A stretch of DNA of 64,000 nt, from IMG/VR virus record IMGVR_UViG_3300027974_001900, positions 1 to 64,000 of that record; one strand, 5' to 3'. Positions 1 through 64,000 of this stretch are shown here, one piece after another (positions within the stretch are counted from its first letter, which is position 1; every line of letters starts with the position of its first letter). Under the pieces are notes generated by a model, which was not told the origin of the DNA, did no database searches, and worked only from the letters and a program-made list of their open reading frames with translations. This DNA comes from a virus. The translations under genes were made by a program, and so were the position numbers.

Positions 1-1002
1 CTCCATTTCAAAATCATAAGGCGTATAAGTAAAGACAACTTTGATATTTTCTTTGTTTAATTCTGTTTTAATCCAGTTTGTAAATTTAAGCTCTGATTCA
101 AAGTTTATTAGCTGATCATTATATCTAACCGCCCAAGCACCTAATTTTGTTAAGATATCTACCTTATTCATAATAATAGAAGTAACTCCGTTCATTCTTG
201 CCGATCTTAACACAAGGCTCCAATCAAGCCAATTGACCTTTCTTTTTCTGTAGATAGTTACACCATATTCTTGTCCTTCTTCTACTATTCTTTCGAAGAT
301 TTCACCTTTTGGCTGAAAGTCTTTTTTACCATCATAAGTATCATAAGCCTTAATGACACCGTAAACATTTCGTAATTGTTTATAGTTAAATCCATTGAGA
401 AGAACAGAACCAACACTACAATGGCTTGATGTTACATAAGGATAGTCTCCCCAATCAATATCAAGGCCAAAAGCTTGTGCTCCCTCTGCTAATACAGCAA
501 AAGAACTATTATTTTGACTATAGAACTCCTCGTACATATCAATCAGATACGGTTTTAAAGCTTCTACACTTTCTGCGCGAATACCAATTCTTGAATATTT
601 ATCTTTATAACAAGGACCGTTACCTGTTTTTGTTGTACCAATATCCGTGTCTTTACCGTCTTCTTCTATGTGAGACGACTGAACTATGTGAGCATTTTTT
701 GCAACATAAACAAGACCTTCCGTATCAATTCCGTTTTCTTTTAGATAGGAAAGTTCTTTAAAGAAGTTATTTATATCTACAACACAACCTGGTCCTACAA
801 TTGACTTAACTCCAAAGAAAACGCCAGAAGGGATAAGATGTGTAGCCATCTTTTTACCTTCATGGTAAATCGTATGACCCGCATTTCCTCCACCATTAAA
901 TCTAATAACGTGAGTATATAATCCGTTTTTTAATAAACTATGACAAATTTTTCCTTTACCTTCATCTCCATAAGATAAACCCAAAACAACATCTAACTTC
1001 AT
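1..1002 (-). CDS. purA: Adenylosuccinate synthetase (PurA) family protein, short type, with altered aspartate-binding loop; 3' end runs off the window
   Basis: Not in the ORF track because there is no stop in the window. Hand translation from ATG 1002 (SD GGAG): MKLDVVLGLSYGDEGKGK...FNGGGNAGHT...HLIPSG...IGTTKTGNGP...EGAQA...YPYVTSS...KAYDTYDG...EYGVTIYRKRKVNWLD...NGVTSIIMNKVD. Confidence 0.93.
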   Translation of the reverse strand, partial: MKLDVVLGLSYGDEGKGKICHSLLKNGLYTHVIRFNGGGNAGHTIYHEGKKMATHLIPSGVFFGVKSIVGPGCVVDINNFFKELSYLKENGIDTEGLVYVAKNAHIVQSSHIEEDGKDTDIGTTKTGNGPCYKDKYSRIGIRAESVEALKPYLIDMYEEFYSQNNSSFAVLAEGAQAFGLDIDWGDYPYVTSSHCSVGSVLLNGFNYKQLRNVYGVIKAYDTYDGKKDFQPKGEIFERIVEEGQEYGVTIYRKRKVNWLDWSLVLRSARMNGVTSIIMNKVDILTKLGAWAVRYNDQLINFESELKFTNWIKTELNKENIKVVFTYTPYDFEME

Positions 1003-1011
1003 GCTTCTCCT

Positions 1012-1977
1012 TTAAATAAATTCTTTCTTTGCCACTAAAGCGAACTTTGGTAATTTATCACAACCAGCATAAGAAAGTCCACTCTTAATACCGCGAAGAA
1101 TTACGTCTACTGTTTCTGAAAGTGATTGTTCTTTCAGAGGAACAAGGATCTCTTTTCCCTCTGAAACAGAAACCCATCCTCTCCAATCTTTTTGAGCACT
1201 AGCTGATGCCATTCCTCTAAACTTTTTATAATGCGCATTATTGTGATTAATGATTTCACCTGGTGATTCTTTGTGACCTGAAAGCATAGAGCCTAACATA
1301 ACCATGTCAGCTCCACAGGCTAGAGCCTTAACAATATCTCCACTATCTCTGAACCCTCCGTCAGCAACCAAAATTGCATCTCTATCAGTTTTAGCACAAC
1401 GAATTACAGATTCTAATGTTGGCAGACCAAACCCTGTTTTATTTCTTGTTTCACACACGGTTCCACCAGAAACACCAACACGAATCAAATCTGCACCAGC
1501 ATCTGCCAAAAAATTAAAACCATTTAGGTCGGCAACATTACCAGCCATAATCAGTAAATTTTTGTCTTTGCGTTTTAGTAGTTTTATTGTTTCAGCTACA
1601 TTTAGATGAAATCCGTGTGCAACATCAATACAAAACAACCTACATCCAGCTTCGTATAACGCTTCAAATCTATCATAGTAATCCCCTGCTGCACCAACTG
1701 CACAAAAGATTCCAGTTTTATCTTGTACTTTTAGATACTCTCTTACTTGATCATTTATTGACATGTATCTGTGAAGAACTGCAGAGCTGCCAGATTGTCT
1801 CATAATATCAGCAACCTCTGCAGAAACAACAGTATCCATACAAGATGCTATAATAGGGGTTTTAATAGCAGCTTTTTCCAAGACTCTTGGAGTTAAGTCA
1901 ATAGAATGTCTTGTATTGATTTCACTATAACCAGGGACTAAATAAAGGTCATCAAAATTAACTACTTTTTTTTTCAT
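1012..1977 (-). CDS. IMP dehydrogenase / GMP reductase family, no CBS domains; GMP-reductase-like
   Basis: FDDLYLVP, PIIASCMDTV, IDVAHG, AGNVA, catalytic loop GVSGGTVCETR, ADGG, GADMVMLGSMLSG, RGMAS..SEG; short flap without the IMPDH Arg-Tyr dyad. Confidence 0.9.
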   Translation of the reverse strand: MKKKVVNFDDLYLVPGYSEINTRHSIDLTPRVLEKAAIKTPIIASCMDTVVSAEVADIMRQSGSSAVLHRYMSINDQVREYLKVQDKTGIFCAVGAAGDYYDRFEALYEAGCRLFCIDVAHGFHLNVAETIKLLKRKDKNLLIMAGNVADLNGFNFLADAGADLIRVGVSGGTVCETRNKTGFGLPTLESVIRCAKTDRDAILVADGGFRDSGDIVKALACGADMVMLGSMLSGHKESPGEIINHNNAHYKKFRGMASASAQKDWRGWVSVSEGKEILVPLKEQSLSETVDVILRGIKSGLSYAGCDKLPKFALVAKKEFI

Positions 1978-2237
1978 TATTCCTCGTGAATTTGGCCGAT
2001 TACTGCCGTTGATGGACAGATTTTAAACTTGTTCTTCTTGTATTCAAACTCTTGAATCATTGTAGAAATGACGATTACAGTATCGCCACTTACATATGTC
2101 TTTGTCTTCGGATCACTTGCAAGAACTTTTACAGCGGTTAAATCTCCACTTGTTTTTGCCCAAGCAAAGTTGCCATTAACTTCTTCTTCTTGCAATGTTT
2201 TAATATAAATGTATCCTTCTGCTGGTGTAAACTCCAT
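1977..2237 (-). CDS. GroES-like co-chaperonin
   Basis: 86 aa; FTPAEGYIYIK resembles the GroES N-terminal strand; GDTVIV and terminal AVIGQI match the GroES pattern. Confidence 0.6.
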   Translation of the reverse strand: MEFTPAEGYIYIKTLQEEEVNGNFAWAKTSGDLTAVKVLASDPKTKTYVSGDTVIVISTMIQEFEYKKNKFKICPSTAVIGQIHEE

Positions 2238-2479
2238 TAGTCCTCCTCTGACGGCATCATGTCAAACATTTCATTTAGTGAATCAATATCTGTCTTATCT
2301 TTACGAAGACGATAGGCTTTAAGTGCAGTCTTAATCTCTTCCTTGGTAAGCCACTTATTCTCCAAGTAAGATTTACGCAATTCTGCTTTCTGCTCTTTGT
2401 ACGGCTTCATTGCATCATCAAGTGCAGCGACAGACATAACATAATCAACAATCCGTTCTTCTTTTGATTTCTCGCTCAT
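2237..2479 (-). CDS. Small helical protein, T4 DsbA / DUF2312-like dsDNA-binding protein
   Basis: Start moved to ATG 2479 (MSEKSKEE; SD GAGG; downstream of promoter); coiled-coil followed by IKTALKAYRLRK. Confidence 0.5.
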   Translation of the reverse strand: MSEKSKEERIVDYVMSVAALDDAMKPYKEQKAELRKSYLENKWLTKEEIKTALKAYRLRKDKTDIDSLNEMFDMMPSEED

Positions 2480-2507
2480 TTTTTCCTCTCTGCCCCGTAA
2501 ATAAGAA

Positions 2508-2535
2508 GGGCTACAACGTTGAGACATTGTAGCCC
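2508..2535 (-). terminator. Hairpin overlapping a promoter; probable terminator of the 2561-2791 gene
   Basis: gggctacaa/ttgtagccc 9-bp stem followed on the minus strand by TTCTTATTT. Confidence 0.55.
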
Positions 2536-2554
2536 GGTAGGTTTAACTTGTCAA
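2526..2554 (-). promoter_or_regulatory. sigma70-type promoter
   Basis: TTGACA-17 nt-TACAAT on the minus strand. Confidence 0.8.
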
Positions 2555-2560
2555 CCTGGT

Positions 2561-2791
2561 TTATTGACTGTCGTTAAGATGAAATACTTTTTTTTCTAAT
2601 CTATCAATTCTTTTTTCTAGTTTATCAACTTCTTCAAACTTAGTAAGGAGCCTTTCAAGGATAACCTTTATAGATGAAATTTCTGTCTGCAGATTAACCT
2701 TGATAGATGAAATATCTGAATGTAGCTTCCAACTTGTTCCGACGAGGGTTATTAGGAATGCCGCTACGGCTACAATATCGCTAATACTCAT
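2561..2791 (-). CDS. Single-TM plus coiled-coil small protein, possibly holin-like
   Basis: N-terminal hydrophobic helix IVAVAAFLITLVG, then heptad coiled-coil; own late motif at 2816. Confidence 0.5.
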   Translation of the reverse strand: MSISDIVAVAAFLITLVGTSWKLHSDISSIKVNLQTEISSIKVILERLLTKFEEVDKLEKRIDRLEKKVFHLNDSQ

Positions 2792-2815
2792 TTATAGACT
2801 CCTTCCTTTACACAA

Positions 2816-2823
2816 TAAATAGT
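2816..2823 (-). promoter_or_regulatory. Putative late promoter ACTATTTA
   Basis: Recurrent motif, 25 nt upstream of ATG 2791. Confidence 0.7.
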
Positions 2824-4679
2824 TATTTAATTTCGCAAGCGCCACCAGCACAAGCTAATTCTGCTTGCAGGTTGGTTTCATCATCTGTCTCAAAAATCTG
2901 AGATAAATCAACGTTTTTGAGTGATTCAAATAATCTATCAAAGGTTTCTTTATCACAATCTTCAAATGGAGCTTGCTTATAACTACCACCATCGTAAGGA
3001 AGAACACTTAGACCTGTATAAGAATCTCTATTCTCCCACATCCATTCACCAACTTCTTGCCACTCTTCTTGACGAACTGAAACCGTTGCAGAAACATTGT
3101 GAGTATTTTGACCTTTAATGTGTCCTGGTTTTACCCAGCGACCATGAATGTCCTTAACTCTTTCAAGCATTTCTAGGGCTGTTTCCGTTCGCATGGTGGC
3201 ACCTTCTGGAGCCTTCTGTGGCACAGAGATTACTGCTGTGTCATGTGGACGGAAGTATTCATCTTCAACAAGTTCAGGATGATTTTGGACAAGATATTTG
3301 TAGATTGCTTCATTCTTACCAACACGAATTCTACGAATGTAATAATCGTTATGCCAAGCATGAACACCACTAGAGGTTCCAAGGATTAAGCTTGTTGTGC
3401 CTGATGGCTTAACTGTTGTAACTCTTGCAGCCGGATTAACTCCAATTAGATTGGCAACTCTCTTATTCTCTTCAACGGCAACCTTTGCTGCTTTTTCCAT
3501 GTCTAGCTTCTGAACTTTGTTAGAAGCAATACCTGTCATTCCGATGCCTAATAGAGCTTCTTTCTCTGTTGTACGACGCCATACATCACGAAGATAATGG
3601 AAGTCAGTGTAAGATGCTTGTAGAGTACCTACAAACGCTGCTGCCTTAACTCTTGCCTCATAATCCTCTTGATCCTCTAGGTCGCTTACGTTGACCTCAC
3701 ATAAATTACAGAACTGATTACTGCGCAAAGCAATTTCTGCGCATGGATTAGTTCCCCATTCCTTATCATTAGTAAAGAAAATTCCTGGTTCACCTGCACC
3801 AGAGGACTTAATCCTCTCCCATAGATCTAAGAAGTATTCTTTCGTAACTCTATGGCGTAAAATCACAGCAGAGTTATTCGCTCTACCGCGTTGAGGTTGT
3901 GATTCCCACCAAGCACCTGACTTGGCTGAAATCATTTCATCGTCATCTGCGCTAAACAGAGCGATAAGAGCAGAACGTCTAATTCCACCTGCCAATACGG
4001 CATCTGCGATATGGCAGATAATGTCGTGAACTTCAATCGGCTGTAGTTTATCTCCATCTTCTTTAGCCTCCAGAATACCTTCTACTTTAATTAAACATTC
4101 TTTAAGAGGTTGCGGACCAGGAGCTTTACCACCGGCAGTTACAAGGCGAGCACCCTTTGGACGAATATCGCTGAAGTCAAAGATTACTTTCGATCCACCT
4201 TCAAAGTAAGACCTCATTAATGCTTTGATTGAATCTGCCCATCCTTCAATGCTATCGCCTACTAAGAAACGACGAGTTCTCTTGGAGTTTGGCTTGCGAA
4301 GCTCTGGTAGTTTCTCAACGTGATGCTTTTGAACTGAATAGCCAACGCCTGTTCCGCCAAGAAGGAGGAACATGATTTCATTAAATGCTCTTACGTCATC
4401 AACTGCTACGAATGAGCAGTTAAAGATTCTTGTTGGATTAACATCAATTGCTCTACCACCAAATTGCATTGATCTCATTGAGGGGAGAACTTTGCGATCA
4501 AATACAAACTGATATGCTGCTCTAATTTCTTGTTCTAATTGCGGATGCTTTTTAATATGCATCTCCATATTTCTTTTAACTGTATCTTCGTATTGTTCTC
4601 TTCTAAACTCATCTTTCATAAAGCGAGCATATTTCATGTGATGAGTAATATCGCTTAGAATTTTTTGTGAAACATCCAT
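2823..4679 (-). CDS. nrdJ: Class II (B12-dependent) ribonucleotide reductase
   Basis: RIFNCSF, GGIRRSA, TNPCAEI, NQFCNL, TTVKPSGT, C-terminal CAGGAC. Confidence 0.93.
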   Translation of the reverse strand: MDVSQKILSDITHHMKYARFMKDEFRREQYEDTVKRNMEMHIKKHPQLEQEIRAAYQFVFDRKVLPSMRSMQFGGRAIDVNPTRIFNCSFVAVDDVRAFNEIMFLLLGGTGVGYSVQKHHVEKLPELRKPNSKRTRRFLVGDSIEGWADSIKALMRSYFEGGSKVIFDFSDIRPKGARLVTAGGKAPGPQPLKECLIKVEGILEAKEDGDKLQPIEVHDIICHIADAVLAGGIRRSALIALFSADDDEMISAKSGAWWESQPQRGRANNSAVILRHRVTKEYFLDLWERIKSSGAGEPGIFFTNDKEWGTNPCAEIALRSNQFCNLCEVNVSDLEDQEDYEARVKAAAFVGTLQASYTDFHYLRDVWRRTTEKEALLGIGMTGIASNKVQKLDMEKAAKVAVEENKRVANLIGVNPAARVTTVKPSGTTSLILGTSSGVHAWHNDYYIRRIRVGKNEAIYKYLVQNHPELVEDEYFRPHDTAVISVPQKAPEGATMRTETALEMLERVKDIHGRWVKPGHIKGQNTHNVSATVSVRQEEWQEVGEWMWENRDSYTGLSVLPYDGGSYKQAPFEDCDKETFDRLFESLKNVDLSQIFETDDETNLQAELACAGGACEIK

Positions 4680-4707
4680 TAAGACCTCTATTGTGTAGTG
4701 TCGGGTA

Positions 4708-4736
4708 AGTATAACAGGTTGTCAGTTGTTTGTAAA
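4708..4736 (-). promoter_or_regulatory. sigma70-type promoter for nrdJ
   Basis: TTTACA-17 nt-TATACT. Confidence 0.75.
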
Positions 4737-4740
4737 GTGT

Positions 4741-5505
4741 CTAGATATTTCTCAATAACTTTTTAACTTCTCTTGCTATTGATTCTTCTAGTCCACCAAG
4801 TTTAGGGTTAGGGGCTTCTTCTTCTTTTTTCTTGCCTAAATCCTTTACATCCTCAGCTTTTCTTACACCAAAACTTTTTGTTCCTACCGTTGGCTTTTGT
4901 ACCGGAGCTGTAACTCCTGTGCTGCTTGGTTTTGCTGTTGGCTCTGCAGGTTGTGCTGATTGACGAGCCTGATCTCTAGCGTTTGCAGCAGCAAGTGCTT
5001 TTGCTGCGGGATCTGCTGCCATGCCTGCACGATACTTGGCTACAAGTTTTTGCATATCTTGCTTATTACCAGCATTTAATGCCGCAACCATTGTATTGAT
5101 ATCTGTTAGTGGCATTTTCTTAATATCATTAAGATTCAATGCGCCAGATCCAGATGCTCCTAAATAAGCATTAATAGCAGCCGTAGTTTTTGGACCAAAT
5201 ATTCCAATTACATCTTTTTTATCTAAAAAACCAACTTGAGCTAATTTAGATTGTAATTTTAATACGGCAGCTTTTCTTTGTTCCGGTGTCTCAGAAGCTT
5301 GATTTATTATGTTTGCAAGACCGCCAAGATTTTTTCCAGCCGCTATGTCAGCTACTGTATCTGTTGCTGGCTTTGCTCTACCGCCAATATTTAGCGGTCC
5401 ACCAAGACTTTGTACATTACCTCTAGTATCGGCAACTGCGGCTTGCTCTTTTAATACTTTTTGTAATTCTTCTAAAATAATTTTTCTTAAAAACTCTGTG
5501 CCCAT
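4741..5505 (-). CDS. Late protein with peptidoglycan-binding-like domain and putative capsid-targeting leader
   Basis: VLKLQSKLAQVGFL...GIFGPKTTAAI is the PG_binding_1 pattern; N-terminus LRKIILEELQKVLKEQ. Confidence 0.6.
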   Translation of the reverse strand: MGTEFLRKIILEELQKVLKEQAAVADTRGNVQSLGGPLNIGGRAKPATDTVADIAAGKNLGGLANIINQASETPEQRKAAVLKLQSKLAQVGFLDKKDVIGIFGPKTTAAINAYLGASGSGALNLNDIKKMPLTDINTMVAALNAGNKQDMQKLVAKYRAGMAADPAAKALAAANARDQARQSAQPAEPTAKPSSTGVTAPVQKPTVGTKSFGVRKAEDVKDLGKKKEEEAPNPKLGGLEESIAREVKKLLRNI

Positions 5506-5527
5506 TTGAATCTCCTCAATGTACTAA

Positions 5528-5535
5528 TAAATAGT
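5528..5535 (-). promoter_or_regulatory. Putative late promoter ACTATTTA
   Basis: 23 nt upstream of ATG 5505. Confidence 0.7.
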
Positions 5536-5541
5536 CATTAA

Positions 5542-6906
5542 TTACTTTGGAGTCCTAAACTTCTCAAAAATTTCTTGCTTCTTATTTCTTGGCTTCTTAC
5601 TTTTTGTTTCTGTCACTTCCTCTTCCTTTATATCTTCTAGAACTTCCATCTTTACGACAGATGTATCCATGTAAAGTGGCATTACAATTCCGTCTGGGCC
5701 ATTACGATTCTTAGCAATAAAGATACGACCTGAATTGGTTTTCTTATCATCTACAGTTCTTGAAACTGAGAAAATAAAGTCAGCTACGAAACACTTATTG
5801 AATGCTTCTGAGATTGATTCCATCGTAACAACTTCAGCATTTAAGCCAGAGCGATTAGTCTGAGAAGCAGTCCACACAGGACAAATAAATTCCATTGCAA
5901 TTGCACGCAGCTCTTCGTAGATAGTTTCCAGCTCTGTTCTCTTTTCTTTGTAACGTACAGTTGGATTAAGCAAGTCGCCATAGTCAACAATAATCATATC
6001 TACCTTTTGACCAGATGATACAACTCTCTTTAAGTGATTCTTGATTACAGAAGTACTTGCTGATTTTGTTGGGTATTCTTTGATGATTAGCTTACCCTTG
6101 ACATTCTTAACTTCATCAAGAATATACTCTTTCTGATCCATAAGACCAGTTAGAGGAACACCAGTTAAACACGAGTCATAACGACTTGCGACAACTGTAT
6201 CGGAGAGTTCAAGAGTATAATGAACGACTTGCAAGCCAGCCTTAACTGCCATAGCTCCAAGATGAACCAAGGCCATAGACTTGCCAGCACCAGTTGGAGC
6301 AATAACAACACCAAGCTCTCCTCTTCCGAGTCCACCTTGTGTAATACCATCAACACGATTCCAGCCAGTAGAGACAGGGTTGCGTTCTTTAAGCATAAAT
6401 CTTTTTTCGAAATCGAGCTTATAGTCATAACCATAATTATTATCAGTTCCGAGTTTAAGCGCAGAAGTTACAATAACGCCAATCTCATCAAGAGTATTCG
6501 ACTTGTTCATAAGTCCAGCACTCTTGACAAGGGCTTCTTTGATTTTTTGACGACGACAGAAATCAAGAGAAGTATCCTTGATATAATCTTCGTCGTCAAT
6601 TTCTGGTGATGCTGTGATTCTCGCAAAGTAATCTCTTACTTGCTTGTTTAATGCATCGTTGTCGTCTTCCAACTCTGTCCGCAAGATTGTGGACATGATG
6701 TTGGCTGACGGATACATGTCATACTTATCTCTGTAATCAAATAGCTTCTTGCAGAAGCTTTGCAAATATTTTAACTCAAAGAAGTTTAAATCAAGAACTT
6801 CTCTTAATTGATCAGCAAACTGCCGATCTGAAAACATCAATTGTGCGAGTTTCTCTTGGAAAGATTTACCAAACTTTGAGAAGTCTAATTGATTATTGTT
6901 GCTCAT
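5542..6906 (-). CDS. Replicative DNA helicase (DnaB / T4 gp41-like)
   Basis: Walker A APTGAGKS, TLEL, IIVDYGDL, WTASQTNR, KNRNG. Confidence 0.93.
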   Translation of the reverse strand: MSNNNQLDFSKFGKSFQEKLAQLMFSDRQFADQLREVLDLNFFELKYLQSFCKKLFDYRDKYDMYPSANIMSTILRTELEDDNDALNKQVRDYFARITASPEIDDEDYIKDTSLDFCRRQKIKEALVKSAGLMNKSNTLDEIGVIVTSALKLGTDNNYGYDYKLDFEKRFMLKERNPVSTGWNRVDGITQGGLGRGELGVVIAPTGAGKSMALVHLGAMAVKAGLQVVHYTLELSDTVVASRYDSCLTGVPLTGLMDQKEYILDEVKNVKGKLIIKEYPTKSASTSVIKNHLKRVVSSGQKVDMIIVDYGDLLNPTVRYKEKRTELETIYEELRAIAMEFICPVWTASQTNRSGLNAEVVTMESISEAFNKCFVADFIFSVSRTVDDKKTNSGRIFIAKNRNGPDGIVMPLYMDTSVVKMEVLEDIKEEEVTETKSKKPRNKKQEIFEKFRTPK

Positions 6907-7864
6907 TCTTTACCTTCGATGTTATTGAAATCATATTTAGATCTGCGAATAATTCTGTCCAAGAGAAATTACCAGTTCCATCCTGCATCATCATCATACG
7001 AATGTTTGTTTTGTTGAACCCAACAGGATACTCATCAATGATGCCGCGAATTTTCTCTCTCACATCAATAGAAAGTGAGGGAGCATAAAGCTGCATCATA
7101 TCATAATTGTCTTTAATAAGTTTCTCTGATTCCAAAATTGATTCGTGAATCTTTAATGGCTTGGACTCATTCTTGCACGCATCGAAGATTTCTGTCAACA
7201 TCACAGATTTTTCTTCTTTAAGCTGAGGGAACTTCTTTGCCATTGTTTTTAGTCCAACACCCTTAGCACCAGGTAGGTTGTCAGAAGAATCACCAACGAC
7301 GGCTCTTGCAAGGGCAAAGTTTGTGGGGTGAATATCAAACTCATTTACTACTTTCTCCACGTCATAATATTCTTCTTTACAAGGACGATATAGCAGCGTT
7401 GTTGGATCAAGAAGCTGCAAAAAGTCCTTGTCGTTAGAGATAATTGTCTTTTTATCTGTTGGCAGTTCTCTGCACAGAACAGAAATAGCGTCATCTGCTT
7501 CGACAAAATCGAGATAGATTTGTGCAACAGGCATCTCGTTTAGATATTCAACCACTCTACCATACTGCCAATACTTATTCTTCTTCTCTTCATCTTCTGT
7601 TAGGTTGCCAAAGTTTCGATTAAGCCTAACTGGCTTGCGACCTTCTTTATAGTTGCTGTTTACTGCTCGTCTACGGATTGCAGATTTAGGACCATCCCAG
7701 CAGAAATAGATCTTATCAGGATTATTCTCCCTAATAAGTTTCTGCATTATTTTAAATGTACCCTTGATGCCTCCAGTCGGTTGTCCATTGGGTCCGAGTG
7801 AAGGGTCCATCATATACGCACGAAAGAACAGGTTTAACCCGTCAATTATTAATACATTACTCAT
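6893..7864 (-). CDS. 5'-3' exonuclease / T4 RNase H-like flap nuclease
   Basis: Likely start ATG 7864 (MSNVLIIDGLN); WDG, YKEGR, EADD, SNDKDFLQL, GDSSDNLPG. Confidence 0.92.
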   Translation of the reverse strand: MSNVLIIDGLNLFFRAYMMDPSLGPNGQPTGGIKGTFKIMQKLIRENNPDKIYFCWDGPKSAIRRRAVNSNYKEGRKPVRLNRNFGNLTEDEEKKNKYWQYGRVVEYLNEMPVAQIYLDFVEADDAISVLCRELPTDKKTIISNDKDFLQLLDPTTLLYRPCKEEYYDVEKVVNEFDIHPTNFALARAVVGDSSDNLPGAKGVGLKTMAKKFPQLKEEKSVMLTEIFDACKNESKPLKIHESILESEKLIKDNYDMMQLYAPSLSIDVREKIRGIIDEYPVGFNKTNIRMMMMQDGTGNFSWTELFADLNMISITSKVKNEQQ

Positions 7865-8141
7865 TGTTATCCTTTGGTTGTGACCACAGAAAATCAGGGT
7901 CTTGTTGTTTCTTTTTTTCTTGTTTATCAACAAGATCTTGCATTGCTTTAATGAGGGTTCCCTCAAAATGACTTTGATCCCATTCTGCTAAATGAAATAG
8001 CTGGTTATAATTTTTTATAAATCTCTGATCAACATCAAATACAACATTCGCACTACCATCTTCATTATCTTTGATTTCAACAACTTTTATGTTTCCAAGT
8101 TGTTCAAGTTGTTTTTTTGTATTATCAAATTCTTGATTCAT
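7857..8141 (-). CDS. Hypothetical protein
   Basis: 94 aa, SD AGGAG, directly after a sigma70-type promoter. Confidence 0.65.
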   Translation of the reverse strand: MNQEFDNTKKQLEQLGNIKVVEIKDNEDGSANVVFDVDQRFIKNYNQLFHLAEWDQSHFEGTLIKAMQDLVDKQEKKKQQDPDFLWSQPKDNNE

Positions 8142-8156
8142 AATGATCTCCTAATA

Positions 8157-8198
8157 GAAAACCCAAGGTTGAACCAGTGTAGCTCAACCTTGGGTTTC
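8157..8198 (-). terminator. Long hairpin after the 8216-9442 gene, overlapping a promoter
   Basis: aaacccaaggttga/tcaaccttgggttt 14-bp stem. Confidence 0.7.
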
Positions 8199-8205
8199 AT
8201 GTCAA
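8176..8205 (-). promoter_or_regulatory. sigma70-type promoter with -10 box in the hairpin loop
   Basis: TTGACA-18 nt-TACACT. Confidence 0.65.
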
Positions 8206-8215
8206 GGACAATTAA

Positions 8216-9442
8216 TTATAGAACTTTCTTTTTTGAAACGTCTTGAACCAATCTCTCAAACAAGCTAGATGAAGATCCTTCTCTTGTTTTAGTTATCCAG
8301 TTTTTAGATTCTTTAAATACTCCGTATTTTTTACCAACTTGAACAACTTCTGGATCTCCAATCTTATCTGGAGTGATTCCTTTTGAAGCATACGCTCTCG
8401 CTGCGTTCAATTTATCCATCTCGTTGGATTTATCTTCTTGTCCTTGTGTTTGGACACTAGATAAACCAGGAACTGATCTACCTTTTGTTTTAATAGCTCC
8501 TTGAATAAACTGTACGACTTCCTCACAGCCTATAGAAGTACTTCTTTTTGTTGCTTGAGATACAGCATTTGCAACAGCAAAAATTAGACTATCATCTCCT
8601 TGCTGTGATGATTGTAAATAATTTGGAACATATTGTTGAATTTCTTCAAATGTATAAGGACCAGTTGGCTTAATAAATGATGGGCATTTTAACTTATCAA
8701 CTGTTGATCCATATTTATTTGTTGGATCTATTTTTTGACCACTCTTTGTATCTAATTTTGCTCCGCTAATCCATGCTGCGCCTGTTTTAGCTAAGGCCTC
8801 ACAAACAGATCTTTGATAAGTTTCTTTCATCTTGGGATCTTTGTTGCCAATTAATTCTGGTAACTTAATTCCTTTTGATGCAAAATCAACTCCACCAGAT
8901 TTAATTGTTGGATCTAGGACTAGTTCTGCAAAGGTGCTTGATCCAATTTTTCCATCCGGCGTTAATCCTTTTGATTTTTGGAAATTTTTTGTTGCCTCAA
9001 CTTCTGCTGGCATCTTGCAAACAAAATATTTCTTTGGTCCGCTTACAGCTTGCGGTCTTTTATTTTGACCAGTTCCTGTCCCTTGAGATGCGCGACCTTG
9101 AACAGCTCCAGCGGCTCCCGAAGATCTATAAGAAAAATTTGCAGGTTGATTACCGACCAATTTTGGATTATTTTTAGTAGAAGGATTATCCTTAATAAAA
9201 TTTTGGTATATATTATCTGTGTCAGATCCATTCCTTAATGCAGAATCAAAGCTTGCTAAAAATTTTGAAAAAGGAGTGTTATTAGTATCATAAGGGCGTG
9301 TTGTATCCCATAGTTTTTTAATAAACGCTTTATGTTCTGACGGAATTCTGTTACCTACATTAGTTGTATCATCCGGCATTTGAAAAGATTGTTCATTTAA
9401 TATTTTTTTAATTTCGTTTAAAACTTGTTGCCTAAGGGACAT
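8216..9442 (-). CDS. Late protein with peptidoglycan-binding-like domain and putative capsid-targeting leader
   Basis: ATKNFQKSKGLTPDGKIGSSTFAEL is the PG_binding_1 pattern; N-terminus LRQQVLNEIKKILNEQ. Confidence 0.65.
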   Translation of the reverse strand: MSLRQQVLNEIKKILNEQSFQMPDDTTNVGNRIPSEHKAFIKKLWDTTRPYDTNNTPFSKFLASFDSALRNGSDTDNIYQNFIKDNPSTKNNPKLVGNQPANFSYRSSGAAGAVQGRASQGTGTGQNKRPQAVSGPKKYFVCKMPAEVEATKNFQKSKGLTPDGKIGSSTFAELVLDPTIKSGGVDFASKGIKLPELIGNKDPKMKETYQRSVCEALAKTGAAWISGAKLDTKSGQKIDPTNKYGSTVDKLKCPSFIKPTGPYTFEEIQQYVPNYLQSSQQGDDSLIFAVANAVSQATKRSTSIGCEEVVQFIQGAIKTKGRSVPGLSSVQTQGQEDKSNEMDKLNAARAYASKGITPDKIGDPEVVQVGKKYGVFKESKNWITKTREGSSSSLFERLVQDVSKKKVL

Positions 9443-9469
9443 CTTTATTCTCCTATGAATAACTAAAAA

Positions 9470-9477
9470 TAAATAGT
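9470..9477 (-). promoter_or_regulatory. Putative late promoter ACTATTTA
   Basis: 28 nt upstream of ATG 9442. Confidence 0.7.
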
Positions 9478-9496
9478 CACTTAGGCAAGAAAAAGC

Positions 9497-10651
9497 TTAT
9501 TCTTCCTCAAAATCTACATCAGACTCATCTTCACCATCGATATTGTAAAAGTTCTTTGCGTGCCCTTCTCTTGAGTCAAACTTTTGAATGACCTCTTTCT
9601 CCATCAAACGAAGGATCTGGTCCTTAAATGCTTGATCTTTTAACATGTCCAACCACTTTGTGGTCTGGAATTTAACTTCTTTACCATCATCAAAGACCAG
9701 TGTATACCAAGCTCCTGTCTGCTTGATTTGATCAGAGTTCTTGATCGCTTCAAACCACGATTCTTCATCTTGAACGGCAACATCATCACCGCCCCAAAGA
9801 ATCTTAAAGGTACACTCTCTACCTTGTGTACCAAATCTAGACTTTTCAATCTTAGCTTTGACTTCATTACCAACTCTAAATCCAGCATCATTAAGTAGAA
9901 AGCTCGCCTTTCCTTTTCTTGCTGTTAGCCAAATTCTTAGTGAATAAGCATAAGCCAGTGCTTTACCGCCTGGAGTAAAATACGGGCTTAGGAGAGCCTC
10001 TTGCGGGCTTCTGGTGATGTTTGTTTTCAGCTGGTTGAGACACAGAAGAGTGCTACCACTATTTGCCAAAGGCTGAATAAGTTTAGAGAACGCTTTTGAT
10101 AGAATTCTCGGTTTAACTGCCATTGATGACTGCGGATCGAAGTCTCCTTCAACATCTGTCTCAGTTGGAGTAAATGCGATTGAGTCCCAAATAAACATCA
10201 TCTTGCTTGGATTGTTAGCAAGTAATTCTTCAATTGTTTCCAATACAAATTCTACCGAACGTGCTTGTACATAAAGCAGTCTTGATACATCAACTCCTGC
10301 CTTTACCATAAAGTCAGAAGCGATTGCAGATTCAGAGTCAAAGTAAATTACATCTATTCCTTTCTTCTGTGCATTAGCTGCAATTTGTGCAGCCATATAG
10401 CTTTTACCAGCAGATTCAAGACCAGCAAGCTCTACAATTTTACCCATTGGAATACCAGCCAACTTTCCTCGACAGATAATCGAGTCAAGCCAACGAGAAC
10501 CAGTTGGAATCCAGTCTTCAACATCAGTTGGGTTTGTTTCTTCTAGCGAGTAGGCAACAATACTACCCGCTTTCTTATTGAGAATATCTCTCATTTGATC
10601 TATTGAGATTCTTCCCTTAACATCTTTGTCTTTCTTTTTAACGTTTGCCAT
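9497..10651 (-). CDS. uvsX: RecA/UvsX recombinase
   Basis: IPTGSRWLD, GKIVELAGLESAGKS, FDSE, WDSIA, LNQLK, TPGGKAL. Confidence 0.92.
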   Translation of the reverse strand: MANVKKKDKDVKGRISIDQMRDILNKKAGSIVAYSLEETNPTDVEDWIPTGSRWLDSIICRGKLAGIPMGKIVELAGLESAGKSYMAAQIAANAQKKGIDVIYFDSESAIASDFMVKAGVDVSRLLYVQARSVEFVLETIEELLANNPSKMMFIWDSIAFTPTETDVEGDFDPQSSMAVKPRILSKAFSKLIQPLANSGSTLLCLNQLKTNITRSPQEALLSPYFTPGGKALAYAYSLRIWLTARKGKASFLLNDAGFRVGNEVKAKIEKSRFGTQGRECTFKILWGGDDVAVQDEESWFEAIKNSDQIKQTGAWYTLVFDDGKEVKFQTTKWLDMLKDQAFKDQILRLMEKEVIQKFDSREGHAKNFYNIDGEDESDVDFEEE

Positions 10652-10665
10652 TTATTTCTCCAAAT

Positions 10666-10697
10666 AAAAAAGGATGGTAGATTTTACCCTACCATCC
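10666..10697 (-). terminator. Intrinsic terminator after the SSB gene
   Basis: ggatggtag/ctaccatcc stem plus U-tract on the minus strand. Confidence 0.75.
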
Positions 10698-10709
10698 CCA
10701 ATTAGTCAA
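10681..10709 (-). promoter_or_regulatory. sigma70-type promoter for uvsX with -10 box in the terminator loop
   Basis: TTGACT-17 nt-TAAAAT. Confidence 0.7.
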
Positions 10710-10712
10710 GCA

Positions 10713-11462
10713 CTATACGCCAAGATCTTTCAGGGCGGAATCTAGATCTTCCCCGCCATCGTCCGCAGCATTGGTGGAACCACCTCCTTCATCGCTCGGT
10801 CCATTAAGGAATTCATCAAGAATCTCGGCAACTTGACTTGCTGTTTTTCGCTCAAACAACGAGTCGAAATCAGTACCATGATTAACTAGTTCCGTCATCA
10901 GCTCTTTCTTCATGGAGAGAGGAGAAGATTTACGTTTTGGTGTTAAACTTGTTTCTGGATAGAGTTTACCAGACTTTTTGGACACAGACACAACTAGGTC
11001 CAAACCTTCATCAGTATCGGTAATGTCGCCATACTCAGGGTTAAGCATTAGTTTGAGAAGTTCTTCGTAGATGGTCTTAGAGAAGCCCCAAACTTGGGCA
11101 CCCTTATCTTCTTCGCCACGAACGACGATCGGGGAGAAGAAACGCTGCTTGGCAGTCATGTCCTTAGCGAGCTTACGGCTTTCCTCATCACCTTCTTTGT
11201 AGAGTTTGGAAACCAGATCACACATTGGGCAGTTCTCGCCAAAGTTCTTCTTCGGACACAGAACACTTTGAAACTTTTTCTCTGTGCGAAGATAGTGGAA
11301 ATAGAACTCTTTCAGAGGATCTCCGTCATCAGTTGGAAGAATACGGATGGTTGAATCCACGCCGTCAAGAGGCTTCCAGTATTGTGTGGTCTTACCTTTT
11401 GCGCCACTTTTGTTGTTGAGGTTGTTTAGTTTTTCACGCATTTTTTTGAGATCAATAGCCAT
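10713..11462 (-). CDS. Single-stranded DNA-binding protein, T4 gp32-like
   Basis: YWKP, IRILP, FHY, CPKKNFGENCPMC zinc site, acidic C-terminal tail. Confidence 0.88.
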   Translation of the reverse strand: MAIDLKKMREKLNNLNNKSGAKGKTTQYWKPLDGVDSTIRILPTDDGDPLKEFYFHYLRTEKKFQSVLCPKKNFGENCPMCDLVSKLYKEGDEESRKLAKDMTAKQRFFSPIVVRGEEDKGAQVWGFSKTIYEELLKLMLNPEYGDITDTDEGLDLVVSVSKKSGKLYPETSLTPKRKSSPLSMKKELMTELVNHGTDFDSLFERKTASQVAEILDEFLNGPSDEGGGSTNAADDGGEDLDSALKDLGV

Positions 11463-11473
11463 TGTTTTTTCCT

Positions 11474-12298
11474 TTATTCTTGAATAATGTTGGTGTTTGA
11501 AATAATATAGACAAAGTTGGATTCGTAGTTTGTCGTTGTGATTTTGTACGAAATGTCCAACTCTGTACCAGAGTACGAATTTCTCGTCTGCTGTTGGATC
11601 AGTTTAATCAACTCTTTATTTGTTGTCAAGTCCTCTTGTTTAACTGCATAGAGAAAAACTTTCTGTCTTGCTGATGCCAAATTATAGAGGTAATTTTCTG
11701 TTCCATCTTCGACATTTAAAATGCCGACAGTAGAAATTCTGTCCACATCTCTTTCTGCTGACATCTTGCCAAAGACATCTTTTGCTGTCAACAGGTAGTT
11801 TACCATGTGAATTGTTGATACGATCACTTTGTTTAAACTATCATAGTATTCCATGATTGATAAACCGCCAAGCAAATTTTCTACTTGAGGATTTGAAATA
11901 AGAAGCATTTTTTTAAAGAGTCCGCTTCTTGTAAACTCTTGAAGGATACCAAAGATTGCTCTATCTTTTACTGCTATCTCTGTTGAAATTAAGTTTGGGT
12001 CTGGTCGAACATATAGAACAGTGATGTTTGTATGTTTTACTTGTTCAAGTATTCTAAGAGAAGCACCAGATATATTACCTCCACCGCATAAGACTAACAA
12101 GGTCTCGCCTTTTAGTTTTGTCAAAGGCTTAAATTCTGGTAGTTTTTCTTCATATTCTTCTATCGTTTTACAAGCTGGGATACTTAAACAGTTTTTACCT
12201 TTTAAACCAACATCAGCTTTAAAAACTTTATACTCTGGGTATTGAGAGAACAAGTCCGCTATTGCACAGCCACCTTTGCCAAGTCCTAGAATGTTCAT
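11474..12298 (-). CDS. Tubulin/FtsZ-superfamily GTPase (PhuZ/TubZ-like), divergent
   Basis: ILGLGKGGCAIAD (T1 loop), GGGNISG (variant of GGGTGSG), LISN, YYDSLNKVI. Confidence 0.72.
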   Translation of the reverse strand: MNILGLGKGGCAIADLFSQYPEYKVFKADVGLKGKNCLSIPACKTIEEYEEKLPEFKPLTKLKGETLLVLCGGGNISGASLRILEQVKHTNITVLYVRPDPNLISTEIAVKDRAIFGILQEFTRSGLFKKMLLISNPQVENLLGGLSIMEYYDSLNKVIVSTIHMVNYLLTAKDVFGKMSAERDVDRISTVGILNVEDGTENYLYNLASARQKVFLYAVKQEDLTTNKELIKLIQQQTRNSYSGTELDISYKITTTNYESNFVYIISNTNIIQE

Positions 12299-13473
12299 AG
12301 TTTTTTCATGTCTCCATAATTCTTACCAACTTTTTTAGTAATCATAAATTTACCAAAGTCAGTGTTTGCAAATGTATTACAAATATCTTTAACCAGATCT
12401 TTATCTTCTGTTGCTATATCTAGCACAATTGAATCGTGAACCAAAAACTTAATAAAAGATTTTTTATCTTTTAACAATTTATTTACTTTAATTGCTTGTC
12501 TCAAAAAACAATCAGAAGCTGTGCTTTGTAGAATATAATTGATTGCGTGCTCATTATCTGCCCTTATCTCTCTTCCATAGCAATTTTTAACAACACAGCC
12601 GTCATAATATTTGTCACGAACAACATTCTTGTCATAGAAGATCTTCACCTTCTTATCCTGCTGAGGGGGTAGTGTAGTAGTCCCCTTCTCATCGTACATC
12701 CAAGCAAGGAATCTCTTCTTAGCTCCATCACGATTTGTACCAATAAAAATGTTATCTTTATTCCATTCGTGGAGATCTGTATTTGGTTGTTTTTTTCCGT
12801 TTAAAGCAAGTAAGACTCTTGGTTCAAATGCGTTAAAGTCTAATTCCAACAAGAAATCATTGGTCGGTTCGACAATACAGCGAAGGTTCTTATTCATCGT
12901 AAGAATCGAGAAACTGTCATGGTCGGCAGATAAACGACCAGTTACGGTTCCAAACATATTATATTTAACTTTTTTCTTCATCTTGCTGGCACTGCGAATT
13001 TCTCCAATAGCAGGAAGATTCTTCATCTCAACTTTTACATCATTTTGAGATATTTCGTGCAGCATTTTATTAAGATTATAAAGAAATTCATAATTTTCCG
13101 GTCTTTTCTTTGTTTGGAAGATTTCATTCATTATTGCAGAACGAACTGAAAATAATTCATGAATGAAAGAAACCGGTACAAGATCAAAAAAGCAGTTCTC
13201 ATCAAGAGAGACTTGAGCTGTAATAAACGATTTCATGTACGCTCTTAGCTTTGAACGTATTAATAAATACCTTTCTCTCATTTCGTGAGAACAGGCATCT
13301 TCAATATTCTTTGTTCCAGCGTAAAGACAGGCAAGTTCATATTGCTTGTCACCCATGAGTGGGCTATAATCCCAGGAATGAGTCAAATTATCTACCGACG
13401 CAAACGGAACCACCTTTCCATCAACGTAGCAGGAATCGCAAATTTTCTTGGAATCAATTAGTTCAAAAATCAT
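12295..13473 (-). CDS. Compact family A DNA polymerase without a recognisable exonuclease domain
   Basis: TVTGRLS, motif A LDFNAFEPR, motif B RDGAKKRFLAWMY, AINYILQSTASD, motif C VHDSIV; start set at ATG 13473. Confidence 0.85.
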   Translation of the reverse strand: MIFELIDSKKICDSCYVDGKVVPFASVDNLTHSWDYSPLMGDKQYELACLYAGTKNIEDACSHEMRERYLLIRSKLRAYMKSFITAQVSLDENCFFDLVPVSFIHELFSVRSAIMNEIFQTKKRPENYEFLYNLNKMLHEISQNDVKVEMKNLPAIGEIRSASKMKKKVKYNMFGTVTGRLSADHDSFSILTMNKNLRCIVEPTNDFLLELDFNAFEPRVLLALNGKKQPNTDLHEWNKDNIFIGTNRDGAKKRFLAWMYDEKGTTTLPPQQDKKVKIFYDKNVVRDKYYDGCVVKNCYGREIRADNEHAINYILQSTASDCFLRQAIKVNKLLKDKKSFIKFLVHDSIVLDIATEDKDLVKDICNTFANTDFGKFMITKKVGKNYGDMKKL

Positions 13474-13479
13474 GACCAC

Positions 13480-13508
13480 ATCTTATGGCATCTTAGATTT
13501 CGTGTCAA
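13480..13508 (-). promoter_or_regulatory. sigma70-type promoter, probably giving a leaderless polA transcript
   Basis: TTGACA-17 nt-TAAGAT; the A of ATG 13473 is 7 nt after the -10 box. Confidence 0.75.
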
Positions 13509-14758
13509 GCTGGACCTTGAATTGGTCCTCCTTGTTTTATACTTCTTTCTCTGAAAGGTAATGTAGAAACATTATTATTGAATATAGAAATAGCTTCACA
13601 TACTGCCTTTTTAGTGTTTTCTTTGTACAGATCATCAAATCTTGACAAAGCAATTGAAGTATAGTATTCTAAATTTTGATCATTTATATTATCTCTTATT
13701 TCTATTTTTCTCATCTCAAAAAATAGTTTAATATAAAACTTATGCATTTCAGAAGTTGAAGAGAACATAGTAATTTTTGATTTTTCATTATTAACAGCTT
13801 TTGCATTTTCACATCTATCAAATTCTAGTTTCTTAAAAGTAGGAAATTGAAATGTAAAACTTTTATAAAAAGTTTCTAATGCAACAATAAATTCTCTATA
13901 ATAATCATAATCTTTTTCTTCTACCGGTATAACTCTTTCATAATAAACATCAAACAATTTTTGAAGATTATCTTTTAAATCTTCTGGTATAATTTTTAAT
14001 TTTGATGTTTTTGTTTCTTCTGCTATTTTTTCTGCAACCAACTTTTGTCGTATGTCGCAAGTTAATCTCCAAGGAATTTCTTTATTTAAAATAAAACCAT
14101 GTTTTAAACATAATTCTAAAAATGCAGAATAATTTATATCATTATAAAATTTTTCTTTTATAATTGAGTCAGAAGCATTACCTGAATAAACATCTAGTAC
14201 TAATCCCGTTTGTAAAGGAGAAAATTCTCTAGATTCTATGAATCCTGCTCTTGTAAAATAAAAATCTTTTTCAAAAAGAAAAATTTTTAATTCTTCTAAG
14301 AAGATTTCGTAATTATTTATTTTGTTTAAATAACCATCATTAACAATATAATCTAAAAATAAAGAATAGATGCTTTTTAATTTCTCTAAATAAAGAGGTC
14401 TTGAAGTTGTAAACCCAGCAACAGGAGATAATGTTTCTTTAAAAAATTGGCTTCTTTTACTAAGATTACCTTGTTTATAGTTTCTCTCATATTCTCTCTT
14501 TACATCTTTAAAAAGTTCTGCTACAAAGTCAAAAGCTTGAATCTGTTTAGGGTCTGTTGCAAATGTTGCAAATTTAAGTTTCTGTTCTCTTGGTATTACA
14601 GCATTACCTTTGGTATCCACCTTGCCATAAAATGGTTTATTGTACCAAGTATCAACATAATATTCTTCAAATAAATAATCATCCAATTTTCCTGTTGGAT
14701 TGGAATTTTCATTTAATGTTTTTCTAGCGTTAAACAAATTTTTAAATTTATTTGGCAT
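13505..14758 (-). CDS. Hypothetical protein, end of tail operon
   Basis: 417-aa ORF in operon; FYGKVD and HGFILNKEIPWRL motifs; no function recognised. Confidence 0.7.
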   Translation of the reverse strand: MPNKFKNLFNARKTLNENSNPTGKLDDYLFEEYYVDTWYNKPFYGKVDTKGNAVIPREQKLKFATFATDPKQIQAFDFVAELFKDVKREYERNYKQGNLSKRSQFFKETLSPVAGFTTSRPLYLEKLKSIYSLFLDYIVNDGYLNKINNYEIFLEELKIFLFEKDFYFTRAGFIESREFSPLQTGLVLDVYSGNASDSIIKEKFYNDINYSAFLELCLKHGFILNKEIPWRLTCDIRQKLVAEKIAEETKTSKLKIIPEDLKDNLQKLFDVYYERVIPVEEKDYDYYREFIVALETFYKSFTFQFPTFKKLEFDRCENAKAVNNEKSKITMFSSTSEMHKFYIKLFFEMRKIEIRDNINDQNLEYYTSIALSRFDDLYKENTKKAVCEAISIFNNNVSTLPFRERSIKQGGPIQGPA

Positions 14759-14773
14759 TTTCTATACCTTATA

Positions 14774-17518
14774 TTATTTTTTAGCGTTTTCTTTTTCACT
14801 ATAATCTTGTGGCTTCTTTACATTTGGCTCTTTAGGTTTATTTTTATTTCCTTTTGTTTTTTGTTTATTAGTATTAAGGCCAAAATTAGTTAAAGTCTTT
14901 ATGTCTGTTTTGATTAAAAGATCTATGTATGATGCTGGGTCGTAAGTATCTGCCGGTATATAATCTAATATTTGAGATAATTTTTGTCCCTTATTATCAT
15001 TTTCTGTAGTTGGTTTACCGTTTTTACCGTATCTTCCTCCCGACCAGAACCAATCTCCTGATACAACGCTTTTGTATGAGCCATTTGCATCAATAGAATC
15101 TTTTAGACCCTTTACTTTATAATACCCGACTATGCCTATGTCGTATTCTGATCCGGCTAGTCCAAGTGGAGGAGTTGGAATACAGATTATACTACCATGA
15201 TTAAAGATAGAACTTCCGAAAGTTTCCGCACTTAATGAGTACTGATAAAAGAAATAACTACTATTTTCATCTGTCATAGCCTGCAAAGCAATACCAGATC
15301 TAAGACCTTTAAGATCAATTTGCTGGAAATCAGCGCTCAAAAACATTCCACCGTCTGAGCCGATTATTAAATGAGGTATTCCGTTTTTTGCATCTTCTGC
15401 TTCATTTAATTGCAATTCTCTTGTATTAGAAACAGAAAAATTATTTGCTGTTGTCTCTTTTAAAGTTGAGATATTAAGTTTTGAATAAACAATTAGTGGT
15501 TCACTATTTTTATCATCGTAAAAGTTGTTTCTAATATTTGAAGCAAACTCTGCCATAAATGCAGAGTTTGGGTCTGTATGTTCTAAGAACCATTTTGAAT
15601 TAGTATTATTCCAAGTCTTCTTAATATAGAAAGAAGGATTAAAATCTTGTACTGTTATTCTAGTTGTATTCTGAGGATATGTTTTATTTCTATATAAAAC
15701 TTCTGGTACTAAATCATCTATTAGTTCTTTTACAAAGTGCCCAAAAGATATATCGACAAATCCTTTATTATAAAATTTATTATGCATCCATCTTTGAAAG
15801 TAGTTTAATTCTATCAAAATATTGCCAGCATTAATATTATATGTTTTATCATAAACTCTTGCAGTTAAATTTCCAAATAAGATTGTTGGAACATAAAGCT
15901 GCTCTTGATTAACTTCTTCATTTATCATTTGATAAGCGGCTCTTATGAGCGCTCTAAGTGGAAAGAAAACTATATGTCCACTTCTTTTATCAGAGTTTAT
16001 ATGCTCCCTCGGAGTGTTAAACAATCTGTTTAGGATACCCTCCATTTTATTTTTAACATTTTCTGGGATCGTATCTTTTCTAAAAAAATCATCTAATTTA
16101 TATTCTTTAGATGCTAGATCACAAAACTTAATTTCTCTGCCATCGTCAGGACTTATTAGATTTAAAGATGCGTTTAAAGAATAAGATTTTAACTTATCAT
16201 CTTTTTTAGTATTAAAAGAAATAGAATATAAATCAAAATTATTTTGTAATGTCTTAACAAAGACATCTTTAAAGTAAGGAACAAGTTGTCTCTTTACCAA
16301 AGATAAATTTTTAGAAATTTCGGTTTCTAAGTTACGAAGATTTTCTAATCTTTTCTTTTTTGTCTTTTGAAGATCTTCTATACTATCTTGACCTTTTTTA
16401 ACTTTCTCTGCGTCTTTAATTTGATACAATAAAAGATTTTCTATCTTTTCTTTTGTTTCTTCTAACTTTAATTTATTTTGATTATACTCAGATAGAAGAG
16501 TAACAGCACCGGCAGACTTTGCTTTTAATTCGTTTATTAATTGCTTATTTGAAGAAGAATCTGCTGGAATCGTTATGTTATTATCTGAATCTAAAAATGC
16601 TTCTGCTAAATTTACATAAGTAACAGATATGTCAACTCCGCCCTCTTTGTTAAACTTAAAATTATGAGAGGTCTTTAGTAGTCCAAATTTTTTAACTTCT
16701 CTAGTATTAATGTAATTACAAATTTTTAATGGTATCTGATGCTGGTGTTCTAACCCAGGGTCAACGTAATAACCATATTCCAATTTTAATACTTCTTTTT
16801 TTATTCCTATATTGGAAAACAACTTCATAAATGAGAAGCCATATTTTGGTTCTGGCTCTCCTTCTTTCGTCGGTATTTTTCTAGTTAGAATATTCATATT
16901 ACTAAAAAAATAACTTATAGAAATATTACAATTTTTCTTAGTTCCTAAATTAAACTGAATATCGTTTGTAACATTTTTTATACCACTCCCTTCCATAAAG
17001 GCATTTGGATTGGATAAAATTTTATCTAATTCAAAATATTGAGAGAACGGAAATTCTACGAATTTGAATTGTTCATTTTTATTTTTTGGATTATCTTTCC
17101 ATCCATAATATAATTTTACATAAGGTTGAATAAATGCCATTTGAAACGGTTTAATACCATTCATAAATAAAATGTAATCTTTTAAATCATCTCTATTACC
17201 CGCTGCAAGATGACCGGTAGAAATATTATTTTCTAAAATATCAGAATACTTTCCATTAAGAAAAACAAATTTCTCTTCATTTTTAAATTTGTTTTTATTG
17301 GCATTTAAAAATGCTTCAAATAATTTTTCTTTTTCCAAAATAGTTTTTATTGGTTCTGCTGAATTATCTATTATTTTTGAAAAATCGTTGTACAACAAAG
17401 AATAAGCAACACTTTCTTTGTTTCTCATTATTTGAGGCGTAATAAAATCGTTTAGCCACCCTTCTGGGTTTAGCTCGTTAAAAGGAAAAAATAAATTAAA
17501 CTCTTCTGTGTTTGCCAT
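14774..17518 (-). CDS. Large tail/baseplate hub-like protein
   Basis: 914 aa; follows LysM-like gene; LKLEYGY and C-terminal GYYKVKGLKDSI typical of hub proteins; inferred from position. Confidence 0.5.
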   Translation of the reverse strand: MANTEEFNLFFPFNELNPEGWLNDFITPQIMRNKESVAYSLLYNDFSKIIDNSAEPIKTILEKEKLFEAFLNANKNKFKNEEKFVFLNGKYSDILENNISTGHLAAGNRDDLKDYILFMNGIKPFQMAFIQPYVKLYYGWKDNPKNKNEQFKFVEFPFSQYFELDKILSNPNAFMEGSGIKNVTNDIQFNLGTKKNCNISISYFFSNMNILTRKIPTKEGEPEPKYGFSFMKLFSNIGIKKEVLKLEYGYYVDPGLEHQHQIPLKICNYINTREVKKFGLLKTSHNFKFNKEGGVDISVTYVNLAEAFLDSDNNITIPADSSSNKQLINELKAKSAGAVTLLSEYNQNKLKLEETKEKIENLLLYQIKDAEKVKKGQDSIEDLQKTKKKRLENLRNLETEISKNLSLVKRQLVPYFKDVFVKTLQNNFDLYSISFNTKKDDKLKSYSLNASLNLISPDDGREIKFCDLASKEYKLDDFFRKDTIPENVKNKMEGILNRLFNTPREHINSDKRSGHIVFFPLRALIRAAYQMINEEVNQEQLYVPTILFGNLTARVYDKTYNINAGNILIELNYFQRWMHNKFYNKGFVDISFGHFVKELIDDLVPEVLYRNKTYPQNTTRITVQDFNPSFYIKKTWNNTNSKWFLEHTDPNSAFMAEFASNIRNNFYDDKNSEPLIVYSKLNISTLKETTANNFSVSNTRELQLNEAEDAKNGIPHLIIGSDGGMFLSADFQQIDLKGLRSGIALQAMTDENSSYFFYQYSLSAETFGSSIFNHGSIICIPTPPLGLAGSEYDIGIVGYYKVKGLKDSIDANGSYKSVVSGDWFWSGGRYGKNGKPTTENDNKGQKLSQILDYIPADTYDPASYIDLLIKTDIKTLTNFGLNTNKQKTKGNKNKPKEPNVKKPQDYSEKENAKK

Positions 17519-17519
17519 T

Positions 17520-17864
17520 TTATAAACCGTATGTTGTTAGTACATAATCTAGTGGTTGCGGTATTTCAATAACGTTACCAAAAGTTAATTCGTTTTCTGT
17601 TCCTATCTTATTATACCATGCTATGACCCACCAATAAGATGGATCTCCATAATAAATATAAGAATATTTATATAATCTAGACCCAAAACCCCAGGTTTCT
17701 GTTTGTACTTTCATGCCTAGTCTTTCTGTTAATGTTGGGTATCTTAAATTCTCTGTGTTATATTGAGCTATACCATTATAAGGAAATCTAGAAGAAAAAA
17801 TTAATTTATAATCATCATCTACATTTCTTATTATTTGCATTTCTTTGTATCTAGATAAAGACAT
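17520..17864 (-). CDS. LysM-like baseplate protein (gp53 / P2 X-like)
   Basis: RLYKYSYIYYGDPSYWWVIAWYN...GNVIEIP. Confidence 0.75.
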   Translation of the reverse strand: MSLSRYKEMQIIRNVDDDYKLIFSSRFPYNGIAQYNTENLRYPTLTERLGMKVQTETWGFGSRLYKYSYIYYGDPSYWWVIAWYNKIGTENELTFGNVIEIPQPLDYVLTTYGL

Positions 17865-17878
17865 TTTTTAAACTCCAA

Positions 17879-18676
17879 TTAACCAAATAGTTTTTTTTCT
17901 GCTTCTTTGATTCTATCTTGTTGATTTTTTGCAGTTGTGCTAGGTTTCGTGCTATCATTAAAAGAAACACCTGGAAAAACCATTTTTCCTTCTTGAAAAG
18001 GTGCTTCATCTTTTCCGACTAAAACAAATCCTGGTGTAAACTCATGTAATACATCCATGTTTAAACTTAGTGAATATTTCTTTGCATAAATTTCCTGTCC
18101 TGGCCATTCTGTAAAAACTCCACTGGCGAGGTCGTTGCTTATTGATAAACCTCCTTTTAAAATTCCAAGAAGACCACTATATTCATCTAGTGGATTACAT
18201 ATAATATTACCAAATTTAATACGTATTAAAGGTGGTTTTCTTATGATAAGTCTTGAATTAGAGCCAGAAGCTTTTTCAAAAGTAGGATACATGTTTTTTG
18301 CCATTATATCTAATTTTTTTCTTATTTCTCTGGCATCATTAATACTATTTGCTGGTATGTTAAATGCAACCTTTATTGATCTTGTTGTTTTTGAATAGAT
18401 TGGAATAGGATCCATTCTACCAAACACACTACCAGCATCAGAATAAGTTGGCGTAAATGTATCAGTTATTGCTTCGCTAATGTATGCTGGGAACATTACT
18501 CTATTATAATTTTTATTTTTAATAGTTGGAAATTCAATAAACAAATTGTACATAGGATACTGCACTTTTAATGCAGTTTCTGAGAAGAACGAAGTCTTTG
18601 ATCTTGGGTCTTCATTAACTAACTGTATCATGTCAGCTGGTTTAAGACCTAATTTATCTTTTATATCGTTTGCCAT
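17879..18676 (-). CDS. Tube-initiator-like baseplate protein
   Basis: FPAYI, VFGRMDPIPIYSKTTRSI, PPLIRIKFGN; lies between tape measure and LysM gene. Confidence 0.6.
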   Translation of the reverse strand: MANDIKDKLGLKPADMIQLVNEDPRSKTSFFSETALKVQYPMYNLFIEFPTIKNKNYNRVMFPAYISEAITDTFTPTYSDAGSVFGRMDPIPIYSKTTRSIKVAFNIPANSINDAREIRKKLDIMAKNMYPTFEKASGSNSRLIIRKPPLIRIKFGNIICNPLDEYSGLLGILKGGLSISNDLASGVFTEWPGQEIYAKKYSLSLNMDVLHEFTPGFVLVGKDEAPFQEGKMVFPGVSFNDSTKPSTTAKNQQDRIKEAEKKLFG

Positions 18677-18688
18677 CTTTTTTCTCCA

Positions 18689-20305
18689 CTACACTTGTGC
18701 GATTAAATTACTTACGCCAACTTGTCTACCCTCTTTGTCAATTAGTCTAACATTGATAGAAACTTCTTTTGGTTTTTCATTTGATCTAGCAGTTGCCATA
18801 CCTTTTATTACCCCATCTTCAGCAGCTTTAGCGTGTCTTTTGCTATCTTCTTCTCTTCTAGTTTTATCAATTTGCTGAAGTTTCTCTGCATGTTTATTTA
18901 AATTTTCTTGATATTTATCTGAATCTAGAGTAGTTAAATTTTTCTTGAAAGTAGCAGCTACCGAATCAACTGCTGGAACTAAACCGCGATTAAGCGCTGT
19001 TTGAAATTGTTCAAACCCACCTTGTTTGGTAAATGCCTTTGTTGTTAAATCAATTGCAGAAGCAAAGCTGGTCAACATGCCAGGAACATCTCCTGTTTTT
19101 AATAATTTTGAAAAGCCTTTATCTACTTCTCCAGCCACAAGTCTACTTGTTTCTACTATCATAGATTTTTGATTTGCCTGAAATTTTTCTAGAGCAAAAG
19201 TTAAAGGACCAATATATAAATTTTCTTTTTTAATTTCATCTACCTCTGCTTGAGAAGTGACAGCCATAGCCATTCTCTTCTTCTCTTCTGCGGGTATCTC
19301 GGGACCAATACCGGTAACAGTTGGTGTTCTTATTATTGATTGTAAATCTTTAGATAAATCATTGTTTTTATTTAGAAGACCAGTTATGGTATTTATATCT
19401 AAACCAGTTTGTTTTGTTAATTCTTTTAGTACGCTTCTTCTCGCATTAGGATCTGTCATCTGAGCATTAAACTGCTCTGAGATACTGCTAATTGATTGTA
19501 AAAGCATCTGCGCTTTTTCTTCTTCGCTGGCACTTGCCATTGCTAATGTATCAAGGCTTCCACCGAAATAAGATAGAACTCTGTTAATTTGTCCGCCCGA
19601 TGAGAAAGCTTCGTCGATATCATCAAACTTTGAAATACTACCAACAAGAGCACTTACAGAAGATCCAGCTCTTCTAGCTAAAAGCTCTAATGTAGTAAAA
19701 GATTTTATAGCAGCGTCAGAACTTATGGCAGTAACAAATCTTTCTGAGTAGGTTCCAAATTCGCGTAGTGTATTTGAAAATGGTTGTCCTGTTTCTTTAG
19801 AAAATTTCAATAAAGTATCAGAAAATTTAACTACACCACCAATATTATTAAAAACTGAATTGGTTAATTTATTTGCCAAATCAATCGTTTCTCTTTGTCC
19901 TACTCCAAATTTTTCATTTACAGTTACTAACTTTTGTAACGTCTCTCTTTCTTCTTCAAAATTTTGTCTGGTTTTGGCAGAAGAAAATGTCGCTTTAGAA
20001 TAACTTTCTGCGATTGCAACGTTTGCTTCTACAACCTTTTTATATGAAACGCCGTATTCATTTAAAGCATATGTTTGTTTTCTTATTTGCTCTGCAAATT
20101 CAGATGTAGCACCTGAGGCTTTGGTTAATTGAATTCTATAGGACTCAACGGTATCAACATTTTTTGCTACCGCATTATAAACCCCTTGCGCACCAGACGA
20201 TAAATCTTTAAATAAAGTAACTGCTTCGGAAGCCCCTGGTATAATTCTTCCAAGTGCATTTCCTAAAGCAGTTACTTCTGCAGATAAACTAGTTTCTACT
20301 GCCAT
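18689..20305 (-). CDS. Tape-measure-like protein
   Basis: 538 aa, helical and Ala/Ser/Leu-rich; follows tube and chaperone genes. Confidence 0.6.
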   Translation of the reverse strand: MAVETSLSAEVTALGNALGRIIPGASEAVTLFKDLSSGAQGVYNAVAKNVDTVESYRIQLTKASGATSEFAEQIRKQTYALNEYGVSYKKVVEANVAIAESYSKATFSSAKTRQNFEEERETLQKLVTVNEKFGVGQRETIDLANKLTNSVFNNIGGVVKFSDTLLKFSKETGQPFSNTLREFGTYSERFVTAISSDAAIKSFTTLELLARRAGSSVSALVGSISKFDDIDEAFSSGGQINRVLSYFGGSLDTLAMASASEEEKAQMLLQSISSISEQFNAQMTDPNARRSVLKELTKQTGLDINTITGLLNKNNDLSKDLQSIIRTPTVTGIGPEIPAEEKKRMAMAVTSQAEVDEIKKENLYIGPLTFALEKFQANQKSMIVETSRLVAGEVDKGFSKLLKTGDVPGMLTSFASAIDLTTKAFTKQGGFEQFQTALNRGLVPAVDSVAATFKKNLTTLDSDKYQENLNKHAEKLQQIDKTRREEDSKRHAKAAEDGVIKGMATARSNEKPKEVSINVRLIDKEGRQVGVSNLIAQV

Positions 20306-20316
20306 TCATTAATACC

Positions 20317-20515
20317 TCATTCATTAACTACTTCGTTTTCAGATTTTTTCTTATCCATCCACTTATCAAAAAACCAGTTTCTTAATTTGACAGGAAGAGA
20401 GTAGGCATCAAAAAAAGTCCAATTCATATAATAAGTCATCATAAATATTTGTTCATATGAGTTATTGACAAATTCAGCGCTTAATTTAATAAAATTAAAA
20501 TTTTGGCCAAAAAAA
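20317..20515 (-). CDS. Downstream chaperone segment, probably expressed by frameshift from 20495-21313
   Basis: YEQIFMMTYYMNWTFFDAYSLPVKLRNWF; overlaps the upstream gene at a T7 run. Confidence 0.6.
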
Positions 20516-21313
20516 GTCGGTTCCAATGGGAACCCCTCCTTCTAAAATCCTGTCACACTTTAAACAATTATGTGAATAATTAAATGAAATATCTGGCACC
20601 ATTTCCATAAATCTTTTTCTCAAAAATCTCGAATCTGCAATTCCAAGGTTATTAATTATAAAATTATTAATATATGCCGCATCTGATGATCCATCTATTG
20701 AAACAATCATTCTTCTATATCTTGTTATTAATTCCTCTGCTGGAAGATTATTTTTAATTCTCTTCTTTGTTGTTTCCTCTATTACTTTCTCGTCTTCTGA
20801 GTTTAATATCTTTACTTCAACAGAGGCTTTGCTTTTGGGTAAAACGATTAAAATATTGCTACTCTCTAAATATTTTGCAGACTCGTCTTCAACAATTTCT
20901 TTTATTTTAACATTGTCCAATGATTCTTGTATTTGATTTTCTGTTAAACAACTTGGACAAACAACAGAGAAAGAATACTCACTGCCATAAGCACTTTTTC
21001 TAGCAGCCATAAGAATTGCATTCTTATCACCAGGAATTAATGTAGCAGCATCAACTCTTGTATTTATAATTAAACTTTCAATAACTCTATCAAGAGCTAC
21101 GCCTTTTTCATTTAGAGAAGGAGAAATAAGTAAATCTTCTTCTTTGGTTGTCATAAATTTAATTTCTACTGTTTCAGCGTCTTTTAGCGGATGATCATCG
21201 GAATATAATTTTCCTCTTGATGGTAGTTCTACTATTTCTGTAGGAGTTTGATACCCACTAGAAAAATTATTAGGAACAGTTTGTGACTGTCCAAACTTAT
21301 CTGAATTTCTCAT
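20495..21313 (-). CDS. T4 gp26-like baseplate hub / tail assembly chaperone
   Basis: VELPSRGKLY, FMTTKEEDLL, ARKSAYG, CPSC and CLKC zinc motifs, terminal FFWP. Confidence 0.75.
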   Translation of the reverse strand: MRNSDKFGQSQTVPNNFSSGYQTPTEIVELPSRGKLYSDDHPLKDAETVEIKFMTTKEEDLLISPSLNEKGVALDRVIESLIINTRVDAATLIPGDKNAILMAARKSAYGSEYSFSVVCPSCLTENQIQESLDNVKIKEIVEDESAKYLESSNILIVLPKSKASVEVKILNSEDEKVIEETTKKRIKNNLPAEELITRYRRMIVSIDGSSDAAYINNFIINNLGIADSRFLRKRFMEMVPDISFNYSHNCLKCDRILEGGVPIGTDFFWPKF

Positions 21314-21323
21314 TTATACCTCT

Positions 21324-22052
21324 TTATTTTGTTTTTGGTTTTAATTTTTTATTTACAGCATCTCTTAAAACGCTATCTAGTTGTGGGAACGTTCCTCTAA
21401 ATTTATCATAAGTTCCACCATAATTATAGTTACCATTTCTTCCAAAATCAACATAATCAAATGTTAAAGTTAAAGTTATTTTATTTATGTCTGATGAAGA
21501 ATATTTTAGACCACTAAATTTTACATTCGTTACCATAGCACCGCTTAATCTCATGCTTTCGTATTTTCTACCATCGGCATCTAAAGTATGAATTACAACA
21601 GAAGATCTTGTGCCCATAGATAATGCATCCGTTAAAGCTTCTTTAGATAAATTAAAAGTATTATTTGTAGAACCTTGATTAATTACTCCAACTCCCCCTA
21701 CGGCTTTTGGTTGTCCAATAAAAGGATTTTTTGGTTCTCTTATACCTGATGGGGTTGTATAAAAATTATTATTTAATAATCGTGACATTACATTTTCCAT
21801 TTGAGTCAAACTAATCTCTGGATCTAACAACTCAATGATTACTAAATCAATTGTATTATCATACTCTACTCTTTTTGGAAAATTAAATTTATATTCCATT
21901 AGCTGAAATGCTTCTGTTTCTATTTTATAACCTGGTCTTGAAACACTTTCTACTAAAGCAAAATCAAGCCCCTCTATCTCCAACATAAATCTGTCAGATA
22001 AAGCGGCTTGAGTTCCATCTTTTAAATGTTCTTTACCAAAAATAGCTGCCAT
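21324..22052 (-). CDS. Tail tube paralogue (gp19/gp54-like)
   Basis: DRFMLEI, VSRP, VKFSGLKY...ITLTLTFDY; similar to the adjacent tube gene. Confidence 0.75.
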   Translation of the reverse strand: MAAIFGKEHLKDGTQAALSDRFMLEIEGLDFALVESVSRPGYKIETEAFQLMEYKFNFPKRVEYDNTIDLVIIELLDPEISLTQMENVMSRLLNNNFYTTPSGIREPKNPFIGQPKAVGGVGVINQGSTNNTFNLSKEALTDALSMGTRSSVVIHTLDADGRKYESMRLSGAMVTNVKFSGLKYSSSDINKITLTLTFDYVDFGRNGNYNYGGTYDKFRGTFPQLDSVLRDAVNKKLKPKTK

Positions 22053-22058
22053 TTGTTT

Positions 22059-22634
22059 TTACTTCGGATAAGCAGGTACATTACCCTTTGAATCTCTAAG
22101 TTCAGCCCAGTCGTATGTAATACTTACTGTGACATTCATTAAGTCTTCTTTATCATAACCATGATCACCAAATTGTACTTTATTGATAAAACAGTTATTT
22201 AAAACCCAAGATTCATACATAACGCCATCTGCATCAATTCTGTCCAATCTCATTTGCTTAAATGGAAACTTAGCTTTAGAAATTGTTTTTCTAAAGAACT
22301 GTGGATCAGATGAACTTTCATTCCACTGAGATGGATAGACATAGCCAGCTGTTCTAATATAATCTGCAAATTTTTGAGCCATGTTATAATCAATTGTATC
22401 TACGAGAACAACGTCTAGTGAATCATTCCAAGTTGCAGACCCTGGAAACTTGAATGTATGTCCAAGAAATTGATGTTTTGCAGAGTTTGCAATTGTCAAT
22501 TGAGGAACACCGGATGTCTTAACGAAATAGGCAGGAACATCTGCTAAGTTCAAAATAAACCGATGTGCTCTTTTTGGGTCTAGCCCAGATGAGTCTGCTG
22601 CCCAAATTGGAATTGCTGGTGCCTGTTTAGCCAT
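22059..22634 (-). CDS. Tail tube protein (gp19-like)
   Basis: DPKRAHRF, FPGSATW, ESWVL, FGDHGY, ITYDWA; directly after the sheath gene. Confidence 0.85.
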   Translation of the reverse strand: MAKQAPAIPIWAADSSGLDPKRAHRFILNLADVPAYFVKTSGVPQLTIANSAKHQFLGHTFKFPGSATWNDSLDVVLVDTIDYNMAQKFADYIRTAGYVYPSQWNESSSDPQFFRKTISKAKFPFKQMRLDRIDADGVMYESWVLNNCFINKVQFGDHGYDKEDLMNVTVSITYDWAELRDSKGNVPAYPK

Positions 22635-22648
22635 AAATTAATCTCCTA

Positions 22649-25543
22649 TTAATCTGCGAATGATGCGCCTGTATTTGTGATAAAGAAGTCAACTGCGATG
22701 TATTCAATTGCTCTTGCTGGCTTAATAAAGATCTTTGCATACATGATGTTTTGATCAATTAAGTCAGGAGTTGTTGTTGTAGAGTCCAGAACAATTCTGA
22801 AGTCTGTAACACCAAATCTAGACTTAACTTCTGCCAAGAACGGATCGGCTCTACCAACAAACTTGTTCCAAGTTGCCTCAACATTTGGCTCAAAGAGAAC
22901 ATCTTTGGAAATGATTGAGATTCCTCTCTTAACGTATAGAAGTAGTCTACGAACGTTGATTCTATCAAGAGCACTCTTAGTGGCTTGTAGAGTCTTCTGT
23001 CCGAAGATAACTAGTCCTTCGGCTGGAAATGAAGCAATTGGATTGATGCTTACATCGTATAGTTTATCTCTGTCTTGAGAGTTTAATCTGTATACAGAGT
23101 TAACTACTGTTAGACCAGAGTTCCCTAGTGATAATCCACCACGATTAAAGCCAGCTGGAGCGAACCAAGGAGCTTGTACGTTGTCTGTGTAAGACATTGC
23201 ACCTAGAGCAACAACAGAAGGAGGAATGTTAACAATCTGTCCTGTTGTATCATCAGAAATTTGAACCCAAGGATAGTAAGCTGCACCGTAGCTTGAGTTG
23301 AGGTTTCTGTTCTTGATTTGTAGAACAGTTGTATCAACATCTTGAATTCTTGCTGCCTCTGTACTTAAAGTCTTTTCATAGGAAGAGATGTAAGTAGGTT
23401 GGTTTATTGAACCAGCGGAGAGGTCAACGACTGCTAAACAGTCTCCTCTGTTCTCAGCTAATTGCATTAAATATAGAGTCAAAGGCTCATAAACTAGTCC
23501 AGGGACAGAAACAATGTTTGTTTCAATGAATTCTGGATCCTTGATTGTATCGATTGCTCTCTTGTATGTATTGTAAACATAGCTAGATTGAGCAGTAGAA
23601 CCAGCGCTGATTGCTAGGTTTCTTAGTGGTTCTTTCTCGAATACGTTAAATCCGTCAGTGCCGCCTTGTAACGGGGAACAGAAAGAACTGATTTGTTCTG
23701 TGTTTAATAGATCAATATAAGTTTTTCCTGTTGTTGCAGTATAAGCAGAACCACCTGTTCTAGAACCTGGTGTATTTGTAAACGAAATACTTGATGATGT
23801 ACCTGTTTTTACTAGTTCATCTAGAGTGAAATACCAAGAGTATTCTGTTGCGCTAGAAGCGATACCGGATACAAATTCACTCAAAGCTGTAGAACCAGCA
23901 GGTAATCTTAGTGTATCTACGTTTGATGTATCATAAACAAAAGAAGCTGTTGTTCTTGTGGATTTAAATCCAAATGAAGCTTGCTTATAGCTTGATAAAC
24001 CATCTTCGGAAGTCGTGCTTCTTACAAGTGTCTCTGGGAATGCAAGCTTGATAGCTGTCATCGAAGTTAGAGAACCCGTAGAATTAGTGGCGGATGCCAT
24101 GCTGAAGCCGTTTGCAGCTACAAGTCCTGTAGCACCACCGTCTACTGTAGTAGTAAATGTGCCACTTAAGGTAATTGGTTTTAGAGGACCAAATACTCCG
24201 AAAGGTAATGCATCTGGTGATAATGTTTGATAAAAATCTGGATGTAAATCTACTCTAATGTATTTAGAAACATTTTCGTTTGTTCCTTGTCTTATTAATT
24301 TTTGTGTAACCGAATCATAAGTGTATGATACATCACCAATCTTTCTTGAAATAAAATCAGGAGAGGTCGGATCTAAAGAGCAAGCAGTAAATGATTCTAG
24401 TTGTTTTCTGTTGTTATCAACATCGTCAATTCTTCTAACGACAACATCAAACGATCCATACTTGATTAGATCATTTACTGGCGGTTTGATATTTGAAATT
24501 TCAATTTTAACATTTGATCTTGCCCAGTCGCCGCCATCAATTGCGATAAATCTAAACAATTTTGTCATTGATGTAGCAGCGTAGCTGGTATCAGCAGCGC
24601 CCTGAACAGGTGATTGTCTAAAATACCATCCTGTTCTTGCTGCATGTGTATCTGGTGTTTCACCAAGGTGATTGCTATAATAATTCAAAGGAAGAACCAT
24701 TGCATAAAAATCAGATGAATTTGTAGATGCAGTGTTTGCTGTTCCATTTGAGCCAAATGATTCTGCATTTAGTAAGAATTGGTTTTCAAATGTTTCTCCT
24801 AACCACAAACCAGCAGGGCTGCTTGGACCAGCAATACCCGTATCACAGTTTCTTGGGCTTGTATTGAATACTTTTCTAATAAAGTTTCCAGAAGTAGAAT
24901 CAAAAGAAAATTGAACTTTTTTATTTGCATCTGTTTGTGTTGAGCCAGAAACATAAACGGTAAATTTACCAGAATCGGCTTTAATCATAACACCGTTAGA
25001 TTGTGTTAGTAATGAAGCACCAGCAACTGTACCAGATAAAATAGGAACTGAACCTGTACAATACCAAATTGCGGCTAATGTTCCAGAAATATTTGTAGCT
25101 GCTGCTGAAGAGCTTGGGAACACAAACAAACCATGAGCGCCAGCAGGAGCGCCAGCAGATGGATCATTTACTTTCCATCCAGAAAAACCAGCATTGTTTG
25201 TTGTTCCGCTGGCTTGATCGTCTTGAACACCAAGTAGTCTTACGAAATTAACTGTTTCACTGTTTGCCAACCAAGCTTGTGCAGCATAAGCAGCATAAGT
25301 TGGAGCATCATAATTTCCATCTCTCCATCCATCACCAGTAGCACCGCCACCAGCAACAGGCTCGCCAAATAACTCAACAAATTCAGAATATGAATTCACT
25401 GTTACAGGTCTTAATGCCGGACCTCTTTTTGAACGACCAATAATGGTTGGTCCAATTGGTTGTGGTTGTGCAGGAATTTGTGATTGATCTATTTCTCTTA
25501 AAAATACCCCAGGTGAAACAAATTTAAATTTCTTTACTGACAT
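22649..25543 (-). CDS. Contractile tail sheath protein (gp18-like)
   Basis: FVSPGVFLREID, YYPWV, PWFAPAGFNRG, INPI, GQKTLQ, SALDRINVRRL. Confidence 0.95.
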   Translation of the reverse strand: MSVKKFKFVSPGVFLREIDQSQIPAQPQPIGPTIIGRSKRGPALRPVTVNSYSEFVELFGEPVAGGGATGDGWRDGNYDAPTYAAYAAQAWLANSETVNFVRLLGVQDDQASGTTNNAGFSGWKVNDPSAGAPAGAHGLFVFPSSSAAATNISGTLAAIWYCTGSVPILSGTVAGASLLTQSNGVMIKADSGKFTVYVSGSTQTDANKKVQFSFDSTSGNFIRKVFNTSPRNCDTGIAGPSSPAGLWLGETFENQFLLNAESFGSNGTANTASTNSSDFYAMVLPLNYYSNHLGETPDTHAARTGWYFRQSPVQGAADTSYAATSMTKLFRFIAIDGGDWARSNVKIEISNIKPPVNDLIKYGSFDVVVRRIDDVDNNRKQLESFTACSLDPTSPDFISRKIGDVSYTYDSVTQKLIRQGTNENVSKYIRVDLHPDFYQTLSPDALPFGVFGPLKPITLSGTFTTTVDGGATGLVAANGFSMASATNSTGSLTSMTAIKLAFPETLVRSTTSEDGLSSYKQASFGFKSTRTTASFVYDTSNVDTLRLPAGSTALSEFVSGIASSATEYSWYFTLDELVKTGTSSSISFTNTPGSRTGGSAYTATTGKTYIDLLNTEQISSFCSPLQGGTDGFNVFEKEPLRNLAISAGSTAQSSYVYNTYKRAIDTIKDPEFIETNIVSVPGLVYEPLTLYLMQLAENRGDCLAVVDLSAGSINQPTYISSYEKTLSTEAARIQDVDTTVLQIKNRNLNSSYGAAYYPWVQISDDTTGQIVNIPPSVVALGAMSYTDNVQAPWFAPAGFNRGGLSLGNSGLTVVNSVYRLNSQDRDKLYDVSINPIASFPAEGLVIFGQKTLQATKSALDRINVRRLLLYVKRGISIISKDVLFEPNVEATWNKFVGRADPFLAEVKSRFGVTDFRIVLDSTTTTPDLIDQNIMYAKIFIKPARAIEYIAVDFFITNTGASFAD

Positions 25544-25571
25544 TCATCATTCTCCTATGAATAGCTCCTAA

Positions 25572-25579
25572 TAAATAGT
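25572..25579 (-). promoter_or_regulatory. Putative late promoter ACTATTTA
   Basis: 29 nt upstream of the sheath ATG. Confidence 0.7.
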
Positions 25580-25595
25580 TTTAAGAATCTCAAAA

Positions 25596-26441
25596 TCATT
25601 CTCTAAAAGGAGTATCTGGGTCACCTAAATTATTTATGTCTCCCATTATTACTCTTTCTCTTTGTATTCTAATTTTTGCTGGACCTTCTCGGTAAACTAT
25701 GTTTGGTGTCTTTTGATTTATCTCGCTTGTTGTTGTAAACCCTAAAACAGTTACTGAAAGTTTTGATTCATAAATTTTTTCATTTTCGCCAACATCTGGA
25801 GAGTTGCTAGTAAATCCATTGTCTGTTGTGGTAAACAATTCATACTTAAAGCCGCCATACTTTATTGTTTGAACATTAGAATTGTTTACTGTATTAGTCC
25901 TTTGAAATGGTGCTATCATTTCATTTAATTGTTGCATGTAAAGAGCCTTTAAAGCAATCTCATATTTTATTTCGTAATAAGATGGATAAGGAATAAATAC
26001 ATATTGATTAACTATTTCTGTATTTTGTGATTTGAAATTTGGATCTCCAAATAATCTTTGCGCTCTTGCGTTTGCAAAGTTCTTTGTTTTATCTTGTTGA
26101 ACTTTTTTCCAAATACCAAGTTGTCCATCTTTATAATCATAGGCTGCACGGAACACTCCTGGGACTGGTCTTTTATTGGCATCTGCTAAAGCAAATGAAG
26201 ATCTTTGAACTTGTATTTGTGGAAAATCAAGAAACCCGTTATTATCTCTATTATCTTTTTGTTCTTTAATTTGAAAAGCTCTTTCTCTTGAAAACCAATC
26301 AACTGGAACTTTTCTTATTCCTTCGTTTGTTGTGGCATGAACATCAACCGTTTCATTAACCCAATTATATAAAGCCATGTCGATTGTTTCAAAAGTCGAA
26401 ACTGGTGTTGGATTATCTTGTTGTTTGTATGATGTATCCAT
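25596..26441 (-). CDS. Tail completion / sheath stabiliser (gp15-like)
   Basis: KVPV, FPQIQVQR, PYPSYYEIKYEI; lies between neck and sheath genes. Confidence 0.6.
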   Translation of the reverse strand: MDTSYKQQDNPTPVSTFETIDMALYNWVNETVDVHATTNEGIRKVPVDWFSRERAFQIKEQKDNRDNNGFLDFPQIQVQRSSFALADANKRPVPGVFRAAYDYKDGQLGIWKKVQQDKTKNFANARAQRLFGDPNFKSQNTEIVNQYVFIPYPSYYEIKYEIALKALYMQQLNEMIAPFQRTNTVNNSNVQTIKYGGFKYELFTTTDNGFTSNSPDVGENEKIYESKLSVTVLGFTTTSEINQKTPNIVYREGPAKIRIQRERVIMGDINNLGDPDTPFRE

Positions 26442-26581
26442 TTATATACCTTTCTTAGTTAAATATAATTCTTAATGATTTTCTTTTCTTTGATTCTTCT
26501 ATCGGGATGGTTTCATAATCATCTCTTTTCTTTTCATATTAACTTCGTTAAGAAGTTTTTTGTTTTCAAAAATTATTCTAA

Positions 26582-27079
26582 TCATTGTGCGTTGAATAAT
26601 CCTTTTCTGCTCTTAATACAGGTTGCTGTGATCTCAACTCTATTTTCTGTTTGACCATATGGAGAAGCTGGTTCTGATAACTTGACTATTTCATAAAGAA
26701 TATTATTATGTAAAACAAAATCACCTTCTCTAACATAAACATCTTGATCTTCTGTCAATCTTCTCTTATGGAAATGGATAGTCATTGTTGTATCCTTTTC
26801 CAAACCAAATTTATCTACTTTTGTTTCTATATACTTACCAGAAAACTCTACGAAAGCATAAACTCTAACTGGCGGAAGAAATGTTTTAACAATTGCTTCA
26901 CCATAGAGAGGGTGGAACTCTGTCCTATCAATATCGATAGGATAATATAGAACTGGCTGACCGCTTACTCTTTCAGCAACTTCTGAGACAACTTGCTTAT
27001 TAAAATCCCTTTCAGGCTGATTGATAAACATCGGAACTGGAGGAGCTGCTGGTTGTGTGAACTGGTTTCTTTTAGCCAT
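26582..27079 (-). CDS. Neck / head-closure protein (gp14-like)
   Basis: GQPVLYY, HPLYGEA, VREGDFV, YEIVK. Confidence 0.7.
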   Translation of the reverse strand: MAKRNQFTQPAAPPVPMFINQPERDFNKQVVSEVAERVSGQPVLYYPIDIDRTEFHPLYGEAIVKTFLPPVRVYAFVEFSGKYIETKVDKFGLEKDTTMTIHFHKRRLTEDQDVYVREGDFVLHNNILYEIVKLSEPASPYGQTENRVEITATCIKSRKGLFNAQ

Positions 27080-27719
27080 TTAAATTATCCTTTGTATTTT
27101 GTTCTTTCCAACTTCTTCCTGCTGTTATGTTGCTAACAGACGCTAAACAAATATTAAATTTAGTGGCAATTTCTTTAGAGGTTTCTCCGCTTTCATATAA
27201 TTTTCTAATCTGTCTTACACTTTCCCAACTTAATTTTGCGGAAGGATTTTTATCTCCCATTAGACTTTCTGGGTGCGCTTTTCTATAATTATTTTCCGAG
27301 ATTCTCTTTTTGTGTTCTTCTGAAAATTTAATTCCCTTTCTTTTAAGAGACATTTTTAATTTTGTTTCTTCTGTTGCTTTTTTGCCTACATTAGCTAGTG
27401 CTAATTTCAATTTGTGACTTTCAGATTTTATTTGTCTTCCACCAGAAAAAGTTGTTTTATTATATTCTGGTTTTAATTCATTGATTGCTTTTTCTTCTCT
27501 TTCTATTAATAAATTTTCTTCGCATTCTTCTAAAATAAAGAATTTAAAATTATTTTCTCCATACTTATTCCAAGAACTTTGAAGATGCGAATTACCGTGT
27601 CTATTATTTTTTAAATCACCCCTATGTTTCCGCCACCGTTTATGGACTTCTTTACTAGAACCGACATAGCGTTTACCGTTTGATAAATTTTCTATTATAT
27701 AAATTCCACTTATTTTCAT
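27072..27719 (-). mobile_element. Free-standing GIY-YIG homing endonuclease gene
   Basis: SGIYIIEN...RYVGSS...RW..H, LQSSWNKYG, EYN, NUMOD3-like repeats (SEEHKKRISE), C-terminal HTH. Confidence 0.9.
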
Positions 27720-29030
27720 TTAGCACCCCAAGATATTAGCAACCAACGGAATTTGAGAAGCTAAACATAACAAAAAGCTTCCTACAAAGATTGGAAGTGG
27801 TGCATACTTCATTGTTTCAGCGGCATTCTTGGCTATACCAGCTTGTGTTTCTGTAATCTTGGCATAGGTTAATTCGTCAAGAACCTTAACAAGTTCATCT
27901 CTTAGTTTATCTTTTTCGTCTTTTGCTTCTGACGCTAATGCCGTGGCATTTAGAGTAATTGTAACACCAGGAGAAGGAACGTTACCGCCAAACTTACCAC
28001 GAATCTGACTTAACATTTCTTTTGATAAAGCTAGCGCATATCTTCTGATCCATTGCTTTCCTATGCTGTTGATGTTAGTATATGGTATGTTCTCGAAAGG
28101 TAGAGTGTTTAGGTTATTGACGCCACCAATTCCATCGTTTGTTGTACCAGCCTGCCAAGCGTCAGGAACGATGTAAAATCTAAAATACATCTTTGATACA
28201 TCTGTAGCTGCTGGTACTGGATAAAGCCTTAATTTGTTATCTACAATCTCATAAGAGTGATGGGATGTTCTTGTATAGATTGAATCTTCATACATCATAG
28301 CTTGTAGTTTATTCTGCCACGTTGGAACAACCTCAAAAGTAGAGTCATCAGTATACATACCATAAGTTGTCATGTTACCAATAACGTTAATACCGCCATA
28401 GTAGGCAAAAAATCTCCACATGGCTCTTGGAGTAATATAGTAAACTCTAGTTACGACTGCTCTCTTCCCCATTAGTTCTGGGTGCCCAGACGCACTTAAT
28501 GCGGTATCTGCTGCTGTTTGTAAATCATAATCTTGAACACTAGAGGTTAAATTAATTGATGCTGAATAAACAGGAACATCGCCACCGACTCCAACAGAAG
28601 CTCCAAAACCTTTGGCAACATTTCTTGGTAATTGTGCTTGGAATCTTGGGAACTTTAGTGCAACACTACTTCCAGTTGGTCCAGATAATAAATGTCCAAG
28701 ATGATCAAAAGTTCCTGTCGTTGCACCAAGCATGTTTGGTAAAGAATTCTTTGCCTGATGAATGTTTACAAGATAAGAATATTCCATACAGGCAGCTTGA
28801 TAAGCTGCATAAACATTTTGATTTGTTAATTCAATATCTAATACGTCACCACCAAGCATCTTATAAACATAGGCTACTTGCTCTGCAGCTCCAGATAAAA
28901 AATATTGGTCTGTACTATATTCTGCTATGTTAAACGGTAATGAAGTAGCTGCTACTGCTGCTGCTGTTGAAGAAGCAGATAATCTTACAGTTGTCGTTGT
29001 CGATGCTGGGGTAAGAACGGGTAATGCCAT
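27720..29030 (-). CDS. Neck / head-tail adaptor (gp13-like)
   Basis: LGGDVLDIEL, LRLYPVP, QWIRRYALALSKEMLSQIRGKF, PLPIFVG. Confidence 0.8.
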   Translation of the reverse strand: MALPVLTPASTTTTVRLSASSTAAAVAATSLPFNIAEYSTDQYFLSGAAEQVAYVYKMLGGDVLDIELTNQNVYAAYQAACMEYSYLVNIHQAKNSLPNMLGATTGTFDHLGHLLSGPTGSSVALKFPRFQAQLPRNVAKGFGASVGVGGDVPVYSASINLTSSVQDYDLQTAADTALSASGHPELMGKRAVVTRVYYITPRAMWRFFAYYGGINVIGNMTTYGMYTDDSTFEVVPTWQNKLQAMMYEDSIYTRTSHHSYEIVDNKLRLYPVPAATDVSKMYFRFYIVPDAWQAGTTNDGIGGVNNLNTLPFENIPYTNINSIGKQWIRRYALALSKEMLSQIRGKFGGNVPSPGVTITLNATALASEAKDEKDKLRDELVKVLDELTYAKITETQAGIAKNAAETMKYAPLPIFVGSFLLCLASQIPLVANILGC

Positions 29031-29497
29031 AAATTATTTCTCCACTTAACTAAATAGTCCTTGTTATCTAAATAAGTATTAATGAACCCACCTATTATAG
29101 AACAACTCGGAATGTTTAATCTTTTAAATTGGATATTTCTTCCCAGAACAGAATTGGCATAGCCAACTCCACATTTGCCTTTTAAACCAGCATTACCACA
29201 ATTATATGCAGCAAGAGCCAGCTTCATATTGCCGGATCTTCGCTTCCAATAACGAATGGCTCTTGTGCCAACGATTCTATTGATGTAAGGAATTCTTAAA
29301 AGCTGTCTTGGCACTGGTGAATAACGATAATCGATTTGCATCACGCCCGTGCAGTATGTATTACTTTTAACGAATATATTTCCTCTTGATTCCTGATATT
29401 CAATAGAGTCGATTATTTTGTTGCTTATCTCCGGATCATTGGCTCTGCAAGTGAGCAATAAGCTGATCCAGAAACTCAGCTTAAAAATAACAAACAT
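28985..29497 (-). CDS. Lytic transglycosylase (SLT domain) with hydrophobic N-terminus
   Basis: Catalytic QESRG, GVMQI, ALAAYNCG; N-terminal hydrophobic stretch ending LLLTC. Confidence 0.82.
   Translation of the reverse strand: MFVIFKLSFWISLLLTCRANDPEISNKIIDSIEYQESRGNIFVKSNTYCTGVMQIDYRYSPVPRQLLRIPYINRIVGTRAIRYWKRRSGNMKLALAAYNCGNAGLKGKCGVGYANSVLGRNIQFKRLNIPSCSIIGGFINTYLDNKDYLVKWRNNLWHYPFLPQHRQRQL
29051..29058 (-). promoter_or_regulatory. Putative late promoter ACTATTTA, inside the SLT gene
   Basis: 21 nt upstream of ATG 29030. Confidence 0.65.
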
Positions 29498-29514
29498 TGT
29501 TATAAGTAGTTTCT

Positions 29515-29554
29515 AAAAACACAAAACCCCTGTCAAGTTTCCCTGACAGGGGTT
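29515..29554 (-). terminator. Intrinsic terminator after the major capsid gene
   Basis: aacccctgtca/tgacaggggtt 11-bp stem plus U-rich tract. Confidence 0.85.
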
Positions 29555-29577
29555 CTGCTTAATTAACCCTTAGTTGA

Positions 29578-31464
29578 TTAACCAATTAGGTCGGCAACAA
29601 CTACTAGACCAAACATGTCTGGACGAACCATCTTCTTGGCGTAGCGAGTCATTAGACCCTTTCTTGGTACAAAGTCTTCTGTACCAAAGATTGTTGGTGT
29701 AATCATTAGTGGTACGTATGGAGCGTAGACATAACCACTTTCGAGGAATGCCTTGCCTCTACGACCAACGAGGATTAGGTTGCGTGGGAAGTATGGATCA
29801 ACATAGAGATCCCACTTCTTGCTGAGGCTACCAGCCTTGACTGCGCCAACTGAACCGCCCTTTAGATCTTCCATGCTGACATCAGCGCGGAAACCAGAGG
29901 TGAATTCTAGGATGTTGGCAACTTCAGGTGAAGTTACAAGAAAGTTCGCACCACCACGTCTTGTCTTTCTGTGGATTTGAGCTGAAACGTCATTAATTGT
30001 TTCAATGAGTGTTTCATACCACATGCTGACATTGCCTGTGAAGTCCGGTGGAGCACCGACTGATGTGATGCTTGCGCCTGAATCACGGTTGACGAACTTA
30101 CCTGGTCTGCGGCTCCAGTACTTGACTGCAGCTGTTGCACCCTTAACGAGATCGTTGAGGATTTCTTGATCAATTTCAAGAGCAACGTGTTCAGATAGGA
30201 TGCTTGTTAGCTCAACTTCAGCATCAAGGTTGTGGTAAGCGTTTAGGTCTTGACCTAATTCTGGTGACCACTTGGCCTTGAGTTTCTTGGTTTGAGCTGT
30301 TACAGCGATGCTATCGACTTTGATATCGATTTCTGGGATTGTAGCATTAAAGCCAGTTGCGCTAGTTGGAGTGTAGTTTGAACCACTACCGGCACCTTCA
30401 AGATACAATGATTCAGCAATTGATCCCAAAGTATTACCACCTGGTGATACTCCATCTCTGACTGCAAATGTTACTAGCGGTGTAGCTGAACGAGCAACCA
30501 TTGTTGCCAAGTCTATTGCTTTGGCAGCAGTTGCTGAACCTGTTGCTTGAACAACGAATAACAAGCCAGCTGTAGTGGAGTTGAGAGAAACAAGACCATT
30601 ACTTCCGACAAAAGCTCCCTTTGTTAATCTTCTTACTATTGAGCCAGTTGTTGGGTATAATTTATGTGGACTATCAGAACCAACTGTTGGTGAGAAAGTA
30701 ATGATATTCTTCATATCAAGATTTGCTGCAGCTGCTGGAAGTGTGCTACCTGTTACAACAAATACTGCAACAGCTTGACCTACTAGATCTGCATCATAGT
30801 CTACTAATTGCGATAATGTTGTAGCATTTGGGAAAATTGTTGCAGCAGGACCAGTTAATGTGCTGACAAGAGCAGCGTCATCACCAACTCCGCCACCAAC
30901 AGTTCCAGATGCAATACAAACAAATGCAGCATTTCCCGCTCCTGATCCAGTAGGAGATGAAAAGCCGTTATTTAGTGAGTAGAAGCTTTTTTCTAGGTTT
31001 TGAACACCATTGCTATCAACACCAGTTAAGCTAACACCACCAGTGATTTGGCTAGCTACAACGTTACCACCGTAAATAGATTGAGCACCAATTGCACCTA
31101 CATTTGTTTTACTTGCTGTATCATTGCTATATGTAAAATCAAGGAAGAAGATTAGACCGGATGGTAGGCTCATTGGTTGAACTGCTACGAGTTCATTTGC
31201 AATTAGACCACCGAATACGCGTCTAACAATTGGGAATGCAACTGCAGCAAAACCTTCAACGTCACCAGCGGACATTGTGGAAGCTTCACGGAGTAGTTCC
31301 TTTGCTTGATTTTCTAATAGACGTGACATTGTTGTTCTTGTTACGTCGCTATCGATTCCTTCGAGTAGACCTGTTCTCTCCCATTTCTTTGAGAGGGCAG
31401 CGCCTTCACGAAGGAGATTTCTTTCTACAATATTTTCTGTTAATCTTTCGACTATACTTGCCAT
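29578..31464 (-). CDS. Major capsid protein (T4 gp23-like)
   Basis: LLENQ, FPIVRRVF, VQPMSLPSGLIFFL, KLKAKWSPELGQDLNAYH, ALEIDQEI, YAPYVPL, GLMTRY. Confidence 0.96.
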   Translation of the reverse strand: MASIVERLTENIVERNLLREGAALSKKWERTGLLEGIDSDVTRTTMSRLLENQAKELLREASTMSAGDVEGFAAVAFPIVRRVFGGLIANELVAVQPMSLPSGLIFFLDFTYSNDTASKTNVGAIGAQSIYGGNVVASQITGGVSLTGVDSNGVQNLEKSFYSLNNGFSSPTGSGAGNAAFVCIASGTVGGGVGDDAALVSTLTGPAATIFPNATTLSQLVDYDADLVGQAVAVFVVTGSTLPAAAANLDMKNIITFSPTVGSDSPHKLYPTTGSIVRRLTKGAFVGSNGLVSLNSTTAGLLFVVQATGSATAAKAIDLATMVARSATPLVTFAVRDGVSPGGNTLGSIAESLYLEGAGSGSNYTPTSATGFNATIPEIDIKVDSIAVTAQTKKLKAKWSPELGQDLNAYHNLDAEVELTSILSEHVALEIDQEILNDLVKGATAAVKYWSRRPGKFVNRDSGASITSVGAPPDFTGNVSMWYETLIETINDVSAQIHRKTRRGGANFLVTSPEVANILEFTSGFRADVSMEDLKGGSVGAVKAGSLSKKWDLYVDPYFPRNLILVGRRGKAFLESGYVYAPYVPLMITPTIFGTEDFVPRKGLMTRYAKKMVRPDMFGLVVVADLIG

Positions 31465-31494
31465 TGTTTTATCTCCTTTGATAAAGTTAAGTTA

Positions 31495-33156
31495 TTATAA
31501 ACCTGCTAACCGTTTCATACGTTCAGCAATATCATCTTGCTTCTTAGGCTCCGCACGAGTGCCTCTTAGCAAAAGTGAAGAAGAACGTCTTTCAACTGCC
31601 TCGCTCAATGATTTGGGTGTACTTCTACTGGTTCCATCCCGCATTGTGCTTTTTAATGTTTCATAAAGCAATTTTACTTCTTCAGCTGTCTTGGCACCAT
31701 CAATAGATTCAGCAATTTTATTTTTTTGCTGTCCATTTAGGGAACTATCTGATAGCGCCTTATTAGTATATAGTAGCTTATAATTCAATATTCTTGACTC
31801 ATGTAATTTTTCTTCATAATTCTTGATTTTATTAACCAAAGTTTCATTTAATTTTACAGAATCTTTTAAGCCACTCTTTAATCTCTTGTTTGATTCTTTT
31901 AGAGAATCTACTTCTTGCTCTAATTCTTCAATCTGAGCTTGTAGTTCTTCTAACATATAATCGTGTTCTGCTTCTTCTTTGAACATACCAGTAAATGGTG
32001 ATCTTTGACCTGATCTCTTCCAGTCAAGTTTAATAGCTTCTTTAAGATCTTCTCTTTTGGCTGTTGCTAATAGTGTTTTTAATCTTGTTGCCCAACCTGG
32101 ATGTTGTTTTTCCTGTGTTGTATTAAGAGCGTTTTCAAGTTGTTTTATTAACTCTTTAATAAGTTCAGCATCTGTTAATTCTTTTTTATCAGATTTCTTT
32201 GTTTCTTCTAAATCTTCTTCCTCGTCATCGTCTTCTTCGTCGGATTCTTCTTCGTCTTCTTCGTCGGATTCTTCTTCGTCTTCTTCGTCTTGCTCGTCAT
32301 CATAATACTCTTCATCATCAAAATCTTCTACGTCGGCGTCTGGATTATAATCCTCGTCGTCTTCTTCATCTTCATCTTCTTCTGAATCATAATCAATGTG
32401 GAATCCAACATCGTCTTCTGCGCCGTAAAGATCTTCGTCTCCGAGATCTTCATCATCTTCAAAGTCTTCATCTTCGATGTCAACGTCCATGTCTTCTTCA
32501 TCATCTAAATCAACGTCTTCATCCTCGTCATCAAATTCTTCATCACCTTCATCATTAAAATCATTTAGGTCAGAAAGTTCTTCGGCATCATCTTCAGAAT
32601 CTTCGTCGTCATCTTCAAAATCATCTTCGTCAGATTCTTCTTCGTCATCGTATGGGAAGGTTTCTGATTCATCATCAAAGTCTTCATCATCATTCATTTC
32701 TTCTTCTAATTCTTCATTAAGTTTAGATTTCTTTGATAATACCTTTAATTCTTGAAGAGCAAGTTGTTCTGGGGTTTCTTTGTTTTTGCTGAATTCAAAT
32801 TCTGTTAAAGAATCAAGATCAATTTCAACAACGCCAGTTGGGTAAGCTTTGTCTGCAATCATTTCGCCATCCTTAAAAGCATAATCAAGCTTTGTGAAAA
32901 TAGAAGATTTATTATCTTCATCTGCTTTTGCTTTCTCTGGATCAACAGGAGCAGAACCAGGAGTTACTGGCATACCAGGCATAGGAGCGGCAGCAGGAGC
33001 AGGATCAGCGGCAGGAGCGGCTTGTTCTAAAAGCCTCTCAATTTCTCCTTCAAATTCTCCAGAATATTTTTCAATTAAAGATTGTTGTGCATTTTTAATT
33101 GCAGCTTCCTTTAATTCTTTTGCGTCTAAAATTGCTTGTTCTAACATTGAACTCAT
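31495..33156 (-). CDS. Prohead core / scaffold protein with very long acidic tract
   Basis: Upstream of the capsid gene; MLEQAILDAKELKEAA, coiled-coils, LNYKLLYTNK, terminal RMKRLAGL. Confidence 0.8.
   Translation of the reverse strand: MSSMLEQAILDAKELKEAAIKNAQQSLIEKYSGEFEGEIERLLEQAAPAADPAPAAAPMPGMPVTPGSAPVDPEKAKADEDNKSSIFTKLDYAFKDGEMIADKAYPTGVVEIDLDSLTEFEFSKNKETPEQLALQELKVLSKKSKLNEELEEEMNDDEDFDDESETFPYDDEEESDEDDFEDDDEDSEDDAEELSDLNDFNDEGDEEFDDEDEDVDLDDEEDMDVDIEDEDFEDDEDLGDEDLYGAEDDVGFHIDYDSEEDEDEEDDEDYNPDADVEDFDDEEYYDDEQDEEDEEESDEEDEEESDEEDDDEEEDLEETKKSDKKELTDAELIKELIKQLENALNTTQEKQHPGWATRLKTLLATAKREDLKEAIKLDWKRSGQRSPFTGMFKEEAEHDYMLEELQAQIEELEQEVDSLKESNKRLKSGLKDSVKLNETLVNKIKNYEEKLHESRILNYKLLYTNKALSDSSLNGQQKNKIAESIDGAKTAEEVKLLYETLKSTMRDGTSRSTPKSLSEAVERRSSSLLLRGTRAEPKKQDDIAERMKRLAGL
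32231..32291. repeat. 21-nt coding tandem repeat (EEDEEESD) inside the acidic tract
   Basis: tcttcttcgtcggattcttcttcgtc occurs twice at 21-nt period. Confidence 0.7.
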
Positions 33157-33182
33157 TTATAATTTCTCCATTTATGGTATAA

Positions 33183-33190
33183 TAAATAGT
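33183..33190 (-). promoter_or_regulatory. Putative late promoter ACTATTTA for scaffold and capsid genes
   Basis: 27 nt upstream of ATG 33156; lies within the palindrome aataaata-gta-tatttatt. Confidence 0.7.
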
Positions 33191-33269
33191 ATATTTATTC
33201 CCTAATGATTTTTTTTCTTAATTCCGCCAATAGACAGAGAATTTCCTTTTTTACCAAATCTACTTTTCA

Positions 33270-33695
33270 TTATCCAACTCCCAATGAACCAGACCAGTTA
33301 TTACCAGTAGCAACAAAGGAAGGAACTCCTCTTGGAATTGGAGTTAATCCTGCTATAATTGAAGCAGAACTTTGCACTGTTGTATTTGAAATTAAGAATA
33401 AATCTTCAATTCTCCATTCGCCAGTATAAGATTCTCCAAAAGCTAGTGAAAAATAATTTGAAGTATTAGTAGTTCCAAGAGCGCTAAAGCCGACTCTAAT
33501 AGCTGGAGCACCAGAGACAGAACCAGTATTAACAATTGTTACAAATTTAGTTACATATGGGAACTGAACCTTCAATATTGCTGCATTACTTGCTGGTACT
33601 GTTAAGCTAGAAGTAACAAAAGGAATCCCACCTAATTGATAAGAACCCACTGACCCCAATCCAGGATTTGGCCATTGCATTGTTTCATTTGCCAT
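33270..33695 (-). CDS. Probable virion structural / decoration protein
   Basis: 141 aa, beta-rich, GLGSVGSYQLGGIPFVTSS; own late motif. Confidence 0.55.
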   Translation of the reverse strand: MANETMQWPNPGLGSVGSYQLGGIPFVTSSLTVPASNAAILKVQFPYVTKFVTIVNTGSVSGAPAIRVGFSALGTTNTSNYFSLAFGESYTGEWRIEDLFLISNTTVQSSASIIAGLTPIPRGVPSFVATGNNWSGSLGVG

Positions 33696-33719
33696 AATAA
33701 TTAACTCCTTAAGTTACAA

Positions 33720-33727
33720 TAAATAGT
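33720..33727 (-). promoter_or_regulatory. Putative late promoter ACTATTTA
   Basis: 25 nt upstream of ATG 33695. Confidence 0.7.
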
Positions 33728-33970
33728 TTACTCTTTCTTTTCTTTTGGCATGTCTTTTGCTTCTCTTTCTCTGCGAAGTTTAGCTATAACTTTTTTCCTA
33801 CGATTCTTCATTCTCGATCTTTTTGCAGTTGGAGTTTCATAATATTTTCTATTTTGAATCTCTTCTACAATCTTTTCTTTCTTAACTTTGTTAAGAAATC
33901 TTTTAACCATTCTTTCTGGGTGTTCACCTTGTCTTAGTTTAACTTCGACATTGCATCTCTTGTTTGCCAT
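33728..33970 (-). CDS. rpsU: Ribosomal protein bS21 homologue
   Basis: VKLRQGEHPERMVKRFLNKVKKEKIVEEIQNRKYYETPTAKR matches the bS21 pattern. Confidence 0.85.
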   Translation of the reverse strand: MANKRCNVEVKLRQGEHPERMVKRFLNKVKKEKIVEEIQNRKYYETPTAKRSRMKNRRKKVIAKLRREREAKDMPKEKKE

Positions 33971-33976
33971 ACTTCC

Positions 33977-34354
33977 TCATTTAAATCCCTTTAATCCTGG
34001 GATGTTGTTAAGAATGGATAAATCCATTCCTGGATCTCCGTCATCAACGGAACGATTATCTGGACCTGGTGCTGGCTCTAAGCCTTCAAATACGCTGGCG
34101 TATGCACCTTTACCAATAGAATCAGCAAGTTTTTTTCTTACTTCGTTTATTTGTGGTTTTGATTGTGGTTGTTGTGGCTGTTTTTTTGGAGAAGTAACTT
34201 CTGGATCTCTTCTGGTTGATTCAGAAAAGATTTGTTTATTGCCTTTATTAACTTCGTTAATAAGACTGGACAACAGCCCTTCTTCTAGCAACATCTCTTG
34301 TAAACATTCTTTAACAAGAGGCTTCATAATTTTTTTCATTTCGCTCTTTGTCAT
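33977..34354 (-). CDS. Hypothetical head-module protein
   Basis: MTKSEMKKIMKPLVKECLQEMLLEEG leader; GDPGMDLS. Confidence 0.65.
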   Translation of the reverse strand: MTKSEMKKIMKPLVKECLQEMLLEEGLLSSLINEVNKGNKQIFSESTRRDPEVTSPKKQPQQPQSKPQINEVRKKLADSIGKGAYASVFEGLEPAPGPDNRSVDDGDPGMDLSILNNIPGLKGFK

Positions 34355-34945
34355 TTAATCCTCAATTAGAATGTCATTCATTGCTCTAAAAATCTTATCT
34401 GATTTGGTAAAGATATTTGGTTCTTTGTGTTCCTTAAATAAGAAAGCACCAGTTGTTGATGGTTCCGAAACAAGATCAAAGCAGATTAACTGAAAGTCAT
34501 CTTGTACCATTGTTGTTCCGCCTTGGTCCTTTGTCGAACCAAGACCGCGAGAAGAAACGCCAAGCTTAACTCCGCCCCTAATAAGATCCTTTGCAATTCT
34601 ACCAGCAGGAGTATCTAATAGGCGAAGCTTTCCAATAACTTCATCATTTCTCATCTCAATGTGTGTTACGATGTGAGAAGCATTTTTTAATTCGATAACA
34701 GAGGAGTCTGGGTGGTCTAACTCGCCAAGTGCTCTTTTTTCTTGAACAAGTTTTTTATAGTTTTCTACTTCTCTTTGAAGTGTTCTCTTTGGATAAACTC
34801 TGCCGTTGCCATTCTTAGCATCTGCCCTTTGCAGACGACCAGCAAGAATGACATCGCCAGCTTCAATCATTCTCTTATCATCTTCTGTTAAAAGAGAAGA
34901 ATCATTATCAAGTTCAAGAAATTCTGTTAAAACGTATTTATTCAT
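34355..34945 (-). CDS. Prohead core protease (T4 gp21-like)
   Basis: NGNGRVYP, ALGELDHP, ASH, LDTPAG, GVSSRGLGS, FDLVSEPS. Confidence 0.95.
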   Translation of the reverse strand: MNKYVLTEFLELDNDSSLLTEDDKRMIEAGDVILAGRLQRADAKNGNGRVYPKRTLQREVENYKKLVQEKRALGELDHPDSSVIELKNASHIVTHIEMRNDEVIGKLRLLDTPAGRIAKDLIRGGVKLGVSSRGLGSTKDQGGTTMVQDDFQLICFDLVSEPSTTGAFLFKEHKEPNIFTKSDKIFRAMNDILIED

Positions 34946-35142
34946 TATTTTATTGCCTTTAACAAACCAGTCAATCTAACTGTCTCTTCTCTAGTTTTAG
35001 CCATGCTTTTAATTCTATCCATTTCTAAATCTAGTGCAACCACAGCAGGATCTTTGGCCAATGGAGTATCTTCATTCAGGCTCTTAAACCTAGTAACTTC
35101 TTCTTCAATAATCTGATTTAGTCTTTCGTATGATATTTTCAT
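34945..35142 (-). CDS. Small head-module protein
   Basis: Start reset to ATG 35142 (SD AAAGGAGGT): MKISYERLNQIIEEEV. Confidence 0.65.
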   Translation of the reverse strand: MKISYERLNQIIEEEVTRFKSLNEDTPLAKDPAVVALDLEMDRIKSMAKTREETVRLTGLLKAIK

Positions 35143-35163
35143 AGTCAGCAACCTCCTTTGCAA

Positions 35164-35511
35164 TTAGTTGGTGGTCTTTTCATCCACTTGTTTGTCCAGA
35201 GATTGTGCCCCTGATTTGATTTTAAAATTAAAGCCATCATCGCTTACTCCCATATTTAATATGTAGCTAGTTCCAGAGCTTAAAAATCCCAATAACATAA
35301 AATTTATTATAGACTGCTCAAAACTAAATAGTTCGGTATATGGAGAAACTCCACATAAAAACATTCCTACCCAAAATCCCATACACATAGGACATTGGAA
35401 TAATTCTCCAAACCATCCTTTTGTAGGTCTAATGAATTTTAAAATTGCACCATAACAAAGTATTTGGGTTAAGCCATAAGCAATAAGAATAAAATAAATT
35501 AGTTGAAGCAT
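35164..35511 (-). CDS. DUF1360-like membrane protein
   Basis: Three hydrophobic segments with GELFQCPMCMGFWVG. Confidence 0.65.
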   Translation of the reverse strand: MLQLIYFILIAYGLTQILCYGAILKFIRPTKGWFGELFQCPMCMGFWVGMFLCGVSPYTELFSFEQSIINFMLLGFLSSGTSYILNMGVSDDGFNFKIKSGAQSLDKQVDEKTTN

Positions 35512-35547
35512 TTATCCTCTATTGTTGTTCGAACCAATTAATTCTTC

Positions 35548-36159
35548 CTACACCCTATAAAGAATACCATAAGCAGTTTGATAAATGTTTACGTGTCCTT
35601 TTCTTGGTTTTTGTGGAACTTCACCAAGTTCGGTTGTATCTTCTTCTTCTGGATTTACAAACATATCTTCAACGTTTTCTTCATAATTCTTGGAAATGTC
35701 AATGAACTCCATTTCTTTTTCCATAAATCTCTTTGTAAGAAGAATTATGACTTGCATAACGTCAATCTTGTCGTTTGGAGGATAAAATGACTCTAACGAA
35801 TTAATAATCGCTCCACTTCTAATTGTTCCCTTAATTAAGACACCTTTTCTATCTAAAAATTTAAAGTATCTATTTTGAGCAGGATACGTATCAGATGTTA
35901 CATTGTCTTTTGGAATTGTAAATATTTTATTTTTTGATGGAATAATAACTATGTCAATCAAAGGATGGTCATAAATAACAATGTTGTTATCCAATGTTTT
36001 TCTTATATTAAGCTTAACTTTTATGAATCTTGGTCCAAAGATAATTTTAATTTCTTCTTTCTTTGGCTCCTCATCTGCGCCCATAGGTGTTCCAATGTCT
36101 TCTGGATTAACACCAGCAGCTGCAACTTCTTTACCTGTTATTTTAATAGTTATTGCCAT
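35548..36159 (-). CDS. Hypothetical head-module protein
   Basis: 203-aa ORF in operon. Confidence 0.65.
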   Translation of the reverse strand: MAITIKITGKEVAAAGVNPEDIGTPMGADEEPKKEEIKIIFGPRFIKVKLNIRKTLDNNIVIYDHPLIDIVIIPSKNKIFTIPKDNVTSDTYPAQNRYFKFLDRKGVLIKGTIRSGAIINSLESFYPPNDKIDVMQVIILLTKRFMEKEMEFIDISKNYEENVEDMFVNPEEEDTTELGEVPQKPRKGHVNIYQTAYGILYRV

Positions 36160-36162
36160 ATT

Positions 36163-36981
36163 TTAGTTCTCTAATTCGTTGACGAGCTTTTGGAATTTAA
36201 GGATCTTTTGTAGATACTTCTCGTCAATTTCTTCGTCTTTGAGAGCGTTAAATCTCTTTTTAACCTCAACAAGCTTCTTTAAAATTTCTTTATCTTCTTT
36301 TACCTCCGCGACGCTATGAGCGGAGTTTAATTTAGAAGAGATGTTTTGTAGTTCTTCGTTTAGAAAGACAACAAAATCGGTATTATCATCCTCTGTTGCT
36401 GTCATATATTTCTTTAACAAAGATTTTTGGTTTTCTAATAGATCGGAGTATTTCTTATTAAAAGCGTTTAAATAGCTGTGAACAACATACTTATCAATTT
36501 TCTCATTAATTTGATCCAACGTTTGTTCGCCAACTGTCATTTTTTCAATTGCTTGTCTTTCCATTAGCATTCTTGCTGGAATGGAAGCTTTGTCTCCAAA
36601 AATTTGTTGAAGAGTTGCAATATCTTTATAGTTTGGAACATAGTTTGCAAAAAATTTAGGAGTCAGTGAACGATTAACTTTTGCGATTAAAGAACTCTGT
36701 TGTTGGAATACTTTATCCATTCCAAGACCAGCATACATTCTTTTTGCTTCTGATAAAATTCTTTCTGCCAATTCTTTATCTACATTCTTTGTTTCAAGAA
36801 CAGCTTTGTAGATCTTTAATTCTTCTTTGAGAACTTTTCCTTCTGAAAAATATTCCACAAATAAATTACGAATTTCTTGTAATTTTCTTGGATCATTATC
36901 TAATTTTGCTTTTGTATATTCTCTTACAAGAGCTTCGTATAAAAACAATGTATTTCTTTTTTTATTGTGGCTTATTTTCAT
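36163..36981 (-). CDS. Hypothetical helical protein downstream of portal
   Basis: 272 aa; KISHNKKRNTLFLYEALVRE, VPNYK. Confidence 0.7.
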   Translation of the reverse strand: MKISHNKKRNTLFLYEALVREYTKAKLDNDPRKLQEIRNLFVEYFSEGKVLKEELKIYKAVLETKNVDKELAERILSEAKRMYAGLGMDKVFQQQSSLIAKVNRSLTPKFFANYVPNYKDIATLQQIFGDKASIPARMLMERQAIEKMTVGEQTLDQINEKIDKYVVHSYLNAFNKKYSDLLENQKSLLKKYMTATEDDNTDFVVFLNEELQNISSKLNSAHSVAEVKEDKEILKKLVEVKKRFNALKDEEIDEKYLQKILKFQKLVNELEN

Positions 36982-36984
36982 TTT

Positions 36985-39042
36985 TTACTCTTCCATTATG
37001 GTTTCTAAATCCCGGTCAAGTTTATTTAATTGATCCTCGGCTGACTTATTATAATTAGTATCGATTGACTCTGCAATACCTTTTGCTAAACGATCTGATG
37101 TAACATAACCGAATCCAAAGGCATTTCTTTTAGAATTCTTACCGTAAGCTTGACTTCCCCATAAAGACTTAACGTGTCTTGTAAATGGTCCACGATCTTC
37201 TCTTTTGTCATCATCAGTTGGTTTATATTTTTTACCTTTAGAACTAAGAGTTAAGTAAGAACCATCAGCGTATTCAATCTTTACAGGTTTATCTTGTTTA
37301 TCTCTTTTTACAACACTATCTCTTTTAGCTGGGGCTTCTGGCGGTGGTGCTGCCAAAAGTGGTGAACCACCTTCTTCCCCAGGGGCTGGAGCTGCTTCTG
37401 GAGCTGGAGCTGCTTCTCCGCCAGCTGGTGCGGCTCCAGCTTCTCCTCCTTCTGGTGGAGGCGGAGTTATTGCTGCCCCTAATGTTCCTGGTCCTCCACC
37501 TAGTCCGCCTTCTATACCACCTGTAGGTTCAGCCGAAAGCGATGGACCGCCCATTCCACTCATATCACCTGCTGACGGCATATCTTGTGCAGATGCTTCA
37601 ATTGCAGCATCAACTCTCTTATCATAGAAACGTTGTCTTTCAATCTTCTCAAAATCTTCATCAGACATACCGAATATATTTTTTGAAACATATTGACGAG
37701 AAAAGAAGTTTGCACCAAGTGCTTTAGATGCAACGTCTAGTTTTTGGCTCAATCCCTCTAATTCTTGCATCATTGCAATACGAGAAGGATTATTTAGAGA
37801 GAGTTTAAAAGAAATTAAGTCATCACCTCTGAACCCAAGAGTATAAAGATGCACGATGCCAATCTTTTCCATTTCTGAAAGCATTGCTCTTTGCAGTCTT
37901 TGAACTGTTCTTGCAAAACGAATGTCTTTTTGAGCAAGTGTAGACTTATCTTCTTTATCTGACTCAGATTGTGAAAGATAAGCTCCTGGGATTTTAATTG
38001 CGGCAAATAACTTATTCTTTAAGTATTTAATATCTTCAATTGAATCAATACCTTTTTGACCGGCAAGTGGAGTAATCTTAGATACAGAACCAGCGCGGAC
38101 AGGAAGGTAATAATCTTCCTCAACGCTTAGAGGATTATAGCGAAGATCTACTTGTCCTGTTGTATCATCTACAACTTGATGTCTTTTAAGCTGTGTAATA
38201 ACGCGCTGCATATATTGCTCAACATCTTCTGGAGGAATGCCTGAAACGTCGATCTCAAATACTTTTCTGTCTGGTGCGCGAATAACTCTTGCTGCCATCA
38301 TCGCATCTTCTACGAGAATTAACTGACGCCAAATTCTTCTTGCTGGATCTAATACTGATGTGCCGTATGGAGCATACTTATCATTTCCTAATACACGAAA
38401 GTGAGCAATCTGCCAATTTTCAAACGTCAAACCGCCAGCATTCCATTGGAATTGTAGATAATTAGGGTTTGTTTGATCTTGACCTTCTAATCTCTCAACT
38501 TCCTGCGAAGGAAGGCCAATCGCTGCTTTAACACCAAGAACTTCGTCTGTATCAAGATACAAAAAGAAATCTCCATACTTACACATTGTTCTTGCCCAGT
38601 TAAAGAGATTTGATTCAATGTTTAGTGTTTTGTAGAATAAAGTATCAATAATGTTCTTGATTTCTTCGTTGTGGCAATCAATCTTTAATAGCTTTGAAAC
38701 CTCTGTAAAGGTCGTCATTTCATCTGCATAAACATCAAGAGCAGATGCCAACTCTGGATAAAATTCCATTTGCTCAAAGTCAACATATCTTTCTGCACGG
38801 CTTTGAATAGCCATGTTCCCAGAACGAAGTGAATCAAACGGGTTATAAACATTTTTCTTGTATGATAAGCCTTGTAGAGAATTAAACTTGCTTGCATACT
38901 TGTCTAATTGAAACTTTCTTTCTCTTGTTGGTTTTTGTGCTCTAAAATTAATGATAGGACCAGAGAACAACTTTGTTAATCTCTTAAATAAAGGAGACGC
39001 ACTATTTTTTGGATTGTTTCTCTGATCTGCTTTATTTGCCAT
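36985..39042 (-). CDS. Portal protein (T4 gp20-like) with long low-complexity C-terminus
   Basis: PELASALDVYADE, IAHFR, PYGTSVL, LVEDAMM..RVIRAPDRKVFEIDV, EDYYLPVR, DIRFAR. Confidence 0.93.
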   Translation of the reverse strand: MANKADQRNNPKNSASPLFKRLTKLFSGPIINFRAQKPTRERKFQLDKYASKFNSLQGLSYKKNVYNPFDSLRSGNMAIQSRAERYVDFEQMEFYPELASALDVYADEMTTFTEVSKLLKIDCHNEEIKNIIDTLFYKTLNIESNLFNWARTMCKYGDFFLYLDTDEVLGVKAAIGLPSQEVERLEGQDQTNPNYLQFQWNAGGLTFENWQIAHFRVLGNDKYAPYGTSVLDPARRIWRQLILVEDAMMAARVIRAPDRKVFEIDVSGIPPEDVEQYMQRVITQLKRHQVVDDTTGQVDLRYNPLSVEEDYYLPVRAGSVSKITPLAGQKGIDSIEDIKYLKNKLFAAIKIPGAYLSQSESDKEDKSTLAQKDIRFARTVQRLQRAMLSEMEKIGIVHLYTLGFRGDDLISFKLSLNNPSRIAMMQELEGLSQKLDVASKALGANFFSRQYVSKNIFGMSDEDFEKIERQRFYDKRVDAAIEASAQDMPSAGDMSGMGGPSLSAEPTGGIEGGLGGGPGTLGAAITPPPPEGGEAGAAPAGGEAAPAPEAAPAPGEEGGSPLLAAPPPEAPAKRDSVVKRDKQDKPVKIEYADGSYLTLSSKGKKYKPTDDDKREDRGPFTRHVKSLWGSQAYGKNSKRNAFGFGYVTSDRLAKGIAESIDTNYNKSAEDQLNKLDRDLETIMEE

Positions 39043-39051
39043 TTTTTATTC

Positions 39052-40635
39052 TCACTTCATTAACCAAGAGAACTCTCTTGCGTTGTTGTATGCTTCAGCC
39101 CACTTCTTGCGATTTTCGGCTTTTGCGTGTTCAGGCATTCCAGGTATTGATGACTCAAATGTTCTTCCGCCAGTATTTATTCCGCTGATAAATGCTTGAC
39201 GGTATTGTACATCTCTTTGAGAAATTATTAAGGCCCCTTCTCTTACCCAGCAGGCAATTGCACAGGACATTACTAAATCGTCATTACTACCTTTAATTGC
39301 CTCCGCTTTTCCGTTGTTCCAAACAAATGTTTCTAACTCATTAATTAGTCTTTCAGAATTGATTTTTATTATCTTGTTTCTTAAAAATTCTTCCATCTTT
39401 GCAATAGCAAGGGGGCGCATCTTAACGTTTGTATTGAAACCAGGAACGGCACTTGAATCATACAATGCTGTCATCGGCTCAATAAAATCATAACTTGATT
39501 TTTTGTGGTGGTAAATAGCTGGATGTCTCATTGATTTGAGTTTTTCTAACACTCCGTAACCAAATGAGTTATTCTCTACAACCGTTAAACAAAAACCATA
39601 ATCTTTTGATGTCTCAAATAATAATTCTGCGTATGCTTCTGGGGCTAACTTGCCTTGGTATTCTGCCACTTGTTCCATAGAATCAACATCGTAAATGTTA
39701 AATGCAGAATTATCTTCCGCATCTCCACGGGCAACGTCGGCAGAAAGTAAGTACCTTCTTCCTGGTTCTGGTTCTTTCCAAATCCATAGATTTCCATCAA
39801 AACCACCTCTTCTTATTGGTTTTGATGTTCCATCTTTCATCTCTTGTAGAATTACACCGTCAACAATTGTGTTTCCAGAAAAATTAAAAGAGCATTCGTA
39901 TTCTTGTGCAATGTCCTTCGCACTAAGGTTTTTAGTATTTTCTTCCCACCATTTTTGGTCTCTGTCTGGGTGGGCGTCCCAGTTTAGCTTAATAGGATTA
40001 AAGTTGTTCTTTCCTGTCTCCGCATCTGTATAAGTCTTGTGAAACCAGTTACCAACGCCTTTTGGAGTTGATACGGCGATACAGCGACCACCAGTGGCAA
40101 TTGTAGGATAAATACCAGCCCACATTTCATCCATACCTTGAATGATGCCAGCTTCGTCAACAATGAGCAAAGAAAGAGCTTCGGAACGACCAGAGTCGCC
40201 AGTTGTTGATGCTGCCTTAACCCAAGAGCCATTATTTAATTCAAGAGTGCTTTTGTTGTCATTCTTAACCTTAGCAATCTTCATCCAATCAGGAAGATTG
40301 TTATACATTAACTTAACCTTCTTAACCATACCAACGGCAACGTTTAATTGCGTGGCAACAGATAAGACAGTCTTTTCCCTATGGAATAATACCATCCAAA
40401 GAATAAAGCCCGCAGTTGCAGTCGAAAGACCCATCTGGCGAGCTTTGAGTACGATGTTAAATCTATAATCTTGAAATTGTTTTATACAATCTTCTTGGAA
40501 TGGATAAAGTTTAAAACTAATAAGTCCTTGGACTGGATGAGAAATTTTGACAAAGTTATTGATAAAATAAATGGGGTCTTTCCCACATTTAATTATTTCT
40601 TTAACAACTTCCTTCTTAGTTAATTGGACACTCAT
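39052..40635 (-). CDS. Terminase large subunit (T4 gp17-like)
   Basis: CGKDPIYF, LKARQMGLS, LIVDEAG, STPKG, QEYEC, ADVARG, DDLVMS. Confidence 0.95.
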   Translation of the reverse strand: MSVQLTKKEVVKEIIKCGKDPIYFINNFVKISHPVQGLISFKLYPFQEDCIKQFQDYRFNIVLKARQMGLSTATAGFILWMVLFHREKTVLSVATQLNVAVGMVKKVKLMYNNLPDWMKIAKVKNDNKSTLELNNGSWVKAASTTGDSGRSEALSLLIVDEAGIIQGMDEMWAGIYPTIATGGRCIAVSTPKGVGNWFHKTYTDAETGKNNFNPIKLNWDAHPDRDQKWWEENTKNLSAKDIAQEYECSFNFSGNTIVDGVILQEMKDGTSKPIRRGGFDGNLWIWKEPEPGRRYLLSADVARGDAEDNSAFNIYDVDSMEQVAEYQGKLAPEAYAELLFETSKDYGFCLTVVENNSFGYGVLEKLKSMRHPAIYHHKKSSYDFIEPMTALYDSSAVPGFNTNVKMRPLAIAKMEEFLRNKIIKINSERLINELETFVWNNGKAEAIKGSNDDLVMSCAIACWVREGALIISQRDVQYRQAFISGINTGGRTFESSIPGMPEHAKAENRKKWAEAYNNAREFSWLMK

Positions 40636-41222
40636 GCAACTCGCTTAGGAGCTTCTTCTGCCTTCTTCTTGTTCTTAAAGAGGCTCTTGTGATACTTTTC
40701 GTAATCAGCAACAATCTGACTCTTATACTCTTCTGGCTCGGGAATACCAGTAAGTTCGTAGCATTTATGTGCCGTTACAGACGTTCTAAAACGAGAAATT
40801 GGCTGAATTAAAACGTCGAAATCCTTAACTGTTTTTCCGTTCTTTAATGTTTTCTTGGCTTCTTTTGTTGCAAGACTTTTCTTTGTTGTAGCCTTAAATT
40901 GTTTTTTGACGAATGCAAGACATTTTTCAATAGTGCTTTCGATTTCGTCTTCAAACTTTCCAGCTCCCATCCTATGAATCTCGTTGAGCGGAATTTCTGC
41001 GTGGTAATTAATAGTCAGCTTTCTACCACCGACTTTAACGTGAAAACCATCCATAATTCTTTTGTCTACTAAGTAATTGCCTTCTTCTCTTCGTAAGCCA
41101 ACTTTGTTGTCAATGTCTTCGTTGTAGGTTGGTCCATCATAAGCCAGAGACATCGCTTGACCAATCCCACGGACAATTTCGTAAATATCATTTTGGACCT
41201 CGTTGTTTACTATTTCTGCCAT
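40632..41222 (-). CDS. Hypothetical protein upstream of terminase
   Basis: Likely start MAEIVNN at 41222; its stop overlaps the terminase start. Confidence 0.65.
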   Translation of the reverse strand: MAEIVNNEVQNDIYEIVRGIGQAMSLAYDGPTYNEDIDNKVGLRREEGNYLVDKRIMDGFHVKVGGRKLTINYHAEIPLNEIHRMGAGKFEDEIESTIEKCLAFVKKQFKATTKKSLATKEAKKTLKNGKTVKDFDVLIQPISRFRTSVTAHKCYELTGIPEPEEYKSQIVADYEKYHKSLFKNKKKAEEAPKRVA

Positions 41223-41566
41223 TTTGTTTCTCTTCCTTCTAGGTGTAAGACGTAGCAATTAAAACAACAATTAAACTTTGTCATATACATTTCGTCTGCT
41301 GCTTTATATACTTGATCTCCGCAGTAAGAACAATTTTTAAAGTTCCTCTTATTAAGTAGTTTTTCCCTGAGAATAAAACCACCCTGATCAACTTGGTTTT
41401 CATAAGGTTGTTGACGATAAAAATTCTCAACTGCCTTAACCTGATCAAGGTAGGTTTTTTCTTTCTCGGGTGTCCAAAGAGAAGAAGGGTCTAATACAGC
41501 TTTTTCACCGTATTTATCTTCAACGGCTTTTTCTAGTGCCGAGATCTGTTTTGGATCAAAAGGCAT
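41210..41566 (-). CDS. Hypothetical zinc-finger protein
   Basis: CSYC...CCFNCY; SD GAGG. Confidence 0.65.
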   Translation of the reverse strand: MPFDPKQISALEKAVEDKYGEKAVLDPSSLWTPEKEKTYLDQVKAVENFYRQQPYENQVDQGGFILREKLLNKRNFKNCSYCGDQVYKAADEMYMTKFNCCFNCYVLHLEGRETKWQK

Positions 41567-41575
41567 AACTACCTC

Positions 41576-41734
41576 TTATTTTGGCTTTGGAGCGCCACCT
41601 TTGTGGACTTTCTCGTTCCAGCCTTTGGTGTTTGGATCACCGGCTTTTGGCCAGTTATGACCTTTTCCACCTGGGCTTTGTGTGAATGGAGCAACTTTTG
41701 CTGGTCCGTGTCCTTTTGGCTTTTGATCTGACAT
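41576..41734 (-). CDS. 52-aa Gly/Pro/Lys-rich peptide, not in the ORF track
   Basis: MSDQKPKGHGPAKVAPFTQSPGGKGHNWPKAGDPNTKGWNEKVHKGGAPKPK; SD AGGAGG; late motif at 41760. Confidence 0.75.
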   Translation of the reverse strand: MSDQKPKGHGPAKVAPFTQSPGGKGHNWPKAGDPNTKGWNEKVHKGGAPKPK

Positions 41735-41759
41735 AATTAATCCTCCTGAGATTATACAA

Positions 41760-41767
41760 TAAATAGT
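41760..41767 (-). promoter_or_regulatory. Putative late promoter ACTATTTA for the terminase/head operon
   Basis: 26 nt upstream of ATG 41734. Confidence 0.7.
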
Positions 41768-41770
41768 ATC

Positions 41771-41809
41771 ATAAAATAAAAAGGCGTCAAGGTTTTAATC
41801 TTGACGCCT
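41771..41809 (-). terminator. Intrinsic terminator
   Basis: aggcgtcaag/cttgacgcct 10-bp stem plus U-rich tract. Confidence 0.8.
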
Positions 41810-41827
41810 CCGAATTATTAGAAGAAA

Positions 41828-41881
41828 TTATTTCTTTTTCTTCTCGTCTTTCTTTACTGGTTTTTCTTGCTTCTTTGCCAT
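41828..41881 (-). CDS. 17-aa lysine-rich micro-ORF
   Basis: MAKKQEKPVKKDEKKKK; SD AGGAGGT; late motif upstream and terminator downstream. Confidence 0.65.
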   Translation of the reverse strand: MAKKQEKPVKKDEKKKK

Positions 41882-41908
41882 GATATACCTCCTAACCTTT
41901 CGGTGTTA

Positions 41909-41916
41909 TAAATAGT
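41909..41916 (-). promoter_or_regulatory. Putative late promoter ACTATTTA
   Basis: 28 nt upstream of ATG 41881. Confidence 0.7.
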
Positions 41917-44900
41917 TAGTTAATGTATGCAAATCCCTCTTCATCCTTCTGAATCTCGATAATTTTATCCACTGAGTCTTTTAATGTATCTAAGTGAGTG
42001 ATTAATAATACAGTTTTAAATTGAGATTTAATCATTTCTAAAACTTTGATAAAACTGTCCATATGTTCCGCATCCAAAGATGTAGCTGGCTCATCAAGAA
42101 TAAATACGTTGCTTACTGGCAAGCTGCCACATTTAATCAGAGCTAATCTAATCGCCATAGCAACCAAGGACTTTTCTGCTCCTGAGCAGTTTTCAATCGC
42201 TCTCGGAGAAGAATTAGGATGCTGAATGTAAATTTCTAATCTACCTTCTTCATTTGCAAAGTAAGCTTCAAACTCGACAATGTTTGCCAAAAGACCGTTT
42301 ATTTCTTCGTTGATTATTGGCAGAGTTCTTTTAATTAATTCAAACGGAATACCGCTATTATGTGTGCATTTTAGAAATAACTCATAAGATGAATGTTCTG
42401 CTTTTAGTTTATTAAGTTCCTCTATTTCTTTCTCGTATGTATCAATTTGTTGCTCTAATGACGCTAAGTTTCCTACTGCTTTTGTATGATCGTTTTCCGC
42501 TGTCTTTAAAGATTCTTGTGTAGAATTCTTTTTCTTAACGAGATTAACAAGGTCTTTTTTCAATTCGTTAATGTTGTCGTATAAATCTTTGTTTGATTCA
42601 TAACGATTAATTATTTTTTCATTCTCCACAAGTTCTGTCTCAACCTCTGACTTGGTATTTTGCAACTTAACTATCTCTTTTAAGAGAGAGGAGATTTTGC
42701 TGGATGCTTCATTAGATTTATCTTTAAGCTTTGTAAGTTTATCAAGGTATTCGTTAACTTTGTCTATCTCTAACTTTAATAGATCACCTCTTAAAGCTGC
42801 TTCTTGTTCTTCGATCGTTTTAAGAGCCAACTCTACTATTGAGATTTCTGTTAGGGATTCCAGTGCGCTCTTCTTAAATGAGCATTCTTTAAATTGGTCT
42901 TTGCCGCAAGCAGCTAAATCAATAAGCTCGGCAGACTTTCTATAGATTGAAAGAGAATTGTTTTTCATCTTCTTCTCGGAGAGAAGAGAATCAATCTCTT
43001 TTAGAATCTTTTTAGAAGCTTCCTGTTTTACTTTAAGTTCTTCTACATTAAGTTTCTCTACGACTTGATTAATCTTTTCAATGGTTTCTTCGTGAGTTTT
43101 TAATTCAGCTGATTTTTTCTCAATAGCTATTTTTGTCAGAGAAAGCTGAAAGTTTAATTCTCCGTGAGTCAACCAAGCTTTCTCGATGTCAATTGGCTCT
43201 TCTACCTTTGCAAGGTCAGCGGTCAGCTTTGTAATTTTATCTTGTAAAACTTGTTGCTCTGCTTTTAAAGCTTCTACATTCTTGGCTTCTTCGTATAATT
43301 TATCAATCGCTAAATGATGCTTTATGTGTATGTCGCCAAGTATTTTTGAGTAATCTTTGTCAGTTTTCTTAATCAAGGTTTTAAGTTCATTGGCATACTG
43401 GTTAGCTGGCTTATGTTTATTTTCAAAGATCTGTAAATCAAGAAAGTTAGCAAGGACTTCCTTTCTTTTTGTTGACCCTTCATTAATAAAGTCTAATGAG
43501 CCGTGTTGAGTTGACAGACAAGTATTACAGAAGTCTTCATAAGTTCCGATCTCTTTGCGAATGTTCTTGTCTGTCTCCATTCTATCGTTGCCATTAAATG
43601 GCATAACGCTTGCTCCCGCAAAAATCTCGAAATCTAATTCTGTTTTGCCTTCTTCTATTATCTTCCCTTTTGATTTCTTAGTAATTTTTTCTGTCTTTCT
43701 TGTTATCGAGAGAATTTCATTCTCACTTAAACTAATGTAGGCGCTTCCATTACCTTCTTTCTTACGCTCATTAACTACATCAAAATTCTTACGAATGTTC
43801 TTAGAAGTTGTGTTAAACAAGGTGTAAAGAAGGCTGTCGATTATGCTGGACTTACCAGAATAATTCTTTCCAAAGATTCCAACAATTCCGCTTAATTCAT
43901 AAAAATCTATCTTGTTACCATCTTTATAATTAAAGAGATTATCCCACTCAAAATTATCAAGACTCCATTTAACATTTCTTGCAACATTATCAGATACTTC
44001 TGCATCAAGATTGAACTTAGTATTAATGTCTAATACTTGCTGCATCTGTTCTTCTGTAAGGTTTTCGGAAGCTAAGAACTCTTTGATTAGCTGTTGCTGA
44101 ACATTATTATCTCGGAGATTTAATTTTGTCTTATCACCCTTCTCTATCTCATTCTCAACCTCTTTGGCGTGCTTATTGACAACAGTAATAGACTTAGGTG
44201 AATAATTTTTTAGTATGTCTGTTTTAAGTTTATTGATCTGCTCTTGGTCATAATACTTATCCAATACTAAACGAACGTGTGAACCAACCTGGATAACAGG
44301 AAAAGATCCATCGTATTCAACAGTTATGAAAGGAGCTGGATTATTAAAGATTATTGGTTTTACAGAGAACTTATTTTTATCCTTGATGTCCCAAATAAGA
44401 ATTCCTTTCTCTGTCTCCTCTCCAAAGTTCTGTTGAATGGTTGAACCGCAATAAGCCACCTTGTCATTTAAGAATTGATGCTTATGAATGTCTCCAAGAA
44501 AACCATAATCAAAATCATCAAAGATTGACAGATTATCATCTGTATTCTTCATTGCCCAGCCAGTATCAGTCTTGGAGCCTTGAATTGCTCCGTGATACAA
44601 TGCAATGTTAATCTTTTCTGCGCTAGTTGGTTTAATCCAATTATCTCGATCAAAGATCGATAAAACATTCAGACAGAATTTATCATTAAGATGGAACTCA
44701 CCAGAATCTTTTAGAAGCTTAACTCTTGGACTATTAATAGCTTGAACAATTGGACTAATTGCATCTTGGCGATCAGCATTATTTAAATTACCATCGTGAT
44801 TACCAAGAATAATGTATAGAGGAGCTATGTCTGAAAGATTGTTGAATAGTTTTGTTGTCATCTCAACAAATTCTGGTGAGATGTTTGTTTTTGTATGTGC

Positions 44901-45035
44901 AACGTCTCCGCAACAAATGATTGCGTCTACTTTCTCTTTTTCAAGAGCATTATACATTTGTCCAAAGATGTTTTCGTAAATGTTGTGGTGTTTTAGATTT
45001 TTAATGTGAATATCTGCTAAATGGGCGAATTTCAT
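41916..45035 (-). CDS. Fused SbcD/Mre11 nuclease and SbcC/Rad50 ATPase (gp47-gp46-like)
   Basis: LADIH, CGDVAH, GNHD, LGDIHK; then GKNYSGKS, coiled-coil, CSGAE, FILDEP, ITH. Confidence 0.92.
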   Translation of the reverse strand: MKFAHLADIHIKNLKHHNIYENIFGQMYNALEKEKVDAIICCGDVAHTKTNISPEFVEMTTKLFNNLSDIAPLYIILGNHDGNLNNADRQDAISPIVQAINSPRVKLLKDSGEFHLNDKFCLNVLSIFDRDNWIKPTSAEKINIALYHGAIQGSKTDTGWAMKNTDDNLSIFDDFDYGFLGDIHKHQFLNDKVAYCGSTIQQNFGEETEKGILIWDIKDKNKFSVKPIIFNNPAPFITVEYDGSFPVIQVGSHVRLVLDKYYDQEQINKLKTDILKNYSPKSITVVNKHAKEVENEIEKGDKTKLNLRDNNVQQQLIKEFLASENLTEEQMQQVLDINTKFNLDAEVSDNVARNVKWSLDNFEWDNLFNYKDGNKIDFYELSGIVGIFGKNYSGKSSIIDSLLYTLFNTTSKNIRKNFDVVNERKKEGNGSAYISLSENEILSITRKTEKITKKSKGKIIEEGKTELDFEIFAGASVMPFNGNDRMETDKNIRKEIGTYEDFCNTCLSTQHGSLDFINEGSTKRKEVLANFLDLQIFENKHKPANQYANELKTLIKKTDKDYSKILGDIHIKHHLAIDKLYEEAKNVEALKAEQQVLQDKITKLTADLAKVEEPIDIEKAWLTHGELNFQLSLTKIAIEKKSAELKTHEETIEKINQVVEKLNVEELKVKQEASKKILKEIDSLLSEKKMKNNSLSIYRKSAELIDLAACGKDQFKECSFKKSALESLTEISIVELALKTIEEQEAALRGDLLKLEIDKVNEYLDKLTKLKDKSNEASSKISSLLKEIVKLQNTKSEVETELVENEKIINRYESNKDLYDNINELKKDLVNLVKKKNSTQESLKTAENDHTKAVGNLASLEQQIDTYEKEIEELNKLKAEHSSYELFLKCTHNSGIPFELIKRTLPIINEEINGLLANIVEFEAYFANEEGRLEIYIQHPNSSPRAIENCSGAEKSLVAMAIRLALIKCGSLPVSNVFILDEPATSLDAEHMDSFIKVLEMIKSQFKTVLLITHLDTLKDSVDKIIEIQKDEEGFAYIN

Positions 45036-45970
45036 GCAACCTCTAATTCTTGTTGTAGTAATGTATCATAGGTCATCAATCTGGCACAAGCCTTTCTCTT
45101 CTGGAATTGTTCTTTTGTCATTTCTCCTGCGTCTTTATAAGGTAGAATATCTATCTTATAGACCTCAACACCATAATTGATAAGCTTTCGTATAATCTCA
45201 CTTTCTTTCTTCGTCGCATCTGGATCTAACGCCATATACACAGTTGTATCATAGCCGACGATCTTCTGGAACAATTTACTTTCCTCTCTCAAAGTTGAAC
45301 CAAGCATTGGAATTGCGTTGTGCCCTGCTTTGATTGCGTCAAAGATTCCTTCGACAAGAATAATATCGCTGTCAAAATCTATGTATAGTTCATTAAAGAT
45401 TATATCTTTAGAAGACGGCGGTTGCTTAAACTTAGCAAACTTATCGCCAGTAATAGTTCTACCAATGAAGTAGTTTAGGTCACCATTAGAGTTGAACGAT
45501 GGAAAAATTATTCTGTCTTTGTATTCTCCGTCAAAGCAGAAACCAATCTTCCAATAAAGTATGTCTTCTTGAGTTACACCACGCTTCTTAAGATAGTTTA
45601 ATGATTTAGCGTGCGCTAGGAGCGTCGTTTTATTTGTGAGCGTCACGAACTTCTCTGGTAAAGAGAAAACCTCTTCACGAGCCTCTGGAGTGTCTGCAAA
45701 TAGATCGTCTAGGTTTGTATCAAGATCAACCTCTCCATCGAGCATTTTCCATCTCTGGAACATCTCAAAGGTGCCTTTTTTACGCACAAGTTTGCGAATA
45801 TTGCCTGCAACATCGCAGACCCAACACTTGTACTTGCTTTTCGTAAAATTTACAGAGAGTTTCTTTTTATGGTGTTTACAGAACGGACAATAATAAAGAT
45901 ATTCATTTCCTACTTTATGATGTTCACCAAGGAAAGAATCAACAATATTTAGCTTTTCAGTGATTTCCAT
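45032..45970 (-). CDS. DNA primase (zinc finger plus TOPRIM)
   Basis: CPFC...CWVC, YLKKRG, RIIFP, LVEGIFDA, LDPDA, KDAGE. Confidence 0.9.
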   Translation of the reverse strand: MEITEKLNIVDSFLGEHHKVGNEYLYYCPFCKHHKKKLSVNFTKSKYKCWVCDVAGNIRKLVRKKGTFEMFQRWKMLDGEVDLDTNLDDLFADTPEAREEVFSLPEKFVTLTNKTTLLAHAKSLNYLKKRGVTQEDILYWKIGFCFDGEYKDRIIFPSFNSNGDLNYFIGRTITGDKFAKFKQPPSSKDIIFNELYIDFDSDIILVEGIFDAIKAGHNAIPMLGSTLREESKLFQKIVGYDTTVYMALDPDATKKESEIIRKLINYGVEVYKIDILPYKDAGEMTKEQFQKRKACARLMTYDTLLQQELEVA

Positions 45971-46473
45971 TGTAAATAACCGGCCTTAGCGATAATAAAA
46001 CTATCGCTTCTATCCATAGAACCCGGAACAGGGTTCCCGTGTGCGGTCAATTCTACCTTAAAGTCTGGTTCTTGGTCAAGTACAGCTTCAAACACAACTT
46101 CTTTTGCTTTTCTTCCTTTCTCCATTTTCACGCCATACATTCTACGAGCCGTAGCAGCAGAAATAAATTGAGGATCTAAACCAATTACATCACAACAAAT
46201 CCAGGAAACAATACCATTGAATCTCATTAATGTTGAAATTGTTTTAGCAGAAGACATACCAGCGGAGAAAGACATAAGAGGTTCTTCTACATAGATTGCT
46301 TTAATGTCGTATGTTTTATTAAGATTATCAACATACTTTTTAATATTTGAAGCTTTAATAAAAATGTCTTTAAGTTTTTCTAATCTTACCGCTTCACACA
46401 AGACGATCTTACCATCTTCGTCCAAGATAGTAAACGCAGTAATTGTTGTTGAGATATCAAGTCCTAAAATCAT
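45949..46473 (-). CDS. RuvC-like Holliday junction resolvase
   Basis: MILGLDIS, IYVEEP, KEVV, DRSDS. Confidence 0.8.
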   Translation of the reverse strand: MILGLDISTTITAFTILDEDGKIVLCEAVRLEKLKDIFIKASNIKKYVDNLNKTYDIKAIYVEEPLMSFSAGMSSAKTISTLMRFNGIVSWICCDVIGLDPQFISAATARRMYGVKMEKGRKAKEVVFEAVLDQEPDFKVELTAHGNPVPGSMDRSDSFIIAKAGYLQWKSLKS

Positions 46474-46479
46474 GATTAA

Positions 46480-46488
46480 ATTGTATCA
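46480..46488 (-). promoter_or_regulatory. Extended -10 promoter, probably giving a leaderless transcript
   Basis: TGaTACAAT ending 7 nt before the A of ATG 46473; no SD. Confidence 0.55.
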
Positions 46489-46490
46489 GA

Positions 46491-47789
46491 TTAAATATCA
46501 AGTTTAAGTTTTATTGTATAATCTAATTCTGGTGTCTTTCTTACCGGATTTGCTAATTTTGCTATGGCTATTAAGTCGCCTTCTTCATTATAAACTCCGA
46601 CTTCGCTTATAAACACTTGAGATTTATAAGGAGAATTATAATTGGTAAAAGAACTTGAAATAGTGTTTTTTATTACTAACTGGTCGTTTTCAAAGTATTG
46701 TCCATTGGATGGAACAAAATAACTTCCAGTTGGAGCATTGTAAGTTGTGCCGTTAACCACTATTGAGCTTGTTTGCCCAAGAACTAAAGAATTAAGTTGT
46801 CCACCGCTTATAAACGTTCTGTTGTTGCTCCAGGTGAAATCATTCTTTTCGGCAGAACAGAACATTGTTATAGTGCTTCTTTCTGTTGAGCCTTGAAAGT
46901 TTAATTCATATGATGCAGAAACAATCGGAGTATTGCTTCCTGCATCAGTCGTCGTCTTTTGATGTGCACCAAAATAAATCCATTTTAAATTATCAGAAAT
47001 AGCAGTATAAGTATAATCTACACTATACTTGGGATCAGAAACGGGCTGAACGTAAAACTCGCTTGTATTTGCTAATTTTGAACTTCCTGTTAAGATAATA
47101 ATTCCTTCGTCGTAAAGAACAGTTCCAATTTCTGTTCCAACTAAAGAAGAATTATAAGAAGAATAAGTTTGATATATCTTTGTATTTTTTTGAGAGTCAC
47201 TAGCTTCGGCAACCAAGGTTCCGGTAACATAAATTTTTAAATTTAACATCCCTGGCTGTAATTTAATACCGTAATAAGCCGATGGTATTTCTATAAAATT
47301 TATGTCCATTAATGGCTTCAAAAAATAGTCTGAGTACCCAGAAGGATAGATGTTCTTTAAGCTACCAGCTTGAACCAAAGACGTGTTTAAATATTTTGCC
47401 GTGCTTGCATTGTTGTTATCTAAAGAATATTTTATGAATATATTATTTAATGCATAAAGTTTTTTAACTGTATTATACAACGTATAATGTTCGTAAAAGG
47501 CTCCACCAGGCTGATAAGCAATAAAATTTCTTTGTACTTGTGGAGTATAAGAAAAAGTACCACTAATAGAAAAAGAAGCGGAATAGAAAAAATTATTTTT
47601 AGTAAAGTTTTCTGATAATGATGCAGTATAAATTGTGTTCCTCTCTAACATCGTGATAGAGGAACTTACCTTATTACCTTCAGACAATTGATCGTTAACA
47701 GTTACATTGCCGTTATAAAAGACGACCTTGTAAGATGGATTTGCAGATAGAGTATTATAAAATACATCATTTTTGCCAAATTTTTTCAT
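46491..47789 (-). CDS. Baseplate / tail-fibre attachment protein
   Basis: IGTVLYDEGIIIL, FTWSNN, VGVYNEEGDLIAIAKLANP...KLDI; paralogue of the next gene. Confidence 0.65.
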   Translation of the reverse strand: MKKFGKNDVFYNTLSANPSYKVVFYNGNVTVNDQLSEGNKVSSSITMLERNTIYTASLSENFTKNNFFYSASFSISGTFSYTPQVQRNFIAYQPGGAFYEHYTLYNTVKKLYALNNIFIKYSLDNNNASTAKYLNTSLVQAGSLKNIYPSGYSDYFLKPLMDINFIEIPSAYYGIKLQPGMLNLKIYVTGTLVAEASDSQKNTKIYQTYSSYNSSLVGTEIGTVLYDEGIIILTGSSKLANTSEFYVQPVSDPKYSVDYTYTAISDNLKWIYFGAHQKTTTDAGSNTPIVSASYELNFQGSTERSTITMFCSAEKNDFTWSNNRTFISGGQLNSLVLGQTSSIVVNGTTYNAPTGSYFVPSNGQYFENDQLVIKNTISSSFTNYNSPYKSQVFISEVGVYNEEGDLIAIAKLANPVRKTPELDYTIKLKLDI

Positions 47790-47790
47790 A

Positions 47791-48807
47791 TTAGTAATCT
47801 AGTCTAACAGAAAGTGTATAATTAACTGCGTCAGTATTTCTTAGAGGTTCACTTAACTTAGCGACTGCAAGTAGTTCATCGTTATCAGAATACAAGCCAA
47901 TTGTTGTTACGTAAGAATAGTTTTTGTCTGTTGGGTTGTTCTTTACAACAATCTTACTAGAACTTACATAAGTTGGATTTGAGCTAAAATTAAATTCATT
48001 AGCATCAATTCTGCAGTTATATACAGTAGAATATAATTGAGTATTGTTGCTGAATTGGATATTACCGACTAGTCTTCTAAACGAGTCTGCAATTTCTGTA
48101 ATTGAGGCAGAAGAGAATCCTTGATCAGTAGAACCTGTTCCAGTTGTTATGTAACTGCTAGAGATCCAATTACTGGTATCTAGTGTAGCCGCATTCAAAA
48201 CTAATACACCTGCTTGGTAGAATACTGTTCCGTAGGTTGTACCTCCAGAAGTTAGATAATAATATTCTCCAGCTGGGGAATCAGAGTAAACAGTTGTTGC
48301 GGAAGCTCCTGTGTCAGTTATTGTTCTTAGTCCGCCACCAAAAGGAGAAGCGTAAGAAGAAGTACCATGAGAAATTTGAACAGTTGCATATCTAATCTCA
48401 TCTTTAATTAAAAGTCTTGAGATAGGAATAAAAATAGCTTTATCTATTATTGTAGAGGAAGTATTAACTGTAAAGTTTTTTACTGTTCCTGTTACGTCAA
48501 ACCCTAATAGAGTTTGTGCCATTTGAGTATAGATTCTATTCTTATTTGTTGTTCCAGAAACCACAGTAAAACTTCCACTTCTTACACCAGCAGTTAAGTC
48601 AAAAATGTGATTTGCAGAAGAGCTTAGGTAAGGATAATCATAGACAGATTCAAACAAACCATGAGTCGCTGTAAATTTCTTTACGTTTGTATCATTTGGC
48701 CAAGTTCCGTATGTACCAGAAAGAATTGTTCCAGTAATTGGGATGTATTCAGACAAACTTTCTTTGGCTGATTGAATGTCGTTCTCTGCAAAAAATTTAT
48801 AACTCAT
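47791..48807 (-). CDS. Baseplate / tail-fibre attachment protein
   Basis: YGTVFYQAGVLVL, EFNFSSNPT, IGLYSDNDELLAVAKLSEP...RLDY. Confidence 0.7.
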   Translation of the reverse strand: MSYKFFAENDIQSAKESLSEYIPITGTILSGTYGTWPNDTNVKKFTATHGLFESVYDYPYLSSSANHIFDLTAGVRSGSFTVVSGTTNKNRIYTQMAQTLLGFDVTGTVKNFTVNTSSTIIDKAIFIPISRLLIKDEIRYATVQISHGTSSYASPFGGGLRTITDTGASATTVYSDSPAGEYYYLTSGGTTYGTVFYQAGVLVLNAATLDTSNWISSSYITTGTGSTDQGFSSASITEIADSFRRLVGNIQFSNNTQLYSTVYNCRIDANEFNFSSNPTYVSSSKIVVKNNPTDKNYSYVTTIGLYSDNDELLAVAKLSEPLRNTDAVNYTLSVRLDY

Positions 48808-48819
48808 TATTTAACTCCG

Positions 48820-49833
48820 TTATGGTTGGTAAATTAATACTACTGGAATGTCAATTGAATGCCCAATGTTAGCTCCAACAACTCTTAAAGAAGAGAAGAT
48901 GTGCAAAGCTGTACTGGAATTTAGACCAGAAATTGTAGTTGCTTGTGTTCTTCCGTAAGTAGTAAAATAATACGAAGGATTTGAAGCTAAGAAATCAGAA
49001 ATTCTCAAGCTAAATGCCAAATCTTTTCCTACTTGACTAATGTATGTGGCGTTCAAGCTTGTTGCTGGAGCTGAAGTTGTTGACCCATTGTTGTATACAT
49101 TAACTGTCTTGAAGAAGTTAGGATTATTAGAAGAATTTACTGTATACAAATTATAAGCCTGATTTCTATTAAATGCCGTTGAACTTACAATTGGACTTGC
49201 AGAAAAAGCTCCATTTGAGTCGATAACTTCCAAGAATAATCTATTTGCATAAACATCAAATTCATTATCTTCTAGATCTGCCAATTCTTTTTGAACGTTG
49301 CCATTTGTTGAATCAAAGCCTTGAGAAACTCTTACATTTCGTGCAACAGCTCTTGTTCCGCCAGCAGCAGCGCCAGTTCCTGTGGCAATGTTTCTGCGTC
49401 CGTCAATTAAGCCATCAATTGTAGTAATGCTGGTTCCTACACTAGCAATTGCTGTATCATTTACTAAAACAACAAATGCGTTAAATGTTGAATTTAAAAT
49501 TGATTTAGTTACAGAATCAATAAATTGGCTTTGATTTAATTTTAATACAGGCAAATAAAGAATGTTTGGGTTTGCATAGGTTTTAAGTTTGAATTGTAAT
49601 CCGGAATTTGAATTTGTTGTAGGTTCTAGTGCTGGGGTTAAATTAATGTTTAAATCATAATAAGCAGAACCGCTTGGATTGTTAATATTGAATAAACTAT
49701 AATCAATTTCATCATCAGCTACTGCAAATTTTGTTACTTTAAAATTTCCATTACCTTCTGCTAATTTTTTTCTTCCTAATTCTGTTAAAACCGCATCAAG
49801 GATTATGTCACCTGAATTATCTAAAAATGCCAT
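48820..49833 (-). CDS. Baseplate / tail-collar-type structural protein
   Basis: MAFLDNSGDIILDAVLTELGRKKLA..FKVTKFAVADDEIDY. Confidence 0.65.
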   Translation of the reverse strand: MAFLDNSGDIILDAVLTELGRKKLAEGNGNFKVTKFAVADDEIDYSLFNINNPSGSAYYDLNINLTPALEPTTNSNSGLQFKLKTYANPNILYLPVLKLNQSQFIDSVTKSILNSTFNAFVVLVNDTAIASVGTSITTIDGLIDGRRNIATGTGAAAGGTRAVARNVRVSQGFDSTNGNVQKELADLEDNEFDVYANRLFLEVIDSNGAFSASPIVSSTAFNRNQAYNLYTVNSSNNPNFFKTVNVYNNGSTTSAPATSLNATYISQVGKDLAFSLRISDFLASNPSYYFTTYGRTQATTISGLNSSTALHIFSSLRVVGANIGHSIDIPVVLIYQP

Positions 49834-49855
49834 TGTTTGACTCCTTTGTCTCTAT

Positions 49856-49863
49856 TAAATAGT
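49856..49863 (-). promoter_or_regulatory. Putative late promoter ACTATTTA
   Basis: 23 nt upstream of ATG 49833. Confidence 0.7.
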
Positions 49864-49885
49864 TGTTCAAAAATTAATTTCTCTA

Positions 49886-52800
49886 CTATGCTAGAGAAAT
49901 GCTAAACGCTGCATATGCTGCACCCCAACTAGAGGTTGTAATCTTTTTGGTAATATTTTGTACGGTATCATAGTAAAGTTTTTCACTTCCGTAGAAGAAT
50001 GCTTTATCTCCAAGATCTGTAAATTTTACTTTAACAGTTGTATTGGCAGATGAAACTAAGCCTGCATGTAACACTGCAAGTCTAAAGTCACTGTCTACTG
50101 TATAGTATGGAGTACTAACGAAAGTACCTTTAACGGCGTCATATTTAAATCCACCACCCCATACTCCACTACCTAATTCTTGTGATTTAATGTTTGCAGT
50201 TAAATCATTATTTAAAGTTATACCAAGGTTTGCTAATTTACTTTTTAAAATTAATGCGTTCGCTGACAAAGTTGGAGTCAAAGAAGTATCGTTTAAAGTT
50301 ATTGGTCCAACTGCTGCAACAATTGATCCATTAAGGGTTTCTCTAATATTTACCCTAAAAGATTCAATGCCTTCTGTTATTGAATCTTTTAGAGCAGTAG
50401 TATTAAAACCACCTCTTCCAGAAGTCAAATCTCCACTGTTAATTGTTAATGTTCCATTGATTTGCGTGAAATCTCCAGAAGTTATATTTGTTCCTGATAA
50501 ATCCCAAAATAAGGTAGTACCTACTGGAACGTTTGAGGTATAAACGAAACAACTAAATACATCTCCTTCATTTATTGAGAAGAGATCTGGCGTTATTTTG
50601 TAAGTTCTTTGTGATGTGGATGTATCATTTATTGTATAAACCTTAGATGTTGATAGAATATCTGAAGCCGCTGTTTTTCTAATGTTTATTACAAAAGTTT
50701 CCGGACCTTCCGTTAAAAGATCTTGTTTTATGTTTATTTTCAAATAAGCGCTTTTAATTTCATTAAACAATAATTTTCCAGCAGTTATTCCATCAACAAA
50801 ATCACTTGCGTTTAAGTTGCCACTTTTTCCAACAACTTCCCAATAATATTCATCCTGAGAGTTGACATCTTTACTTTGTATTATTAAATCTAAAGTTTCA
50901 CCTTCATTTAAGCTGTTTGAGGTATTTATGCTATTTGATACAAAAGAAAATACAGGCAACTTAATTGAAGTATCATTTACAGTTACAGATGGGCTTACTG
51001 CTATTATGTCTCCTCCGCCTAATACATTTGCTGGAGCTGACCTTACATTAACAAAGAATGTTTTTTGCCCATCAGTTCTTAAGTCCTTTGAAGTTGTTAT
51101 TTTTAATAAAGCAGAGTTATTGAAAATAGTAACTTTTCCTTCTGTAACCTGGTCTACTCCAAATACCGCTCTAAATGTACTGTTCAATCCATTAGAATAT
51201 TCAGCTGATTCAAAATCTAGATCATCTATATTATTACCCTCTAGATCCCAAAATAATTGTGTGCCGTCTGGTAATCCAATCGTTTTAAGTATAAAGCTTA
51301 CGGAGCTACCTTCATTAATTACATTAATATTGTCAGATAAATTTATACTAACTGGTATAATATTATTAATTGAATACTCAATGTCTTTAGAATATGTGCT
51401 ACCAAATTCATCAGTAATATTAAAAACAACCTTTAAGAATTTTAAATAATCGGTTGGTAAACTATCTTTTTTTCTAAGATCATCATAAAATCCAGGTATA
51501 TTATCTAATGAATAATTTTTTACTAAATATTTTGTTTCTTCCGGATTATTAAATATTTTTTCTGCTTCACTGTAAGATATTTGCGGCAAAGAATTAAAAT
51601 AAATTGGAACATATTTTCTGTCACTATTTCCGACAAAAACTGTAATATTATTTTTTAATTTAGTAATATAAGTTGGATAGGTTGGGTTTTTAATTCCAAC
51701 AGTAAGATATAACATCGGAAGTTGAATGTTATATTTTAAACTTTTGAAGTTATATTTTATATCAACAAATTCTTTTTTACTTGGATCGCTAATTGAAGAT
51801 AAAATTTCTGGCATTAAATGTGAATAAACTTCTTTGATTTTTTTATTTCCGAATGCTACATTTAAATCGTCTATGGTAATTACTTGGTTTTTATCAAGAA
51901 AATTTGGAAAATCATTAAGAAAATATCGTAAATTTAAATCAATTTTCTTATTAGTTTTTGGTGAAGATAATCTTAATTTTACGGTTAAACCTTTACCAAG
52001 ATCATAAGAATCGACCCGCTTAACTGTATTGTCCCATAATTGCATAGAGCCTTTTGGAGGAACAAACCTTTCTAGTTCTGGATCATAGGTTTTTTGTAAA
52101 TCTGATGCAGATACTTTTATTTTTGACAAGAAATTTTTAGTTTTATTATAAAACTCTTTTTGCTCTGGCGTATAAAAACTATAATCTAGATATGTAGAAT
52201 TATCTGTTGAGATCATCTCTAACTCTAGAACTTTTGTTGGAGAAGAAAAGTGTTTAACTATTCTAGATCCTTCATATAACTTTAATACTTCTTGATAAAC
52301 ATCGTAATCTCTTTCAGATAGAAAACAATAATAATATTTTGTATTTGCCTGTATATCATCTATTAAAGTTACATTATCTTCAATTGTTTTAGGAATTAAT
52401 TTTGTAGTATCCAGTTCTAAATCTAAAATTTTATATAATTTCTCATCTTGCAAAATATCTTCGTAAGTTGAAGGCTTTTCATTAGTTCTATAAACATAAA
52501 CTCTTTGCAAAATTAAATCATTCGAGTGAACAACTTGATCATTAAATGTAATGTTAGAAACTACTAGACTTGTTTTTACTTTCCCATTATTGCTTGGGAG
52601 CATTTTTTGTGGCGTTGGTTCTTTGAAAGTATCATAAGCAGCTTGATTTAGTTGCTTGAAGATATTAAATAATTCTTCTCTATTATAATTGCCAACTATT
52701 TGTGGTTCATTTTCTTCAAGAAAATCTAAGAAAGTATTAGAAAGATTATTTACCGAATTTTCATCTCCTACTAAATTTAATAAATTTATTAATAATTCTT

Positions 52801-53947
52801 TTGTATAAATCTTTAACCTCTTTAACATGAGATCATCTTTATATTCTTTTGATAAATCTGAAATTAATTTATTGGTTGCATTGTCAAAAATATTTTCTTC
52901 ACTGTTCGAAAGTTTTTCATAATATTCAAAATCTATGATGGCATTTTTTAAAATGTAATGAACTAAATTAAAATAACCTGCAACAGAATTAATATAATTT
53001 TTAACAATTTTAGAAGATGTTTCTTCTGATAAAGAAGTCAATAAAGCACGGTTTTTATAATAAAAGAAGGAATCAATAGGTATCACAGATGGTTTATTTA
53101 ATAAAATACCAGAAAGAAATTCTTCTTTTGTATCCTCAAATTCTATTTGCTTTGGTGGCAATAATGTAGAAGAGTAATTTGTTCTAATAGCACTGGATTT
53201 TATGGAAACTTTGTTTTTTATTTTTTGGAAAGAATCAACCGATATATTCAAATAATTTGGAGCTTCGCCAATTCCTGGAACATAAACTGTTTGCCCGTTT
53301 TTGGTTGTTACAGTAGCTCCTTTTTTTGTATATACAAGACTATTAGAATTATTAATAGTAAACCCATAATAACCATCTACATTAAAATATTTAAATAAAG
53401 TATTATAAAAGATATTTTCAACAACTTTATTTAAATCATTTGTGTTTGAAATAAAACTCTCATCTAAAAAACTATATGTAAAAGAATTAAAAAAATCCCA
53501 CCCATCGGATTCTGTAAGAGGAAATCCATTTTTTATAGAATCAAATCTTTTTTTAATTCCAAATAATCTACCATCTACAAAATAATCAATAGGAACTTTC
53601 AACTCTTCAGTTTTTTTATTTATATTTTTTATCTGCGAAGTTTCATCAGAACAAACATAATTCATAAAAAAATAAGGCAAAATACTTTGATAATAAGTAT
53701 TATTATTATTTCCTATGTTTTGTATAACATTATCAAAGTTTTGTTTAATATCTCCAACTTTTTTAAATACTGGTATTTCTTGACCAAAAACAAAAATAGA
53801 TGATTCTTTTTGTAAAATTGGCGTCATAAAGTCATCAATTTTTTTATAAGGATCATTTGTATAGTTGTTGGTTGTAAATGTATCAAAAACTTTTTTGTAG
53901 TTTCCGTACACTGTTGATCCTGAATAATTGATATTGTTAAACGCCAT
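49886..53947 (-). CDS. Large tail-associated protein with three Calx-beta-like repeats and a C-terminal LCCL-like domain
   Basis: Three repeats of (I/L)NEG...W....N....DF...D..T(D/E)G...F....R......NDTS; terminal GVWG...YTVDSDFRLAVLHAGLV. Confidence 0.7.
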   Translation of the reverse strand: MAFNNINYSGSTVYGNYKKVFDTFTTNNYTNDPYKKIDDFMTPILQKESSIFVFGQEIPVFKKVGDIKQNFDNVIQNIGNNNNTYYQSILPYFFMNYVCSDETSQIKNINKKTEELKVPIDYFVDGRLFGIKKRFDSIKNGFPLTESDGWDFFNSFTYSFLDESFISNTNDLNKVVENIFYNTLFKYFNVDGYYGFTINNSNSLVYTKKGATVTTKNGQTVYVPGIGEAPNYLNISVDSFQKIKNKVSIKSSAIRTNYSSTLLPPKQIEFEDTKEEFLSGILLNKPSVIPIDSFFYYKNRALLTSLSEETSSKIVKNYINSVAGYFNLVHYILKNAIIDFEYYEKLSNSEENIFDNATNKLISDLSKEYKDDLMLKRLKIYTKELLINLLNLVGDENSVNNLSNTFLDFLEENEPQIVGNYNREELFNIFKQLNQAAYDTFKEPTPQKMLPSNNGKVKTSLVVSNITFNDQVVHSNDLILQRVYVYRTNEKPSTYEDILQDEKLYKILDLELDTTKLIPKTIEDNVTLIDDIQANTKYYYCFLSERDYDVYQEVLKLYEGSRIVKHFSSPTKVLELEMISTDNSTYLDYSFYTPEQKEFYNKTKNFLSKIKVSASDLQKTYDPELERFVPPKGSMQLWDNTVKRVDSYDLGKGLTVKLRLSSPKTNKKIDLNLRYFLNDFPNFLDKNQVITIDDLNVAFGNKKIKEVYSHLMPEILSSISDPSKKEFVDIKYNFKSLKYNIQLPMLYLTVGIKNPTYPTYITKLKNNITVFVGNSDRKYVPIYFNSLPQISYSEAEKIFNNPEETKYLVKNYSLDNIPGFYDDLRKKDSLPTDYLKFLKVVFNITDEFGSTYSKDIEYSINNIIPVSINLSDNINVINEGSSVSFILKTIGLPDGTQLFWDLEGNNIDDLDFESAEYSNGLNSTFRAVFGVDQVTEGKVTIFNNSALLKITTSKDLRTDGQKTFFVNVRSAPANVLGGGDIIAVSPSVTVNDTSIKLPVFSFVSNSINTSNSLNEGETLDLIIQSKDVNSQDEYYWEVVGKSGNLNASDFVDGITAGKLLFNEIKSAYLKINIKQDLLTEGPETFVINIRKTAASDILSTSKVYTINDTSTSQRTYKITPDLFSINEGDVFSCFVYTSNVPVGTTLFWDLSGTNITSGDFTQINGTLTINSGDLTSGRGGFNTTALKDSITEGIESFRVNIRETLNGSIVAAVGPITLNDTSLTPTLSANALILKSKLANLGITLNNDLTANIKSQELGSGVWGGGFKYDAVKGTFVSTPYYTVDSDFRLAVLHAGLVSSANTTVKVKFTDLGDKAFFYGSEKLYYDTVQNITKKITTSSWGAAYAAFSISLA

Positions 53948-53949
53948 TT

Positions 53950-55176
53950 TTATGCCTCTAATACAAAATACTCATAAGCCACTTTATCAAAGTATTTTTT
54001 ATTTTTTAAACTTATTCTGCAGAAAATAGAATTGAAATTAGTAACAGAATTAATATTTTCTTGGGTTATTTGTTCCCATGTTTCATGCATAGAATTTGGA
54101 TCTATTGAAACTAAATATTCTATTTTAAATTTTAAAACATGTTTAAAAAAGTAAGTTGGATATTCAAAAGAATCAATTAAGAAAGATCTATAATCATTAT
54201 TTTCTTCTTCTGTTGTTGGCTTTATGATTCCATCATTTAAAATAAAAGATAGGAATAAATTAGCACTGTCTTTTGCTTCATCTGTTTTGAGACTGGTATT
54301 TTCTTTTTTAAACAATCCCTCTTCAGAAGAAGTGTTTGCATTTGCAGTATTTGCTCTAACCAATTCTGGATCGACTACTTTTTTAGAGTTATCTTCATTT
54401 TTAACAAAAATACTCAATTGATTTAAAAATCTTTTATAATCATAATCACTTATAGAATTAACAAGCTTTCCATAATATTCTGCTAATTTTTGTTTATCTG
54501 CATCAAAGATGTTTTGAATTTGTTTGTCTATTATTATTTTCTCAAATTTAGTATAGCCATTGCTATCAAATAAAATTTGTTGTAATAATGATTTACTATC
54601 TCTTTCTGAGCTTGTGAATGCTGCTCTTTCTTTTACTTCGTCATAATTTCTAAAGTCTATGTATCCCGTTGAAACGGTTTCTGTATGTCTTATCAATTCT
54701 GAATTATCATAGTTTACCAATGCTTCATCATAATTTGCAATCTCGTTGTATAATACTCTAAGATCTCTATCTATATCTATTTCAGTTCTAGCATTTATAT
54801 TTTTTAATTTTTCATCTAAAAATCTATAATATCTAAACTTAAATGAATAGTTAAAAAGTATTCTAGCAGGAAACTCTATAAGATTGTTTTTTAATTTTAT
54901 TAGATATGTCGTAAATTGTTGATTATCTAAAATATTAATTTGTGATATTTCTGCAACGGATTCGATTGGATAAGTTCTTAAATCAGATCCTTGCAATAAA
55001 ATTTTCTTTGTTACAACTTTACTAAAAATATCTAACAGCTCTTGCTCTGTAAAGAGCTTATATAATTCTGCTCTATCTTTCAGCATAAGATTTTCGTTGA
55101 TAGAAAGAAAAATGTATAGATTATCATCTAAACTTCTAGATACATACATATTTGAAAGATAGTTTTTAGAATTCAT
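53950..55176 (-). CDS. Hypothetical protein, tail operon
   Basis: 408-aa AT-rich ORF in operon. Confidence 0.65.
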   Translation of the reverse strand: MNSKNYLSNMYVSRSLDDNLYIFLSINENLMLKDRAELYKLFTEQELLDIFSKVVTKKILLQGSDLRTYPIESVAEISQINILDNQQFTTYLIKLKNNLIEFPARILFNYSFKFRYYRFLDEKLKNINARTEIDIDRDLRVLYNEIANYDEALVNYDNSELIRHTETVSTGYIDFRNYDEVKERAAFTSSERDSKSLLQQILFDSNGYTKFEKIIIDKQIQNIFDADKQKLAEYYGKLVNSISDYDYKRFLNQLSIFVKNEDNSKKVVDPELVRANTANANTSSEEGLFKKENTSLKTDEAKDSANLFLSFILNDGIIKPTTEEENNDYRSFLIDSFEYPTYFFKHVLKFKIEYLVSIDPNSMHETWEQITQENINSVTNFNSIFCRISLKNKKYFDKVAYEYFVLEA

Positions 55177-55179
55177 GGT

Positions 55180-56007
55180 TTAGCAATTTGAAGGAGTTTC
55201 CTTTCCTCCTGGTCCGTAAATATCTGCTGTTTTCATCTTTTGTTCAAAGTCAGCATTATTATCAAAAGAAATATTTAAATAATTTTCTATTGAATATTCG
55301 TTGTTTATTTCTTTATTAAATAGAAGTTGAACTAATTTTCCCTTATCTTTGCCGTCTGACGCTTCTAAATAAACTTCGATAAAATAATTATCTGTTTCAT
55401 TTTCTTCAAATGCATTTATTTCTTCAATTTCAGCTAGAAGCTCGTTGTCCTCTACTATAAATGTTTTTATATATTTTTTACCATCTTTATCAACAAAATT
55501 TTTAACTTCAACTTTTTGATAATAAGATGTTATGTTTAATTGAGGTATTACTTCTTCTAGCCCTTCGTTTTCAATAATGTTCTCAAAAGTATTTGCAGTA
55601 ATATATGTTGTATAATATTTTGGAGTTATCAAAGCACTGCCTGAAACATAGTTTTGAAAATCCGGAGAATTAATAAACTTTATTTTCCATGCTGGAGCGT
55701 ATTGATTACCAAGTATTTTATCACCAATTCTATTAGCTAGATTATGTTTTCTTATTACTTGTCCTGTTTTGCCATCTCTATAATAATCTTCTCCACTTGA
55801 ATAATAAGAAGGAGCTTTTAAACGAGCAGAAGTTTTAATTCTTGAAGCTATCTCATTCTGGGGTTCTCCATTGTTGCTTTCATATTTTACATCAATGTCG
55901 TGGAAAGAATAGCTAGCTGGTGTAAACATTCCCTTTGCTAGCAACTCTCTTCCTTTTGGAGTTAAAACTAGATCAATGACTTCTTCATTTTGTTTAAAAA
56001 ATTCCAT
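55180..56007 (-). CDS. Baseplate-type structural protein
   Basis: VIDLVLTPKGRELLAKG..YSFHDIDVKY resembles the N-terminus of 48820-49833. Confidence 0.6.
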   Translation of the reverse strand: MEFFKQNEEVIDLVLTPKGRELLAKGMFTPASYSFHDIDVKYESNNGEPQNEIASRIKTSARLKAPSYYSSGEDYYRDGKTGQVIRKHNLANRIGDKILGNQYAPAWKIKFINSPDFQNYVSGSALITPKYYTTYITANTFENIIENEGLEEVIPQLNITSYYQKVEVKNFVDKDGKKYIKTFIVEDNELLAEIEEINAFEENETDNYFIEVYLEASDGKDKGKLVQLLFNKEINNEYSIENYLNISFDNNADFEQKMKTADIYGPGGKETPSNC

Positions 56008-56015
56008 GTTTTTTC

Positions 56016-59000
56016 CTACTTGTTAGTTTCAGAATCTTTTACAACATTACCTTGATTATCTAAATGAAATCCTTTAGCAACATTATTTGTCTTATCGTAT
56101 TCTAGTTCAACTTCTACTTCACCACCAGCAATCAACTCTGCTTTAGAATAAGGCCAATTGTAAGCTAATTTATAACTATCATTAATTGGATCGTTCAAAG
56201 TTCTGTTGATAACATTTTTGTAATCAGTTTCTGCTCTATAGCTTACTTTAAATACTTTGAATCTTAGATTCTTTGGCAATGTATTGCCAAATTTTACTAA
56301 ATCATCATAAGAAAAAATATTGCTATTTTTTAGATCAAATTCAATTGTTTTATTATCCATTTCCATAGTTTTTGCTATGTCTGGCATTATTCCTTGCCAA
56401 ATTTTTATTAAATCACTTCTTGTTATAACTGATTTAAATTCTTCAAAGAAGAACAAAAATGGAGCAGAAACTTTTCCATAATCTTGTAATTTTAATGGAA
56501 TCTTAGAATTTCTTCTTATTCTCATAAAATCCATAAGAGGAGGCATAATGTATTTTTTGCTAAAATTATCCATTTTTATTAAATCTTGATCTTTGCCATA
56601 ATTTTTTTCAAATTTATCTAAATTTAAATATAAAAGTTTTTCTTCAATTTCATTTTCAAGATAAACTGGAACTATCACCAATGCCTCTTCAAATGTTTTT
56701 GATGTGGCAACTTCGCCAATTCTAATTCTTTCTTTCGGATTAAATCCAACTATGTCTAGCAAAGAGCCTGTTAATGTGTTTGAATTATCTGTTGCTTGAA
56801 AAAACAAACCCGTTGTATCATCAACATCAACACCTAACTGATGCCAAACTCCTCTTATTGCATCTCCAGGAGTTGTCCCACCTGAATCATAGCCAGAAGA
56901 ATTGGTTAGTTTTGCCATTGTTCCGGAAAAATTTAAATTAGCAGTTGGATTTGTCCATTTAACATACGGAGTCCAAGTTTTATTAGTCTCTGAAAATCCA
57001 AAAATTTCTACACAATCTCCTAGATTTACTGCCTTATTAGCGACGGTAGATGATGTTACGAAAGAGCTTTCATAGGTTACTGTACTGTATCTCTTAATTT
57101 CATTAAAAGTAAATTGAGCACCTTTACCCGCGACAATCTGTACGCCAGCAGAAGCGGTAATCAAAGAGGGCTTAAACGTAATTGTTGCTGCAGCATAAGA
57201 AGCATTTTTCCAAGAAGAAGAAGGAGCTAAGTTTAAATCAGAATTAAACGAAGAGCCAGTAATTGTTTGCAAAGTAGCATCCCCACTTGTTGTTATCCAA
57301 GGTGGATTGTGGAAAATATATGGTCTTGGTCCAAAATTTTCTAAAGAAGAATAGGTTGTAAAATTAGGAGTCTTATTTATTACAAGTCTCATAGAGTAAT
57401 CTTTTGTTAAATCTGAGAAATACCAAAACTGTTCTGGGGTAGAACTTAACGATGGTAGTTTTTCATCTTTTATAAAAAATTCAACTATTTCTGAATAAAG
57501 ATTATTAGCTAGCTCTTTATAAGCAGAATCTTTTTGGAAACCTTTTTGTAATGTTGCAGAAGCACTATTAGCAAATTGTATATCCGGATCTGCATCATAG
57601 ATCTTTACATCTGCAAATTTACTTGGATCTAATGCTGCCTCAAATGGAATTTTTGTATAATAATTTCCATTTAAATTACCTGTTATTGCATTTGCACCTG
57701 TTGTACTTAAATCTGTCGTAACAACATTAAACGGCATTGCAATACCAGATTTTATTGAATTAAAAGTAATTCCAGGATAAAACAATGGTTGTAACGCTGG
57801 TTTAACCCAATAGTATGTTCCGCTATAAGATCCGGAAAATATAAAAGCCCCAGTGGCTGCATCAGTTATTGATACACCATTTTTAATAAAATATTTATAA
57901 AAATTCTTTGGTAAAACTTTGCTTAATTGTTCTGACGGGTAAAATTCTGATAATGGTACAAATTTTTTAACAGTATTTAAATTAAATTTAATTTTAGAAA
58001 TTTTTAAATCTTCATTTTTATTAAAATCAGGCAATACGTCTATAAAATCTGTATAGTTACGTCGGTCTGCGTAAAATTGACTTAAAGTTATTTGGCCAGT
58101 AGAATAATCGATATTAAAGCCTAATGGATCATATTCTGTTGATAATGAAACAATTAAATTATAAGAATCTATATATTCATAATTAACTGGTGGAGTTGTT
58201 CCTTCATTATAATAATTTCCTAACACAACTGTTGGATTATAAGAAGAAAAAACGGCATAATTTTTAAAATTATATTTTACGTCATAAGCTACAGTTTTGT
58301 AGCTATCATAATAAGGTACACTAACAGAATCCTGTATAGTGTTTTGTGGTCTATTGGTATTAAAATTTCTTCCAAATAAACATGTCCCAAGCATTTCGGT
58401 GCCATAAGGGGGAAATAAATAAGAACCAGTGAAATTAATGCCAGCATAACTATTTGAAATAAATGTTGGATTGTCTAAATGCATCAAAACACCAGATTTT
58501 TCTATAAATACAGTTCCGCTTTGATAAGTATAAGTATCCATAGGCCAAACGCTAGCATACTCTTTGCCACTTGCTGGATAGTTAAGTTGCCCTGCAGAAC
58601 TATCCTTTCCTGGATCCCAACCAAAAATTTGTGTTGACGCTCTTGAGCGATTATTAAAATTACTATTCCACGTATATAAAACACTTAGCAAACTTCTTCC
58701 TGTTGCTATGTTTCTATAAGAATTCTCTGTTTTTGGCCAAAGTTTTTCTTTATAATAAATTTTATTTATTTTTGAATTTGTTATGTTGTTTTGAATTTTT
58801 TCTTTATCAACTTCTAATAACTTATAAAACAAAGAACCGCTCTTATCTGCGTATCTTATGTTTCTTTCATCTTTATAAAGAGTATCTAATCTATCTAAAG
58901 AAATGTTGTAAAAATCTCCTAAATAAGAATAATTTGATGCAAATGGTAAAGAAATGTTTTCTTTATTACCATCACTTAAATTGTATTCTACAACTATATT

Positions 59001-60791
59001 TCTGTATTTAGAATTAATAGGAGATTGTTGATAATAAACAAATTGTTTTTTATCATCAATGTTTCCCACATAATTTGATTTTATAATTTCGAAATCAGCA
59101 CCAGAATAACCAATCCCAGAAACTACTGAACTTACTTGTTTTCTTGTTTTTAATCTAATTGGGTTGTAATAATTTGAAAGCTGTCTTTGTGTGCCAAACC
59201 CCATAAGCTTATTTCTAGAAATCAAATAAGTATTTAATGAAGTTGCACTACTGGCTGTAAATGTGGTTGAATAAGCAGAAAAACTCGAACTTTTAACCAT
59301 TTCATCTTGTGTTGTGTTAAATCCATAAGTTTCAAAATAGACGCTTCTATCTAAGGACTTACTTAAGAATGTTATCCCAGGATTTGAATAATCTTTTACA
59401 AAAACATTGTTATCAAACGACCCAGTTCCAAATCTTGAATTTATCCAACTGTACCCTCTAGGAGAAGCCGGTATTTCTCTTCTTATAAAAGCATTGTCGT
59501 ATTTTTTAACAATACCACCAGAAGATGTAATATTATAGTTTGTATTTCTTTGAATTCCGTGGAATGAAGCTGTCAAGCCATAACCAGCGGTTGTATAATT
59601 TCCGTACTCAGCATGATCAACTAAAAATTTCTTATTTAGGTAATAACGAGCAGAAGGATTTCTATAGTTAACTGTATTATACGGAGAAAATTGTCTTGAT
59701 GTTGGATCTAGATTTTGCGCTGCTCTTGTCTCTGGACCGCCTGGCGCTCCGAAAGTTTGAGCAATAATCATTTCACTATTTGTACCGTCACCAAGAGTAA
59801 AATCTTGTACTTGAAAATCTTGAGCGCCGGAAATGAACGGGCTATCAATAAGAGGGAAACTTGCAGTTGGATAAGATCTAAACCAGAGATTGTTTTCATT
59901 TCTATTTGTCGCCTGAAACACTTCATAATTTTTTGAGTAATTTCCGGCAATTCTTGGATCAGTTGTCTTAATTCTTTTTGTGCTTACAACTCTTCTAGCT
60001 CCACCTTCTCTAGAAAAACGAACTGCTAGTTTATTATAATTTGGAGTGGAGCCAAGAGGACTTGTAAAACTTATTGAAGTCCCAGAAGCAGAAATAGAGA
60101 ACATTTCTGGTCTATTAAACTGATTATCACTGCCAGTATTTATGGCAACATGTCTATGCGCATATCCACCAACATGTTGAGTAGTAAACGGACCTTGTAA
60201 TGTAGATTTTATATCTCCTTCATTATGTATTTTAGTTATGTCATAAGCCTTTGTAACACCAGAACTTGATAACACACTTCTATAACCATTAAAGTCAGAT
60301 GGAGCAATTATTGTCACGGGCATGTAGGAATTTTTTAATCCAACATTAGATCCATAAACTTTTATATTTCTTATGTACATTCCTGTTTTTGCAACCAAGT
60401 CTGCACTTTGCTGTTCTGTAAACGTTATTACTTGAGTTGGATCTCTTTGCAATAATTCATTAACATAACCATATATCTTTTGCTCATCAGTATTGTATCC
60501 TTGAGTATACGAAAAACTTGTTAAAGACTCTTTTAGTTTAACAACATTAACTTGGTCTTTATTATAATCTGTATACACAGAATCATGAACTTGTGTTCTT
60601 GTTTCTGTATTAGTTCCACTAGTAAATAAATTAGTATCGTTTCTGTTGGCATAATATTTGTAAAAAGTATCTAAAGGATTAGTTTCTGAAGTGTAAAGAT
60701 AAGAGCGGGATTTAAAGGCATCGCCTTTTATCTTTTCTTCGTCCTGAGAAACTACATTATATTTTATTTTGTTTCTTGTGCTTTGGCTCAT
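56016..60791 (-). CDS. Very large virion structural protein, baseplate region
   Basis: 1591 aa, Ser/Thr/Gly-rich; QGPFTTQHVGGYAHRH, FGAPGGPE, YNWPY. Confidence 0.6.
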   Translation of the reverse strand: MSQSTRNKIKYNVVSQDEEKIKGDAFKSRSYLYTSETNPLDTFYKYYANRNDTNLFTSGTNTETRTQVHDSVYTDYNKDQVNVVKLKESLTSFSYTQGYNTDEQKIYGYVNELLQRDPTQVITFTEQQSADLVAKTGMYIRNIKVYGSNVGLKNSYMPVTIIAPSDFNGYRSVLSSSGVTKAYDITKIHNEGDIKSTLQGPFTTQHVGGYAHRHVAINTGSDNQFNRPEMFSISASGTSISFTSPLGSTPNYNKLAVRFSREGGARRVVSTKRIKTTDPRIAGNYSKNYEVFQATNRNENNLWFRSYPTASFPLIDSPFISGAQDFQVQDFTLGDGTNSEMIIAQTFGAPGGPETRAAQNLDPTSRQFSPYNTVNYRNPSARYYLNKKFLVDHAEYGNYTTAGYGLTASFHGIQRNTNYNITSSGGIVKKYDNAFIRREIPASPRGYSWINSRFGTGSFDNNVFVKDYSNPGITFLSKSLDRSVYFETYGFNTTQDEMVKSSSFSAYSTTFTASSATSLNTYLISRNKLMGFGTQRQLSNYYNPIRLKTRKQVSSVVSGIGYSGADFEIIKSNYVGNIDDKKQFVYYQQSPINSKYRNIVVEYNLSDGNKENISLPFASNYSYLGDFYNISLDRLDTLYKDERNIRYADKSGSLFYKLLEVDKEKIQNNITNSKINKIYYKEKLWPKTENSYRNIATGRSLLSVLYTWNSNFNNRSRASTQIFGWDPGKDSSAGQLNYPASGKEYASVWPMDTYTYQSGTVFIEKSGVLMHLDNPTFISNSYAGINFTGSYLFPPYGTEMLGTCLFGRNFNTNRPQNTIQDSVSVPYYDSYKTVAYDVKYNFKNYAVFSSYNPTVVLGNYYNEGTTPPVNYEYIDSYNLIVSLSTEYDPLGFNIDYSTGQITLSQFYADRRNYTDFIDVLPDFNKNEDLKISKIKFNLNTVKKFVPLSEFYPSEQLSKVLPKNFYKYFIKNGVSITDAATGAFIFSGSYSGTYYWVKPALQPLFYPGITFNSIKSGIAMPFNVVTTDLSTTGANAITGNLNGNYYTKIPFEAALDPSKFADVKIYDADPDIQFANSASATLQKGFQKDSAYKELANNLYSEIVEFFIKDEKLPSLSSTPEQFWYFSDLTKDYSMRLVINKTPNFTTYSSLENFGPRPYIFHNPPWITTSGDATLQTITGSSFNSDLNLAPSSSWKNASYAAATITFKPSLITASAGVQIVAGKGAQFTFNEIKRYSTVTYESSFVTSSTVANKAVNLGDCVEIFGFSETNKTWTPYVKWTNPTANLNFSGTMAKLTNSSGYDSGGTTPGDAIRGVWHQLGVDVDDTTGLFFQATDNSNTLTGSLLDIVGFNPKERIRIGEVATSKTFEEALVIVPVYLENEIEEKLLYLNLDKFEKNYGKDQDLIKMDNFSKKYIMPPLMDFMRIRRNSKIPLKLQDYGKVSAPFLFFFEEFKSVITRSDLIKIWQGIMPDIAKTMEMDNKTIEFDLKNSNIFSYDDLVKFGNTLPKNLRFKVFKVSYRAETDYKNVINRTLNDPINDSYKLAYNWPYSKAELIAGGEVEVELEYDKTNNVAKGFHLDNQGNVVKDSETNK

Positions 60792-60802
60792 ACTTCACTC
60801 TC

Positions 60803-63800
60803 TTAAGATTTAATTAAAGAACCTATTGGTTTTATGCCTTCTTTACCCGTCGCTCCATTATTTATATCTGCCTTGCCAACATATAAATATTGATCCCCAG
60901 CATTATTTTTTGCATCTTTCACATAATAAATAAATGATTTTGGATAAATTTGTTTCTTTACTTTATTTCTTTGTAAAATTGTATTTTCAATAATTGTTCT
61001 TGCTTTTTCTGAAACATTTGCAGATGCTGGTATTAAATTTCCTAAAATTCCATCTAATGCATCGTCAATCCATTTGTACACTTCAACGTATCTTTCTAAA
61101 TCTATCGTATTTTGTATTTTTTCAAAAAAGATTCTTCTAAAAAAGTCTAAATCTTTATACTCAAATCTATACTCCGCTAACGGATCGGCAATAAGATTAT
61201 TAAATTCTACTATTGATCCAAAGAAATTTAACATGTTTTTAGAAATAATGTCATACATGCTTGTTTCAATTGCAAAGAAAAACTTTTCTGGTCTATCTTG
61301 TTTTGTATAATAATCATCATTACTTTCTAAAATGTTAACCAAATTACTTGAAAGTATATTTTCTGGGTCTTGTTGTTCTTGTCCATAAATCATTTCTTTT
61401 GATTTAATTGTGACTGATGGTTCAAATCCATACCCTGCGGCTGTATAAACTTTTGATTTAAAATTCGACAAGTAGCCAGTTGCGTATGGTGCAGAAACAG
61501 AACCAGAAGTTAAGTCATTTATGTAAAAAACATTACCAGATGCATCACTAGAAGTTATAGTAGAATAATCCCAGTGAAGTATAAGTGTTTCTGCTTTTGG
61601 TATGTAAGTACTATTACCTATCAAAGCATTCTGACTAACGTTCTTTCTACCAACATTATTTGCATTTTTTGAATGCTCTTTTAGTTCATAAGAACTTAAC
61701 TGATCCATCCAAACCATAGTTGATGCAATTCTATGGTTACTAGAATAATTTATCGTTCCTGTTGTATTTGTTCTTTCTGCTCCAACATAAACTCTCTTAT
61801 TAGAAGAGAAAAAAGCAGAAGCACTTGCTTGACTTAGGGAAGAAGTTAGTTCAAAACTGTTAAAAGTATCATCATTGATGTAAGAGTACCCAGAAAACTT
61901 AACGATGAATCCAGGATTTGTTAAAACTTTTTCTTGGTAAACCTGAAACGAGATATTCCAAAGATTATTGTTGTAAAATTCATCAAAATAACTTGATGTT
62001 AGATCTATACCATGTTTAGCAGAGTAAAGCTGGAAATAAGCTTTATCATCTCTTTCACAATATCTAACGCTAAAGGATGCGCTATCTTGTGCAACATTTG
62101 TCACAGAAGAGGATGTATCACTTGCGCCTCTTGTTCCAAACAAAGAATAGGTTTTTAAATTACTTTTCTCTGCTGCTGTTTCATAAATGTTTATTGGTTT
62201 TGATGGAAAATAAAAATTACTTTCAAAACAAATAGCACCAGTAATGTTACCAGATGATGTTATACAAGAGGTTGTATTTGAATCGGAGCTGTTATAATAA
62301 GAGTAAATTACAGAATTAGAATTCTGATTATATCTATAATTTGTTTGATCTAATACGTCTTTCTTAATCGATCGATTTACATAAGAACTTGTTAGTTGAT
62401 AATTTGTTTTATTAGAATAAATGTTAAGTTTGTATAGATCATCATCTGCGCCAAAACATTTAATTAAGTTTCTAAAAGACTTCTCAGTTCCTTTAGATTT
62501 ATAAATAACATCTAAATTGTTATAGATATTCTTGTAAACAATGTTTTTTAAATCATTAATTAAAACTGTATATTCTTTTTGATTATTTTGGGATACTACA
62601 GAAGATAGCTCGTCAAGACTTATAAACAAATTTGGAGTTTCAAAGCCCGCAGATGATAACAATAAATCATTAAATGGAGCTTCACTTCCGCTGTATTGTA
62701 AATAATCTTTGTTCTTTATATCTTTTGATTTATCAATCTGTAAATAAAGGGTATCTAAATAACTGGAGATTACTTGTGTAAAATTTAGTAATGTTTCTCC
62801 ATTTTGTAAATCATCATCAACTATCCAAGATGGTAATAAATTTTTTAAACTAAAATTATTTGTATAATCATGAGAATCAGCTAAATACAATTTTTCTGTC
62901 AAAAAAGACTGGACGCTGGGATTATCGTAATAAGTTATTGGAGAGCCAACTTCTATATTTTGCGTAGCTGTACTTATTGCTGATCCTGTATTGCGGCTAG
63001 TAGTAGAATAGCCAGTAAACGTTCCATTACATAAATGTCCAGAATAATCTAATACAACTGAATCTGTTGAATTCGCTCCTACTATACCTTCGTTAAATTT
63101 AAAATAAACACCTAAATTTATATTAGCATCATCAGTATTTGCCCCGCCGCCAACATTCTTAAAATAATTTAAACCTATTTGTTGGGCGTCTCTTTTTGTG
63201 TTCCAGAATCTAAATTCGTCAACAGATCCAGATAATTTTCCATAACCAGTTAAATCAGTTGAAGAGTTGTATTTGCCACCAAGAGCACCAATATAACCAA
63301 GGCAAGATCCTGTAATATTTACAATCGTCGCTGATTGAGTGCTCGTTGTTTTATAGGCTCCATCTAGATAAAAATCTATGCTATAACCATTAGAAGAAGT
63401 GCCATATACAAAAGCATAATGATGCCAATTTGAATCAGCTATGGTTGTAAGACCAGTATTAAATCCTATAGAAAACTGTGATGTTGAAGTACCAGAATAA
63501 AATTCTGTATATATCGAAGATGTGTTTGAAGAACCACCAGATACATAAATTGCCACTCTTTTATCTGAGTCGCTTGTTCTAGTGTAAAAGATACACTCTT
63601 TATTGGTCTGTGAGGACGTGTTTGTAAAAGAATTCTTCTTCAGCCAAAATTCAATAGTACTACCAGATGTAAAAATAAATCTAGTATTTTCTCTTCTTAA
63701 ATTTGTTGGATCATAAATATTACTTTTTGTTTGATTAAAAAAACTAATATATTCTGGTGCGCTTGATGAACCAAAACCGTTGTTTAGGTTACTTGCTCCT

Positions 63801-64000
63801 GCCCATGTTCTACCAAATTCAACATAACCTGTTGATCTTGGATACTCAAAACTATAAATATATCTTTCTAGTGGGTTTAAATCATTTTCAAACTTTAACT
63901 GTTCATATTTTGAACCGTCATAAGGAAAATAGTCTGTAATTCTTCCAACTATATTTTCATAATATTTTCTAGCCAATCCAAATTTTGCAAAGTTTTTTGG
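60803..64000 (-). CDS. Baseplate wedge-like protein with LamG/concanavalin domains; 5' end outside the window
   Basis: Frame is open to the window edge (PKNFAKFGLARKYY); TIEFWLK, WHHYAF, GSVDEFRFW, YKSKGTEKS, IIENTILQRNK. Confidence 0.75.
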   Translation of the reverse strand, partial: PKNFAKFGLARKYYENIVGRITDYFPYDGSKYEQLKFENDLNPLERYIYSFEYPRSTGYVEFGRTWAGASNLNNGFGSSSAPEYISFFNQTKSNIYDPTNLRRENTRFIFTSGSTIEFWLKKNSFTNTSSQTNKECIFYTRTSDSDKRVAIYVSGGSSNTSSIYTEFYSGTSTSQFSIGFNTGLTTIADSNWHHYAFVYGTSSNGYSIDFYLDGAYKTTSTQSATIVNITGSCLGYIGALGGKYNSSTDLTGYGKLSGSVDEFRFWNTKRDAQQIGLNYFKNVGGGANTDDANINLGVYFKFNEGIVGANSTDSVVLDYSGHLCNGTFTGYSTTSRNTGSAISTATQNIEVGSPITYYDNPSVQSFLTEKLYLADSHDYTNNFSLKNLLPSWIVDDDLQNGETLLNFTQVISSYLDTLYLQIDKSKDIKNKDYLQYSGSEAPFNDLLLSSAGFETPNLFISLDELSSVVSQNNQKEYTVLINDLKNIVYKNIYNNLDVIYKSKGTEKSFRNLIKCFGADDDLYKLNIYSNKTNYQLTSSYVNRSIKKDVLDQTNYRYNQNSNSVIYSYYNSSDSNTTSCITSSGNITGAICFESNFYFPSKPINIYETAAEKSNLKTYSLFGTRGASDTSSSVTNVAQDSASFSVRYCERDDKAYFQLYSAKHGIDLTSSYFDEFYNNNLWNISFQVYQEKVLTNPGFIVKFSGYSYINDDTFNSFELTSSLSQASASAFFSSNKRVYVGAERTNTTGTINYSSNHRIASTMVWMDQLSSYELKEHSKNANNVGRKNVSQNALIGNSTYIPKAETLILHWDYSTITSSDASGNVFYINDLTSGSVSAPYATGYLSNFKSKVYTAAGYGFEPSVTIKSKEMIYGQEQQDPENILSSNLVNILESNDDYYTKQDRPEKFFFAIETSMYDIISKNMLNFFGSIVEFNNLIADPLAEYRFEYKDLDFFRRIFFEKIQNTIDLERYVEVYKWIDDALDGILGNLIPASANVSEKARTIIENTILQRNKVKKQIYPKSFIYYVKDAKNNAGDQYLYVGKADINNGATGKEGIKPIGSLIKS

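Follow-up and report, generated by a model that had tools for sequence, protein, structure and literature searches.

The window analysed here comprises positions 1 to 64,000 (64,000 nt) of a 117,360-bp viral record from a freshwater, myovirus-like source contig. At its first edge lies a gene for a PurA homologue of the short form, 334 aa in length (1..1002, minus strand), which starts with an ATG at 1002 and runs off base 1, also base 1 of the record. Relatives of the same 334-aa length, ending in ...DFEME or ...DFDME, occur on contigs of up to 173,010 bp, so the window gene misses just its stop codon, which lies off the contig. A truncated gene is ruled out by these full-length 334-aa homologues, one of them on a 173-kb contig. 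The identification of a PurA homologue with conserved motifs at this position, made in a first-pass annotation of the sequence, is confirmed by the open reading frame, by a match to PF00709 (E 8.9e-80; 268.9 bits against a Pfam cut-off of 27), and by the motifs YGDEGKGK, GNAGHT, IGTTKTGNGP, LAEGAQ, YPYVTSSH, MNKVD, KAYDTYDG and EYGVTIYRKRKVNWLD. The AF2 model has a pLDDT of 90.2, falling to 79-88 in the aspartate loop, and in Foldseek searches PurA structures rank top (TMq 0.86), with 43 PDB matches at E <= 0.001, of which those listed above rank 44 are all PurA or PurZ. Scores lie under the NCBIfam PurA equivalog cut-offs (NF002223, 259.7 against 402; TIGR00184, 241.9 against 395.55; NF003295, 173.1 against 368), which may be a general property of short viral PurAs.

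The gene that ends 9 nt upstream of the PurA start encodes a GMP-reductase-type (GuaC-like) member of the IMPDH/GMPR family (1012..1977, minus; 321 aa). This protein matches PF00478 (E 1.2e-76, 258.4 bits), and its best solved relative is 3r2g (E 2.7e-71). It has the IMPDH/GMPR barrel and the catalytic Cys loop, to which its 'ggtvcetr' aligns, and lacks both a CBS subdomain and the IMPDH Arg-Tyr flap, with gaps opposite IMPDH 'ssdryf', the region that we take to be the flap segment. Matches to the full-length NCBIfam GMP reductase models fall under cut-off (NF003966, 203.3 against 344; NF003470, 202.2 against 397). Two ORFs with neither a Pfam nor a PHROG match follow upstream: one of 86 aa (1977..2237, minus), which overlaps the GuaC start by 1 nt, and one of 96 aa (2237..2527, minus), which travels with the PurA/GuaC module and has tblastn matches flanking PurA in 17 of 80 related viral loci. 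Beyond them lies a class II, B12-dependent ribonucleotide reductase gene, nrdJ, of the RTPR type (2823..4679, minus; PF02867, PF21995; TIGR02505 E 2.4e-82, at 277 bits under its cut-off of 340).

This gene order is shared with the closest syntenic relative of the window, locus L002, in which the 96-aa ORF, a short ORF (86 aa in the window, 89 aa in L002; 37% identical), GuaC and PurA form the same operon-like series with NrdJ and DnaB upstream. Identity between the two loci is 92% for DnaB, 89% for NrdJ and 83% for GuaC, and the PurA of L002 has a canonical pocket. More generally, a GuaC-like gene lies near a canonical PurA in 35 of 80 related viral loci (IMG/VR). The first-pass annotation had taken the reductase-like gene and NrdJ beside PurA as a sign of a new pathway. 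This argument fails: because the same neighbours accompany a normal pocket in the sister lineage, the pairing is ancestral and carries no separate information about a new product. Nor does the adjacent GuaC co-vary with the change in PurA, since L002 also has the divergent GuaC subtype of the window. A lyase, kinase or dNTPase gene had been suggested as something to look for beyond position 1, where the window contig ends; the next genes of L002 contain none that we could see, their sole leads being a TauD match below threshold and a PHROG 'DNA binding protein'. The 117-kb record, which is approximately 64% complete, yields no matches to HD (PF01966), MazG (PF03819) or lyase (PF00206) families and no PurB or second PurA, although with a record this incomplete none of these negatives is evidence of absence.

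Residues were mapped by alignment with the annotated Salmonella PurA (L082), E. coli mature numbering being taken, by assumption, as the Salmonella position minus 1. The P-loop G12-D13-E14-G15-K16-G17-K18 (949..969, minus) retains the catalytic Asp13, the catalytic His of the NAGHT motif is present and aligned, and the GTP-type NKxD base-recognition motif reads N279-K280-V281-D282 (157..168, minus), with N279, K280 and D282 invariant in alignment A2 of the family. In alignment A1, columns K17, N39, H42, T130, R144, Q225, T240, S241, R304 and R306 (with-Met numbering) are invariant and D14, K332 and D334 near-invariant; their mature equivalents are D13, K16, N38, H41, T129, R143, Q224, T239, S240, R303, R305, K331 and D333. 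The IMP-site residues N38, T129, R143 (from the partner subunit), Q224, T239 and R303, together with NKxD, are invariant or near-invariant in the same alignment, where we presume that the roles assigned to individual IMP- and GTP-site residues in the E. coli literature carry over. The earlier proposal that the 6-phosphorylation machinery is intact therefore stands as far as sequence can tell, since the catalytic, IMP and GTP residues are all kept.

These residues, Asp13, the catalytic His, N38/T129/R143/Q224/T239/R303 and NKxD, are common to the window protein and the bacterial enzymes (E. coli/Salmonella, ~431 aa; 1ADE, 1CG0), which have the same fold (Foldseek E 1e-22 to 1e-26, TMq 0.76-0.86). 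In contrast to the bacterial enzymes, the window PurA has no ~45-residue insert after residue 145 and no ~40 C-terminal residues, and carries V273D, A299V, T301I and G302Y in its aspartate loop. Its compact architecture is that of the short archaeal PurA of Pyrococcus horikoshii (337-339 aa; 5K7X, 2D7U; NF003295), with which it can be aligned without interruption over residues 5-287 and, against the 337-position model, over 1-296; the TM-score is 0.83 in both directions. Identity to the archaeal protein is only ~31%, and the score of 173 bits lies well below the cut-off of 368. The 5K7X structure is, according to its title, a complex with hadacidin, a ligand of the aspartate site.

It is in the aspartate loop that the window protein departs from its relatives. 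Compared with L082 (E. coli numbering), V273 is replaced by D224, T301 by I250, G302 by Y251, A299 by V248, R304 by K and R306 by K255, while D13, T271, T300, R303 and R305 are kept, in agreement with the residue mapping of the first-pass annotation. The codon GAT for Asp224 lies at 331..333 (minus), a position occupied by V in all 117 other aligned family members. The loop proper, V248-T249-I250-Y251-R252-K253-R254-K255 (238..261, minus), corresponds to E. coli A299-T300-T301-G302-R303-R304-R305-R306, and its columns 250 and 251 hold T and G without exception in the 117 other members. When solved PurAs are aligned by HMMER, the canonical 'kayttrvg' and 'eygtttgrprrvgwld' stand at the same places. 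Two further differences, S270->D and R272->Y, are common to the whole viral family. Among Val273, Thr300 and Thr301, which we take to be the determinants of L-aspartate recognition in E. coli PurA, T300 is kept, V273 has become D and T301 has become I.

Neither of the last two replacements has a counterpart in canonical sequences. D at 273 and I, F or L at 301 are each found in 0/117 other family members, 0/160 related loci listed and 0/150 representatives of 50% clusters. Position 301 is T in 138 of these 150 diverse representatives (six more have gaps), and position 273 is V, S, L or I in 142; the single acidic residue at 273 is a Glu, in a sequence with a degenerate P-loop. Position 302 is more permissive, being K, N, M, H, Q or D in 16 of the 150. 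Helicobacter pylori PurA, which uses aspartate ('tttkr'), and PurZ ('TVTKR') both keep V273 and T301 and vary at 300 and 302. Of the marker residues proposed earlier, G302 is a weak one, with Lys in both H. pylori PurA and PurZ.

The main alternative is that the enzyme remains an ordinary aspartate-dependent adenylosuccinate synthetase with a compensated loop rearrangement, for example an Asp224-Lys255 pair together with repacking of Tyr251 and Ile250, recognising aspartate through backbone amides and T300, R303 and R305, with the module working as in its canonical relatives. Arg303, Arg305 and Thr300 help to hold the carboxylates of aspartate or hadacidin, and with all three retained, binding of a carboxylate ligand may persist. 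Lys255 was gained alongside Asp224, and the two could merely pair as a structural rearrangement. The variability of 300 and 302 among aspartate users and the gene context, identical to that of canonical L002, also favour this alternative. Against it, T301 and V273, kept by every aspartate-using comparator considered here, are both replaced, and an Asp at 273 is found in none of the 150 representatives. In E. coli PurA, T301A reportedly leaves hydroxylamine-supported catalysis in place but abolishes the aspartate-supported reaction, and substitutions at V273 are said to raise the Km for aspartate 15-40-fold. On balance we regard continued aspartate dependence as less likely than not, but as a serious competitor to the reading developed below.

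The distribution of the rebuilt loop bears on the same question. The window PurA is one of a very large family of PurA proteins from aquatic viruses, whose canonical members (L002, P0004-P0120) are 52-71% identical to it, have the same length and share the family-wide KAY[D/E]TY motif; the canonical aspartate loop is present in 117 of 121 aligned members and in 160/160 related loci listed. Where these canonical proteins read ...TYVG and E[F/Y]G[A/S]TTGR[K/P]RQ (117/117), the window clade reads ...TYDG and EYGVT[I/F/L]YRKRK. The changes V273D, A299V, T301I/F/L, G302Y and Q306K are limited to a small monophyletic subclade, represented in a 5.8-billion-cluster collection by 12 distinct sequences in three 90% clusters, with KAYDTYDG in 12/12 and EYGVT[I/F/L]YRKRK in the 11 full-length ones. 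In a 64-row tree the four variant rows form one clade (SH-aLRT 99), and support is unchanged once 25 motif columns are dropped. The aligned sequences and tree thus indicate a single origin of the variant loop, and bear out the co-variation of D273, I301 and Y302 in one clade that the first-pass annotation had proposed to look for.

Change in the subclade is concentrated to an unusual degree. Of 148 columns conserved at >=80% in the 117 canonical relatives, six are changed in the subclade, and five of the six fall in the two segments of the aspartate loop, where 19 of the conserved columns lie (hypergeometric p = 1.2e-4). This pattern looks like a specificity shift and not drift, and counts against an unaltered use of aspartate. 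Similarly, 67 of 70 invariant family columns are kept; the three changed, V224D, T250[I/F/L] and G251Y, all lie in the aspartate loop, which agrees with the earlier view that this loop was selectively rewritten. The protein as a whole gives no strong sign of a burst of change, a point in favour of ordinary aspartate use: PurA diverges approximately 3 times faster than NrdJ or DnaB in the window-L002 pair, but also in the canonical L003-L004 pair, and whole-protein acceleration of the window PurA is therefore unsupported.

Another alternative is that the ligase reaction has been lost, leaving a decaying or repurposed IMP/GTP binder (for example a GTPase, an IMP 6-kinase draining nucleotide pools, or a regulator or sensor) that makes no N6 product. 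In its favour, two near-universal family residues are gone from the amine site, and the variant is very rare. No other IMG/VR viral contig matches the KAYDTYDG DNA pattern; among 185,579 species genomes the KAY[D/E]TYDG pattern gave eight matches, approximately 17 being expected by chance, and by tblastn none was a PurA homologue, all contexts being unrelated. P0001-P0003 were the only clade members in a region-restricted protein search, and the 'shorter' length class added no more. Metagenome contigs contain at least 80 related loci, of which those listed are all canonical, the contig of P0002 not being among the matches listed. Signs of constraint nevertheless make loss of the ligase reaction improbable. 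Subclade members share just 75-77% identity and still keep the 67 invariant columns; the new residues are themselves conserved, with D and Y invariant and position 301 always hydrophobic; the frame is intact at 334 aa in 11/11 full-length members; and 12 of the 14 natural nucleotide variants listed in the window gene are synonymous, one being TAC->TAT in the Tyr251 codon. A metatranscriptome contig (X20) spans 244-415, although DNA carry-over is possible. It is identical to the window over the motif codons at positions 250-261 and 331-333, as are contigs from other studies (X3 record 2, X5 record 11). The substitutions are not peculiar to this assembly, and the 12 distinct clade sequences and identical motif codons in independent contigs rule out an assembly artefact. 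In sum, the alignments indicate clade-specific remodelling of the loop under constraint in a true PurA-family protein with intact IMP and GTP sites.

The one phage precedent for altered substrate choice in this fold is PurZ/PurZ0, the 2-aminoadenylosuccinate synthetase of Z-genome phages (6FM1, 7ODX, 7VF6), a short PurA homologue with the same fold as the window protein (TMq 0.74-0.79). PurZ has Asp13->Ser (GSTGKG in phage Bm1) and keeps V273 and T301, whereas the window PurA keeps Asp13 and changes V273 and T301. According to PMC12884076, Ser occupies position 13 in 100% of 147 phage PurZ sequences, and PurZ acts on dGMP while still using aspartate; in PMC8515928, Ser replaces Asp13 'without exception'. 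The window protein scores 105.5 bits against the NCBIfam PurZ model, whose cut-off is 300. Since Asp13 is kept the protein is not a PurZ, in line with the first-pass annotation; this score and the lack of HD or MazG matches in the ~64%-complete record, families sought as the dATP/dGTP hydrolases that accompany PurZ, agree in ruling out that reading.

We favour the view, to which we give a probability of roughly 45%, that the window gene encodes an active, dimeric, GTP-dependent PurA-family enzyme that still makes 6-phosphoryl-IMP but joins it to a nucleophile other than L-aspartate. The first half-reaction would be unchanged in the subclade, with Asp13 and the His assisting as the gamma-phosphate of GTP is passed to O6 of IMP. 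Where the attacking amine is positioned, the site has been rebuilt through V273D, A299V, T301I/F/L, G302Y and Q306K, and we infer from these changes that L-aspartate may no longer be the physiological nucleophile, the 6-phosphate being displaced by a smaller or differently charged amine. Ammonium is the leading candidate: the new Asp, next to the new Tyr, would bind and deprotonate it, and AMP would form in one step and without a lyase. The PurA gene would be co-transcribed behind the GMP-reductase-type gene, and NH3 is a product of the GMP-reductase reaction. Small amines can stand in for aspartate in this chemistry; according to PMC12026682, E. coli AdSS forms N6-hydroxy-AMP from IMP and hydroxylamine.

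A larger amine must also be considered. IMP or dIMP could be coupled to a neutral or basic donor, such as another amino acid or a diamine, and the resulting N6-substituted adenylate could pass by way of kinases and the RTPR-type NrdJ into phage DNA, where it would form a hypermodified adenine. From the alignment, D224, Y251 and a hydrophobic residue at 301 might accommodate a cationic or aliphatic side chain, the kept R303 could still hold an alpha-carboxylate, and a triphosphate-level reductase is encoded 0.8 kb upstream. The same NrdJ adjoins a canonical PurA in L002, however, and the 117-kb record, at ~64% completeness, has no HD, MazG or lyase match that would represent the accessory genes found with base replacement. 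We regard this reading as improbable.

To our knowledge, ammonia use by wild-type AdSS is not known. So far as we are aware, L-aspartate is considered a fixed feature of PurA chemistry; PurZ, the single departure known from phages, alters the nucleotide substrate and not the amine. With slightly less confidence than we place in the non-aspartate nucleophile itself, we suggest that the window protein could be the first PurA-superfamily enzyme with an amine donor other than L-aspartate, acting either as a one-step, lyase-independent IMP-to-AMP ligase that uses ammonium, possibly the NH3 of the GMP reductase, or as an N6-substituted-adenylate synthase feeding phage DNA via the triphosphate reductase. 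A nucleophilic ammonium would amount to a new and shorter path to AMP that bypasses adenylosuccinate lyase; if the enzyme is instead a normal PurA, the finding shrinks to an unusual but tolerated loop variant. The subclade, in which the amine site alone appears to have been rebuilt by natural selection and the rest preserved, offers a natural experiment on how specificity is encoded in the PurA fold.

In the wider viral family, the PurA and GMP-reductase module would most plausibly serve an AT-rich genome by converting G nucleotides to A nucleotides, a route that we infer from the family assignments. GMP would be converted to IMP by the GuaC-like enzyme, IMP, aspartate and GTP to adenylosuccinate by PurA, and adenylosuccinate to AMP by the host PurB. 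No description of a viral PurA and GMP-reductase module was found in the literature searched on this subject; with its presence in 35 of the 80 IMG/VR loci, the module is widespread in aquatic viruses.

The gene lies at 1-1002 on the minus strand, where a 334-aa ORF remains open at base 1 of the contig. Because 11 relatives of the same subclade, one of them from a 173,010-bp contig, are 334-345 aa long and share its C-terminus (...DFEME or ...DFDME), we take the PurA coding sequence to be complete, with the stop codon alone lost at the contig edge. The protein matches PF00709 in Pfam (E 8.9e-80), above the superfamily threshold, and its AlphaFold model (pLDDT 90.2, pTM 0.90) has the adenylosuccinate synthetase 9f17 as top structural match (TMq 0.86) and aligns with 5k7x, the short P. 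horikoshii PurA, at TM 0.83 in both directions. Judged from these comparisons, it belongs to the adenylosuccinate synthetase superfamily and is predicted to work like its other members. Its nearest described kin are short archaeal and canonical viral PurAs. It falls under every NCBIfam equivalog cut-off. The proposed distinction from PurZ holds: the protein keeps Asp13, unlike PurZ and PurZ0, and has a GTP-type NKVD, and no dATP/dGTP hydrolase genes of the PurZ type were found in the 117-kb record (64% complete).

That record is linear, 117,360 bp long and an estimated 64% complete, the window being its first 64 kb; a simple ORF call places 108 of 112 ORFs on the minus strand. The virus is myovirus-like, encoding a RecA/UvsX-like protein, gp32, a PolA fragment and a T4 baseplate protein, and near-identical sequence occurs in freshwater metagenomes of several studies. 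In a 394-aa ORF at 12295-13479 (minus strand), only residues 307-371 match DNA_pol_A, in its C-terminal part; the adjoining ORFs at 13505-17518 (417 and 914 aa) have no Pfam match, and the virus may have a split or highly divergent family-A polymerase.

The first-pass annotation had described a PurA homologue with a rewritten aspartate pocket, and alignment with the annotated Salmonella PurA bears this out, all of the named motifs being present. In E. coli mature numbering, taken as the Salmonella position minus the initiator Met, D13, T271, T300, R303 and R305 are retained, while V273D (Asp224 of the window protein), T301I (Ile250) and G302Y (Tyr251) are replaced, as are A299V, R304K and R306K. 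Solved PurAs carry the canonical strings at these positions in HMMER alignments. Of the aspartate determinants, T300 is thus kept and V273 and T301 are lost, so that, by sequence, the protein departs from aspartate-dependent PurA in the sole membership feature that touches the amine substrate.

This departure is rare in the family of short PurA homologues (about 330-350 aa) found in aquatic viruses and metagenomes, which is very large: a word-indexed protein search produced 7,746 matches, IMG/VR 327 confirmed related loci and a metagenome scan at least 571. Among the query and the best 120 of the 7,746 matches, 117 read KxY[D/E/S]TYVG and E[F/Y/W]G[A/S/T]TTGR; KAYDTYDG with EYGVT[I/F/L]YRKRK occurs only in the query and three homologues (P0001, P0002 and P0003). 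Each of the 160 related loci that were fetched, 80 viral and 80 metagenomic, has V273 and T300/T301; 159 have G302. Of 150 representatives of 50% clusters covering viral, archaeal-type and bacterial PurAs, 125 have V at position 273, 13 have S, 4 have L or I and none has D; at position 301, 138 have T and 6 a gap; position 302 tolerates more variation (G 128, K 6, N 5). A search limited to residues 212-262 yielded no additional subclade members, the motif pattern was found 0 times in IMG/VR, and 185,579 species genomes returned chance matches only. Since these wider searches added none, the subclade is limited to three 90% clusters, whose 12 distinct sequences all carry the new residues. Other subclades of the viral family (P0065, P0066, P0080-P0082, P0091 and further homologues) have GDSGKG, GDCGKG or GDEAKG in place of GDEGKG, and at position 14, just after the catalytic Asp, 18 of the 150 representatives carry C and 7 carry S; the aspartate loop is canonical in both cases. 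In the 365-aa homologue P0203, Glu takes the place of Val273, residue 301 is Ser and the P-loop is degenerate (YEEKEKTK); this protein appears to be inactivated or repurposed.

Co-variation of D273, I301 and Y302 within one clade, a check proposed by the first-pass annotation, was found. In a 64-row tree (the query and P0001-P0064, minus the 286-aa P0052), the four subclade rows are monophyletic (SH-aLRT 99) and branch from within the canonical viral PurAs, and support is unchanged when the 25 motif columns are removed. The 117 canonical sequences have 148 columns that are at least 80% conserved; six of these are changed in the subclade (V224D, A248V, T250[I/F/L], G251Y, Q255K and S325T), and five of the six lie in the two aspartate-loop segments, which hold 19 of the conserved columns (p = 1.2e-4). 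It keeps 67 of 70 invariant columns, the exceptions being exactly 224, 250 and 251, and all catalytic, IMP-site and GTP-site residues, at only 75-77% identity between members. Motif codons identical to the window's occur in independent contigs from other sequencing runs, X3 (79-499) and X5 (130-316), and in one from a metatranscriptome (244-415). The last, X20, is a 172-nt lake contig identical over the rebuilt loop; DNA carry-over is possible in an RNA library. The 2-kb stretch has 88 nucleotide differences beyond the 14 that were listed within PurA; 12 of those 14 are synonymous, one being TAC->TAT in the Tyr251 codon of a strain about 95% identical. We read this as a functional gene in which the rebuilding is essentially confined to the amine site. 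Against this background, loss of ligase function is improbable.

The first half-reaction of PurA requires Asp13, the catalytic His, the P-loop Lys and the IMP and GTP sites. All are kept, in agreement with the earlier claim of intact 6-phosphorylation machinery, and formation of 6-phosphoryl-IMP should therefore be intact. Aspartate recognition is reportedly shaped by V273 and T300, with Km for aspartate said to rise 15-40-fold in V273 mutants, and T301A is said to kill aspartate-supported catalysis and spare hydroxylamine-supported catalysis. Aspartate-using comparators (bacterial PurAs, H. pylori PurA and PurZ) vary at T300 and G302 and always keep V273 and T301, which makes V273D and the change of T301 to a hydrophobic residue the informative ones; that H. 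pylori PurA and PurZ use aspartate is stated in the literature (for PurZ, PMC12884076). E. coli AdSS accepts hydroxylamine instead of aspartate (PMC12026682). Together with the V273D/T301 changes and the mutant data, this leads us to favour, at a probability of about 0.45, an enzyme that still makes 6-phosphoryl-IMP and no longer uses L-aspartate. Against this reading, R303, R305 and T300 are kept, a newly gained Lys255 offsets the new Asp224, and model confidence is lower in the loop (pLDDT 79-88), where the Asp and Tyr side chains are presumed to face the amine site. Continued use of aspartate is less probable but a serious rival.

If aspartate is indeed no longer the donor, ammonium would suit an amine site with an acidic residue, a Tyr and a hydrophobic residue. 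In glutamine synthetase an acidic residue serves as ammonium binder and base, and by analogy Asp224 could act likewise; attack by ammonium would yield AMP directly, and the ammonia could be that released by the neighbouring GMP reductase. An N6-substituted product made for DNA modification is a distinctly less probable outcome of the same pocket.

The GuaC-like gene (1012-1977, IMPDH/GMPR family, 321 aa) ends 9 nt upstream of PurA, lacks a CBS insert and retains the catalytic Cys loop; it has gaps opposite the IMPDH 'ssdryf' flap, and its best solved relative is 3r2g. Further upstream lie two small ORFs of unknown function, an RTPR-type class II ribonucleotide reductase (NrdJ), DnaB and a FEN-type exonuclease. 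The pairing of PurA with the reductase-like gene and NrdJ had been taken as a pointer to a new pathway. Yet L002, the closest syntenic viral relative, has the same gene order (DnaB 92%, NrdJ 89%, GuaC 83% and PurA 68% identical) around a PurA with a canonical pocket, and a GuaC-like gene lies within the fetched flanks of 35 of the 80 fetched viral loci (of 327). The neighbouring genes thus contribute nothing to the reading of the pocket variant; what stands of the original interpretation is the pocket itself, which, on the alignments, is real, clade-specific and selected. PurA divergence is about 3x that of NrdJ or DnaB both in the window-L002 pair and in L003-L004, a canonical pair, and since the latter is equally fast, the low PurA identity does not indicate whole-protein acceleration.

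The GuaC of the window and L002 forms a divergent subtype: among 119 columns with at least 90% conservation, 26 set it apart from the other 38 sequences. These two genes (1012-1977; L002 7026-7991) are 41-46% identical to GuaC-like genes beside other viral PurAs, and the differences include the catalytic loop (GVSGGTVCETR). A tie between this subtype and the PurA pocket change is ruled out, the subtype being common to the canonical-PurA L002. The gene right after PurA in L002 (9005-9391, 128 aa) shows a faint TauD/2OG-dioxygenase resemblance that stays below threshold (17.8 bits, cut-off 27); its counterpart region falls past the window's contig end.

The simplest reading of the ancestral PurA/GuaC module is that it would turn G into A nucleotides for a phage with an AT-rich genome; GC ranges from 0.26 to 0.41 across the window. 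From family assignments, the route would run from GMP through IMP to adenylosuccinate, with host PurB finishing. In the 117-kb record PF00709 matches one gene, and Lyase_1 (PurB), HD and MazG match none; these absences are weak because the record is 64% complete. We found no description of a viral PurA and GMP reductase module in the literature, nor biochemical studies of canonical viral PurAs; the accessible part of one preprint mentions phage PurA and not GMP reductase. A 96-aa ORF at 2237-2527 (minus strand) has no match in Pfam or PHROG; counterparts with 30-79% identity lie close to PurA/GuaC in 17 of the 80 viral loci, and the ORF is a candidate for a conserved module partner or regulator.

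Beyond the window, the record (G000, with segments L164 and L165) carries a large glycan-biosynthesis island at about 78,643-95,494 of G000:C1 (L164:14643-19809, L165:112-11494), encoding GDP-mannose 4,6-dehydratase, DegT-type aminotransferases, an epimerase, a sugar C-methyltransferase, NeuB, a cytidylyltransferase, a B12-binding radical-SAM protein and at least five glycosyltransferases. It also encodes a PhoH-like ATPase with an N-terminal PIN domain (L165:13690-15042; G000 97,690-99,042) and a ClpP-type protease (L165:16239-16889).
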